This document shows, one piece after another, positions 1 to 39,308 of a DNA stretch of 39,308 bases. Below the pieces are notes generated by a model. The model saw only the letters and a program-made list of their open reading frames with translations. It was not told the origin of the DNA and did not search any database. The stretch comes from a virus (lineage: Duplodnaviria > Heunggongvirae > Uroviricota > Caudoviricetes), in the IMG/VR virus record IMGVR_UViG_2703718775_000026, one strand, 5' to 3'. Position numbers and translations under genes: made by a program. How positions within the stretch are numbered: the first letter of the stretch is position 1; each line of letters begins with the position of its first letter.

Positions 1-321
1 TCACACTTCCTCTATAAATTCAGGTTCAGTTTGCGGGTAGAAATAACGGTACTGATAATGAATCTGTGCACGGGCTTCTTCCGGGCTGTTGAATTCCCCT
101 ACGCCATACCAACCGAACAGCGCAGCTCCTGCGACGGTCGTTTCGGCATCGTCGAGAACTTTTACCGGAATATCAAGCATATTGGCTTTAATCTGATTCC
201 ACAATGTGTTGCGACTTCCTCCACCGACTAACAATAATTCAGAGGCCTTAAAGTGCCCGATTTTTTCCAGCATCTGTAGATTGCGCTGTAATTGCGCAGT
301 TAACCCTTCCAGCGCCGCGCG
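1..321 (-). pseudogene. fucK: 3' fragment of FGGY-family carbohydrate kinase gene (L-fuculokinase-like), 5' part separated by prophage insertion
   Basis: Minus-strand translation ends ...[55 protein letters not shown]...EFIEEV with stop at 1-3. The [10 protein letters not shown]...W.QI.A motif is the FGGY kinase C-terminal signature. 112 aa is far too short for a ~480 aa kinase, and the Met at 337-339 appears to be created by phage-end sequence. Confidence 0.6.
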
Positions 322-500
322 TGTAACCAGGTGAATCATTTGATACCAACGAGGGTTTTAGTGAAAGGAGGTGAAATCACCTGTAAGATACTGAAATAAA
401 ACAGGTGATGTCTGGATGAGCGCTTAAAGTCTATTTGATACCGATTGTGCAATAATTAATCGTTTATTCTAAAATCGGCAAAACTTTTGATACTGCGATC
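322..500 (+). repeat. Prophage left-end region (attL-like) with repeated TTTGATAC and TGAAA motifs, candidate transposase-binding sites
   Basis: TTTGATACC at about 339-347 and 434-442, TTTGATACT at about 486-494; GTGAATCA, GTGAAAGG, GTGAAATCAC and CTGAAATA between 331 and 400. Terminal TGTA resembles the Mu end TGTATTGATTCAC. Confidence 0.5.
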
Positions 501-571
501 TCAACTTTTTAAAGCGTTTAAAACTTCATTAAATCTATATGGCAACTAACATACGGGCCAGCCTCGCCAAA

Positions 572-1102
572 CTAACCCGCTTTAGATTCTACCGGATTTG
601 ATTGCCTACTTGTCTCGGTTTTTTCCAAAATCTCTCTGACGCAATCGTCTGGCATATCTACAATCATCAACGCAGCCAGGCGCTTCCTGCCTTCTAGTTG
701 TAATAAATCCTGGTTTTCTTTATCCAGCAGTGTCAGAACCGTCTCTACACCTTTGCGAGCAAGGAGATTGGTTAACTGTTCTCGTTCGTCTTTCGTAAGG
801 AATGAAAGCATCTGTGTAAGTTGATCTCCCTTATCACCAGAACAACCAAAATTACCACAAATACCAACATCGTTTGGTGATTCACCCTTGCCCTCTTTAA
901 GCCACTCAAGACTAACTCCTTCACTTTCAGAAATTCGTATAAGGATACTTTCTCTGGGGGCTGGTTGTGTTTGTCCTCCCTTGAAATAGCTGTTTAATGT
1001 GTTGATATTGATTCCCCACGCTCTGGCAGCTGCACTTCTTGAAGGGTAGCGCTTTGTAAGCATTCCAATACGTTCAATAATAGGTTCTTTTCCCTGCGAC
1101 AT
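572..1102 (-). CDS. c: Mu c-like lysogeny repressor
   Basis: Minus-strand ORF divergent from ner/A/B. HTH-like segment SRSAAARAWGININTLNSYFKGG and LLALM-type C-terminal region. Probable start is the Met of MSQGKEPIIERIG (cat at 1100-1102) with AAGAGG 8 nt upstream; the six-frame ORF extends to 1177. Confidence 0.7.
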   Translation of the reverse strand: MSQGKEPIIERIGMLTKRYPSRSAAARAWGININTLNSYFKGGQTQPAPRESILIRISESEGVSLEWLKEGKGESPNDVGICGNFGCSGDKGDQLTQMLSFLTKDEREQLTNLLARKGVETVLTLLDKENQDLLQLEGRKRLAALMIVDMPDDCVREILEKTETSRQSNPVESKAG

Positions 1103-1177
1103 AAAGATACCTCTTGGTGCTTTTCTAAGGAAAGGTTTCTTTCTATTTATCCAATTGAAAAATAAGGATAAAAGCAA

Positions 1178-1292
1178 AAATTAGCCAAAATACCAAAAAT
1201 ACCTTGATTTGGTATTTTTAGTGATGCATTATTTACCCGTGCAGATATCCGCACGAATATCCGCGCGGGTAACTTTTTAGAATAGAGGAAGT
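1178..1292. promoter_or_regulatory. Divergent c/early promoter-operator region
   Basis: Intergenic between divergent c and ner. Repeated CCAAAATACC / AAAATACC with inverted GGTATTTT, tandem ATATCCGC, and flanking inverted repeat TTACCCG...CGGGTAA. Confidence 0.5.
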
Positions 1293-1541
1293 ATGAGTAG
1301 AAGAGAAGTTTCAGATCACGATTGGCCGCCTGAAATCATCAAGGCGCGCTTACACATGGCTGGCTTATCACTGCGCTCTTTATCTTTAAAGGCTGGTTAC
1401 AGCAGGGATTCGCTGAAAAGCGTATTACGTACTCCTTGCCGACCGTATCAGCAAATAATTGCTGATGCTCTTGGGGTATCGCCTGAAGAAATCTGGCCCA
1501 GTAGATACCAGGTTAAGAGCTATATGAGAAAGGCGTCATGA
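1293..1541 (+). CDS. ner: Ner-like DNA-binding early regulator
   Basis: 82 aa, first gene of the rightward early operon; GAGGAAG RBS; ...QIIADALGVSPEEIWPSRYQ resembles Mu Ner (...QIIANALETKPEVIWPSRYQ). Confidence 0.8.
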   Translation: MSRREVSDHDWPPEIIKARLHMAGLSLRSLSLKAGYSRDSLKSVLRTPCRPYQQIIADALGVSPEEIWPSRYQVKSYMRKAS

Positions 1542-1542
1542 T

Positions 1543-3633
1543 ATGTATGTCATTGCAAAAGAACTGATTGGCGCGCCCGGAATGCCTGCTACAACAAAAG
1601 GTATTCGCCAGGCATTACAACGTTACGTACAAGGGAAAAGCTGTTGTTCCCGTCGTCGCTCAGGCTCTAAAGCAACTGAATACAGCATCGACTGTTTACC
1701 TGAAGTGACGCAGCAGGCATTACGTGAACGTTATGCCCTGCAACTGATGACGCAAAAAGCCGATGAATCACCGGCTCCGGTAGTGACAAAGGCCAGGCGC
1801 TCACCTGCCGTGGTTGATGCGGTGGAGGCATATCGCGGATCACCACAACTGATGGTCGAACGCCTTAATGCCCTGACTGAAAACCAGCGCCAGGTGGCTG
1901 ATGCACGAATCGCGATCGTCAGCGAAGTTCTGAAAGTCGCGCAACAACCTGGTTTCAGCTGTGCGAAGGCTATCCGGTTTATCGTTGACAACCTGGCACG
2001 TTCGCAGCTGGACGAGCGCATTGTGGCAATGGTTGAGACGGCGAACGCCAAAAAGGGAAACAGCCGCGCGTTAAGTGAAATCACGCTGAAACGCTGGATT
2101 GCGGCCTTTAACAAGGCGCAGAACGCCGCTGAACGCCTGCTTTTACTGGCACCGGGTAAGCGCCAGGAAATAAAAGCCGAAGATATTAACTGGCTGCCCG
2201 AATTTCTGGCGCAGTATCGCCAGTCAAACGGCCGACCAATGACCGAGGCTTACGAGGATTTTGTCGCTGAATGGCAGCACCGGCACGCTGATGAGCCTTA
2301 TATGCTCGATATCATGCCGTCTTATGACACCATTCGCCGCGCAATGAAGAAACTGCCGGAAGTGGTGAAACAAAAAGGCCGGGTGACCGGCAGTGAATAC
2401 CGCCAGCTTGAGGGATTCACGCGCCGCGACTGGTCAAAAATGCCGGTGAATTATGTCTGGATTGGTGACGGTCACGGCATGAAGCTGAAATGCGCACACC
2501 CGGTTCACGGTCGGCCATTTGCACCGGAAGTGACCTTTGTTATCGACGGTGGCACGCGCTTTGTGGTGGGCTGGAGCCTTGACCTGGCTGAAAATGTTTT
2601 CGCCGTAGCCGGTGCCATACAGCACGGCATTCGCCATCACGGCAAACCGTTTCTGTATTACTCGGATAACGGCTCCGGGGAAACCGCCGACATCCTGGAT
2701 AAGGAGGTTGTGGGGATACTGCCGCGACTGGGGATTAATCACCCGACCGGGATTGCCGGTAATCCGCAGGGACGAGGCATTATCGAACGGCTTAACCGCA
2801 CATTACCGATGCGCATAGCCCGTAAATACCGCACCTATTTCGGGAAAGGTGCAGATCGCGAGACGTTACGCAAAACCAACCGCGATTTACGCTCGGCATT
2901 TACTGCCCTGCAACAGGGCAAACGGCTGAACGCCCAGCAGCAGTCAGCGATGCGTGATTTACCGTCCTGGTCTGAACTGATTGATGCCATTCGTGATGGT
3001 GTTGAGTGGTACAACAACCGGCCGCACGATGAATTACCGGTGAAGCCGAACGGCAAGCATTACAGCCCGGCGGAGTTCAGAAAAAAACGCCTGGCGGAAG
3101 AGGACACGGAAATTGAATGGCTGTCCGATGTGGAATTGCGGGACATGTTCCGGCCGATGGTGGAACGCCCTGTAAGACGCTGTGAAATACGCTGGCTGAA
3201 TAATATTTACTACGCGCCCGAGCTGCGTGATGAGCATGGCCGCAAGGTGCTTATCAGCTATGACATTCATGATGCCGAACGAATTACCGTACGTCGCCTG
3301 GATGGCAGCGTGATTTGCGAGGCGGTATGGGACGGTAATAAACGCGAAGCCTTCCCGGTTAGCGCGGAATACTACAAACAGCAGCAACGCCTTAAAGGCA
3401 TGCGTAAACGCGCAGAGGAAAAAATCCGTGATGCCGAGGATGAGGTTGTCAACGTGCTGGAGCACAAGCCGCAGGAGCCCTGGCTGGAAAACATCTATCG
3501 CCCGGTAGGTAATACGGTGGCCGTTCAGCAACCTGCCGTTGATGATGAGCCTGATGAAGAATACGAGCGCAATTTCCAGCGGGGATTGCAGTTGCTCGAA
3601 GCGAAATTAAAAGAAAATGACCCGCTGGCCTGA
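1543..3633 (+). CDS. A: MuA-like DDE transposase
   Basis: 696 aa. DDE-type motifs VWIGDGHG, YYSDNGSGE and GIIERLNRT. Position after ner and before B. Confidence 0.85.
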   Translation: MYVIAKELIGAPGMPATTKGIRQALQRYVQGKSCCSRRRSGSKATEYSIDCLPEVTQQALRERYALQLMTQKADESPAPVVTKARRSPAVVDAVEAYRGSPQLMVERLNALTENQRQVADARIAIVSEVLKVAQQPGFSCAKAIRFIVDNLARSQLDERIVAMVETANAKKGNSRALSEITLKRWIAAFNKAQNAAERLLLLAPGKRQEIKAEDINWLPEFLAQYRQSNGRPMTEAYEDFVAEWQHRHADEPYMLDIMPSYDTIRRAMKKLPEVVKQKGRVTGSEYRQLEGFTRRDWSKMPVNYVWIGDGHGMKLKCAHPVHGRPFAPEVTFVIDGGTRFVVGWSLDLAENVFAVAGAIQHGIRHHGKPFLYYSDNGSGETADILDKEVVGILPRLGINHPTGIAGNPQGRGIIERLNRTLPMRIARKYRTYFGKGADRETLRKTNRDLRSAFTALQQGKRLNAQQQSAMRDLPSWSELIDAIRDGVEWYNNRPHDELPVKPNGKHYSPAEFRKKRLAEEDTEIEWLSDVELRDMFRPMVERPVRRCEIRWLNNIYYAPELRDEHGRKVLISYDIHDAERITVRRLDGSVICEAVWDGNKREAFPVSAEYYKQQQRLKGMRKRAEEKIRDAEDEVVNVLEHKPQEPWLENIYRPVGNTVAVQQPAVDDEPDEEYERNFQRGLQLLEAKLKENDPLA

Positions 3634-3640
3634 AATAAAA

Positions 3641-3670
3641 AAATAACCCGAGCGGCGACTCAGGTTATTT
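3641..3670 (+). other. Imperfect hairpin between A and B (possible attenuator or RNA processing element)
   Basis: AAATAACCCGAG / CTCAGGTTATTT inverted repeat with a 6-nt loop, flanked by A-rich and T-rich tracts. Confidence 0.3.
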
Positions 3671-3704
3671 GATTAAACAAGGTATCAAATGAGAGGTTAA
3701 TAAT

Positions 3705-4637
3705 ATGACTGATATTAACGATGTAATCAAGACCATTGATGAACTTATTGATGGCGGCGTACTGACGCAGTATGCCATCGCCAGAGAGGCGGGAATTTCC
3801 GACGGCACATTATCGGCTTTCCGTAAGGGAAAATATAAAGGCGATAACGCTGCTGTGGCTGCTTCCCTGCGTTCCTGGTATGAGAACTGGAATAAACAAA
3901 GCGCACTGCCGGAACCGCCGCAGTTTGTGGAAACGCAGACAGTCCAGGAGCTGCGCGCACTGTTTCAGGCGGTTCGTCTGATGGGCTGTATTAACGTTAT
4001 TGTGGGCGTACCGGGTGTGGGTAAAACGGCCACTGCCCGTAATTACTGCCAGGAGCAACCAAACACCTGGATGATCACCCTGTCACCCGCGCACTCCAGC
4101 GTCACGGAGTGTCTGCTGGAGCTGGCCGATGCGCTGGGGATTGATTACACCCGCGCGAACAAAGGGGCATTATCCCGCGCCATCCGCCGTCGCCTGATGG
4201 GAACGCGTGGACTGGTTATTGTGGATGAGGCGGATCATCTTGGTATTGACGGTCTGGAGCAACTCCGGGCAATTCAGGACGCCACGGGGATCGGGATGGT
4301 GCTTATTGGTAACCCGCGCGGATTGTTTAAAGGTGGACGCCGCACCTTTGATGATTTATCGCGCCTGTTCAGCCGTCTTGCCCGTACAAAACAACTTCGC
4401 AAGGCCAAAAAGGCGGATGTGCTGGCCATTGCCAGGGCGTGGGGGATCAGTGGTGAGGCCGAGCTGGCCGTCATGCAGGCTATCGCTGAAAAGCCGGGAG
4501 CGTTACGCGTTCTGACACATACGCTTAACCAGGCGTGGCTCACCGCCAGCGGTGAAGGCGCGGCGCTGACAGAAAAACATATTAATGCGGCCTTTAAAGA
4601 GGTTTATACCAACCCTGAATTACTCTCACAGGTGTGA
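3705..4637 (+). CDS. B: MuB-like ATP-dependent target DNA activator
   Basis: 310 aa (Mu B ~312 aa); Walker A GVPGVGKT; N-terminal HTH-like region; follows A. Confidence 0.85.
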   Translation: MTDINDVIKTIDELIDGGVLTQYAIAREAGISDGTLSAFRKGKYKGDNAAVAASLRSWYENWNKQSALPEPPQFVETQTVQELRALFQAVRLMGCINVIVGVPGVGKTATARNYCQEQPNTWMITLSPAHSSVTECLLELADALGIDYTRANKGALSRAIRRRLMGTRGLVIVDEADHLGIDGLEQLRAIQDATGIGMVLIGNPRGLFKGGRRTFDDLSRLFSRLARTKQLRKAKKADVLAIARAWGISGEAELAVMQAIAEKPGALRVLTHTLNQAWLTASGEGAALTEKHINAAFKEVYTNPELLSQV

Positions 4638-4861
4638 TTATGGCGGTATTTAATATTCCTGATATTTACGGACGCTTTTACCTGGTTAATTTCGATAACG
4701 TGAAGGTGATTTCACTGGCCGAAAATAAAGAATGTGGCGATTTACTTTTTGAATTTAATGACCGCACACGAATGGTGATATCTGCCGGACTTGATCGAGA
4801 AGGTGCGACAGACGTTTACAGCGGAATATGCCGTTCTGTTGGTGCGAAACAAGTCAGCTAA
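4634..4861 (+). CDS. Hypothetical early protein (kil-region position)
   Basis: 75-aa ORF whose start overlaps the B stop; same strand and operon. Confidence 0.45.
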   Translation: MIMAVFNIPDIYGRFYLVNFDNVKVISLAENKECGDLLFEFNDRTRMVISAGLDREGATDVYSGICRSVGAKQVS

Positions 4862-4873
4862 ATGAGGTGTTAT

Positions 4874-5128
4874 ATGAATATGCAATCCTGCGGTAACAAA
4901 ATGAATTTATTCGACTCCCTGAACAGCGCGCGCCGTCTGACCGAACTTGCCGGTGCGGTACTGGAACGCAGTAAGCGCTATCCGCAACGTTTTGCACTGA
5001 AAACCACGCCGCCGGTAGGCAACGTGCAGGGAACCGGTGAAATTGAAATCACCATACAGACCAACGGCCTGCGCCGCCGTGTGAAGGCCACCCGCATCAG
5101 CGGCTGCACGGTTTACTGGGAGGTGTGA
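4874..5128 (+). CDS. Hypothetical early protein
   Basis: ORF 4862-5128; the internal ATG at 4874 is preceded by GAGGTG. Confidence 0.4.
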   Translation: MNMQSCGNKMNLFDSLNSARRLTELAGAVLERSKRYPQRFALKTTPPVGNVQGTGEIEITIQTNGLRRRVKATRISGCTVYWEV

Positions 5129-5129
5129 G

Positions 5130-5411
5130 GTGAAAAAAAATCTCATTGCATGGGCGTGGTCGAGTGGTCTTATTGAGTTTGGTTACGTCCTGCCGGAAGG
5201 TGCATTGCCGATAGTTGCCGGAAAGCCTGCCACGGTACGGCATGTGATTGAGGTTATGGCGCGTCATGGACGTGATGAACAGGAGCAGTTACTGGTTCCG
5301 GGGATACCGGAAGCGGTGACGGAGGAAGAAGCCTTTAATGCCATGATTCGGTTCTGCCGTGAGGTCAGACGCCGGGTCAGTTATCCAAACAGAACGAGGA
5401 CCAGAGGATGA
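5130..5411 (+). CDS. Hypothetical early protein (GTG start)
   Basis: 93 aa; GTG start with GGGAGGTG upstream. Confidence 0.45.
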   Translation: MKKNLIAWAWSSGLIEFGYVLPEGALPIVAGKPATVRHVIEVMARHGRDEQEQLLVPGIPEAVTEEEAFNAMIRFCREVRRRVSYPNRTRTRG

Positions 5412-5680
5412 GTAAAGTCGTACGCATTATTTTCGAATACAAGGAGCACGTTATCCATAAAAACGCTGATGGAACAGTGCGCATGGGGGTAAGTCTGGAC
5501 ATACGTTCAACCGGGATAAAGCAGAAAGGTGATGGACCCGCCATGATTTTTGGGGTGGTTATGCTCGCGGAAAGCAGAGACTTTGCTGAACTTGTGGCAA
5601 TGAAAGCCAGTGCGCTCATGAAAGATATGAGCATGCGTTCCGGGGTTATTAAAGGTAATGAATTTAATCAGCAGGGGTAA
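5408..5680 (+). CDS. Hypothetical early protein, paralog A (MSKVVRIIFEYKEHV...)
   Basis: 90 aa; AGAGG RBS; the N-terminus is paralogous to the next ORF. Confidence 0.5.
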   Translation: MSKVVRIIFEYKEHVIHKNADGTVRMGVSLDIRSTGIKQKGDGPAMIFGVVMLAESRDFAELVAMKASALMKDMSMRSGVIKGNEFNQQG

Positions 5681-5684
5681 TTCC

Positions 5685-5978
5685 ATGAGCAAAGTACGCG
5701 TTATTTTTGAATTTAAGCATGTTTCGCATGACGAAAAACCGGCAGGCAATGACTGTGTTGAAGTGCATGAAAAGATTGGTGTGGATGTAAAAACAGAACG
5801 TGATACGAATAACAGGCCGACGTCACTCTGTGACGTTTATGCAAGTATTCTCCAGTATCACAGCCCTGAAATTATTCAGTTTCTCTCAGCGGAATTTCAG
5901 GCATCTGTACAGGCTTTTGGGGCGGATGCCATCATTAAACGCCACCGCGTGCATAAAGCATCAGGCACACTGCAATAA
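5685..5978 (+). CDS. Hypothetical early protein, paralog B (MSKVRVIFEFKHV...)
   Basis: ATG at 5685 inside ORF 5658-5978; N-terminal motif shared with 5408-5680. Confidence 0.5.
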   Translation: MSKVRVIFEFKHVSHDEKPAGNDCVEVHEKIGVDVKTERDTNNRPTSLCDVYASILQYHSPEIIQFLSAEFQASVQAFGADAIIKRHRVHKASGTLQ

Positions 5979-5989
5979 GGAAAAACAAA

Positions 5990-6520
5990 ATGGCAAAACG
6001 CGTTACAAAATTAAAGGCCGCAGCAGAGGCGGCACCGCAGACCCGTGAAGAGGTCAGCCGCGATATCCGCACCCTGGGCGATATTCAGCGAGAGGCGCTG
6101 CGCCTGGAAACAGCGATGAATGATGAAGTGGCAGAAATCACCGCCCGTTATACGCCGCAGATTGAAAACCTTAAAAAAGAAATCAAAGTGCTTTTTAAGG
6201 GGATTCAGGACTGGTGCAAAACCAACCGTGATGAGCTGACGAACGGCGGCAAAACCAAAACTGCCAATCTGACCACCGGAACGGTGTCATGGCGACTGGG
6301 GAATCCATCATGCAGCGTCAGTCGTGATGTGGAAGGTGTGATTGAAATGCTGCGCCGTATGGGCCTTGAGCGTTTTATCCGCACGAAAGAGGAAGTGAAC
6401 AAGGAAGCGGTCCTGGCGGAGCCGGATGCGGTGAAAGGGATTGCCGGTATTAAGGTGAATAAAGGCGCTGAAAGTTTTTATGTCGAGCCTTTTGAACAGG
6501 ACGCCGGACTGAATAAATAA
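5990..6520 (+). CDS. gam: Gam-like host-nuclease inhibitor (DNA end-binding protein)
   Basis: 176 aa (Mu Gam 174 aa). Close match to remembered Mu Gam: ...GDLQREA.RLET.MND..AEIT..., ...WC..NRDELTNGGK.KTANL.TG.VSWR..., ...RFIRTK.E.NKEA.L.EP.AV.G.AGI.V... Confidence 0.85.
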   Translation: MAKRVTKLKAAAEAAPQTREEVSRDIRTLGDIQREALRLETAMNDEVAEITARYTPQIENLKKEIKVLFKGIQDWCKTNRDELTNGGKTKTANLTTGTVSWRLGNPSCSVSRDVEGVIEMLRRMGLERFIRTKEEVNKEAVLAEPDAVKGIAGIKVNKGAESFYVEPFEQDAGLNK

Positions 6521-6617
6521 CACCGCATTAATCAATTAAATATCACTTCGTTTTAATTATGGCGCTCGCGTCAGGGGACTGCCTGCGCCTGTAAACTGAA
6601 AATAAGGAACAGGATAT

Positions 6618-7160
6618 ATGGCATATTTTTATTTCAAATTAGACCGTGTGCAGACAAATAAATATTTCACCAAATATCAACAGACTGTTTTACCGCTACG
6701 CAACAGTATTCTTCGGGCATTACTGAAAAATACAGGCGCTGCCGGATTGCGCTTAAAGCCGTTTGCCATGGACGTAATCAGTGAGTTTTATTTTTCTGGT
6801 GCTCTGCCTGCGGGCTGGCGTAAGCGCGATGATGCGGCTTTTATCGGGGACGGACCGTGCTTTATTGCCAGACCTGATGAGTCATGCCCTGAAGGACCGG
6901 CGATTGCCGCAATGATTGAAGCCGCTGAACGCGAGTTAAGAAAGCGTCCTGATTTCCTTGTCTGGCTCTGTGAAAAGCTGGGGGTAATGAGAATCCCCTC
7001 CATGTTTAACACGGACTCCTGGTGGACCCCGTCGCTCTCCCGTGATGCCCTGTGCGTGGTGTTTAAAGTAGGCGCTTATGGCAGGGAAATAAAAGGGTGT
7101 ATTCCTGAAGAATGCCAGGAAATTAAACATTCTGAATATGTGGCGCTGACGGAGGAATAA
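6618..7160 (+). CDS. Hypothetical early protein
   Basis: 180 aa; AAGGAACAGG RBS. Confidence 0.45.
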   Translation: MAYFYFKLDRVQTNKYFTKYQQTVLPLRNSILRALLKNTGAAGLRLKPFAMDVISEFYFSGALPAGWRKRDDAAFIGDGPCFIARPDESCPEGPAIAAMIEAAERELRKRPDFLVWLCEKLGVMRIPSMFNTDSWWTPSLSRDALCVVFKVGAYGREIKGCIPEECQEIKHSEYVALTEE

Positions 7161-7163
7161 TTC

Positions 7164-7697
7164 ATGATTGATGCAAAAGTGCTTGAAGGGGTTAAAAACT
7201 GGCTGAGTATTTACGGGCGTCTGACCTGCGGCATTCTGGCTGAAAAAATGAATATGCCGCCATCCTCGATGGTTTATTTTCTGCGTGATGCGGTCGATGC
7301 CGGGGTGCTGACGGAATGTAACGGTTTTTATGATATTCCGCGTCCCCGCCCGGTGCAGCCGGTTCGTCGCAAATGCAGCCAGGAAGGTGCGGCTGATGAT
7401 GTTCAGTGGTGCAGCTTCAGAAAGTCCCTGCCGTGGATTGAGGGGCATGATATTCCGTCGATGGCGTGGGAATTTGCTCAGGGCGTACTGACCTGCGAAA
7501 CCGTTTATGTGGTGGCTGAAGTTGATGAGCAGGCCATGAAAGAAGGCGTGCCCCAGTTTGTGATGGCGTATATCGACATTCGCCTGGGTGTCATTATCTG
7601 CGGTTTAAGCGGCTGGAATATCACCGAACATGTTCTGCGTTACCTGATTGTTGACCGGACGGCTGCGCCTGCCGGGATATCTGCGGAGGTGGCGTAA
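7164..7697 (+). CDS. Hypothetical early protein with winged-helix-like N-terminus
   Basis: 177 aa; GGAGGA RBS; N-terminal segment LTCGILAEKMNMPPSSMVYFLRDAVDAGVL looks wHTH-like. Confidence 0.45.
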   Translation: MIDAKVLEGVKNWLSIYGRLTCGILAEKMNMPPSSMVYFLRDAVDAGVLTECNGFYDIPRPRPVQPVRRKCSQEGAADDVQWCSFRKSLPWIEGHDIPSMAWEFAQGVLTCETVYVVAEVDEQAMKEGVPQFVMAYIDIRLGVIICGLSGWNITEHVLRYLIVDRTAAPAGISAEVA

Positions 7698-8212
7698 TGT
7701 TCTTTAAAACATCAAACCCTTCCGCGCTGGCTGCGTGGCAAAAATACCAGCAGGACTACAAGAAAGTTAAGGATGAGGCAAAACGTCTTGAGGCCGTGCT
7801 GAATGTTGATTGTCGGTCGGTATTTGTATCCGGTATCAATGGTTTTTATTTTAAAGGACTGCGTTTTACGGATAACAAATATCCTTTTCATCGCGACTTA
7901 TGGCGAAAACCGACTGCGTCGAATGGCTGGAGCTGCACGCCGCGCACATCGTGTATTCCCAAAGCCCTGTGCGCTGCCTCTGACGAACTTAACAGTCTGT
8001 GGCGTGAATATTCGCCCGTCACGTATGCCAGAACCGATGCCCTGTTGTTCTGGCTGGGTATTGATTTCTCGGCAATCCTGTTTGGCCCTGTGGAGTGGTT
8101 CTGCGTTGACGATGTGATTTACCTTCAGTGCGGCGTAAAACCCGCAAAACAGAAAATGACCGAAATTCTGTCTGATGAGTTTTATGCTGCTGAAAAGCGA
8201 GTCAGGGGGTGA
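7697..8212 (+). CDS. Hypothetical early protein
   Basis: 171 aa; TAATG stop/start overlap with the upstream gene. Confidence 0.45.
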   Translation: MFFKTSNPSALAAWQKYQQDYKKVKDEAKRLEAVLNVDCRSVFVSGINGFYFKGLRFTDNKYPFHRDLWRKPTASNGWSCTPRTSCIPKALCAASDELNSLWREYSPVTYARTDALLFWLGIDFSAILFGPVEWFCVDDVIYLQCGVKPAKQKMTEILSDEFYAAEKRVRG

Positions 8213-8215
8213 TGT

Positions 8216-8767
8216 ATGATGATTTTACAACCCATGGGGCGAAAAGGCCGTGCACCCGCTCATGTCCGTGCGTGGACACCTGAAGAAGATGCACTGCTGA
8301 TTGCGCTTTATCCATCCACCCCGGTTAAGGATATTGCTGTCAGGGTAAAAAGAAGTTTCTGGGGTGTACATAACCGGATTGTTTTATTACGCGGTACTTA
8401 CCCGGAGTTGCTCAAATGCAAACGTCCAAGATTTAAACATGATGAAGATAAATTTATCCGAAAAAATGCCAGAACGATGACCGGTAAGCAAATAGGAGAA
8501 TATCTGGGGCGAGACCGGGATTCTGTCCACAAACGGGCGCGATATATTGGCGTAAGCATGAAAAAATACGGAGAGTTGCTGCCCTTCACCCGTATACCTG
8601 ATGATGATGTTCATCTTATTCGTGAATTACGGGATGCTGAATCACCACGACGTCTTACCTTCCGGGAAATAGGCGAGAAATTTGAATTATCCGAGAGTAC
8701 GGTGAATTTTATTTATCACCATCGCCGGACTGCCGAAGATGTTGTATTACGGGAGTTAATGCCATGA
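8216..8767 (+). CDS. Hypothetical protein with three tandem HTH-like repeats
   Basis: 183 aa; three ~40-aa repeats (WTPEEDALLIALY...VHNRIVLL; HDEDKFIRKNARTMTGKQIGEYLGRDRDSVHKRARYIG; DDDVHLIRELRDAESPRRLTFREIGEKFELSESTVNFI). Confidence 0.5.
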   Translation: MMILQPMGRKGRAPAHVRAWTPEEDALLIALYPSTPVKDIAVRVKRSFWGVHNRIVLLRGTYPELLKCKRPRFKHDEDKFIRKNARTMTGKQIGEYLGRDRDSVHKRARYIGVSMKKYGELLPFTRIPDDDVHLIRELRDAESPRRLTFREIGEKFELSESTVNFIYHHRRTAEDVVLRELMP

Positions 8768-9075
8768 TAACGACATTATTTGTTGAATCAGACGAGCCTC
8801 TGGTATGTGCCGCCGGAATGTCGGTTTGTGGCGGAACGCTGACCGGTGTTTATTTCGGGGATTTGCGCGGTTATCCCTGGCATTCACTGGATGACGCATT
8901 TCCGCCTGATATGGAGGCTGTCGTGCTGATTGTTCAGTATGGTGACCAACAGGAACTGCGCATCGGCCATATGGGGTATGAAGGCTTTTTTATTGATGAA
9001 GAAACCGGAGCCTGCCTTGAAGATGAGGACGGACAGGTGACGCACTGGTGCCATATTTCAGCTTTACCGGAATGA
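8764..9075 (+). CDS. Hypothetical early protein
   Basis: 103 aa; ATGA start/stop overlap with the upstream gene. Confidence 0.45.
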   Translation: MITTLFVESDEPLVCAAGMSVCGGTLTGVYFGDLRGYPWHSLDDAFPPDMEAVVLIVQYGDQQELRIGHMGYEGFFIDEETGACLEDEDGQVTHWCHISALPE

Positions 9076-9440
9076 CGGGAGGTGAGTGCGTGAGAAGTTA
9101 TATTGATAATGAAAAACTGAAGACAATCAGCGACTGTCTTAGCTTGCTGGCAAAAATAAAAGAAACCATTGAAGAGATTAAATTTCAGCTTGAATACGAA
9201 CCCTGTGGCGATGATACATGGCGTAACTCTGCCAGAAAAGCACTGGCTGTCTTTCAGAAACAACGCCGGACTGTTGAATACCGCCTTGCTGTATTGCGCC
9301 AGGAGGAAAAGGAAAGAAATATAAGACGTCATGAACTCGTTAATGATTTTCTTGTTCGTGAATTAAAGGAGCGTGTGCCGGAGTCGGTATTTTTTGAGTG
9401 TGAGGCTGTTGCCCGTAGCAAAGCACTGGAAACTGATTAA
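9072..9440 (+). CDS. Hypothetical early protein
   Basis: ORF 9048-9440; the ATG at 9072 overlaps the upstream stop (ATGA) and is preceded by GGA; predicted coiled-coil rich in K/E. Confidence 0.4.
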   Translation: MTGGECVRSYIDNEKLKTISDCLSLLAKIKETIEEIKFQLEYEPCGDDTWRNSARKALAVFQKQRRTVEYRLAVLRQEEKERNIRRHELVNDFLVRELKERVPESVFFECEAVARSKALETD

Positions 9441-9452
9441 ACAGGCAGGTGA

Positions 9453-9788
9453 ATGATGAGTATTGAATTAAGATCGTCTTATGAATATCGTAAAATTCTC
9501 ATCGCCGGAGGCATGAAACCGGAAGATGCAGAAAAAATCGTTTCTTTTATGGATAAAGAATGTGACAAACGGGATATGCCAGAAATTATTATGGATGACA
9601 TGATTCTGCATTCAGCCGTAGCGTTAAGCCCGTTATGGATTGTGCATTCTCTTGCTGAAATTGCCAAAGGCACCGATAAACAGGCAGCTGTTGCTGCCCT
9701 TCAGACGCTTAATGAAATGCGTATATCTCCACGCCCGACATTAATACATATGATTCTGTCCAGCATGGAGGATAAAGCAAATGAATAG
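9453..9788 (+). CDS. Hypothetical early protein
   Basis: 111 aa; AGGTG RBS. Confidence 0.45.
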   Translation: MMSIELRSSYEYRKILIAGGMKPEDAEKIVSFMDKECDKRDMPEIIMDDMILHSAVALSPLWIVHSLAEIAKGTDKQAAVAALQTLNEMRISPRPTLIHMILSSMEDKANE

Positions 9789-9978
9789 TCTACCCGCTGG
9801 ATGGGCGCGGCCACTAATGGCCAGGAAGCATCATTTTTTTAAAACAGGCGAAAATATCAGTATATGTGGACGGTGGTTATATCTGGCTCATAATCGCGAG
9901 CCGGATACATTTGAAAGCCCTGATGACTGTGCCGAATGCCGCAGAAGAGTGAATAAGGAGAAAGATAATGGACAATAG
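9781..9978 (+). CDS. Hypothetical small Cys-containing protein
   Basis: 65 aa; start overlaps the upstream stop; contains C...CAEC. Confidence 0.4.
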   Translation: MNSLPAGWARPLMARKHHFFKTGENISICGRWLYLAHNREPDTFESPDDCAECRRRVNKEKDNGQ

Positions 9979-10264
9979 TTCTCTGTTGTTCTGGTGCTTA
10001 TATATCACATCCTTTTTCGGCGCATTTGTTATTACCCGGTGGTTATGTCGAAAAATCATCTGCTTTTTTGATAAAAGACATCCGGTTGAACGGGCGGCTG
10101 ATGCGCTCATTCAGCAGGCCATTGTGTTATATAGCGGTGAATTTTTCTGCCGGATAACAACCAGAGATGGCTGGCACATAATGATTATTCCACCAACACA
10201 CCATGCCCGGTGGGATGAGGCAGAAAAGGCTTTCCATGTCCGTAAAAAGGTAAATACGGTATGA
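9968..10264 (+). CDS. Hypothetical small membrane protein
   Basis: 98 aa; N-terminal hydrophobic segment LLFWCLYITSFFGAFVITRWL; overlapping start. Confidence 0.45.
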   Translation: MDNSSLLFWCLYITSFFGAFVITRWLCRKIICFFDKRHPVERAADALIQQAIVLYSGEFFCRITTRDGWHIMIIPPTHHARWDEAEKAFHVRKKVNTV

Positions 10265-10770
10265 GAGGAAAACTGATATCCGCCATTCATGTGGCAAAGC
10301 GCGAGCTTGCCCTGGATGATGAGACTTATACATCCGCGCTGCTGGCAGCCACCGGCAAAACCAGCTGCCGGGATATGTCACCGGATGAGTTATCCCGCGT
10401 GCTGGATGTTTTCAAAAAACGCGGTTTTAAAGTGCGTCAGAACCCGGTTAACCGGGCCTTAAAACCGGGTACGGTGACCGCCAAAATTCGCGCCATCTGG
10501 AAGGTGATGCACCGGCAGGGCTTTATCACCGATGGTGCGGAAACCGCCCTTAACCGCTGGGTGAAATCGCAGACGGCCGCGCAGAACGGCGGCGAAGGTG
10601 TGGCAAACTGGCAGTGGCTGGAGCAACACCCCGCCCTGGCCTCAGATGTGCTGGAGCGTCTCAAGCGATGGCACCGCCGCAAAATGCTGGCCGCGATGGG
10701 AATGCCCGAACGCACGCTGATGGGGTATGACGCCGTTTGCAGGCAGTATGAAAAATCACTTCCCCGTTAA
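10261..10770 (+). CDS. gemA: GemA-like protein (Mu gp16 family)
   Basis: 169 aa; N-terminus ...LISAIHVAKRELALDDETYTSALLAATGKTSCRDMSPDELSRVLDVFKKRGFK matches the remembered Mu gp16/GemA pattern; position just before Mor/C. Confidence 0.65.
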   Translation: MRGKLISAIHVAKRELALDDETYTSALLAATGKTSCRDMSPDELSRVLDVFKKRGFKVRQNPVNRALKPGTVTAKIRAIWKVMHRQGFITDGAETALNRWVKSQTAAQNGGEGVANWQWLEQHPALASDVLERLKRWHRRKMLAAMGMPERTLMGYDAVCRQYEKSLPR

Positions 10771-10774
10771 CTCC

Positions 10775-10806
10775 AAATCCCGCCACAACGCGGGATTTTT
10801 ATTTTA
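10775..10806 (+). terminator. Rho-independent terminator after gemA
   Basis: 9-bp stem AAATCCCGC / GCGGGATTT with 6-nt loop, followed by TTATTTTAAAC. Confidence 0.65.
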
Positions 10807-10839
10807 AACTTACCGGGAACGCGAGAACCGGAGGCTGAT

Positions 10840-11265
10840 ATGGCAGAAACTCAGATGAGCATGTTTGGTGGTGACAGTGAGCAACTGCACGCCCTTATCG
10901 ACCGCCTTGATGACATCCCTGATGATGTTCTCAAAAAGAACTGGCCGCGGACCCTGTCAGAACTGGTTGAAGTCACCGGCGCAGAACTTCAGCGTCAGGG
11001 GATTGAGCCGGTACTGGCCGGTAAACTGGCACGCAAGGTGGCTGCGGCTCAGGCAGCCTATATGGGCGGACGGGGTTATTACCTGCCGGTCGGGGAATCT
11101 CTCTTTGCCGAGCTGCGAAACAATGAGATATTTTCGCGCTGGGACCGGGGCGAGAAAATTGAATCCCTTCGCCGCCATTACCGGATGTCAGAAACCCAGA
11201 TTTATACCGTCATACGTGAACAGCGCCGTCTGCATCTGGCAAGAACGCAACCGCCACTTTTCTGA
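10840..11265 (+). CDS. Mor/C-family transcriptional activator (single copy)
   Basis: 141 aa; C-terminal region GGRGYYLPVGESLF...IFSRWD...YRMSETQIYTVIREQRR aligns with Mu Mor GGGQVYIPRGQAL...IWNDF...YGVTFNTVYKAIRRMRR; lies between gemA and lys. Confidence 0.7.
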   Translation: MAETQMSMFGGDSEQLHALIDRLDDIPDDVLKKNWPRTLSELVEVTGAELQRQGIEPVLAGKLARKVAAAQAAYMGGRGYYLPVGESLFAELRNNEIFSRWDRGEKIESLRRHYRMSETQIYTVIREQRRLHLARTQPPLF

Positions 11266-11336
11266 TATTCCGCAAAGCCTGCCGCCTTTCCTTCACCGTT
11301 ACGCTGACTCAGAGAACATCATGAGACAGCGTAACA

Positions 11337-11837
11337 ATGCCAAAACTCCCCGCACCACTGCGTAAAAAGCTGATTGCCCTTGTTCTGGCCGGTGCCGGGA
11401 CGTTCACGATTGCCACGCATTACACCGGTTACTGGGAAGGGAAAGAAAACTCCACGTATATCGATCCCACCGGTACACCCACCATCTGTTACGGCCATAC
11501 CGGCCCGGATGTGAAACCGGGTATGACCCTGACGGATGAAGAATGCCTGGAACTACTGGAAAAGGACATGAAATGGGCCTTTGCGGCCATTGATCGGCGT
11601 GTTCAGGTGCCGCTTACCCGTGGTCAGACTGTGGCGCTGGCTTCGTGGATCTTCTGGGCCGGTGAAACGAACTTCCGCAACTCCACGCTTCTGCGCCTGA
11701 TCAATGCCGGGCAGATGCCCGCGTCCTGTAAGCAGTATATCCGCTGGATTTATTCAAAGGGGGTGAAACTCCCCGGCCTTGAGGCCCGCCGTTCGGCGGA
11801 TGAATGGTTATGTCGCTACGACTTGCCGAACGTCTGA
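11337..11837 (+). CDS. lys: Phage lysozyme (T4-type endolysin), probable SAR endolysin
   Basis: 166 aa; catalytic-region motif E..ENSTYIDPTGTPTICYGHTG; N-terminal weakly hydrophobic Gly/Ala-rich segment KKLIALVLAGAGTFTIATHY. Confidence 0.75.
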   Translation: MPKLPAPLRKKLIALVLAGAGTFTIATHYTGYWEGKENSTYIDPTGTPTICYGHTGPDVKPGMTLTDEECLELLEKDMKWAFAAIDRRVQVPLTRGQTVALASWIFWAGETNFRNSTLLRLINAGQMPASCKQYIRWIYSKGVKLPGLEARRSADEWLCRYDLPNV

Positions 11838-11910
11838 ACCGCTTCTGGCGACCGCTCATGATAGCGCTGCTGTGTGCGGTACTGCTGTTACGGGGTGTCC
11901 TGTGGCTGCG

Positions 11911-12300
11911 GTGAATAATGCCTTACCGGCCCTGATTGCCGGGGCGTGCATGGCGGCGCTGGGGATTATCGCTGTACTGGTTGCCGCGATATGGGGAATG
12001 CACCAGAAGACGCAGCGCCTTGAAGACAATAATCAGGTGCTTGTGCGTGAGCGGGATGAGGCGCGTCAGGTGCTGGCAAATCAGCAGCACACCCTGCAAC
12101 TCATTTCACAAATCAGTGAGGCGGCCACGAATGAAAAACAACAGAACATTCAGCACAGCGAGGGACAGCAGAGCGTTGTCCGCCGGTCGCTGGCAGCGGT
12201 GCCTGCGGCCTCTGCCCCTGTTCCTGATGATGTGGCTGATCGGGTGCGCCGGGCCGTCTGTGAAATACGTGCCTGTGAAGCCGGTGCCGATCCCCGCTGA
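11911..12300 (+). CDS. Rz-like i-spanin (start uncertain)
   Basis: N-terminal TM LPALIAGACMAALGIIAVLVAAIW followed by a charged coiled-coil; candidate starts are GTG 11911 and ATG 11950, or upstream within ORF 11779-12300. Confidence 0.5.
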   Translation: MNNALPALIAGACMAALGIIAVLVAAIWGMHQKTQRLEDNNQVLVRERDEARQVLANQQHTLQLISQISEAATNEKQQNIQHSEGQQSVVRRSLAAVPAASAPVPDDVADRVRRAVCEIRACEAGADPR

Positions 12301-12502
12301 ATGGCTGGCTGACTGCCTGGTCCCTCCTGTGCCGGAGCCGTTCACGTTTGGGGCATCGGTCACTTACAACCTGCAACTGCTGGCGGTGATCAAGAACTGC
12401 AACGTGGACAAGGCCAGTATTCGTCGTCTGGAGGCGCGGCGACAACATGAATTTACTGATATGGCCGGAACGCCTGCTGTTCCGGCAGGAAAGACGAAGT
12501 AA
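12131..12502 (+). CDS. Rz1-like o-spanin lipoprotein, +1 frame overlapping the i-spanin
   Basis: Lipobox LIGC followed by a proline-rich mature region (CAGPSVKYVPVKPVPIPAEW...). Frame is +1 relative to the i-spanin and extends past its stop. The start could be ATG 12131 or TTG about 12176. Confidence 0.5.
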   Translation: MKNNRTFSTARDSRALSAGRWQRCLRPLPLFLMMWLIGCAGPSVKYVPVKPVPIPAEWLADCLVPPVPEPFTFGASVTYNLQLLAVIKNCNVDKASIRRLEARRQHEFTDMAGTPAVPAGKTK

Positions 12503-12512
12503 GGAAAAAGGT

Positions 12513-12740
12513 ATGGATGATTCAGATCGTGCTCAGGCTGTGATGGAGCGGGGATCAGAACGCGCCCTTTGTAACCGGCTGACACGTAAGCGCCGGGCAA
12601 TGGATGCTCCGGGCAGACGTGTCTGCGCGGACTGTGGCGGAGAGATCCCCGCCGCACGTCTTGTTGCTGTGCCGGATGCCATCCGTTGTGTGAACTGCCA
12701 GAACATCATGGAGGCCCGTCATGTGGGTCAGCATCGTTAA
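12513..12740 (+). CDS. TraR/DksA-family C4 zinc-finger protein
   Basis: ATG at 12513 with AGGAAAAAGG RBS inside ORF 12447-12740; CADCGGEIPAARLVAVPDAIRCVNC fits C-x2-C-x17-C-x2-C. Confidence 0.6.
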   Translation: MDDSDRAQAVMERGSERALCNRLTRKRRAMDAPGRRVCADCGGEIPAARLVAVPDAIRCVNCQNIMEARHVGQHR

Positions 12741-13032
12741 AGATTATGTTGTGCCGATCCTTTCGGCGACGGCAACCGCTGGCGGGATATTCATGGCGCT
12801 GATGCGCAAAACGTTTGTCCCCCGCGAGGCCTTTGAAAAACTCTCCGACCGCGTTGAGAAGGTGGAAACCCGCCTGTCGTCACTGCCGACAGAAGCTGAG
12901 GTCAACCGTCTGAATGTGGAAATCGTGACCCTGCGGGGTGAACTGAAAACCACGAACGCCACGCTCCGCTCTGTCTCCTATCAGAACGAACTGCTGCTGG
13001 AGCAGGCGGTAAGGAAAAAAACGAATGAGTGA
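12721..13032 (+). CDS. Small membrane protein with periplasmic coiled-coil (releasin-like position in lysis cluster)
   Basis: 103 aa; N-terminal TM VVPILSATATAGGIFMALM followed by a coiled-coil. Confidence 0.45.
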   Translation: MWVSIVKDYVVPILSATATAGGIFMALMRKTFVPREAFEKLSDRVEKVETRLSSLPTEAEVNRLNVEIVTLRGELKTTNATLRSVSYQNELLLEQAVRKKTNE

Positions 13033-13315
13033 TTTCATTACTGAAGATCAGCGTCTGGTCATTCTGCGGTCGCTGGCAGATTACAACGGTGAACTGGGTG
13101 AATCCGTGCTCCAGGACTGTCTGGATGATTACGGCCACCGCGTGTCCCGCGACACCGTTCACACCCACATTGCCTGGCTTGCCGAGCAGGGACTGGTGCG
13201 CAAACGCGTTCTGATTAACGGTTATTTCATCGCGGAACTGACCGGCCGGGGGCAGGATGTGGCGGAAGGCCGCGCCAGCGTTCCGGGTGTGAAGAAACCA
13301 CGCGCAAGGGGGTAA
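13025..13315 (+). CDS. Hypothetical protein (Mu gp26-position)
   Basis: 96 aa; overlapping start; precedes the gp27-like gene. Confidence 0.45.
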   Translation: MSDFITEDQRLVILRSLADYNGELGESVLQDCLDDYGHRVSRDTVHTHIAWLAEQGLVRKRVLINGYFIAELTGRGQDVAEGRASVPGVKKPRARG

Positions 13316-13317
13316 CG

Positions 13318-13899
13318 ATGGACAAGCCGACGCGTGGACGCGTGCGCAAGGTGGATTTGCTCCCCGACAGCATCCGTAAGCCACTGCTGGAAATGCTGCG
13401 TGAAAAACGTCTGACGCAGGTCCAGATACGCGAGGAAATCAACCGTCTGATCCGTGAGGCGGGCCTGCCGGAAGAGCAGCAGCTTTCACCGGCGGCCATC
13501 AGCCGGGAAGCCTCCCGTAATGAGCTGATTGCCCGTAACCTGCGTGATTTACGCGAGCAGACAAAAGCCATGATGGCCGAACTGGGGGACAAGCCAACCG
13601 GTGAAACCACTGCATTGATCCTGGAGATGTCCCGCGCCCTGATGTACCGCCGTCTGCGTGCCGCGACCGAATCCCTGAACAGTGACAGCGACGTGGATAT
13701 GCGTCTTATTAAGGACATCCTCCTGTCAGCACAGCGTGCGGAAAGTGCCGCCGAGCGCAGCATTAAGCGTGAAAAAGAAATCAGGGCTGCATTTGCTGAA
13801 GAGATGGCAAACGCCGTCACCGACGAGCTGCGCGGCGTGGACGGGATGAGTGAACAGCTTGAGTCCCGTATTAAGGGGATTCTGTTGGGTAAAGTCTGA
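13318..13899 (+). CDS. Mu gp27-like protein (putative terminase small subunit / DNA-binding)
   Basis: 193 aa; directly precedes the large terminase with a TGATG overlap. Confidence 0.55.
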   Translation: MDKPTRGRVRKVDLLPDSIRKPLLEMLREKRLTQVQIREEINRLIREAGLPEEQQLSPAAISREASRNELIARNLRDLREQTKAMMAELGDKPTGETTALILEMSRALMYRRLRAATESLNSDSDVDMRLIKDILLSAQRAESAAERSIKREKEIRAAFAEEMANAVTDELRGVDGMSEQLESRIKGILLGKV

Positions 13900-15563
13900 T
13901 GAATAACGCCGAAGAACTCTCCCCCTTACTGACGAATACCGTCTCCACCCGCAAAATTGATCTGGCCGGTGAAAAAGCCCTGCTGGGCGTGGATGTGCCG
14001 GACAGCCTTGATTTGCCCGGTGATATGCCGGTATTTCTGGATTATCAGGCCCGCTGGTTTGAGGATGAAAGCGAGGTCTGCATCGCGGAAAAATCCCGCC
14101 GCACCGGGCTTACCTGGGCGGAAGCCGGGCGTAACGTCATTACCGCTGCAAAACCGAAGCGGCGCGGTGGCCGCAATGTGTTTTATGTGGGGTCAAAGCA
14201 GGAGATGGCGCTGGAATATATTTCTGCCTGTGCACTGTTCTCCCGTGCCTTTAACCAGCTGGCAGATGCTGATGTGTATGAGCAGACCTTCTGGGATCGG
14301 GATAAAAAAGAAGAAATTCTGACCTACATGATCCGCTTTCCGAACAGTGGATTCAAAATTCAGGCACTGTCTTCCCGTCCGTCAAACCTGCGCGGCCTTC
14401 AGGGGGATGTGGTGATTGATGAAGCCGCGTTCCACGAGTCACTGGATGAGCTTCTCAAGGCGGCAATGGCGCTTACCATGTGGGGCGCGCGCGTGCGTAT
14501 TATCTCCACGCATAACGGCGTCGATAATCTGTTTAATCAGTACATTCAGGAAGCCCGCGAAGGGCGCAAGGATTACAGCGTCCACCGCATTACCCTGGAT
14601 GATGCCATTGCGGACGGGCTGTACCGTCGTATCTGTTATGTCACCGGCCGCGAATGGTCACCGGAAAGCGAGCAGAAGTGGCGTGATGATCTCTACAAAA
14701 ACGCCCCGACCCGTGAGGATGCCGACGAGGAATACGGCTGTATCCCGAAAAAATCCGGCGGTGCCTATATTCCTCACGCGCTTATTGAAATGGCGATGAT
14801 CCGCGACATCCCGATTCTGACGTTTGAAGCCCCGGACGACTTCATCAGCCGTGCCGCATGGCTGCGTGAATCGGAGGTTTTAACCTGGTGTGAAGAACAT
14901 TTAAAACCGCTTTTAGAGGCGTTAAATCCCCGTTCCCGATTCAGCTTCGGGGAAGACTTTGCCCGCACCGGAGACCTGTCCTGTTTTGTGCTGCTGGAAA
15001 TCACTGAATCCCTGGCAAAACGCGAGGTGTTTCGCGTGGAGCTGCGCAACCTGCCGTATGCCCAGCAGGAGCAGGTGATGATGTACATCCTGACCCGCGT
15101 TCCGGCGCTGGTCGGTGCGGCGTTCGACGCCACCGGTAACGGCGGCTATCTGGCCGAAGCCGCGCTGCTGGCCTTTGGCCCGGACATCATCGACTGCGTG
15201 ATGTTATCGCCGAAGTGGTACGGCGAGTGGATGCCAAAACTGAAGGCCGAGTTTGAGGATCAGAATATCCTCGTCGCCCGCCATCAGACCACGCTTGATG
15301 ATTTGCGCCATGTGAAGGTGGTGAACGGTATCCCGCAAATCGACAAGGGGCGTACGAAGGACCAGAACGCAACGGCTGTGAACGCCCGCCGCCATGGTGA
15401 TTTTGCCGTGGCGCTCTGTATGGCAAACCGGGCGTCATACATGGAGGGCTTTATCCTGGATGAATCAGCCTGCCAGGCGCTGCCGGAGCGGTCGCGGGCC
15501 ATGGAGGGCGGTTATCGTGATGACGATGAGGCATATCATGAATTTGATCGGGGGTGCTGGTAG
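13899..15563 (+). CDS. Terminase large subunit (Mu gp28-like)
   Basis: 554 aa; position and size; conserved acidic nuclease-like region. Confidence 0.7.
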   Translation: MNNAEELSPLLTNTVSTRKIDLAGEKALLGVDVPDSLDLPGDMPVFLDYQARWFEDESEVCIAEKSRRTGLTWAEAGRNVITAAKPKRRGGRNVFYVGSKQEMALEYISACALFSRAFNQLADADVYEQTFWDRDKKEEILTYMIRFPNSGFKIQALSSRPSNLRGLQGDVVIDEAAFHESLDELLKAAMALTMWGARVRIISTHNGVDNLFNQYIQEAREGRKDYSVHRITLDDAIADGLYRRICYVTGREWSPESEQKWRDDLYKNAPTREDADEEYGCIPKKSGGAYIPHALIEMAMIRDIPILTFEAPDDFISRAAWLRESEVLTWCEEHLKPLLEALNPRSRFSFGEDFARTGDLSCFVLLEITESLAKREVFRVELRNLPYAQQEQVMMYILTRVPALVGAAFDATGNGGYLAEAALLAFGPDIIDCVMLSPKWYGEWMPKLKAEFEDQNILVARHQTTLDDLRHVKVVNGIPQIDKGRTKDQNATAVNARRHGDFAVALCMANRASYMEGFILDESACQALPERSRAMEGGYRDDDEAYHEFDRGCW

Positions 15564-17152
15564 TGGGACGTATAATTGATCTTGACGGAAAACCTTTCTC
15601 CTTTGACCCGGAGATGCAGAGCGCCGCGCTGGATATTCCGCAGATTGCCAGCCGTTATATTGAACATCCGGCCTCGGGTATCACCCCGAACCGGGCGGCA
15701 CAGTGCCTTCGCGGGGCTGAACGTGGCGATCTGATTGCCCAGTCCGATCTGGCCGCTGACATTGAAGAAAAGGATACCCACCTTTTTGCAGAGCTGGGCA
15801 AGCGACGCCTTGCCATTCAGGGGGTGCCCTGGAGTATTGAGCCGCCACCGAACGCCAGCGCGAATGAGAAAAAGGACGCGGAAATGCTCGACGAATATCT
15901 GCATTCCGCCGACTGGTTTGATGCCATGCTGTTTGATGCCACCGATGCCATCCTGAAAGGCTATTCCTGCATGGAGATTGAGCACGGGATGCTCGGTAAA
16001 ATGCACATCATCCGCGCCATCCGCTGGCGTGACAGCGGGCATTTCTGCCTTAACCCGGATGATTTGAGCGAACTGCGGCTGCGTGACGGCAGCCATGCCG
16101 GGGTGGCGTTTCAGCCCTTTGGCTGGATAGTGCATCAGTCACGTTCACGCACCGGTTACGGCGGCGCAACGGGGCTTGTCAGGACGCTTATCTGGCCGTT
16201 CATTTTCAAAAACTATTCCGTGCGCGATCTGGCTGAATTTCTGGAGGTGTACGGCCTGCCGATGAAGGTCGGTAAATACCCGTCCGGGGCAACGCCGGAG
16301 CAGAAAAGCGCCCTGATGCGGGCGGTGATGGATATCGGGCGACGTACAGGCGGGATCATCCCGGCCGGGATGTCGCTGGAGTTTCAGGCGGCAGCGAACG
16401 GTCAGGCCGATCCGTTTGAAACCATGATTTCGTGGGGGGAGCGTTCCATCTCCAAAGCTATCCTCGGCGGCACGCTGACCACGGAAGCCGGAGACAAGGG
16501 CGCACGTTCGCTGGGTGAAGTGCATAACGAGGTGCGCCGGGAAATCAGGGATTCTGATTTACGTCAGCTGGCCGCCACGCTGAACCGCGATCTGGTGTAT
16601 CCGCTGTATGCCCTGAACACCGCCCACGCCATTGATATCCGTCGCCTGCCGCGTATCTGTTTCCAGACAAAAGAGCCGGGGGATATCACCAAAATCACCA
16701 GTGCGGTGATGCAGCTCAGTACGGGGATGGATATTCCTGATCCCTGGGTACGGGAGCAGACCGGTATTCCACAGCCTGCCCCCGGTGAAGCCATCTTCCG
16801 TGTCCGTCAGAGTGGCAATGAACCTGCTCAGACAGACAAAGAGATGCCACCGGAAAAACAGGAAAAGACAGAGCAGACAGCGCTGGCTGCCAGACTGCCG
16901 GAAGCGAAGAGCAGCCCCCGAGATGAACTGGACGACATGGGGGATGCGGTGCCTGCCCGCCGGTTACAGGAGGCCATCGACCCGGTACTGGAGCCGGTCA
17001 TTGAAGCCATCAGAACGCGGGGGCTGGCGGAGGCACTGGCAGACCTGCCTGCCCTTTACCGTGAAATGGATGATTCCCGCCTGATGACGCTGCTCAGTGA
17101 TGCCATGTTTGCTGCGGAAATGAAGGGGATGCTGGATGGCACAGGGGATTGA
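15554..17152 (+). CDS. Portal protein (Mu gp29-like)
   Basis: 532 aa; follows the terminase; acidic C-terminal region. Confidence 0.7.
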   Translation: MLVVGRIIDLDGKPFSFDPEMQSAALDIPQIASRYIEHPASGITPNRAAQCLRGAERGDLIAQSDLAADIEEKDTHLFAELGKRRLAIQGVPWSIEPPPNASANEKKDAEMLDEYLHSADWFDAMLFDATDAILKGYSCMEIEHGMLGKMHIIRAIRWRDSGHFCLNPDDLSELRLRDGSHAGVAFQPFGWIVHQSRSRTGYGGATGLVRTLIWPFIFKNYSVRDLAEFLEVYGLPMKVGKYPSGATPEQKSALMRAVMDIGRRTGGIIPAGMSLEFQAAANGQADPFETMISWGERSISKAILGGTLTTEAGDKGARSLGEVHNEVRREIRDSDLRQLAATLNRDLVYPLYALNTAHAIDIRRLPRICFQTKEPGDITKITSAVMQLSTGMDIPDPWVREQTGIPQPAPGEAIFRVRQSGNEPAQTDKEMPPEKQEKTEQTALAARLPEAKSSPRDELDDMGDAVPARRLQEAIDPVLEPVIEAIRTRGLAEALADLPALYREMDDSRLMTLLSDAMFAAEMKGMLDGTGD

Positions 17153-18467
17153 TTTAGGTTATGCCGCCACCCTTCCCTCAAAAGAGGCGGTGGCATACTT
17201 CCGCGCCAAAGGGGCGCATATCAGCTGGAACTGGTTCGAAACAAACGCAGATGTTCATGCCCGTTCATTCACGGCGGCAAAAGTGGCACGCCTGGACGTA
17301 CTGACCACACTACAGGCGGAAGTGCAGCGTGCTGTTGATGAGGGGATTTCACAGAAAGCATTTATCCGCACACTGACACCCCGCCTGCAAAAGCTGGGAT
17401 GGTGGGGAAAGCAGATTGTGGTGGACAGCGCCGGTAACGCAGAAGAAGTGCAGCTGGGCAGTCCCCGCCGTCTGGCGCTGATTTACAACGTGAACACCCG
17501 CGTGGCTTACAATGCCGGGCGTTACACGCAGATGATGAACAACACGGACACGCATCCGTTCTGGCAGTATGTGGCGGTGATGGACAGCCGCACCCGCCCG
17601 GCGCATTCCGCCCTTAACGGGCTGGTATTCCGCTATGACGATCCGTTCTGGAATACACACTACCCACCCAATGGCTGGAACTGCCGCTGCCGTGTCCGGC
17701 CATTGTCTCAGGCCCGTCTGGATGCAATGGGGTTATCCGTTTCATCCGGTCAGGATCATCTTTCCACCCGCAATGTTGAGGCTGGCGTGGATAAGCAGAC
17801 CGGAGAAGTCAGAGAAATGCCGGTGACCACATATTCAGATGGCACCAGAACCATGACACCGGATGTGGGCTGGTCATATAACCCCGGTTCGGCGGCGTTC
17901 GGCACAGACCAGGCGCTGCTCCGCAAGTTGATCGAGGTGAAAAGCCCGGCGTTACGGGAAATGGTGGTTCAGGAGATGAACAACAGCCCGGAGCGGCAGC
18001 TGGCGTTCCGCATCTGGGCAAAAAACATCATGAAAACCCGGCGAGGCGGTAACGATATCCGCACGCTGGGCTTTATGACCGAAAGTATTGCGCAGGCGGT
18101 GGAAAGCCGGACGGGAACGCCACCGGCCCGCCTGCTGGCGATGAGCGGTAAAAATGTGCTCCATGCGGACAGCATGAAACATCAGAATGACGGCATTGCC
18201 CTGACGCCGGAGGATTTCGGGCGATTACCGGCAATGCTGGCAAAGCCAAAAGCGGTACTGTGGGATAAACGCCACAACAATCTGATGTATATCGTGGAAA
18301 GTAAGGATGGCAGTGTGCAGATTGCCGTTAATGCGCCGTACAGCCTGAAGCGTCAGCCGGATAAACTGGATGTGATTGTGAATGCTTACCGGGTTATCAA
18401 TATGGATAAGCTGAAATCGGATATCCGGGGCGGAATGCTTGAGGTACTGGAAGGAGATATTGATTAA
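17136..18467 (+). CDS. Head morphogenesis protein (Mu F / gp30-like)
   Basis: 443 aa; follows the portal. Confidence 0.65.
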   Translation: MAQGIDLGYAATLPSKEAVAYFRAKGAHISWNWFETNADVHARSFTAAKVARLDVLTTLQAEVQRAVDEGISQKAFIRTLTPRLQKLGWWGKQIVVDSAGNAEEVQLGSPRRLALIYNVNTRVAYNAGRYTQMMNNTDTHPFWQYVAVMDSRTRPAHSALNGLVFRYDDPFWNTHYPPNGWNCRCRVRPLSQARLDAMGLSVSSGQDHLSTRNVEAGVDKQTGEVREMPVTTYSDGTRTMTPDVGWSYNPGSAAFGTDQALLRKLIEVKSPALREMVVQEMNNSPERQLAFRIWAKNIMKTRRGGNDIRTLGFMTESIAQAVESRTGTPPARLLAMSGKNVLHADSMKHQNDGIALTPEDFGRLPAMLAKPKAVLWDKRHNNLMYIVESKDGSVQIAVNAPYSLKRQPDKLDVIVNAYRVINMDKLKSDIRGGMLEVLEGDID

Positions 18468-18552
18468 CGGTCAGTGGCGGGGGTCGAACCCGCATACATG
18501 ATCCACCCGGAGGCAGGCACCGACTTTACCAGTTAAGCGTACACTGACCGCC
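18468..18552 (-). ncRNA. tRNA-like structured element (acceptor stem plus canonical T-arm, no anticodon arm found)
   Basis: Minus strand reads GTCAGTG...GCGGGTTCGACCCCCGC-CACTGAC-C: a 7-bp acceptor-like stem and a T-arm matching the GTTCRANYC consensus. On the plus strand the same inverted repeat is followed by a T-rich tract. Confidence 0.3.
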
Positions 18553-18588
18553 TGCTTATTTTATATTCATATTTTATACGGAGGCAAT

Positions 18589-19062
18589 ATGTCATCCATT
18601 GATGCCGCCGTCGTTGTTGACGTTACGCGTCTCCAGCGGGTCTTTGCCCGGCTTCAGTTTGTGGGTGGCGGAAAAGACCTGGCCCGCAGTGTGGCGTCCA
18701 GCCTTCTGTCATCGTCAGAAATGGCGTTTGAACAGGAAAAAGAGCCGGACGGCGAACGCTGGCATGACTGGTCAGATCCTTACCGCAAGTGGCGTACCCG
18801 TAAGGGATACATGCCCGGCAAAATCCTGACGCTGAACGGCGATCTGGCCCGACGCCTGACCACGGATTATGGCGACACCTGGGCGCTGATTGGATCAAAT
18901 GAGCCTTATGCGGCCATTCATCAGTGGGGTGGCCTGCCAGGTATGCCGCCGGGACCGGCGGCCATTGGTGCACGTCCGTATATGGGCTTTGATCAGGTGG
19001 CAGAGCAGGAGATCATGGACGAAATCAGAAAACGCTTTAAAAAGGCCACAGAAACGCCTTAA
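18589..19062 (+). CDS. Virion morphogenesis protein (Mu G-like)
   Basis: 157 aa; motif IHQWGGLPGMPPGPAAIGARPYMGF typical of the phage virion morphogenesis family. Confidence 0.65.
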   Translation: MSSIDAAVVVDVTRLQRVFARLQFVGGGKDLARSVASSLLSSSEMAFEQEKEPDGERWHDWSDPYRKWRTRKGYMPGKILTLNGDLARRLTTDYGDTWALIGSNEPYAAIHQWGGLPGMPPGPAAIGARPYMGFDQVAEQEIMDEIRKRFKKATETP

Positions 19063-19238
19063 TTGTTTAAGGTATGCAAATGCATTACCTTACCCCCTTC
19101 AGGCGCGTGTCGTGATTTTCTAACCTGTATTTAACGGGCTTTAAAATCTGCGTGAAGCGCCTTTGTATTTTTCCCCTGGAAGCACTTCCTGAAATCCCGC
19201 AAAACCCGCCCTGAAAATTCCCGGCCTATGCTGCCGGA

Positions 19239-20363
19239 ATGAAGACGAAAAACACGCCCAAACTTGCTTATGCCATTCTGAATGCCATCAGCCTGTCCGC
19301 AGACGGGGACGGTGACTGGTGTCAGATCATGCCAGCCGGTCGGGTAAAGGCCCGTGACGGTCGCCCGGAAAAACCGGCCGAGGGCTGGCTGATCAACCAT
19401 GCAGCCGTTGAGCGCATGGTCTCCCGTGTTGTGGCGCTCAATCAGCCGGTGAAAATTGACTACAACCACCAGACCCTGATTGAGGGACATCCGGCACCGG
19501 CTGCCGGTTTTGTGATGGCCTCACCGGAGAATTTTCGCTTCAGTGAAGAGCGAGGTTTCGAGGTGCGCCCGAAGTGGAACCCTCCGGCCCTTGAACATCT
19601 GCGTAATAACGAATTCCCCTGGTTTTCACCGGTGATTGGCTATGACGAGAGCACCGGCGAACCTGTCGAACTTCGGATGCTGGCTATTACCGGTGACCCC
19701 GGTCTGACCGGCATGAATCCTGTCGCCGCACTGTCGGCGGATGACCTTTATAACGCCTTAAACCCTCCTTTAAAGGATACCTCCATGAATGAGCAATTAC
19801 GCCAGTTGCTGACGGCGCTCGGTCTGACCGTGGCTGACGGTGACGAATTTACGCCGGAGCTGGGCACGGCGGCGCTGTCTGCCCTCACCGGGATCAAAAC
19901 CCGTGCGGATGCACACGACAACCTGAAAACACAGGTCGCCAGTCTGTCGGCAGAGCTGGAAACCGCAAAAGGCACACCGGCTGGCGGCAGTATTGATCTG
20001 ACGAAATACGTGCCCGTTGAAACGTATAACGCCCTGCGTACCGAATACGTTGCGCTGTCGGCGCAGCACGGCAGCACCACGCTGGAGCAGGTGCTGGACA
20101 AGGCTGAATCCGAAGGGCGCATCTTCAAAAGCGAACGCGGCTATCTGGAACAACTGGGCGGGCAGATTGGCGTTGCGGCACTTTCTGCACAGCTTGACGC
20201 CCGCCAGCCGGTTGCGGCCCTGACCTCTCTTCAGACCGACACCGTGACCGTGCCGGATAAAAAGACTGCCACCGCTGCGCTGTCGGCTGAAGATATCGCG
20301 GCCGCCAAACTGCTGGGTAAAACCGAAGCCGAGTTCCTGAAAATGAAAGAGGAAATGCAATAA
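19239..20363 (+). CDS. Head protease/scaffold protein (Mu I-like)
   Basis: 374 aa; position before the major head gene. Confidence 0.65.
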   Translation: MKTKNTPKLAYAILNAISLSADGDGDWCQIMPAGRVKARDGRPEKPAEGWLINHAAVERMVSRVVALNQPVKIDYNHQTLIEGHPAPAAGFVMASPENFRFSEERGFEVRPKWNPPALEHLRNNEFPWFSPVIGYDESTGEPVELRMLAITGDPGLTGMNPVAALSADDLYNALNPPLKDTSMNEQLRQLLTALGLTVADGDEFTPELGTAALSALTGIKTRADAHDNLKTQVASLSAELETAKGTPAGGSIDLTKYVPVETYNALRTEYVALSAQHGSTTLEQVLDKAESEGRIFKSERGYLEQLGGQIGVAALSAQLDARQPVAALTSLQTDTVTVPDKKTATAALSAEDIAAAKLLGKTEAEFLKMKEEMQ

Positions 20364-21310
20364 TGCCTACCCCGATTACACCGGCGATGATCACCGCCCT
20401 GATGACGGGCTACCGTTCTGATTTTCAGGCCGGGATGTCCATGGCCCCGTCGCAGTACAAAAAAATTGCGATGACCGTACCGTCCACGTCGAAATCCAAC
20501 ACCTACGGCTGGCTGGGGCAGTTCCCGCAGTTCCGTGAGTGGATCGGCTCCCGCGTCATCGAGAAGATGAAGGCCTATGGCTATGCCATCGTGAACAAAA
20601 CCTTTGAAGGCACCGTCGCCATTAACCGCGATGACTTCGAAGACGATAACCTCGGTATTTATTCCCCGTTGTTCCAGGAGATGGGGCGCGCTGCTGCGGC
20701 ACAACCGGATGAACTGGTCTTTGCTGCTCTTCGTGACGGGATTAATGCGGCCTGCTATGACGGCCAGAACTTCTTTGATACCGAACATCCTGTTTACCCC
20801 AAAGTGGATGGCTCCGGGGATGCGCAGATGGTCAGCAATATGTTTGTGGCAAAAACCGGCTCTGTCGGTGCACAAGCGGATTACAGCGGTCCTGCCTGGT
20901 ATCTGCTCGACTGTTCACGCGCAATCAAACCGCTGATTTATCAGGATCGCCGTAAGGCTGAACTGGTTGCCCAGACCAAAGTCGATGAAGGTCGCGCATT
21001 CACCGATAACGAATTTGTGTTTGGTGCATCCGCCCGTCGCAATGTGGGCTACGGCTTCTGGCAGATGGCCTACATGATGCAGTCACCGCTGACGCTGGAT
21101 GCACTGTGGCACGGCTGGTCAGCCATGCGCGAATTTACCGCTGACGGTGGCCGCAAACTCGGCATCAAACCCACCCATATTGTTGTCCCCACCTCGCTGG
21201 AAAAACAGGCGGTGCAGCTGCTGGAGCGTGAACTGTTCGCAGACGGAAACGCAACCGTCTCTAACGAGATGAAGGGCAAGCTGGAGCTGGTTGTCGCGGA
21301 TTATCTGTAA
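20363..21310 (+). CDS. Major head subunit (Mu T-like)
   Basis: 315 aa; ATGA-type overlap with the I-like gene. Confidence 0.7.
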   Translation: MPTPITPAMITALMTGYRSDFQAGMSMAPSQYKKIAMTVPSTSKSNTYGWLGQFPQFREWIGSRVIEKMKAYGYAIVNKTFEGTVAINRDDFEDDNLGIYSPLFQEMGRAAAAQPDELVFAALRDGINAACYDGQNFFDTEHPVYPKVDGSGDAQMVSNMFVAKTGSVGAQADYSGPAWYLLDCSRAIKPLIYQDRRKAELVAQTKVDEGRAFTDNEFVFGASARRNVGYGFWQMAYMMQSPLTLDALWHGWSAMREFTADGGRKLGIKPTHIVVPTSLEKQAVQLLERELFADGNATVSNEMKGKLELVVADYL

Positions 21311-21317
21311 ACGGTGA

Positions 21318-21336
21318 GCCGGGCTTACGGCCCGGC
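21318..21336 (+). other. GC-rich stem-loop downstream of the major head gene
   Basis: GCCGGGC-TTACG-GCCCGGC hairpin with no following T-tract. Confidence 0.35.
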
Positions 21337-21353
21337 CCCTGCGGAGGGCAAAT

Positions 21354-21707
21354 ATGAATGAACATCACACTGTGGCAGCAACAGATGATTCAGGTCTTCA
21401 GGTCAGTGGTGACAATTCTGTCACAGTGCTGGCAGAAGTGCGTTGCAGTCGTTCGGCGTTTCGTCGTGCGGGGTTCCTGTTCACGCGTGGACGTCAGCAG
21501 GTTGAGGTCTCCCCGGAGCAGCTTGCCCGACTGGAGGCGGAGCCATGCCTCACTGTGCGAATACTACAGACGCCTGCTGATGATGCGGGGAGCGTGGCGG
21601 GTGTGGTTCATGCAGTGGCCGGTACAGATTTAGCCGAAGCCGGACAGGATACTCCCCGGAAAAAGACCGGTAACAAAGCGAAACAGGCGAAAAAGGCCCG
21701 CGCATGA
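21354..21707 (+). CDS. Hypothetical head-associated protein
   Basis: 117 aa; GGAGGG RBS; lysine-rich C-terminus. Confidence 0.5.
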   Translation: MNEHHTVAATDDSGLQVSGDNSVTVLAEVRCSRSAFRRAGFLFTRGRQQVEVSPEQLARLEAEPCLTVRILQTPADDAGSVAGVVHAVAGTDLAEAGQDTPRKKTGNKAKQAKKARA

Positions 21708-22123
21708 ATTACGCCACTGAAACCGATATGCGGGCGCGTTACCGCGAGGATTTGCTCAGGCCGTTACTGGCTGTGCCCCGTTCGGATGAGCCGGACACGC
21801 GCAAGCTGAACCGGGCGCTGACAGATGCGTCAGCCCTTATCGACAGCTATCTGTCCGCCCGTTACACGTTGCCGCTGGAGGTTATTCCGGCCGTTCTTGT
21901 TCAGCACTGTTGCGCGATTGCCTTTTATTACCTGTGCGATCAGCGAGCCTCCGATCAGGCGCGTGACCGTTACCGTGAAGCGCTGGCCTGGCTGAAAGAT
22001 GTCATGAACGGCAATGTGCCGGTCGGTGTGGATACGAACGGTGCGGCCCCTGAATCCGGGGATTTACCACAGGTTCAGTCTGATGCAGCGGTATTCGGGC
22101 GCAACCAGAAGGGCTTCATATGA
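21704..22123 (+). CDS. Mu gp36-like protein
   Basis: 139 aa; overlapping start; conserved position. Confidence 0.5.
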   Translation: MNYATETDMRARYREDLLRPLLAVPRSDEPDTRKLNRALTDASALIDSYLSARYTLPLEVIPAVLVQHCCAIAFYYLCDQRASDQARDRYREALAWLKDVMNGNVPVGVDTNGAAPESGDLPQVQSDAAVFGRNQKGFI

Positions 22124-22680
22124 TTACGGAAACCGAACAGGCATACATCGCCCGTATCCGTGAGTATTTCGGGAATGAACTGGTGTCTGTTGACACGCAT
22201 CCCGGCGACTGGAGCGACAGCGTACTGCGCACCATGTTGATTAACGCCCCGGCGATCTACGTTGCCTGGCTGGGTGCCGGTGAAGGCCGTACCCGTGGTC
22301 GCCTGGTCAGTCACTGGGTGTTCTACGTCATCGGCGACATGCTCAACGGGCGTGAGGCCAGCCGTCCCGGACTGTATCAGATTGTGGCCCGGCTGATTGC
22401 CGTGCTTAACGGCTTCAGAACAGAAAAAACCTCACCGCTTTACTTTGAAAAGGCGGTCAACGGTTACACCGAAACCCAGGCGGACAGTGGTGCGGTGATG
22501 TATGCGCTTTATTTCTCCTGCGAGGAAATGATCGCACCGCTGACCGATACCAGCTCGCTGGACGACTTCCTGCGTCATTACGAAACCTTTGTGGAGCCGC
22601 CCGGTACGCCGCCGTTTGAGGCACATATTGATTTGCCGGGGAACACGACAACGGCGGTCGAACCGCCGGAGGAACTGTAA
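22120..22680 (+). CDS. Mu gp37-like protein
   Basis: 186 aa; overlapping start. Confidence 0.5.
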   Translation: MITETEQAYIARIREYFGNELVSVDTHPGDWSDSVLRTMLINAPAIYVAWLGAGEGRTRGRLVSHWVFYVIGDMLNGREASRPGLYQIVARLIAVLNGFRTEKTSPLYFEKAVNGYTETQADSGAVMYALYFSCEEMIAPLTDTSSLDDFLRHYETFVEPPGTPPFEAHIDLPGNTTTAVEPPEEL

Positions 22681-22926
22681 ATGAAAACCATCTTTATCAA
22701 ACCCGCGCCGGGACGCCTGATTCGTGATCCCGACACAATGCGCCCGCTGGCACAGGAGGGGGAGGAAAAGCCCTTTACGCCGTTCTGGTGTCGGCGTCTT
22801 GATGACGGCGATGTCATTCAGGCTGAAAAAGCCGCTGAAGAGGCTCCGGCTGTATCTGCGGATGCAACGACTGCGACAGAAAAACCGGTCGCCCAACCGG
22901 CATCCGATAAGGAGAAACCGCAATGA
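22681..22926 (+). CDS. Mu gp38-like small protein
   Basis: 81 aa; immediately upstream of the sheath gene. Confidence 0.45.
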   Translation: MKTIFIKPAPGRLIRDPDTMRPLAQEGEEKPFTPFWCRRLDDGDVIQAEKAAEEAPAVSADATTATEKPVAQPASDKEKPQ

Positions 22927-24425
22927 TTAATTTTGACGGGATCGGTAATGACCGCCGTATACCGCTGATTGAGGTTGAGTTTAATAACTCCATGGCTGTC
23001 ACCGGCACTCCGGCACAGCGTCAGTGTGTGCTGCTGTTTGGTCAGGCGAGAATGAAAGAGAATGCCGTGGACGGTGCCGGTGTTCTGGATGTTCCGGTCA
23101 GGATCACCCGTGCGTCTCAGGCAACAGAACTCTGGGGGCGCGGTTCCATGATTGCCCTGATGGTGGCGGAATTTATCGCCATCAATCCTGATGCTGAACT
23201 GTATGCCATTGCTCAGGGGAACGGCACCGGACAGGCAACGGCTGCGGCCATGAATCTGACCGGAACGGTCACCCGTGACGGGATTGTTTATGCCTGCGTG
23301 GGGGGGCGGCGTTATACACTCCCGGCACCAAAAGGTAAGAAAGGCAAAGAACTGACCGACGAGCTGGCCGCGCTGATCAATGCCGATCCTGACGCGCCCT
23401 TCACGGCCTCCTCTGGTGCAGGAAGTGGTGATAATGGCGCAGGTCTGAAAGGGTCTCTGGGGATCACCGCCCGCTTTACCGGTGAATGCTCCGTTCATGA
23501 TGTGCGCCTGAACTATCACGACGGGGAAGCAACCCCGGAAGGAATACAGGTCGCTATAGCCTATCCGAAACAAAAAGCGGCTAACCCGGATATCACCCGA
23601 AGCGTGGCGGGGATGGGCGATCGCCAGTACAACTATGTCGTCATGCCCTATAAGGATGATGCAAACCTGAAAATCATCAGTGATGAGCTTCTGAAACGCT
23701 GGGGACCGGCCAAAATGTCTGACGGCGTGCTGTGGCTGGCACATACCGGCACGTTTGGTGAGGTGCAGGCATTCGGGGCAAAACGCAATGATTTTCTGGC
23801 GACCTGCACATCCATTCCCAAAGCCCCTGAACCGGATTACCTCTGGGCAGCGGCGGTCTGTGCCACCTGTGCACCCTCTCTGGGAGCAGATCCTGCGCGT
23901 CCGCTTCAGACGCTGGCGCTTCCGTCACGCATGGCCCCGGCTCCGGCCGATCGTCTGACGCGTGAAGAGCGTAACAGTCTGCTGTGGGGAGGGATTGCCA
24001 CGGTCAGTGTGGCTGCCGGTGATGTGGTTCAGATCGAACGTCAGGTGACCATGTATCGCCAGAACGTGTACGGCGAAAGTGATCCCAGCTATCTGGATGT
24101 GGAAACCATCTACACCCTCTCCTGGCTGCGTTATTCCCTGCGTACTTTTATCACACAACGTTTTCCGCGCCATAAACTGGCTGATGACGGGACGCCCGTT
24201 CGTGCCGGTCAGAATATCGTGACGCCGGAGATCATGAAGCTTCAGTTAATTTCGCTGGGTGAAGAGTGGGTGGAACTCGGGCTGGTCGAAAATCTGGACA
24301 CCTTTAAAAAGAATCTGCTTGTGGAGCGTAATGCGTCAGATCGAAACCGTCTTGACGTGTTATGCACGCCGGATCTGGTTAACCAGTTCCGCTTCCTGGC
24401 AGCACAGATCCGTTTCATTTTGTGA
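22923..24425 (+). CDS. Tail sheath protein (Mu L-like)
   Basis: 500 aa (Mu L ~495 aa); followed by the tube gene. Confidence 0.7.
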   Translation: MINFDGIGNDRRIPLIEVEFNNSMAVTGTPAQRQCVLLFGQARMKENAVDGAGVLDVPVRITRASQATELWGRGSMIALMVAEFIAINPDAELYAIAQGNGTGQATAAAMNLTGTVTRDGIVYACVGGRRYTLPAPKGKKGKELTDELAALINADPDAPFTASSGAGSGDNGAGLKGSLGITARFTGECSVHDVRLNYHDGEATPEGIQVAIAYPKQKAANPDITRSVAGMGDRQYNYVVMPYKDDANLKIISDELLKRWGPAKMSDGVLWLAHTGTFGEVQAFGAKRNDFLATCTSIPKAPEPDYLWAAAVCATCAPSLGADPARPLQTLALPSRMAPAPADRLTREERNSLLWGGIATVSVAAGDVVQIERQVTMYRQNVYGESDPSYLDVETIYTLSWLRYSLRTFITQRFPRHKLADDGTPVRAGQNIVTPEIMKLQLISLGEEWVELGLVENLDTFKKNLLVERNASDRNRLDVLCTPDLVNQFRFLAAQIRFIL

Positions 24426-24433
24426 GGTAAGGC

Positions 24434-24799
24434 ATGAGCGGAAAACAGTATCAGGGCACGGCCACTATCCGTGTGAACGGTCAGGAATACGAGACGCTTG
24501 AGGGGGCTACATTTTCTCCGTCAGGTTTTGAACGTGAAGTGGTGAAAGGCGCGAAAGTCTATGGTTACCGCCAGAAACCACGTGAAGCGACGCTGGACTG
24601 CAAATTTCCGGCAGGCGGAGAAGGCTCACCAGCCGCTGATGAAATCAACAACTGGACTGCGGTCACTATCGAGTTTGTGGCGGATACCGGCGAAGTCCAC
24701 ATGATGACGAAGGCCTGGAGCAGTGAACCGGCCTCGCTTGACGGTGGCGGGGAGATCTCCGTGAAGTTCGCCAGCGCCACCAGTACCCGTGTTCAGTGA
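24434..24799 (+). CDS. Tail tube protein (Mu M-like)
   Basis: 121 aa; between the sheath and chaperone genes. Confidence 0.65.
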   Translation: MSGKQYQGTATIRVNGQEYETLEGATFSPSGFEREVVKGAKVYGYRQKPREATLDCKFPAGGEGSPAADEINNWTAVTIEFVADTGEVHMMTKAWSSEPASLDGGGEISVKFASATSTRVQ

Positions 24800-25290
24800 T
24801 CAGGAAAAATAAAATGACCACACGTAAGAAAAAAACGGCAGTTTCCGAGGCAGCCGTGATGGAGGCAATCCGGGAAGCACTTGAGGGGGCTGATCCACGC
24901 ACTGCCGGGCTGACAGAGCAACTGGCAAAGGGATATGTGGATCTGCTTGATGGTCTGCCGTTTGGTGAGACCCGTGAATATCGTGTCACGTTCCGGGAAC
25001 TGACAGCGAAAGACAGTATTGACGCAGAAGCAGAAGCCGAGCGCGTGGTGGAGACAAACAATGGCCCGATGCTGATAGCGTCTCCGTCGTTACGCGGTGT
25101 TGCACTGCTGCGCCGTCAGATTGCCGCAGTGGGAGACATTGAAGGTCCGTTGTCACCCCGTCAGATTGGACAGTTAAGCGAGCGCGATCTCTCCCGCCTG
25201 ATGGCAGCGGTCAGCCTGCTGGATACCGCGCTTGCCGGAAAGCTGGCAGCTGACCGGGGGCGATCAGGCGCAGTGTCGGGATCAGATTGA
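24796..25290 (+). CDS. Tail assembly chaperone (candidate frameshift gene)
   Basis: 164 aa, directly upstream of the tape measure. The +1 frame is open from 25202 to 25414 and ends 2 nt before the tape-measure start. Confidence 0.55.
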   Translation: MIRKNKMTTRKKKTAVSEAAVMEAIREALEGADPRTAGLTEQLAKGYVDLLDGLPFGETREYRVTFRELTAKDSIDAEAEAERVVETNNGPMLIASPSLRGVALLRRQIAAVGDIEGPLSPRQIGQLSERDLSRLMAAVSLLDTALAGKLAADRGRSGAVSGSD

Positions 25291-25416
25291 AGAAGCGGCA
25301 ATTATCCTGGGGATGGTGACAAAAAGCGGTCCGGAATGGGCGCTTAACCTCCCCCTGTCGCAACTTTACCGGCACTGCCGACAGACAGAAAAAATCATCA
25401 GAACGAAGCAGTAAGT

Positions 25417-27492
25417 ATGGCCCGAAATCTCAGAGCATCTCTGATAGTTGATTTGCTCGGCAATATCTCAGCCAAATCCCGCCAGTGGTCACAGGAGCTG
25501 GGGGCATTCTCACGCTCCGGCCAGGCGGGGCTGGGTGGCCTGGGAAATGCTGCCCGCCGTGCCGGGCAGGAAACAGATGTACTCGGAAGCAGGATGCAGC
25601 GCACGCTGGCCGGGGTGCGGGGCAGTATCCGCCATGTCACTTCTGATTTTGACCGTCTTCAGGGCAGTATTACCGGCACCATCGGGCGGATCAGCAATCT
25701 TTACGGAATGCTGGCCGGTGGTGCTGCTGTATATGGCTTTAACCGGGGATTTATTCGCCCGGCAGCGGAGATGGAAACCTATATGATTCGCCTGAACTCC
25801 CTTTACAAAGGGGATCGGGCGAAAACTGATGATGTCCGCAGGTGGGCAATACAGAATGCGAAGGAAACCACCTGGGGGCTGGCTGGCGTCATGCAGGAAT
25901 ATACGTCCAGTCTGGGCTTTGGTATGAGTGACAGGGAGGCCCGAAATTTTGTCACCATGCTTCAGGATCAGGGGGCCGTGGGCGGCTGGTCACTGTCCGA
26001 TGCACAGGGGGCATCCCTGCAACTGAAACAGATGTATGCAAGAGGCAGTATTCAGGCGGCGGATGCAAATATTCTTGCCACCTACGGCATTAATGCCTAC
26101 CGCGTGCTGGCTGATCGTCTGGGTGTGGACCAGAAAGTGGTCAGAAAACTTGGTGAAAAAGGGCTGCTTGGGCCGGACAGTATTCGCCTGTTATTTCAGA
26201 CGCTGGCGGAACAGGCCAGGGGAGCACAAAAGGACGCAATGAATTCCTGGAGTGGCCTGACGGCCATGATGGGTGACGTCTGGGACCAGTTTGCCCGGGA
26301 TGTGATGGACAGTGGGCCATTTGAAAAACTGAAGGGTAATCTCAGGGGATTTCTTTCATGGGTTGACAGTGCCAAATCTGATGGCAGTTACCATTCCCTG
26401 GCGGAAAGCACGGCATCAGCCATGAACCAGGGCTTTGAGTATGCCCGTGATGCAGTGACAGGGTTTTATCAGGCGATCAGAAAGGTACGCGACACGCTTC
26501 AGGCTCTGCGGGATGCGGGCTATGGTGATGCGCTGGATCGCATTGGTCAGGGGGCACAGACTGCCGCGAAATACCTGCTGTACATGTATCTCGCCACCCG
26601 TGCCCTGAAAATGGCGCGGGCTGTCGGAACGGGGATTATACGTCCGGGTGCTGCATTGCTGGGATACGGATTATCAGCGGCGGCCTTCCTGACTTCACCT
26701 TTCCGGCGCTCTCCTCCGGCCGGAACACCACCAGGCACATCTCAGGGACGAGGGCAACGTTTTATAAACTTTCTTACCGGGGTAAATCCGGCAGCCGTTC
26801 AGCCAGTACTTGTAACAAACTGGCCCACAGGAGGACTGTCCGGCACCGGCGCGACCGATACATCCTCAGGCGGACGTCAGGGGCGGGGCCGCAGGAAACG
26901 CGGACCGGGGCGCGGAAGACCGGTCACGCCTCCCCTGCCACCGTCCCCAGTGCCACCGTCTCCCTCTTCTGGTGGGGCAGGGTTCTGGGGGCGCATGATG
27001 GGGCGCGCCGGTGGGTTACTTTCGTCTGTCGGTAGCCGCATGGGGCTGGGGCGTTTCTCCGGCTTTTTCCGCAGTGCCGGTGGACTGGCCGGCCGGCTGG
27101 GTGGAGGTGCCCTGTGGGCTGGCGCGATGGCAGCCCCGGTTCTGCTGGATGGCAGCGCCAGTGCCACAGACAAGGGAGAAGCGGTCGGCTCTCTTGCAGG
27201 CAGTATTGCCGGTGGTGCGCTGGGGGCGGCAGCCGGACCTGTGGGGATTGCCATTGGTTCTACGGTGGGCAGCTATCTCGGTAACTATCTGGGGGGATGG
27301 CTGACTGAAGCCTGGCAGAAATTACGGGGCAGTGATGATGAAAGCAGTGGACAGGCGGTACAAAAAGCCTCTGCCCGTGTGGAGCTGGTTGCCCCGGAAG
27401 GGTGGCAGGCTCGCAGTATTGATATTGATGACACGTCCGGTCACGGACTGGATGTGAATGTCTGGAACGGAGGGAATTATGGCCTCTGGTGA
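25417..27492 (+). CDS. Tail tape measure protein
   Basis: 691 aa; position; Gly/Ala-rich hydrophobic tracts and a Pro/Arg/Gly low-complexity segment. Confidence 0.75.
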   Translation: MARNLRASLIVDLLGNISAKSRQWSQELGAFSRSGQAGLGGLGNAARRAGQETDVLGSRMQRTLAGVRGSIRHVTSDFDRLQGSITGTIGRISNLYGMLAGGAAVYGFNRGFIRPAAEMETYMIRLNSLYKGDRAKTDDVRRWAIQNAKETTWGLAGVMQEYTSSLGFGMSDREARNFVTMLQDQGAVGGWSLSDAQGASLQLKQMYARGSIQAADANILATYGINAYRVLADRLGVDQKVVRKLGEKGLLGPDSIRLLFQTLAEQARGAQKDAMNSWSGLTAMMGDVWDQFARDVMDSGPFEKLKGNLRGFLSWVDSAKSDGSYHSLAESTASAMNQGFEYARDAVTGFYQAIRKVRDTLQALRDAGYGDALDRIGQGAQTAAKYLLYMYLATRALKMARAVGTGIIRPGAALLGYGLSAAAFLTSPFRRSPPAGTPPGTSQGRGQRFINFLTGVNPAAVQPVLVTNWPTGGLSGTGATDTSSGGRQGRGRRKRGPGRGRPVTPPLPPSPVPPSPSSGGAGFWGRMMGRAGGLLSSVGSRMGLGRFSGFFRSAGGLAGRLGGGALWAGAMAAPVLLDGSASATDKGEAVGSLAGSIAGGALGAAAGPVGIAIGSTVGSYLGNYLGGWLTEAWQKLRGSDDESSGQAVQKASARVELVAPEGWQARSIDIDDTSGHGLDVNVWNGGNYGLW

Positions 27493-28828
27493 CGGTCGTG
27501 GTGCGTTCCGTGGTGTGCCGTTCCTCGTCTGGCGTGAGCAGCGCGAACGTGGCGGGCGAAACATTGTCCGTCGGGAATATCCGTTACGGGAAACCGGTGG
27601 TGCAGACGATCTGGGACCTAAACTGGCTGAATTTACGTTCAGTGTACTTGTGATGGGGGATGATGTTCAGACACAGCGAAATCGTCTGCGTGATGCCCTT
27701 CGTGCACCCGGTGCCGGGGAGCTGCTTCACCCGGATTACGGCACGTTAAATGTGCTGATAAACAGCTTTGAAAGTCGTTATAACGCTGCTGAACAGGGCG
27801 TGGTTGAGTTCACCATTAATGTCACGCCGGTAAGTGATGATACCGCACCTGCTGTCACACAGGACACGGCCGCCATTCTGGAGCAGAAGAGTACCACCGC
27901 GCTCGGGAAGGTTTTTGAAACCCTGGAAGCGGGCTGGACGGTGATTTCTGACGGAATGCACGATGTCCAGGCAATGACCGAAACCATCAGCGATAAGGTG
28001 TCCGCCCTGGAAAATGCCGTTTCCGGCATGGGGATTGTACAGGATATCAGTGCCTTTACTGCCACGTTCACGGCGCTGAAAGGGAATGCCACGGCATTAC
28101 TGACAGCACCTTCCCGCATGGCCTCATCTTTTGCGGGGCTTTTCAGTGCCCTGATCACCCTGCCATCGCTGCCGTCACTGTCTTCAGGAGGCCTGAATAC
28201 CCGGCCCGGTGGCAGTATCGGCCGGACGACATCCGCCGTCTCTCAGGGAATGCCGCAACTGTACAGGACATTATCTTCCCTGCGTTACGTGCTGGATGAG
28301 CAGGATAATCCGCAGACTCTCATCGGTCTGACACCGGCAGCACAAAAGAATATTCGTCTGATACGGGCGGTAATGCAGAGTGCTGCCGTGGTGGCCCAGG
28401 CACAGACCGTGGGAAAACTGCTGGATCAGGTTCTCAGTCAGGAAACCCTGCCGGACAGTGACGCAGCCCACCGTACCTGGCCTGTCTGGCTGGAAAGTTC
28501 AGTTGATCTTCAGCGCATTAACCGTGACTTAAGCGAAGCGCTCGAACGGCAGGTGATGACACTGTCCGGGCAGGGGTATACCGCCACGGCGCTGACGCTT
28601 CGTGATGCCAGACTGGCACTGACAGAGGATCTGAATACACGGGGAGTTCAGCTACCCGGTGCAACAGTAGTGACTGTACGTACCACCGAGCCTGCACTGG
28701 TGACCCTGTACCGTGCCACCGGGAACAGTACCGGCTGGCAACGTTTTGTGCGCCGTAACGGTATTGTTGATCCGCTGTTCATTCCCGGAGGCCATTCAGT
28801 GGAGGTGATTAGTGAGCAGCAGGGTTGA
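27479..28828 (+). CDS. Mu N-like (gp43, DNA circularization protein family) tail protein
   Basis: ATG at 27479 overlaps the tape-measure end; about 450 aa; position. Confidence 0.55.
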   Translation: MASGDGRGAFRGVPFLVWREQRERGGRNIVRREYPLRETGGADDLGPKLAEFTFSVLVMGDDVQTQRNRLRDALRAPGAGELLHPDYGTLNVLINSFESRYNAAEQGVVEFTINVTPVSDDTAPAVTQDTAAILEQKSTTALGKVFETLEAGWTVISDGMHDVQAMTETISDKVSALENAVSGMGIVQDISAFTATFTALKGNATALLTAPSRMASSFAGLFSALITLPSLPSLSSGGLNTRPGGSIGRTTSAVSQGMPQLYRTLSSLRYVLDEQDNPQTLIGLTPAAQKNIRLIRAVMQSAAVVAQAQTVGKLLDQVLSQETLPDSDAAHRTWPVWLESSVDLQRINRDLSEALERQVMTLSGQGYTATALTLRDARLALTEDLNTRGVQLPGATVVTVRTTEPALVTLYRATGNSTGWQRFVRRNGIVDPLFIPGGHSVEVISEQQG

Positions 28829-29936
28829 ACTGTATCTGGGCGGTGAGATTTTTTCCGGCTGGCTGACGGTGAGTGTTCGTCGCTCTCTTGAACATCTGGC
28901 GGGCTCCTTTGAACTGGGGGTAATGATGCCCGGTGTACGCCTTCCGTCATCCGTCCGTGCCGGTCAGTCTCTGGAATTGCGCATTGACGGTCAGCCTGTG
29001 ATCACTGGCTGGCTGGATCAGGTCCGGCAGCGCATCAGCGCCACGCGTTTTCAGATCACGCTCAGCGGACGGGATAAAACCGGTGACCTGGTGGACTGTT
29101 CAGCCATTCATCCGGGCAGCCAGTGGAGGAACCGCACGCTGGAGCACATTGCTTCAGATTTGTGTGCTCCGTTCGGGGTCACGGTGCGCTGGCAGGTAAA
29201 TGATGCAACGGCAGCCCGGCCCTTTTCCACCTTCACACTGGAAAACTCAGAAACCGTGGCAGATGCGCTGACACGGGCCGCGAGACACAGAGGCGTCCTG
29301 GTAACCAGTAATGCCGCCGGTGAACTGGTTTTCACTCAGGCCGGCAGTCAGCGTGGCGACACGCTGACGCTGGGCGAAAATCTGCTGGATTTGGATCACA
29401 ACGTGGATCACCGTCTGCGCCACAGTGAATACCGTGTACGGGGGCACGGGCGTGGTGGTGGTCATGCCGGGGATGCACTGACAGCCGGAACGCTGGCCGC
29501 ACCCGTTGGTACGGTGACAGACAGTGCCATCCACCGTTACAGACCGAAAATTGTGCTGGCGGATCATGCTGTTGATGCAGACGGTGCACGCCAGAGGGCT
29601 GTCCGGGAAATGCGCCGGGCGGTTGCCCGCTCTGTGCGCCTGACAGCCACCGTGCGGCACTGGTTTCGGGAGAACGGCCAGTTGTGGGATATCAACCTGC
29701 TGACGGCTGTCACGGCTCCCCGCACCGGAGTGGAAGAGCGTGATCTTCTTGTCTGTCAGGTGGAGTTTTCGCTGGATGCAAATCACGGCGAAACCACCCG
29801 TCTGATTCTGGCACCCCGTGACGGCTTTATTGTTCCGGCAGAGCCGGGAAACAGCGGAAGCGGAAATGCGGGTGACGTGGACGCCTTCGTGCGGGCACAG
29901 ATGAAAAAACAGGGGATTAAATTCAATGATGAATGA
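28812..29936 (+). CDS. Baseplate hub / tail protein (Mu P, P2 gpD-like)
   Basis: 374 aa; GTG start; position. Confidence 0.55.
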   Translation: MSSRVELYLGGEIFSGWLTVSVRRSLEHLAGSFELGVMMPGVRLPSSVRAGQSLELRIDGQPVITGWLDQVRQRISATRFQITLSGRDKTGDLVDCSAIHPGSQWRNRTLEHIASDLCAPFGVTVRWQVNDATAARPFSTFTLENSETVADALTRAARHRGVLVTSNAAGELVFTQAGSQRGDTLTLGENLLDLDHNVDHRLRHSEYRVRGHGRGGGHAGDALTAGTLAAPVGTVTDSAIHRYRPKIVLADHAVDADGARQRAVREMRRAVARSVRLTATVRHWFRENGQLWDINLLTAVTAPRTGVEERDLLVCQVEFSLDANHGETTRLILAPRDGFIVPAEPGNSGSGNAGDVDAFVRAQMKKQGIKFNDE

Positions 29937-30540
29937 CGAAGTCATCAGCCGCCTTCTGGCCCCCGTGATGCGGGGTGTTCGTCTGCTGTTCGGGCGTGGT
30001 GTACTGACCGGCACAACGGACACGATGAAAATCCAGAATGTGCAAATCACCGGTATGGATGGTGAAACCTTTGATGACGTTGAACGCCCCCAGCAGTACG
30101 GGCAAATCAGCGTCCCCCTGCCTGGTGCGGAAGTTTTTCTGGCCTGTGCTGGCGGACAACGGGATCAGGCCGTGGTGCTTGTGGTGGAAGACCGCCGCAG
30201 TCGCCCGACCGGACTTACCGCCGGAGATACCGGCGTGTATCACCATGAGGGGCACCGTATACGTCTGACAAAGAACGGCCGGATCATTGTGACCTGTAAG
30301 ACGCTGGAGATTTACGCCGATGAAGGTGTTCAGGTGGATACACCGGAGGCTCACTTTACCGGTAATGTCACAGTGGATAAGAACCTGCATGTCAAAGGCA
30401 ATGTGTCCATTGACGGCACCGGAAGATCACAGGGGACGTTCACGATGTCCGAAGCGGTTATTGCCGGGATCACCTATTCAGGTCATGTGCATCACGATAA
30501 CGGTGAAGGCAGCAAAACGGGAGGACCAGAGAATGGCTGA
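29926..30540 (+). CDS. Baseplate assembly protein V-like spike (Mu gp45-like)
   Basis: 204 aa; position. Confidence 0.55.
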   Translation: MMNDEVISRLLAPVMRGVRLLFGRGVLTGTTDTMKIQNVQITGMDGETFDDVERPQQYGQISVPLPGAEVFLACAGGQRDQAVVLVVEDRRSRPTGLTAGDTGVYHHEGHRIRLTKNGRIIVTCKTLEIYADEGVQVDTPEAHFTGNVTVDKNLHVKGNVSIDGTGRSQGTFTMSEAVIAGITYSGHVHHDNGEGSKTGGPENG

Positions 30541-30970
30541 TATTGCTGTCGTCTGGGATCAGGGTTGCGGTTCCCTGCAACTGAACGGCGCAGATCTTCT
30601 GACGGATAACAGCCTGCTGACTGCGGTCATTATTTCACTGTTTACGGACAGGCGGGCGCTGGATTCCGATGAAATCCCTGACGGCACCCGTGACCGTCGG
30701 GGATGGTGGGGAGACAGTTTCCGGGAGCGCCCCGTTGGCTCCCGTCTCTGGCTGTTAAGCCGTGAAAAGACGCTGTCCTCCGTGGTCAGCCGTGCACAGG
30801 CCTATGCTGATGAAGCGCTGGCGTGGCTGCATAAAAGCGGTGCTGCCACATCCGTGGTATGTCATGCCATGCGTGTGGGGCATGCTCGCCTTTCGCTTTC
30901 CGTGAAAATCACCCTGCCGGACGGAAGCAGACATCCGATGATTTTTTATGCTGATATGAAGGGGGAATGA
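30533..30970 (+). CDS. Baseplate protein (Mu gp46-like)
   Basis: ATG at 30533 (MADIAVVWDQ...) with GGAGGA RBS; the longer ORF from 30320 overlaps the preceding gene and is rejected. Confidence 0.55.
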   Translation: MADIAVVWDQGCGSLQLNGADLLTDNSLLTAVIISLFTDRRALDSDEIPDGTRDRRGWWGDSFRERPVGSRLWLLSREKTLSSVVSRAQAYADEALAWLHKSGAATSVVCHAMRVGHARLSLSVKITLPDGSRHPMIFYADMKGE

Positions 30971-32052
30971 TGCCTTATCAGCCCTTACCACTGGCGCAAC
31001 TGATCACACAGACACAACAGGATATCAGCCAGCGCCTGCCCGGTTCGCAGCCGGGCGTGAATGAAACCACCCTGAATGCCATTGCGTATGCACTGGCGGG
31101 TCTGTCAGCACAGGAGCATGAACATCTGGCCTGGATCTCCCGGCAGATAATTCCGACAGAAGCTGATGAAGCCGAACTCCTGAAACACTGCGCATTCTGG
31201 GGTGTCATCCGTAAACCGGCTTCCCGCGCTGACGGACCGGTACAACTGATGCTGACCACGGATGCAGGGATCACGGAAGGCGTACTCCTTCAGCGAAGCG
31301 ATGGTGTTGTGTACCGCATCACCGGCTCTGCGACCGGAAAAGCCGGAACACTGAATGTTAATGTGGAGGCGGAAAGTGCGGGGCGCGCTGGAAATACCCC
31401 GACCGGAACCCGCCTGTCCTTTATCACGCCACAGGCGGGCATCAACCAGACAGCCACGGTCACCGGCACGGGACTCACCGGTGGTGCGGATGTGGAAACG
31501 GTGCCGGAGTTGCTGTCCAGGCTGGTATTCCGGGTACAGAACCCGCCATCAGGGGGAACACAGTATGATTTTGAACGCTGGGCACGGGAAGTACCGGGCG
31601 TGACGCGGGCATGGTGTAAGCCTGAATGGCCTGAGGCGGGTAGTGTTGGTGTGACTTTTGTTCAGGATAATAACCCTGACATTTTCCCCGGAGAAGGTGA
31701 TGTGAAGCGGGTGGCGGATTATATCCGCAGTCATGATGATCCGGCGACGGGCCAGCCCGTTGGTCAGCCACTTGGGCCGACAATCAGCGTGTTTAAGCTG
31801 ACCAATAAGCCGGTGGCGTTTGAGATCAGGATTGTACCCAAAACGCCGGAAAATCAGGCTGCCGTAAAACAGGCATTAACGGACCTGCTTTATAACGAAT
31901 CGCGGCCGGGTGGACTTGTATTGCCTTCATCATTCTGGCGGGCTGTTGCAGGGGTGAAAGGACTGGAGGATTTTGAAGTTCGCAGCCCGCTGAAGTCCGT
32001 GATGGCCGGAGATACAGAGTTGCTGACCGTGGGGGAAATCACATGGCTGTAA
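30967..32052 (+). CDS. Baseplate J-like protein (Mu gp47-like)
   Basis: 361 aa; position. Confidence 0.6.
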   Translation: MMPYQPLPLAQLITQTQQDISQRLPGSQPGVNETTLNAIAYALAGLSAQEHEHLAWISRQIIPTEADEAELLKHCAFWGVIRKPASRADGPVQLMLTTDAGITEGVLLQRSDGVVYRITGSATGKAGTLNVNVEAESAGRAGNTPTGTRLSFITPQAGINQTATVTGTGLTGGADVETVPELLSRLVFRVQNPPSGGTQYDFERWAREVPGVTRAWCKPEWPEAGSVGVTFVQDNNPDIFPGEGDVKRVADYIRSHDDPATGQPVGQPLGPTISVFKLTNKPVAFEIRIVPKTPENQAAVKQALTDLLYNESRPGGLVLPSSFWRAVAGVKGLEDFEVRSPLKSVMAGDTELLTVGEITWL

Positions 32053-32603
32053 CCCTGACCCCGCATCAGCGTGCCCTGTTGCAGTTGCTGCCTGACGGGC
32101 TGGCATGGGATAAGCGGCCGTCATCCGTTCTTGCGGCTTTGTGCCTGGGCCTCAGTCATTCCACGGAGCGTGTTTCCTGGACCGGTAACCAGATGCTGGC
32201 AGAACGTTTTCCTGATTCATCCCGTCTGCTGCTGGAAGACTGGGAGCGTTATCTGGGGTTACCGGAATGTGATATGACCGGCGCAACAATTCAGGAGCGT
32301 CAGCGTTATGCCGGGAATAAATACCGGATGAAACCCTCTCTTAACCGTGAATTTTATATCCGGTTTGCGGCAGAGTTTGGTTATGAAATAGATATTCAGC
32401 CATCACCGGATTCACAGTGGGTCAGTATTGTCACGATTAACAGTGAAACCGGCTACCGGAATATGAATGTGCTGGATGATATTCTCACGCCGCTGCGTAT
32501 TTATGAAGGCGGTGCGCTGGAATGTATTCTGAACCGTTATAAGCCTGCATGGCAGACGTTTATTTACGTGTATGCAAACAGCCATGAAGAGGAGACTATT
32601 TAA
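32043..32603 (+). CDS. Tail protein (Mu gp48, P2 gpI-like)
   Basis: 186 aa; precedes the tail fibre gene. Confidence 0.55.
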   Translation: MAVTLTPHQRALLQLLPDGLAWDKRPSSVLAALCLGLSHSTERVSWTGNQMLAERFPDSSRLLLEDWERYLGLPECDMTGATIQERQRYAGNKYRMKPSLNREFYIRFAAEFGYEIDIQPSPDSQWVSIVTINSETGYRNMNVLDDILTPLRIYEGGALECILNRYKPAWQTFIYVYANSHEEETI

Positions 32604-33514
32604 TGTTTCATGTTGATAATAATTCCGGCGTGGCGAATATGCCTGCGCTGGCACCGGCGCAGAGTAATACCACCACCTGGTTTACCGAAGGTGACGGACA
32701 AAAAGGTATCAGCTGGATTGGTCAGGACTGGCTGAATATTCTCCAGGCCGAACTGCTGAATATTCTGGCTGAAGCCAGTATTCAGCCGGATAAGGCGCAG
32801 TTAAACCAGCTTACGCTGTCCATTAAAGCCATTATCGCTGCGAATGCCTTTTCCCGGAAAAACAACCTGAAAGAAATTGCTGATGCCGGTGCGGAAGCCC
32901 AGCGTCTTGCCCGTGGTTATCTTGGTCTTGGGGCGCTTGCCACAAAAAACAGTCTTGGTCCCGGTGACGTTAATGCTCTGGCGAAGGATCAGAACCTTGC
33001 CGACCTGGAGAATGCGGGAACCGCCCGTAATAATCTGGATGTTTACAGCAAAAGCGAAGGTGATAACCGTTACCTGCGCAGGGAGCAGAACGGCGCAGAC
33101 ATTCCGGATAAAGGCGCTTTTATCGATAACGTCGGTTTACGGGAAACGGTAAATAAGGCTGCTGATGCCCTGCCATCGGGTGGAACCGCCGTGGCAGCAA
33201 ACAGACTCGCCACCCCAAGAAATATTAATGGCGTTCCTTTTGACGGAACGCAGGATATCAACATCACGTCAGGAATGACGCAGTCAACCGCAGATGGCCG
33301 GTATGTACAGAATGTTCAGCTTGGAGCACAGAGCTATCATTCACCCGGAGGCAATGAAATATCATGGAATTACAGCGCACCTTCCGGTTGTATGCTTTCC
33401 GGTATTAACGTGCAGGAAACCGGCTCCCGGTCTGCGGACAATATCGGTGGGGTCTATTATCGCCCGGTTCAGATTTATATTAATAATGCCTGGAGAACGG
33501 TAAGTTCAGTGTAA
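32603..33514 (+). CDS. Tail fibre protein S (constant part plus currently expressed variable C-terminus Sv)
   Basis: 303 aa; the gix-like site lies inside the gene at about 33120-33145; the C-terminal third is homologous to the inverted S'v cassette. Confidence 0.7.
   Translation: MFHVDNNSGVANMPALAPAQSNTTTWFTEGDGQKGISWIGQDWLNILQAELLNILAEASIQPDKAQLNQLTLSIKAIIAANAFSRKNNLKEIADAGAEAQRLARGYLGLGALATKNSLGPGDVNALAKDQNLADLENAGTARNNLDVYSKSEGDNRYLRREQNGADIPDKGAFIDNVGLRETVNKAADALPSGGTAVAANRLATPRNINGVPFDGTQDINITSGMTQSTADGRYVQNVQLGAQSYHSPGGNEISWNYSAPSGCMLSGINVQETGSRSADNIGGVYYRPVQIYINNAWRTVSSV
33120..33145. other. gix-like recombination site (left), inside S
   Basis: Contains TCGGTTTACGGGA, the reverse complement of TCCCGTAAACCGA in the right site. 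Confidence 0.6.
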
Positions 33515-33521
33515 ACCACAG

Positions 33522-33540
33522 AAAAGGGTGCTGAATGCAC
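33522..33540. terminator. Hairpin between convergent S and U' (terminator-like on the minus strand)
   Basis: AGGGTGC-TGAA-TGCACCCT; on the minus strand it is followed by TTTTCTGTGGTTT. Confidence 0.45.
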
Positions 33541-33548
33541 CCTCTGAA

Positions 33549-34070
33549 TTATTCCGGTTTTTCCGGCCAGGGAATCGCCTGGTAATGCCCCTCACTGGCA
33601 ATATCATTAAAGTGCATTTCTTTAAGCTGTCGGATATACGCCATCCAGCGCGTCAGCTGTAATTTATTTTCATCGCTAATCATGTCCAGTTTTAATTCTG
33701 TTTTCCAGTCATCCACGGTTTCGTTGGCTTCCTGGAGCAGCGATGAGCGACGCTTTTCAGCAACCGTCTTCCAGTTTACCGGCACCTTTGATATCAGGCC
33801 ATCAGAACACTGCCAGTTACCGTCAATATTCACACCTTCCGGCAGTTCGTCCACTTCAACAACAGTAAAACCTGCCGGATATAAAGCAGAGACATCTTCA
33901 GCAACAGAGCAGATAATACCCGTTACAGGCGAAATACAGAGTTTGTATTTCTTTGTGAAAAGCGGGATAGATTCATAAAAATCCCTTCCGTCCTCACTCT
34001 GGAAATACTGAACATCCTCACCATAGGGTTTGTGTTCCGGGTAATATCGTTTTACGTTAATAAGCTCCAT
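33549..34070 (-). CDS. Tail fibre assembly protein (U'-like), currently antisense to S
   Basis: ATG (MELINVKRYYPE...) with AAGGTGA RBS inside minus ORF 33549-34181; about 173 aa, typical Tfa size and composition; inside the invertible segment. Confidence 0.65.
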   Translation of the reverse strand: MELINVKRYYPEHKPYGEDVQYFQSEDGRDFYESIPLFTKKYKLCISPVTGIICSVAEDVSALYPAGFTVVEVDELPEGVNIDGNWQCSDGLISKVPVNWKTVAEKRRSSLLQEANETVDDWKTELKLDMISDENKLQLTRWMAYIRQLKEMHFNDIASEGHYQAIPWPEKPE

Positions 34071-34149
34071 TATTTCACCTTGTTTTTGTTGAAAAGACAA
34101 AATCATCATATATTTATTCAGATAATCTGTTTTTTGAACTACTGCACTT

Positions 34150-34495
34150 TTATGCGCTGGAAGCTGTTTTCCACGAACCATCTATCAGAAACTGAACAGG
34201 TCGATAATATGCGGTTACCGTTGCATTACCATCACCAGCGACATCAAGCCCTGTAAGTACGCATCCGTCAGGAACTTCAAAAATATTATATTGCATTCCA
34301 ATCGTTGACCTTGAACCTCTTCGAATGCTTTGAACATAACGTGAGTCAGCCACAGACTGCGTCATCCCCGATGTAATATTTATATCCTGCGTTCCGTCAA
34401 ATGGGACACCATTAATATTTCTTGGAGTGGCGAGTTTATTCGCTGCAACAGCCGTTCCGTTCGATGGCAGGGCATTCGCGGCCCTGTTTACAGTA
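34150..34495 (-). other. S'v: alternative tail-fibre C-terminal cassette (silent in this orientation)
   Basis: Minus-strand reading from the right gix site gives ...VGLRDTVNRAANALPSNGTAVAANKLATPRNINGVPFDGTQDINITSGMTQSVADSRYVQS..., in frame with and homologous to Sv. Confidence 0.6.
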
Positions 34496-34520
34496 TCCCG
34501 TAAACCGAGGTTTCAGGGAT
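34494..34520. other. gix-like recombination site (right)
   Basis: Near-palindrome ATCCCGTAAACC-GA-GGTTTCAGGGAT, resembling the gix/hix invertase site family. Confidence 0.6.
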
Positions 34521-34574
34521 GCCGTATATCTGCTTTAAAAGGCCTTTCCACCTCTTTTTAAGGAAGGTAAATAC

Positions 34575-35135
34575 ATGCTGATTGGCTATATACGCGTATC
34601 AACAAATGACCAGAACACCGGTTTACAAAGAAATGCGCTGGAATGTGCAGGATGTGAGCAGATTTTTGAAGACAAAATGAGTGGTAAAACGACACAGCGG
34701 CCGGGACTGAAGCGGGCACTGAAGAAACTAAAACCCGGTGACACACTGATGGTCTGGAAACTGGACAGGCTGGGGCGCAGTATGCGCCACCTTGTTGCGC
34801 TGACAGATGAATTACAGCAACAGGGGATAAATTTTCGTAGTCTTACTGACAACATTGATACGTCAACCCCCATGGGGCGCTTCTTTTTTCACATAATGGG
34901 TGCGCTGGCAGAAATGGAGCGTGAATTAATTGTCGAACGGACACGGGCTGGTCTTGCAGCTGCCCGTGAAAGGGGACGAACCGGCGGCAGACCCCGTCGT
35001 CTCACGCAGGAACAATACGAGCAGGTCGGGCGTTTACTGGCCGGGGGTGTCAGTCGAAGACAGGTGGCACTTATTTTTGATATCGGCCTTTCAACCCTTT
35101 ATCGTTATTATCCTGCGAGCGTTTCGGAAAAATAA
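34575..35135 (+). CDS. gin: Gin/Pin/Hin-family serine DNA invertase
   Basis: 186 aa; MLIGYIRVSTNDQNTGLQRNALECAGCEQIFEDK... is nearly identical in pattern to Mu Gin; catalytic-Ser motif RVSTNDQ; C-terminal HTH. Confidence 0.9.
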   Translation: MLIGYIRVSTNDQNTGLQRNALECAGCEQIFEDKMSGKTTQRPGLKRALKKLKPGDTLMVWKLDRLGRSMRHLVALTDELQQQGINFRSLTDNIDTSTPMGRFFFHIMGALAEMERELIVERTRAGLAAARERGRTGGRPRRLTQEQYEQVGRLLAGGVSRRQVALIFDIGLSTLYRYYPASVSEK

Positions 35136-35225
35136 GACGCTCCCTTTGTTGGGCCTTTACTGAATTAACGCAAAATGGCGTTTATCGGTCTGTGGATATG
35201 ATAATTCTGTTTATTCAGGAACAGG

Positions 35226-37283
35226 ATGAATATTATGACGTCCAAATGGGTTCAACTATCATCAATGCCCGGAAACTTTACCGTTAAAGTTTCCGGTGGT
35301 ACAGCGGCATTTCTTGAGGCTCCCTTTCCTCCTGCTGAAACGAAAGGAGGAATGACATTTGCTGACTGTCTCATCAGTTTTAATACACAGGATTGCCTGT
35401 GGGTAAGGCCAGTATCCGGTGATCCGAACGTGGAAATTACCGGAGCGGGTATTGGTGCTGTCATTCCGTTAAGTGCTGATGTTGCCGGTACTACTGAACC
35501 GTCAGACTGGGATAATGCAGAAACACATACCCGTCCGGCAGGAAATGAAACGGCTTCCAGCTCCCCTTCCTGGTATTACGTGATTGTTATAGCCGGCCAG
35601 TCCAATGCTTCATCTTATGGTGAAGGGTTGCCCCTTCCGGATTCTTATGATCGTCCTGATCCACGTATTATGCAGCTGGCACGCAGGAATACACAAACCC
35701 CCGGAGGTATTCCCTGCAAATACAATGAAATCATTCCAGCAGATCACTGCCTTCATGATGTTCAGAATATGAGTCTGCTGAACCATCCAAAAGCAGACCT
35801 GAAAAAAGGGCAGTATGGTTGTGTGGGGCAGGGACTTCATATTGCGAAAAAAGTATTACCGGTGATTCCTGCTGATGCCGGGATTTTACTGGTTCCCTGT
35901 GCCCGTGGCGGCTCTGCTTTTACAACCGGCGCAGTTGGCTCATTCGATCCGGCAAGTGGTGCAGCCGAGGCGTCACTACGCTGGGGAGTGGATACCCCAC
36001 TGTATCAGGATCTTGTCAGTCGAACTAAAGCGGCACTTGAGGCGAATCCAAAGAATGTGCTGTTATCTGTCGTATGGATTCAGGGGGAAGGAGACCTTAA
36101 AGCGACCCCGGCCCAGCATGGTGCCCAGTTTACTGCGATGGTGAAAAAATTCCGTGCGGATCTTGGTGCTTTCTCCGGTCAGTGTATTGGTGGTTCATCA
36201 GACAGTGTGCCGTGGTTATGTGGTGACACAACCTATGACTGGAAAGAGAAGAACCCAGCGGCATATGAAACCATTTATAGCGGATATAAAAACCGGGCTT
36301 CCGAGAACATTCACTTTGTTCCACTGATGCACGATGAGTTCGGTAATAAAACCGCGACCAACCTGCCGGAGCACGACCCGGATATCGCTTCTGCCGGGTA
36401 TTATGGTGCGGAATCACGGGGAGATGGCAACTGGACAACAGCATCCAGGGCAACCCATTTTAGCTCCTGGGCGCGCCGTTTTCTGGTCTCAGATCGTTTT
36501 GCATCAGCAATTCTTAAATATGCAGGTCTGACCTCTGCATTTATTGCCGGTGTGGCCCCTGATGGTGAAGCCCTGCCTCAGCCCGCGCCGGGTGGGAAAC
36601 CGGAAGCGCCGACAGGTAGTCAGCCAGGAGGCAGTGAGTCCCCCCATCCGACATCCCCGTCACTCCGTACGCTGCTTTCACTTAAAGCATCAGCAGGAGA
36701 AGCCCCGGCTCAGGGCTGGAAAATTACAGATGGTACAATCCAGCTGACGGACGAAGGTAAAGCGTTGACCGTATCCAAACAAAGCGGAAAAACCTGGGCG
36801 CTTACCCATGGAACTGATGCAGCCGGTGAACTTCTGAAGCATGGTGGTCAGTTGACCTGTAAATTCCGTCTGTCAGGTGAAGTAAAAGAAGGCCAGTTTG
36901 CTCTGGGTATTTACCTCCACACCGATACGGTCCCGGAAGGTGTAACCATGAGTGGTACAGGCACACCGTTCCTGATGGCGTATTATCTCCAGACAACAGG
37001 CGGCCAGTTAAATCTGATGCACCATAAAACAGGGGGGAATACGAAACTGGGATCATTTGGAGCCTACAATAACCAGTGGCATACACTTGTCCTGAAGTTT
37101 ACGGCGGGAAGTGCCCAGGTAACGCCTGTGCTGGATGGCACTCCGGGCCAGGCATTCCAGATGGTGAAAGATGCACTTTCCCCTGCCAAAGATACGCTGA
37201 CACTGACAGATGTCACCAAAGGGGCAACTTATGGCGTGTCTTTTGAGAGCGTTGTCCTTGAGGTTAATACCCCTGCGGCATAA
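35226..37283 (+). CDS. SGNH/GDSL-type esterase (sialate/carbohydrate O-acetylesterase-like) with C-terminal lectin-like domain; cargo protein
   Basis: 685 aa. GQSN nucleophile motif (VIVIAGQSNASSYGEG, nt about 35595-35606), WIQGEGD block and later His/Asp candidates; C-terminal ~200 aa with beta-rich, lectin-like composition. Architecture resembles prophage NanS-p-type esterases. Confidence 0.55.
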   Translation: MNIMTSKWVQLSSMPGNFTVKVSGGTAAFLEAPFPPAETKGGMTFADCLISFNTQDCLWVRPVSGDPNVEITGAGIGAVIPLSADVAGTTEPSDWDNAETHTRPAGNETASSSPSWYYVIVIAGQSNASSYGEGLPLPDSYDRPDPRIMQLARRNTQTPGGIPCKYNEIIPADHCLHDVQNMSLLNHPKADLKKGQYGCVGQGLHIAKKVLPVIPADAGILLVPCARGGSAFTTGAVGSFDPASGAAEASLRWGVDTPLYQDLVSRTKAALEANPKNVLLSVVWIQGEGDLKATPAQHGAQFTAMVKKFRADLGAFSGQCIGGSSDSVPWLCGDTTYDWKEKNPAAYETIYSGYKNRASENIHFVPLMHDEFGNKTATNLPEHDPDIASAGYYGAESRGDGNWTTASRATHFSSWARRFLVSDRFASAILKYAGLTSAFIAGVAPDGEALPQPAPGGKPEAPTGSQPGGSESPHPTSPSLRTLLSLKASAGEAPAQGWKITDGTIQLTDEGKALTVSKQSGKTWALTHGTDAAGELLKHGGQLTCKFRLSGEVKEGQFALGIYLHTDTVPEGVTMSGTGTPFLMAYYLQTTGGQLNLMHHKTGGNTKLGSFGAYNNQWHTLVLKFTAGSAQVTPVLDGTPGQAFQMVKDALSPAKDTLTLTDVTKGATYGVSFESVVLEVNTPAA

Positions 37284-37340
37284 TCGTGACGGCCGGGAAT
37301 TTATCCGGCTGTAACATCAGTTAATAAGAGTGAGGCTTAT

Positions 37341-37520
37341 ATGACATATATAAACGTCTGCCTGCTGTATTTCTGCACGGTGGTTTGTTGTCTGTTGCTT
37401 GTCAGCGGTGGTTATAAAATTATTCGCAATTATTTTCGAAATAAAATTGATGCAGCTGCCGAGGAAAAGATAAAAAGCGGTGCTGTAATGCCGCAGCCGA
37501 AAGACTCCGGTCAGATTTAA
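37341..37520 (+). CDS. Small hydrophobic membrane peptide (59 aa)
   Basis: ATG with GAGTGAGG upstream; MTYINVCLLYFCTVVCCLLLVSGGYKIIRNYFRNK... has an N-terminal TM helix and basic tail. Not in the ORF track (below the length cutoff). Confidence 0.4.
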   Translation: MTYINVCLLYFCTVVCCLLLVSGGYKIIRNYFRNKIDAAAEEKIKSGAVMPQPKDSGQI

Positions 37521-37555
37521 TTTTTTGTGAACCAGAAAAGGAAAGGAGAATATTC

Positions 37556-37801
37556 ATGCCAGAGATTAAAGGCACGGTTACTGAAGAGCTTGTCAAACAG
37601 GCACTTTATTCTGAAGAAGTGAACCGCGTGCTGAAGGCGCAGGTTCGCAAGGATTTTGAGGCACAAATCGACGCATATGTTGATGAAGTGCTGGCCCGAA
37701 TGGTTGGTCGTTCTCCGGCTGAAAACAGCACGGAAAATGAGCCTCAACCCGTAGAGCAACCAGAGCCGGTTCAGCCCGGAACTGACGGTACTATGATGTA
37801 A
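37556..37801 (+). CDS. Hypothetical acidic protein (81 aa)
   Basis: Strong RBS AAAGGAAAGGAGA; helical N-terminus and Pro/Glu-rich C-terminus. Confidence 0.5.
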   Translation: MPEIKGTVTEELVKQALYSEEVNRVLKAQVRKDFEAQIDAYVDEVLARMVGRSPAENSTENEPQPVEQPEPVQPGTDGTMM

Positions 37802-37810
37802 CAATACCGA

Positions 37811-37830
37811 CCGGCAGGTTTCCCTGCCGG
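37811..37830. terminator. Hairpin between convergent small genes (possible bidirectional terminator)
   Basis: CCGGCAGG-TTTC-CCTGCCGG with moderately T-rich flanks on both strands. Confidence 0.35.
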
Positions 37831-37839
37831 GTGAATTTG

Positions 37840-38010
37840 TTAATGCACGTTTTGTGTATTTTCCCTCCGGGGAGAACAGGCAGGACATATCAGCATCCTG
37901 AAACAGGAAGCATTTTTTGGTTTGTATGTCTTGCCATTTTGAGATCGAGAACGGCGATAGATGAGCTGTAAGGGAGTCTTACAGGCAGGGCAAACAGGCT
38001 CTTTATCCAT
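37840..38010 (-). CDS. Small zinc-ribbon protein (two CPAC motifs), 56 aa
   Basis: Minus-strand ATG (MDKEPVCPACKTPLQ...ICPACSPRR...) with AAGGAG 8 nt upstream; inside minus ORF 37840-38034. Confidence 0.45.
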   Translation of the reverse strand: MDKEPVCPACKTPLQLIYRRSRSQNGKTYKPKNASCFRMLICPACSPRRENTQNVH

Positions 38011-38118
38011 GATAAAGATCTCCTTTTTATGCATCTCTGCTTTACAGGAGACCGGGGAATATCATAGGATACGCCACGAGCTCGAAGTAAAGCATTGATG
38101 CAAGTTTTTACAGATTGA

Positions 38119-38156
38119 CCCAGCATAGTTCCAGCTATGCTGGGTTTCCCTTTTAT
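38119..38156 (+). terminator. Rho-independent terminator-like hairpin upstream of com-mom
   Basis: Perfect 10-bp stem CCCAGCATAG / CTATGCTGGG with 6-nt loop, followed by TTTCCCTTTTAT. Confidence 0.55.
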
Positions 38157-38189
38157 GTAGTATCCTGTTGATTTGAAACATACTACATA

Positions 38190-38416
38190 TACGCGCGATC
38201 CTACCTTCACTGTATAAAAAGTCAATAAAATGATCATTTTATGATCGTTTTCACCACCTAACTCTTCGTTTCTTTAAGTAAATAATCACCGCCCTGAATC
38301 ATTGTTGATGACTTTTAAATCTATTTGTTGTATCAATTAAACAAATCGAATCGATCGTTTTTGTCGATCGATTGCATGAGAAAGGCATCAACAACAAAGC
38401 AGGAGGTTATGCGGCC
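38190..38416 (+). promoter_or_regulatory. Putative mom-operon regulatory region with clustered Dam (GATC) sites
   Basis: Five GATC within about 175 bp (about 38197, 38232, 38243, 38353, 38366), arranged as two repeat pairs: TGATCATTTTATGATCGTTTT and ATCGATCGTTTTTGTCGATCGAT. Confidence 0.5.
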
Positions 38417-38617
38417 ATGTATCGAAACATACGGTGCCGACACTGCAATAAGCTACTGGCACGGGCCAGTTTCAGTTATCTGGAAGTAAAATGTCCGCGC
38501 TGTAAAACCCTCAATCAAATCACATCTCCGAGCGCCACAGAGCACCCCACATACACAAGGAAATCCTGTCGTGGGGAACAGAAAGCAAGTCACATCCCGT
38601 ATCATCAGCACGCCTGA
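38417..38617 (+). CDS. com: Com-like zinc-finger translational activator of mom
   Basis: ATG with AGCAGGAGG RBS; [35 protein letters not shown] resembles Mu Com (...IRCKNCNKLL...IEIRCPRCKR...); overlaps the mom start. Confidence 0.7.
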
Positions 38618-39308
38618 ACTTATTCGCTATAACGACAATATCGTTGGTTATGGCTCCCGTGAGTTGCGGGTTGAGACAATAAGTTGCTGGCTGGCCAGAC
38701 TGGTTATCGTCAATAAACATTACAGCCACCGTTTCGTAAATAATTCCTACCTTCATCTGGGTATATTTTCAGAACGGGAACTTGTTGGCGTAATGCAATG
38801 GGGTTACGCCCTTAACCCAAACAGTGGTGCACGCGTCGTAACGGGTACGCAGAACCGAGAATATATGGAGCTTAACCGGCTATGGATGCATGACTGTATG
38901 CCGAGAAACTCCGAATCAAGGGCAATCAGTTACGCGCTCAAGCTAATCAGGCAGCTTTATCCGCAGGTACAGTGGGTTCAGTCGTTTGCAGATGAGCGTT
39001 GTGGCTGTCTTGGTGTCGTGTATCAGGCAAGCAATTTTGATTATGTAGGCAGCCATGAATCAACATTCTATGAACTTGATGGCGAGTGGTATCACGAGAT
39101 TTGCAGGAGTGCCATTAAACGAGGCGGACAACGAGGTGAACATCTGAGGGCTAATATCGACAGAGCCAGTGTGCATAAGTTCCGACAGTTTCGTTACATC
39201 CGGTTTCTGAACAAGAGGGCCAGAAAACGCCTCAACACAAAGCTATTCAAAGTCCAGCCTTACCCAAAACCACAAACAGTTAAAACTGGTTTGAAAGAGA
39301 GTGAATGA
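38571..39308 (+). CDS. mom: Mom-like DNA modification protein (adenine modification, anti-restriction); start uncertain
   Basis: 245-aa ORF overlapping the com 3' end, stop at window end; position downstream of gin and com as in Mu. Confidence 0.65.

Follow-up and report, generated by a model that had tools for sequence, protein, structure and literature searches.

The stretch of DNA that was analysed, hereafter the window, is 39,308 nucleotides long, and its right end carries two overlapping genes on the plus strand. The first, com (38417-38617), codes for a 66-aa zinc-ribbon translational activator (Pfam Zn_ribbon_Com, PF10122, 2e-12), is annotated in RefSeq as a Com family protein, and can be aligned with Mu Com at the protein level, MKSIRCKNCNKLL in the window Com standing opposite a 14-residue stretch of Mu. 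A Shine-Dalgarno sequence, AGGAGG (38401-38406), lies 10 nt 5' of its ATG at 38417 and is invariant in the alignment of the relatives. The second, mom (38571-39308), begins with GTG and encodes a DNA adenine modification enzyme of 245 aa, of which residues 31-233 match the Pfam Mom family (PF25680, 8.5e-77); its stop codon is the end of the window. The gene has ~71% nucleotide identity to mom of Mu and D108, and 1537 homologues were found. As in Mu, com overlaps mom, here by 47 nt (50 nt in Mu). An earlier note on this DNA had described a mom control region with an overlap of com and mom as in Mu, and the Pfam and RefSeq annotations bear out a com-mom operon of a Mu-like prophage. It was reported that Sp18 of E. 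coli O157:H7 Sakai has homologues of Mom and its regulator at the corresponding position (PMC3299994), and O157:H7 genomes carry the region at ~98.5% identity. We consider it likely that 38301-38620 controls, and contains the start of, the late com-mom operon of an E. coli prophage that is Sp18-like and of the Mu type. A literature search found no published dissection of the Sp18 com-mom control region. About 4% of complete E. coli genomes, O157, O111 and O26 STEC among them, contain a prophage of this family. A tRNA search found none, and a search of Rfam over 37300-38700 gave no credible family.

Mom protects DNA against a broad range of restriction enzymes, its mis-expression is toxic, and its control is a classic of layered regulation. 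The translational layer can be followed feature by feature on the plus strand. The mom translational control element (38534-38576) is made up of a predicted Com target, GCC-ACA-GAGC (38534-38543), the 5' arm of a stem, CCCCAC (38545-38550), the mom Shine-Dalgarno sequence AAGGAA (38557-38562), and the 3' arm GUGGGG (38571-38576), which includes the mom GUG start and pairs with the 5' arm in the computed fold. The target fits the published Com motif CC(N)2-3GAG, and the translation inhibition structure described along with that motif likewise takes in the mom GUG (PMC6483171). The Mu counterpart of the element reads GCCUGCGAGCAUCCCAC...GUGGGA, and in Mu, too, the mom GUG lies in a CCCAC/GUGGG stem with a CC-N3-GAG motif immediately 5'. 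Like sequence anatomy, homology, conservation and consensus statistics, the covariation of the stem was established directly: among 35 distinct sequences the outer pair is U-A in 19, C-G in 15 and U-G in one, with no mispairs. By analogy with Mu, Com would bind at 38534-38543 and open the stem in which the mom GUG at 38571 is buried. The earlier proposal that Com/mom translational control is conserved is thus upheld by the target motif, by the GUG-sequestering stem and by its covariation.

Further upstream the two phages part. Only 94 bp separate the end of gin from com in Mu, whereas the gin-like recombinase gene of the window (34575-35135) is 3.2 kb away from com, and between them lie a DUF6645/SASA esterase gene, DUF1378, DUF826 and a minus-strand ORF, in agreement with the earlier statement that the upstream context had been replaced by cargo. 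[quoted passage not shown] In a blastn comparison with phages no nucleotide similarity to Mu was found upstream of mom codon ~24; the homology of the com-proximal GATC pair described below rests on spacing, flanks and consensus register.

Upstream of com, GATC occurs at 38197, 38232, 38243, 38353 and 38366, that is, five times in 173 bp, and the composition of the 382-bp intergenic region predicts 1.3 (Poisson probability of at least five, ~0.012). The count that the earlier note had given (five within ~175 bp, with one or two expected by chance) is correct, as is its description of two short direct-repeat pairs, namely TCGATCG(T/A)TT at 38351 and 38364, 13 bp apart, and ATGATC(A/G)TTTT at 38230 and 38241, 11 bp apart. 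These five sites are the densest GATC cluster of the window. When 130 sites were placed at random in a window-wide scan, a 176-bp stretch with at least five of them arose in 23% of trials (P = 0.23), and hence the cluster as a whole is only weakly above chance and was rejected as one significant cluster. That all five sites might form a single Mu-style Dam/OxyR cluster, with the hairpin at 38117-38154 acting as a terminator that insulates the mom promoter, has this density in its favour, but we regard it as decidedly improbable. The distal trio is absent in JE86-type relatives, which have the same com-proximal region; two of its three sites are kept in M18, and 38197 is lost in L095. Its repeats are spaced by 11 bp and not 13, its OxyR-consensus score is 10/20, and it stands 174-220 nt from com compared with 78-109 nt for the Mu trio. 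What was put forward as one Mu-like cluster appears to fall into two: going by sequence, a resemblance to the methylation-sensitive OxyR operator of Mu is confined to the two GATCs closest to com, and the other three are part of a variable neighbouring module.

The proximal pair (38353-38356 and 38366-38369, 13 bp start to start) is a candidate Dam-sensitive OxyR half site, and it can equally be read as an inverted repeat, AATCGATCG-N7-CGATCGATT, at 38349-38373. The arrangement GATC-N9-GATC is found once in the window (38353/38366) and once in Mu (sites 2-3), and of 21 diverged cassette classes, the sequence-distinct com-upstream classes drawn from 93 loci, 13 have it at most 150 nt upstream of com. 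In Mu the pair has the same CGATCG/GATCGATT flanks, the same OxyR register and the same score, so the Mu-like match that had been claimed holds for the two com-proximal sites in spacing, flanks and consensus register. By sequence comparison the proposed Dam-methylation-sensitive half site is ATCGTTTTTGTCGAT (38354-38368). The 23-mer around it, ATCGATCGTTTTTGTCGATCGAT, is identical at 19 of 23 positions to ATCGATCGTTTATATCGATCGAT of agn43 and is invariant in all aligned E. coli variants, and the com-proximal 95 bp are retained even where all upstream sequence has been replaced; conservation within E. coli is uninformative, since the entire cassette is 96-100% identical. The 13-bp GATC pair in an OxyR-like site appears to be the conserved core of com-mom control across the diverged cassettes.

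The half site belongs to an OxyR-consensus array at 38301-38377, in which two full sites score highest, 38301-38337 with 14/20 and 38332-38368 with 13/20, and the half sites 38323-38337 and 38354-38368 are 31 bp apart. The second of these full sites is in the register common to Mu (13/20 there) and agn43 (14/20). Seven of the 12 top OxyR-consensus scores of the whole window fall within the array. Six positions score at least 12/20; local dinucleotide shuffles have 0.13 such positions on average, with 0 in 2000 reaching six, and the maximum of 14/20 is reached in 2 of 2000, figures that come from a crude consensus scoring in an AT-rich region with periodic ATC/GAT elements. It has been experimentally established for Mu mom, agn43 and gtr that Dam methylation blocks OxyR and relieves repression. 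By analogy with these systems we infer that reduced host OxyR binds the half-site array, that the promoter-proximal half site 38354-38368 holds both GATCs, 13 bp apart, and that Dam methylation of the GATCs at 38353 and 38366 would block OxyR and lift repression.

The likeness to Mu has clear limits. Relative to the Mu footprint positions, two sites of the window are in the Mu register (13-bp spacing, 13/20), and the distal GATCs are not homologous to those of Mu. The first GATC of Mu is lost, its position here being without one, and a segment of ~27 bp, which in Mu contains the C box (ATAACCACAC) together with the -35 and the T6 spacer, has no counterpart. As a result of the comparison, the claim that Mu control is conserved stands for the translational parts and for the proximal pair, which corresponds to Mu sites 2-3, and falls for GATC 1 and the C box. 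The distance from the last GATC to the com ATG is 51 nt in the window and 78 nt in Mu. No Mu-type ATAACC(C/A)C C box was found upstream of com, nor was there a plus-strand match within 3 mismatches to the phage's own putative box, CCGCAAARCCYGCC, in the same region; elsewhere in the window this box was matched clearly at 11270 and 19197 and weakly at 28439. A partial activator-box match, CCGCCCTGAA at 38290, was rejected as it is not kept in JE86-type relatives. The activator of this phage, encoded at 10840-11265, is 39% identical to Mu C, and only one Mor/C-family gene was found in the window.

Since no C box intervenes and just 51 nt separate the last GATC from the com ATG, the OxyR site most probably overlies the -35 and spacer of a com promoter whose position is deduced by comparison. 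With the predicted start at ~38394-38398, the leader would be ~20-25 nt long, like that of Mu. The candidate com-mom -10 region on the plus strand (38381-38391) was delimited by comparison only: the window allele reads AAAGGCATCAA, and sister alleles read AAAGATATCAT or AAAGATATCAA, like TAAGAT of Mu. FORC029 and M18 have TTGTCG-19-TATCAT (PWM score 9.9), and L115, L116, L117 and L009, in which the short architecture with the last GATC near com recurs, have TATACT, TATAGT or TAGATT 11-13 nt past the last GATC. At the corresponding position the window allele offers poor hexamers (AAAGGC, CATCAA). A sigma-70 PWM scan upstream of com did not locate the com promoter, and it likewise missed the real Pmom of Mu, indicating that such scoring tells nothing about promoters that depend on an activator.

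The best plus-strand sigma-70 match is ATGACT-17-TATCAA at 38308-38336. An agn43-like arrangement could be built on it, in which transcription starts at ~38343 and OxyR, bound at the GATC pair within the transcribed leader, acts as a roadblock, or in which the 9-bp inverted repeat serves as an RNA hairpin. Both hexamers are kept across the variants, the score rises from 6.1 to 6.8 with ATGACA in the JE86-type, the leader would form a 9-bp stem, and in agn43 itself the GATCs are downstream of the start, the isrC/flu 5' end being at the first GATC. We think this arrangement unlikely, as a score of 6.1 is unremarkable (~1 per 170 nt), the z-score of the leader fold is only -1.5, and L115, L116, L117 and L009 lack an equivalent upstream promoter and have instead a good -10 just past the last GATC. 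Another explanation for the poor hexamers is that the GATC pair is a remnant of an ancestral Mu-type operator, the promoter having decayed (AAGATATCA to AAGGCATCA) with no regulation left. The window allele has indeed lost both -10 candidates of its sister alleles, and prophages of this family are reported to be often partly defective (PMC2669165). Yet both genes, the Shine-Dalgarno sequence, the Com motif and the GUG-sequestering stem are intact, this allele of the com-mom region is carried by many genomes, and a poor score says little when the real Mu Pmom is invisible to sigma-70 scoring too, making a relic very improbable.

The preferred reading, an OxyR site that overlaps the com promoter, was further compared with agn43 and gtr. 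With the window, agn43 (flu) shares a near-identical GATC half site and the 13-bp spacing, and its OxyR site is on or next to the core promoter and not far upstream, as is presumed for the window; it differs in having three GATCs (spacing 19 and 13), all of them downstream of the start, where the window has two. In gtr, GATC pairs 13 bp apart lie in single OxyR half sites overlapping the promoter, with one pair at -46/-33, GATC4 being at -33 (PMC2909390). Given a start at ~38394-38398, the window pair would be at about -41/-45 and -28/-32, and, as in gtr of Salmonella and P22, a 13-bp GATC pair sits in one candidate half site with further ones upstream. The difference is that the two GATC pairs of gtr occupy alternative half sites, and this makes it bistable, whereas the upstream half sites of the window are without GATC. 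OxyR/Dam epigenetic switches, of which agn43, gtr and opvAB are examples, have their GATCs within OxyR half sites on or beside the core promoter, and they pass on an ON or an OFF state, in one of which the GATCs escape methylation. In half-site match and GATC spacing the window agrees with them, and promoter overlap hinges on the predicted start. For mom, phase variation is not known (PMC2909390). One could speculate that the short cassettes (this prophage, L009 and L115-L117) have lost the activator box and placed the OxyR/Dam operator on the core promoter, so that Mom is mainly under an OxyR/Dam epigenetic switch in which OxyR represses at the GATC half site and might activate from the methylation-insensitive half sites at 38301-38337. 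We hold such a switch to be improbable; if it were real, Mom modification in lysogens could be heterogeneous or phase-variable and not strictly a matter of late lytic expression.

Apart from the modest architectural twist of the shortened control region, what is found here is largely known Mu biology in a close relative. The compact architecture without a recognisable activator box offers a testable case of the Mu scheme rewired, and together with the proximal-pair core it may help to read unmethylated GATC sites in STEC methylomes.

The distal three GATCs and the hairpin seem to belong to a separate, exchangeable block at 38035-38320. The trio (38197, 38232 and 38243; 38197-38246) is outside the conserved com control module, and its middle site is within a 14-bp palindrome, AAAATGATCATTTT. 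On the minus strand a leftward sigma-70-like promoter is predicted at 38198-38225 (TTGACT, 38225-38220; 16-nt spacer; TAGGAT, 38203-38198), with a PWM score of 12.0, where merely 57 of 33675 window positions score at least 8. GATC 38197 overlaps the end of its -10, and those at 38232 and 38243 are just upstream of its -35. The promoter would serve variable cargo genes. Close relatives keep a second perfect 10-bp inverted repeat (38154-38163 and 38180-38189), part of which M18 has lost; in the leftward transcript it would fold into a hairpin at the predicted 5' end.

It is conceivable that the trio gives Dam-sensitive control of this leftward promoter and so modulates a minus-strand cargo gene, which would be compatible with the preferred reading of the proximal pair, but we find it rather doubtful. 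The strongest sigma-70-like site of the intergenic region is indeed the leftward one, with a GATC overlapping its -10, and M18 keeps the TTGACT, a TACGAT -10 and two GATCs despite a different downstream gene. Against this, three GATCs in ~50 bp of AT-rich DNA are only mildly unusual, the sites are not conserved beyond the close clade, and the minus-strand ORF, a Zn-ribbon ORF whose homologues are all near-identical, may not be a gene. The RefSeq "frameshifted hypothetical protein" at 37840-38302 was set aside as probably not a gene, being frameshifted in most genomes and without a family match; the feature also takes in the hairpin, whose stem varies in a compensatory manner, and a unit of which some relatives have a duplicate.

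That hairpin (38117-38154, plus strand) has arms at 38119-38128 and 38135-38144, a 6-nt loop and then TTTCCCTTTT, confirming the perfect 10-bp hairpin with T-tract of the earlier note; counting flanking pairs the stem has 13, and the fold has -26.2 kcal/mol (z = -3.8). Three versions of it (the window, Z852/L006 and SCU171/L007) keep a 10-11 bp stem with both sides changed, and such compensatory changes indicate that the hairpin is maintained as a selected structure. The unit is tandemly duplicated in L093, L114 and L166 and degenerate in M18. As a dispersed repeat it was rejected, since in 214 genomes the median is one copy and the distribution is that of the prophage. With its T-tract after the stem it is terminator-like on the plus strand only, and from its sequence it may stop rightward read-through. 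The T-tract, along with FORC029-type relatives that have a plus-strand 78-aa ORF upstream of the same hairpin, also speaks for insulation of the mom promoter as supposed in the single-cluster explanation. Against insulation speak the minus-strand orientation of the ORF to the left (37840-38034) and the weaker U-tract of the Z852 and SCU171 variants. In this window the hairpin does not directly follow a co-oriented transcription unit, the nearest plus-strand gene ending at 37801, 318 nt upstream. A weak plus-strand promoter-like site at 38041-38070 could yield a transcript of ~75 nt, for which Rfam finds no family. A 23-nt imperfect inverted repeat (38293-38315/38381-38403) is allele-specific.

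The prophage is of the Mu type and near to Sp18 of O157 Sakai, in which Mom and its regulators have already been reported at the corresponding position (PMC3299994). The region was found in 233 of 5426 complete E. coli genomes, O157:H7, O111 and O26 STEC among them. As annotated by RefSeq in one copy, tail genes are followed by the gene of a gin-like recombinase (window positions 34575-35135), by those of DUF6645, DUF1378 and DUF826 proteins, by a "frameshifted hypothetical protein" on the minus strand, and by the Com-family and Mom-family genes, with host genes beginning about 130 bp beyond the latter. While Mu has nothing between gin and com, here a 685-aa protein with sialate O-acetylesterase-like (SASA) and DUF6645 domains (35226-37283), DUF1378 and DUF826 are inserted, all three with Pfam matches. 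The com (38417-38617; Pfam Com, 2e-12) and mom (38571-39308; Pfam Mom, 8.5e-77) genes do overlap as was proposed in the earlier note, by 47 nt, with mom starting at a GTG.

The five GATC sites previously described upstream of com as two repeat pairs are present at 38197, 38232, 38243, 38353 and 38366, the distal repeat, ATGATC(A/G)TTTT, having a period of 11 bp and the proximal one, TCGATCG(T/A)TT, a period of 13 bp. Their excess over chance held only in part: composition predicts 1.3 sites in the 382-bp intergenic region, but when 130 GATC sites were randomly placed over 39 kb, at least five fell within some 176-bp stretch in 23% of trials. The cluster is statistically weaker than it first appears, and the case must therefore rest on relatives and not on the count. 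We aligned the E. coli variants of the region, and in addition 59 different sequences upstream of com, taken from genomes and from IMG/VR. About 95 bp before com (38322-38417) were retained even where all sequence further upstream is replaced, as in the JE86 type, where an 86-aa gene on the minus strand (L004 2046-2306) stands in its place. The proximal pair (38353 and 38366) lies inside this segment and is invariant among the aligned E. coli variants. The distal trio falls within the part that is exchanged; the JE86 type lacks it, M18 retains two of the three sites, and one relative (L095) is without 38197. On these alignments the five sites form two unrelated groups, and the Mu-like Dam/OxyR element that had been claimed for all of them would consist of the proximal pair only.

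The GATC-N9-GATC arrangement occurs once in the whole window (38353) and, at 35677, once in the entire genome of Mu, in which it comprises GATC sites 2 and 3 (Mu, aATCAATTAAATCGATCGgtaatacaGATCGATTa; window, tATCAATTAAAcaaatcgaATCGATCGtttttgtcGATCGATTg). When 93 com-bearing loci with a Mom at least 66% identical were sorted into 21 sequence-distinct upstream classes, a 13-bp pair was found no more than 150 nt from the com ATG in 13 classes, and either this pair or an 18/19-bp pair in 16, indicating that the proximal pair is a hallmark of the com-mom family.

Scoring of the Toledano OxyR consensus (ATAGnTnnnAnCTAT-N7-ATAGnTnnnAnCTAT) at every window position placed 7 of the 12 top scores within 38301-38377. 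Locally, six positions reached at least 12/20, which none of 2000 dinucleotide shuffles of the local 111 bp did (average 0.13 positions), and the top score of 14/20 was matched by 2 of the 2000. With the register set by the GATC pair, the window scored 13/20, as compared to 13/20 for the proven Mu site and 14/20 for that of agn43, from which the window 23-mer (ATCGATCGTTTTTGTCGATCGAT; agn43, ATCGATCGTTTATATCGATCGAT) differs at four positions. In P22 gtr, single OxyR half sites hold GATC pairs exactly 13 bp apart, the promoter-proximal pair being at -46 and -33, and methylation abolishes OxyR binding (PMC2909390). Given these scores, the likeness to agn43 and the gtr precedent, 38354-38368 is regarded as a predicted Dam-sensitive OxyR half site, with predicted partners at 38332-38346 and 38323-38337. 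The latter lies 31 bp upstream, which is the first-to-second GATC spacing in L009, L116, L117, L127, L013 and L015. An imperfect 23-nt inverted repeat (38293-38315/38381-38403, 78% complementary) with a 13/14 core (TTGTTGATGACTTT/AAAGGCATCAACAA) flanks the OxyR-like array on both sides; the repeat matches better in the window than in sister alleles.

In Mu and several other classes (L011, L012, L024, L118, L127 and L164) the last GATC lies 66-83 nt from the com ATG, with the box of the late activator C, ATAACC(C/A)C, 12-16 nt beyond it. The distance is just 51-54 nt in the window, L009, L115, L116 and L117, and these have no such box. Set beside each other, the window type resembles Mu minus about 27 bp, Mu reading GATCGATT[ATGCCCCAATAACCACACTCAACCC]ATGATGTTTTTTAAGATAG where the window's sister alleles read GATCGATT[..]GAGAAAGATATCA. 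The phage's own late activator (10840-11265) has a 39% identity to Mu C and seems to act through another box, CCGCAAARCCYGCC-N16-TAYGCT, unlike the CCATAACCCCGCAC of Mu. Putative copies of CCGCAAARCCYGCC precede the endolysin gene (11270-11283) and the protease/scaffold region (19197-19210), and a weak match lies inside an N-like gene (28439-28452), at the place corresponding to the P promoter of Mu; a search of the window found nothing resembling the box upstream of com. Judged by its sequence, this is a compact version of Mu-type control: the GATCs number two, an activator box is not recognisable, and the predicted OxyR site lies on or beside the core promoter. In layout it resembles agn43 and gtr more closely than it does Mu.

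Other short-type cassettes have TATACT, TATAGT or TAGATT 11-13 nt beyond the last GATC, and the FORC029 and M18 alleles have TTGTCG-19-TATCAT (PWM score 9.9) and an AAAGAT resembling the TAAGAT of Mu. These -10-like hexamers point to a com transcription start about 20-25 nt before the ATG, as in Mu. Such a start would put the GATC pair at roughly -28/-32 and -41/-45, and hence the OxyR site on the core promoter, as in gtr. At the candidate -10 (38381-38391) the window, Z852 and SCU171 read AAAGGCATCAA, which scores poorly as a promoter, and AAAGATATCAT or AAAGATATCAA is found in the FORC029, M18 and JE86 types; nowhere else do the 95 bp, otherwise invariant, vary as much. The sole other plus-strand candidate, ATGACT-17-TATCAA (38308-38336), would make the GATCs part of the leader, which is the agn43 arrangement, but with a score of 6.1 it is nothing unusual; since the same PWM scan missed the real Mu Pmom, such scores are unable to decide the promoter position.

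The distal block (38035-38320) is common to the window and M18. Its minus strand carries the strongest sigma-70-like site of the intergenic region, TTGACT (38225-38220), a 16-nt spacer and TAGGAT (38203-38198), with a PWM score of 12.0 where only 57 of 33675 window positions reach 8. GATC 38197 overlaps the end of this -10, and 38232 and 38243 lie just upstream of the -35. Both this putative promoter and a second perfect 10-bp inverted repeat (38154-38189), a predicted hairpin at the 5' end of the predicted leftward transcript, are conserved in M18, the repeat with a partial deletion. Since the block is conserved while the gene on its left differs, being in the window an orphan Zn-ribbon ORF (CPAC...CPAC; 37840-38034, minus) whose homologues are all near-identical, and in M18 a 175-aa Zn-ribbon/TM protein (L003 1938-2465), it has the appearance of a cassette from which variable cargo is expressed leftwards. 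The small gene in the slot from DUF826 to 38035 varies among relatives, FORC029 having a 78-aa plus-strand ORF there (L008 1072-1308); the slot ORFs of the window, M18, JE86 and FORC029 had no Pfam or NCBIfam family match. The RefSeq "frameshifted hypothetical protein" (37840-38302, minus) spans the whole com-upstream intergenic region with its hairpins and promoters, and most genomes have it truncated or with a frameshift, so that it probably arose as an artefact of annotation.

The first hairpin (arms 38119-38128 and 38135-38144, then TTTCCCTTTT) was found in three sequence versions, with arms CCCAGCATAG/CTATGCTGGG in the window, GGTCCAGATAG/CTATCTGGACC in Z852, and as in Z852 plus one bulge in SCU171. 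As the versions change on both sides and each keeps a 10-11 bp stem, the structure is under selection. It belongs to an approximately 80-bp unit (38090-38165; AAGCATTGATGC...CCCAGnATAG-loop-CTATnCTGGG...TTTATGTAGT) that has no Rfam family, occurs only in the Mu-like prophages of this kind, in 214 E. coli genomes at a median of one copy, and is tandemly duplicated in L093 (940-1100), L114 (939-1100) and L166 (940-1100), with a stem mismatch in the upstream copy. The arms and T-tract reported earlier are there, but the proposed insulation of the com promoter against rightward read-through is plausible but no more, because the T-tract, on the plus strand only, is good only in the window version and no plus-strand gene precedes the hairpin here; in FORC029-type relatives the 78-aa ORF does. 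It could equally well act in the leftward transcript, as part of a structured 5' leader. The hairpin, like the distal trio, belongs to the neighbouring exchangeable module.

Com binds a CC(N)2-3GAG hairpin motif beside a translation inhibition structure whose stem holds the mom GUG (PMC6483171). The window has GCC-ACA-GAGC (38534-38543) where Mu has GCC-UGC-GAGC, and 3' of it CCCCAC (38545-38550) pairs in the predicted fold with GUGGGG (38571-38576), a Shine-Dalgarno AAGGAA lying between them. Among 35 distinct cassettes the outer stem pair is U-A in 19, C-G in 15 and U-G in one, with no mismatch, and the motif varies freely in its three middle bases. Com control of translation, as the earlier note had it, fits the motif and the predicted fold, and the module is intact. 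Some mom homologues, in Yersinia, Serratia and a Sphingomonas record (L018, L020-L023 and L061), have neither a com ORF nor an upstream GATC cluster and are preceded instead by a conserved GC-rich structured segment (…GATGGGCGCCCCGGAAAGTTGCCGCTCTCCGGGGC…), which suggests that mom control differs in these lineages.
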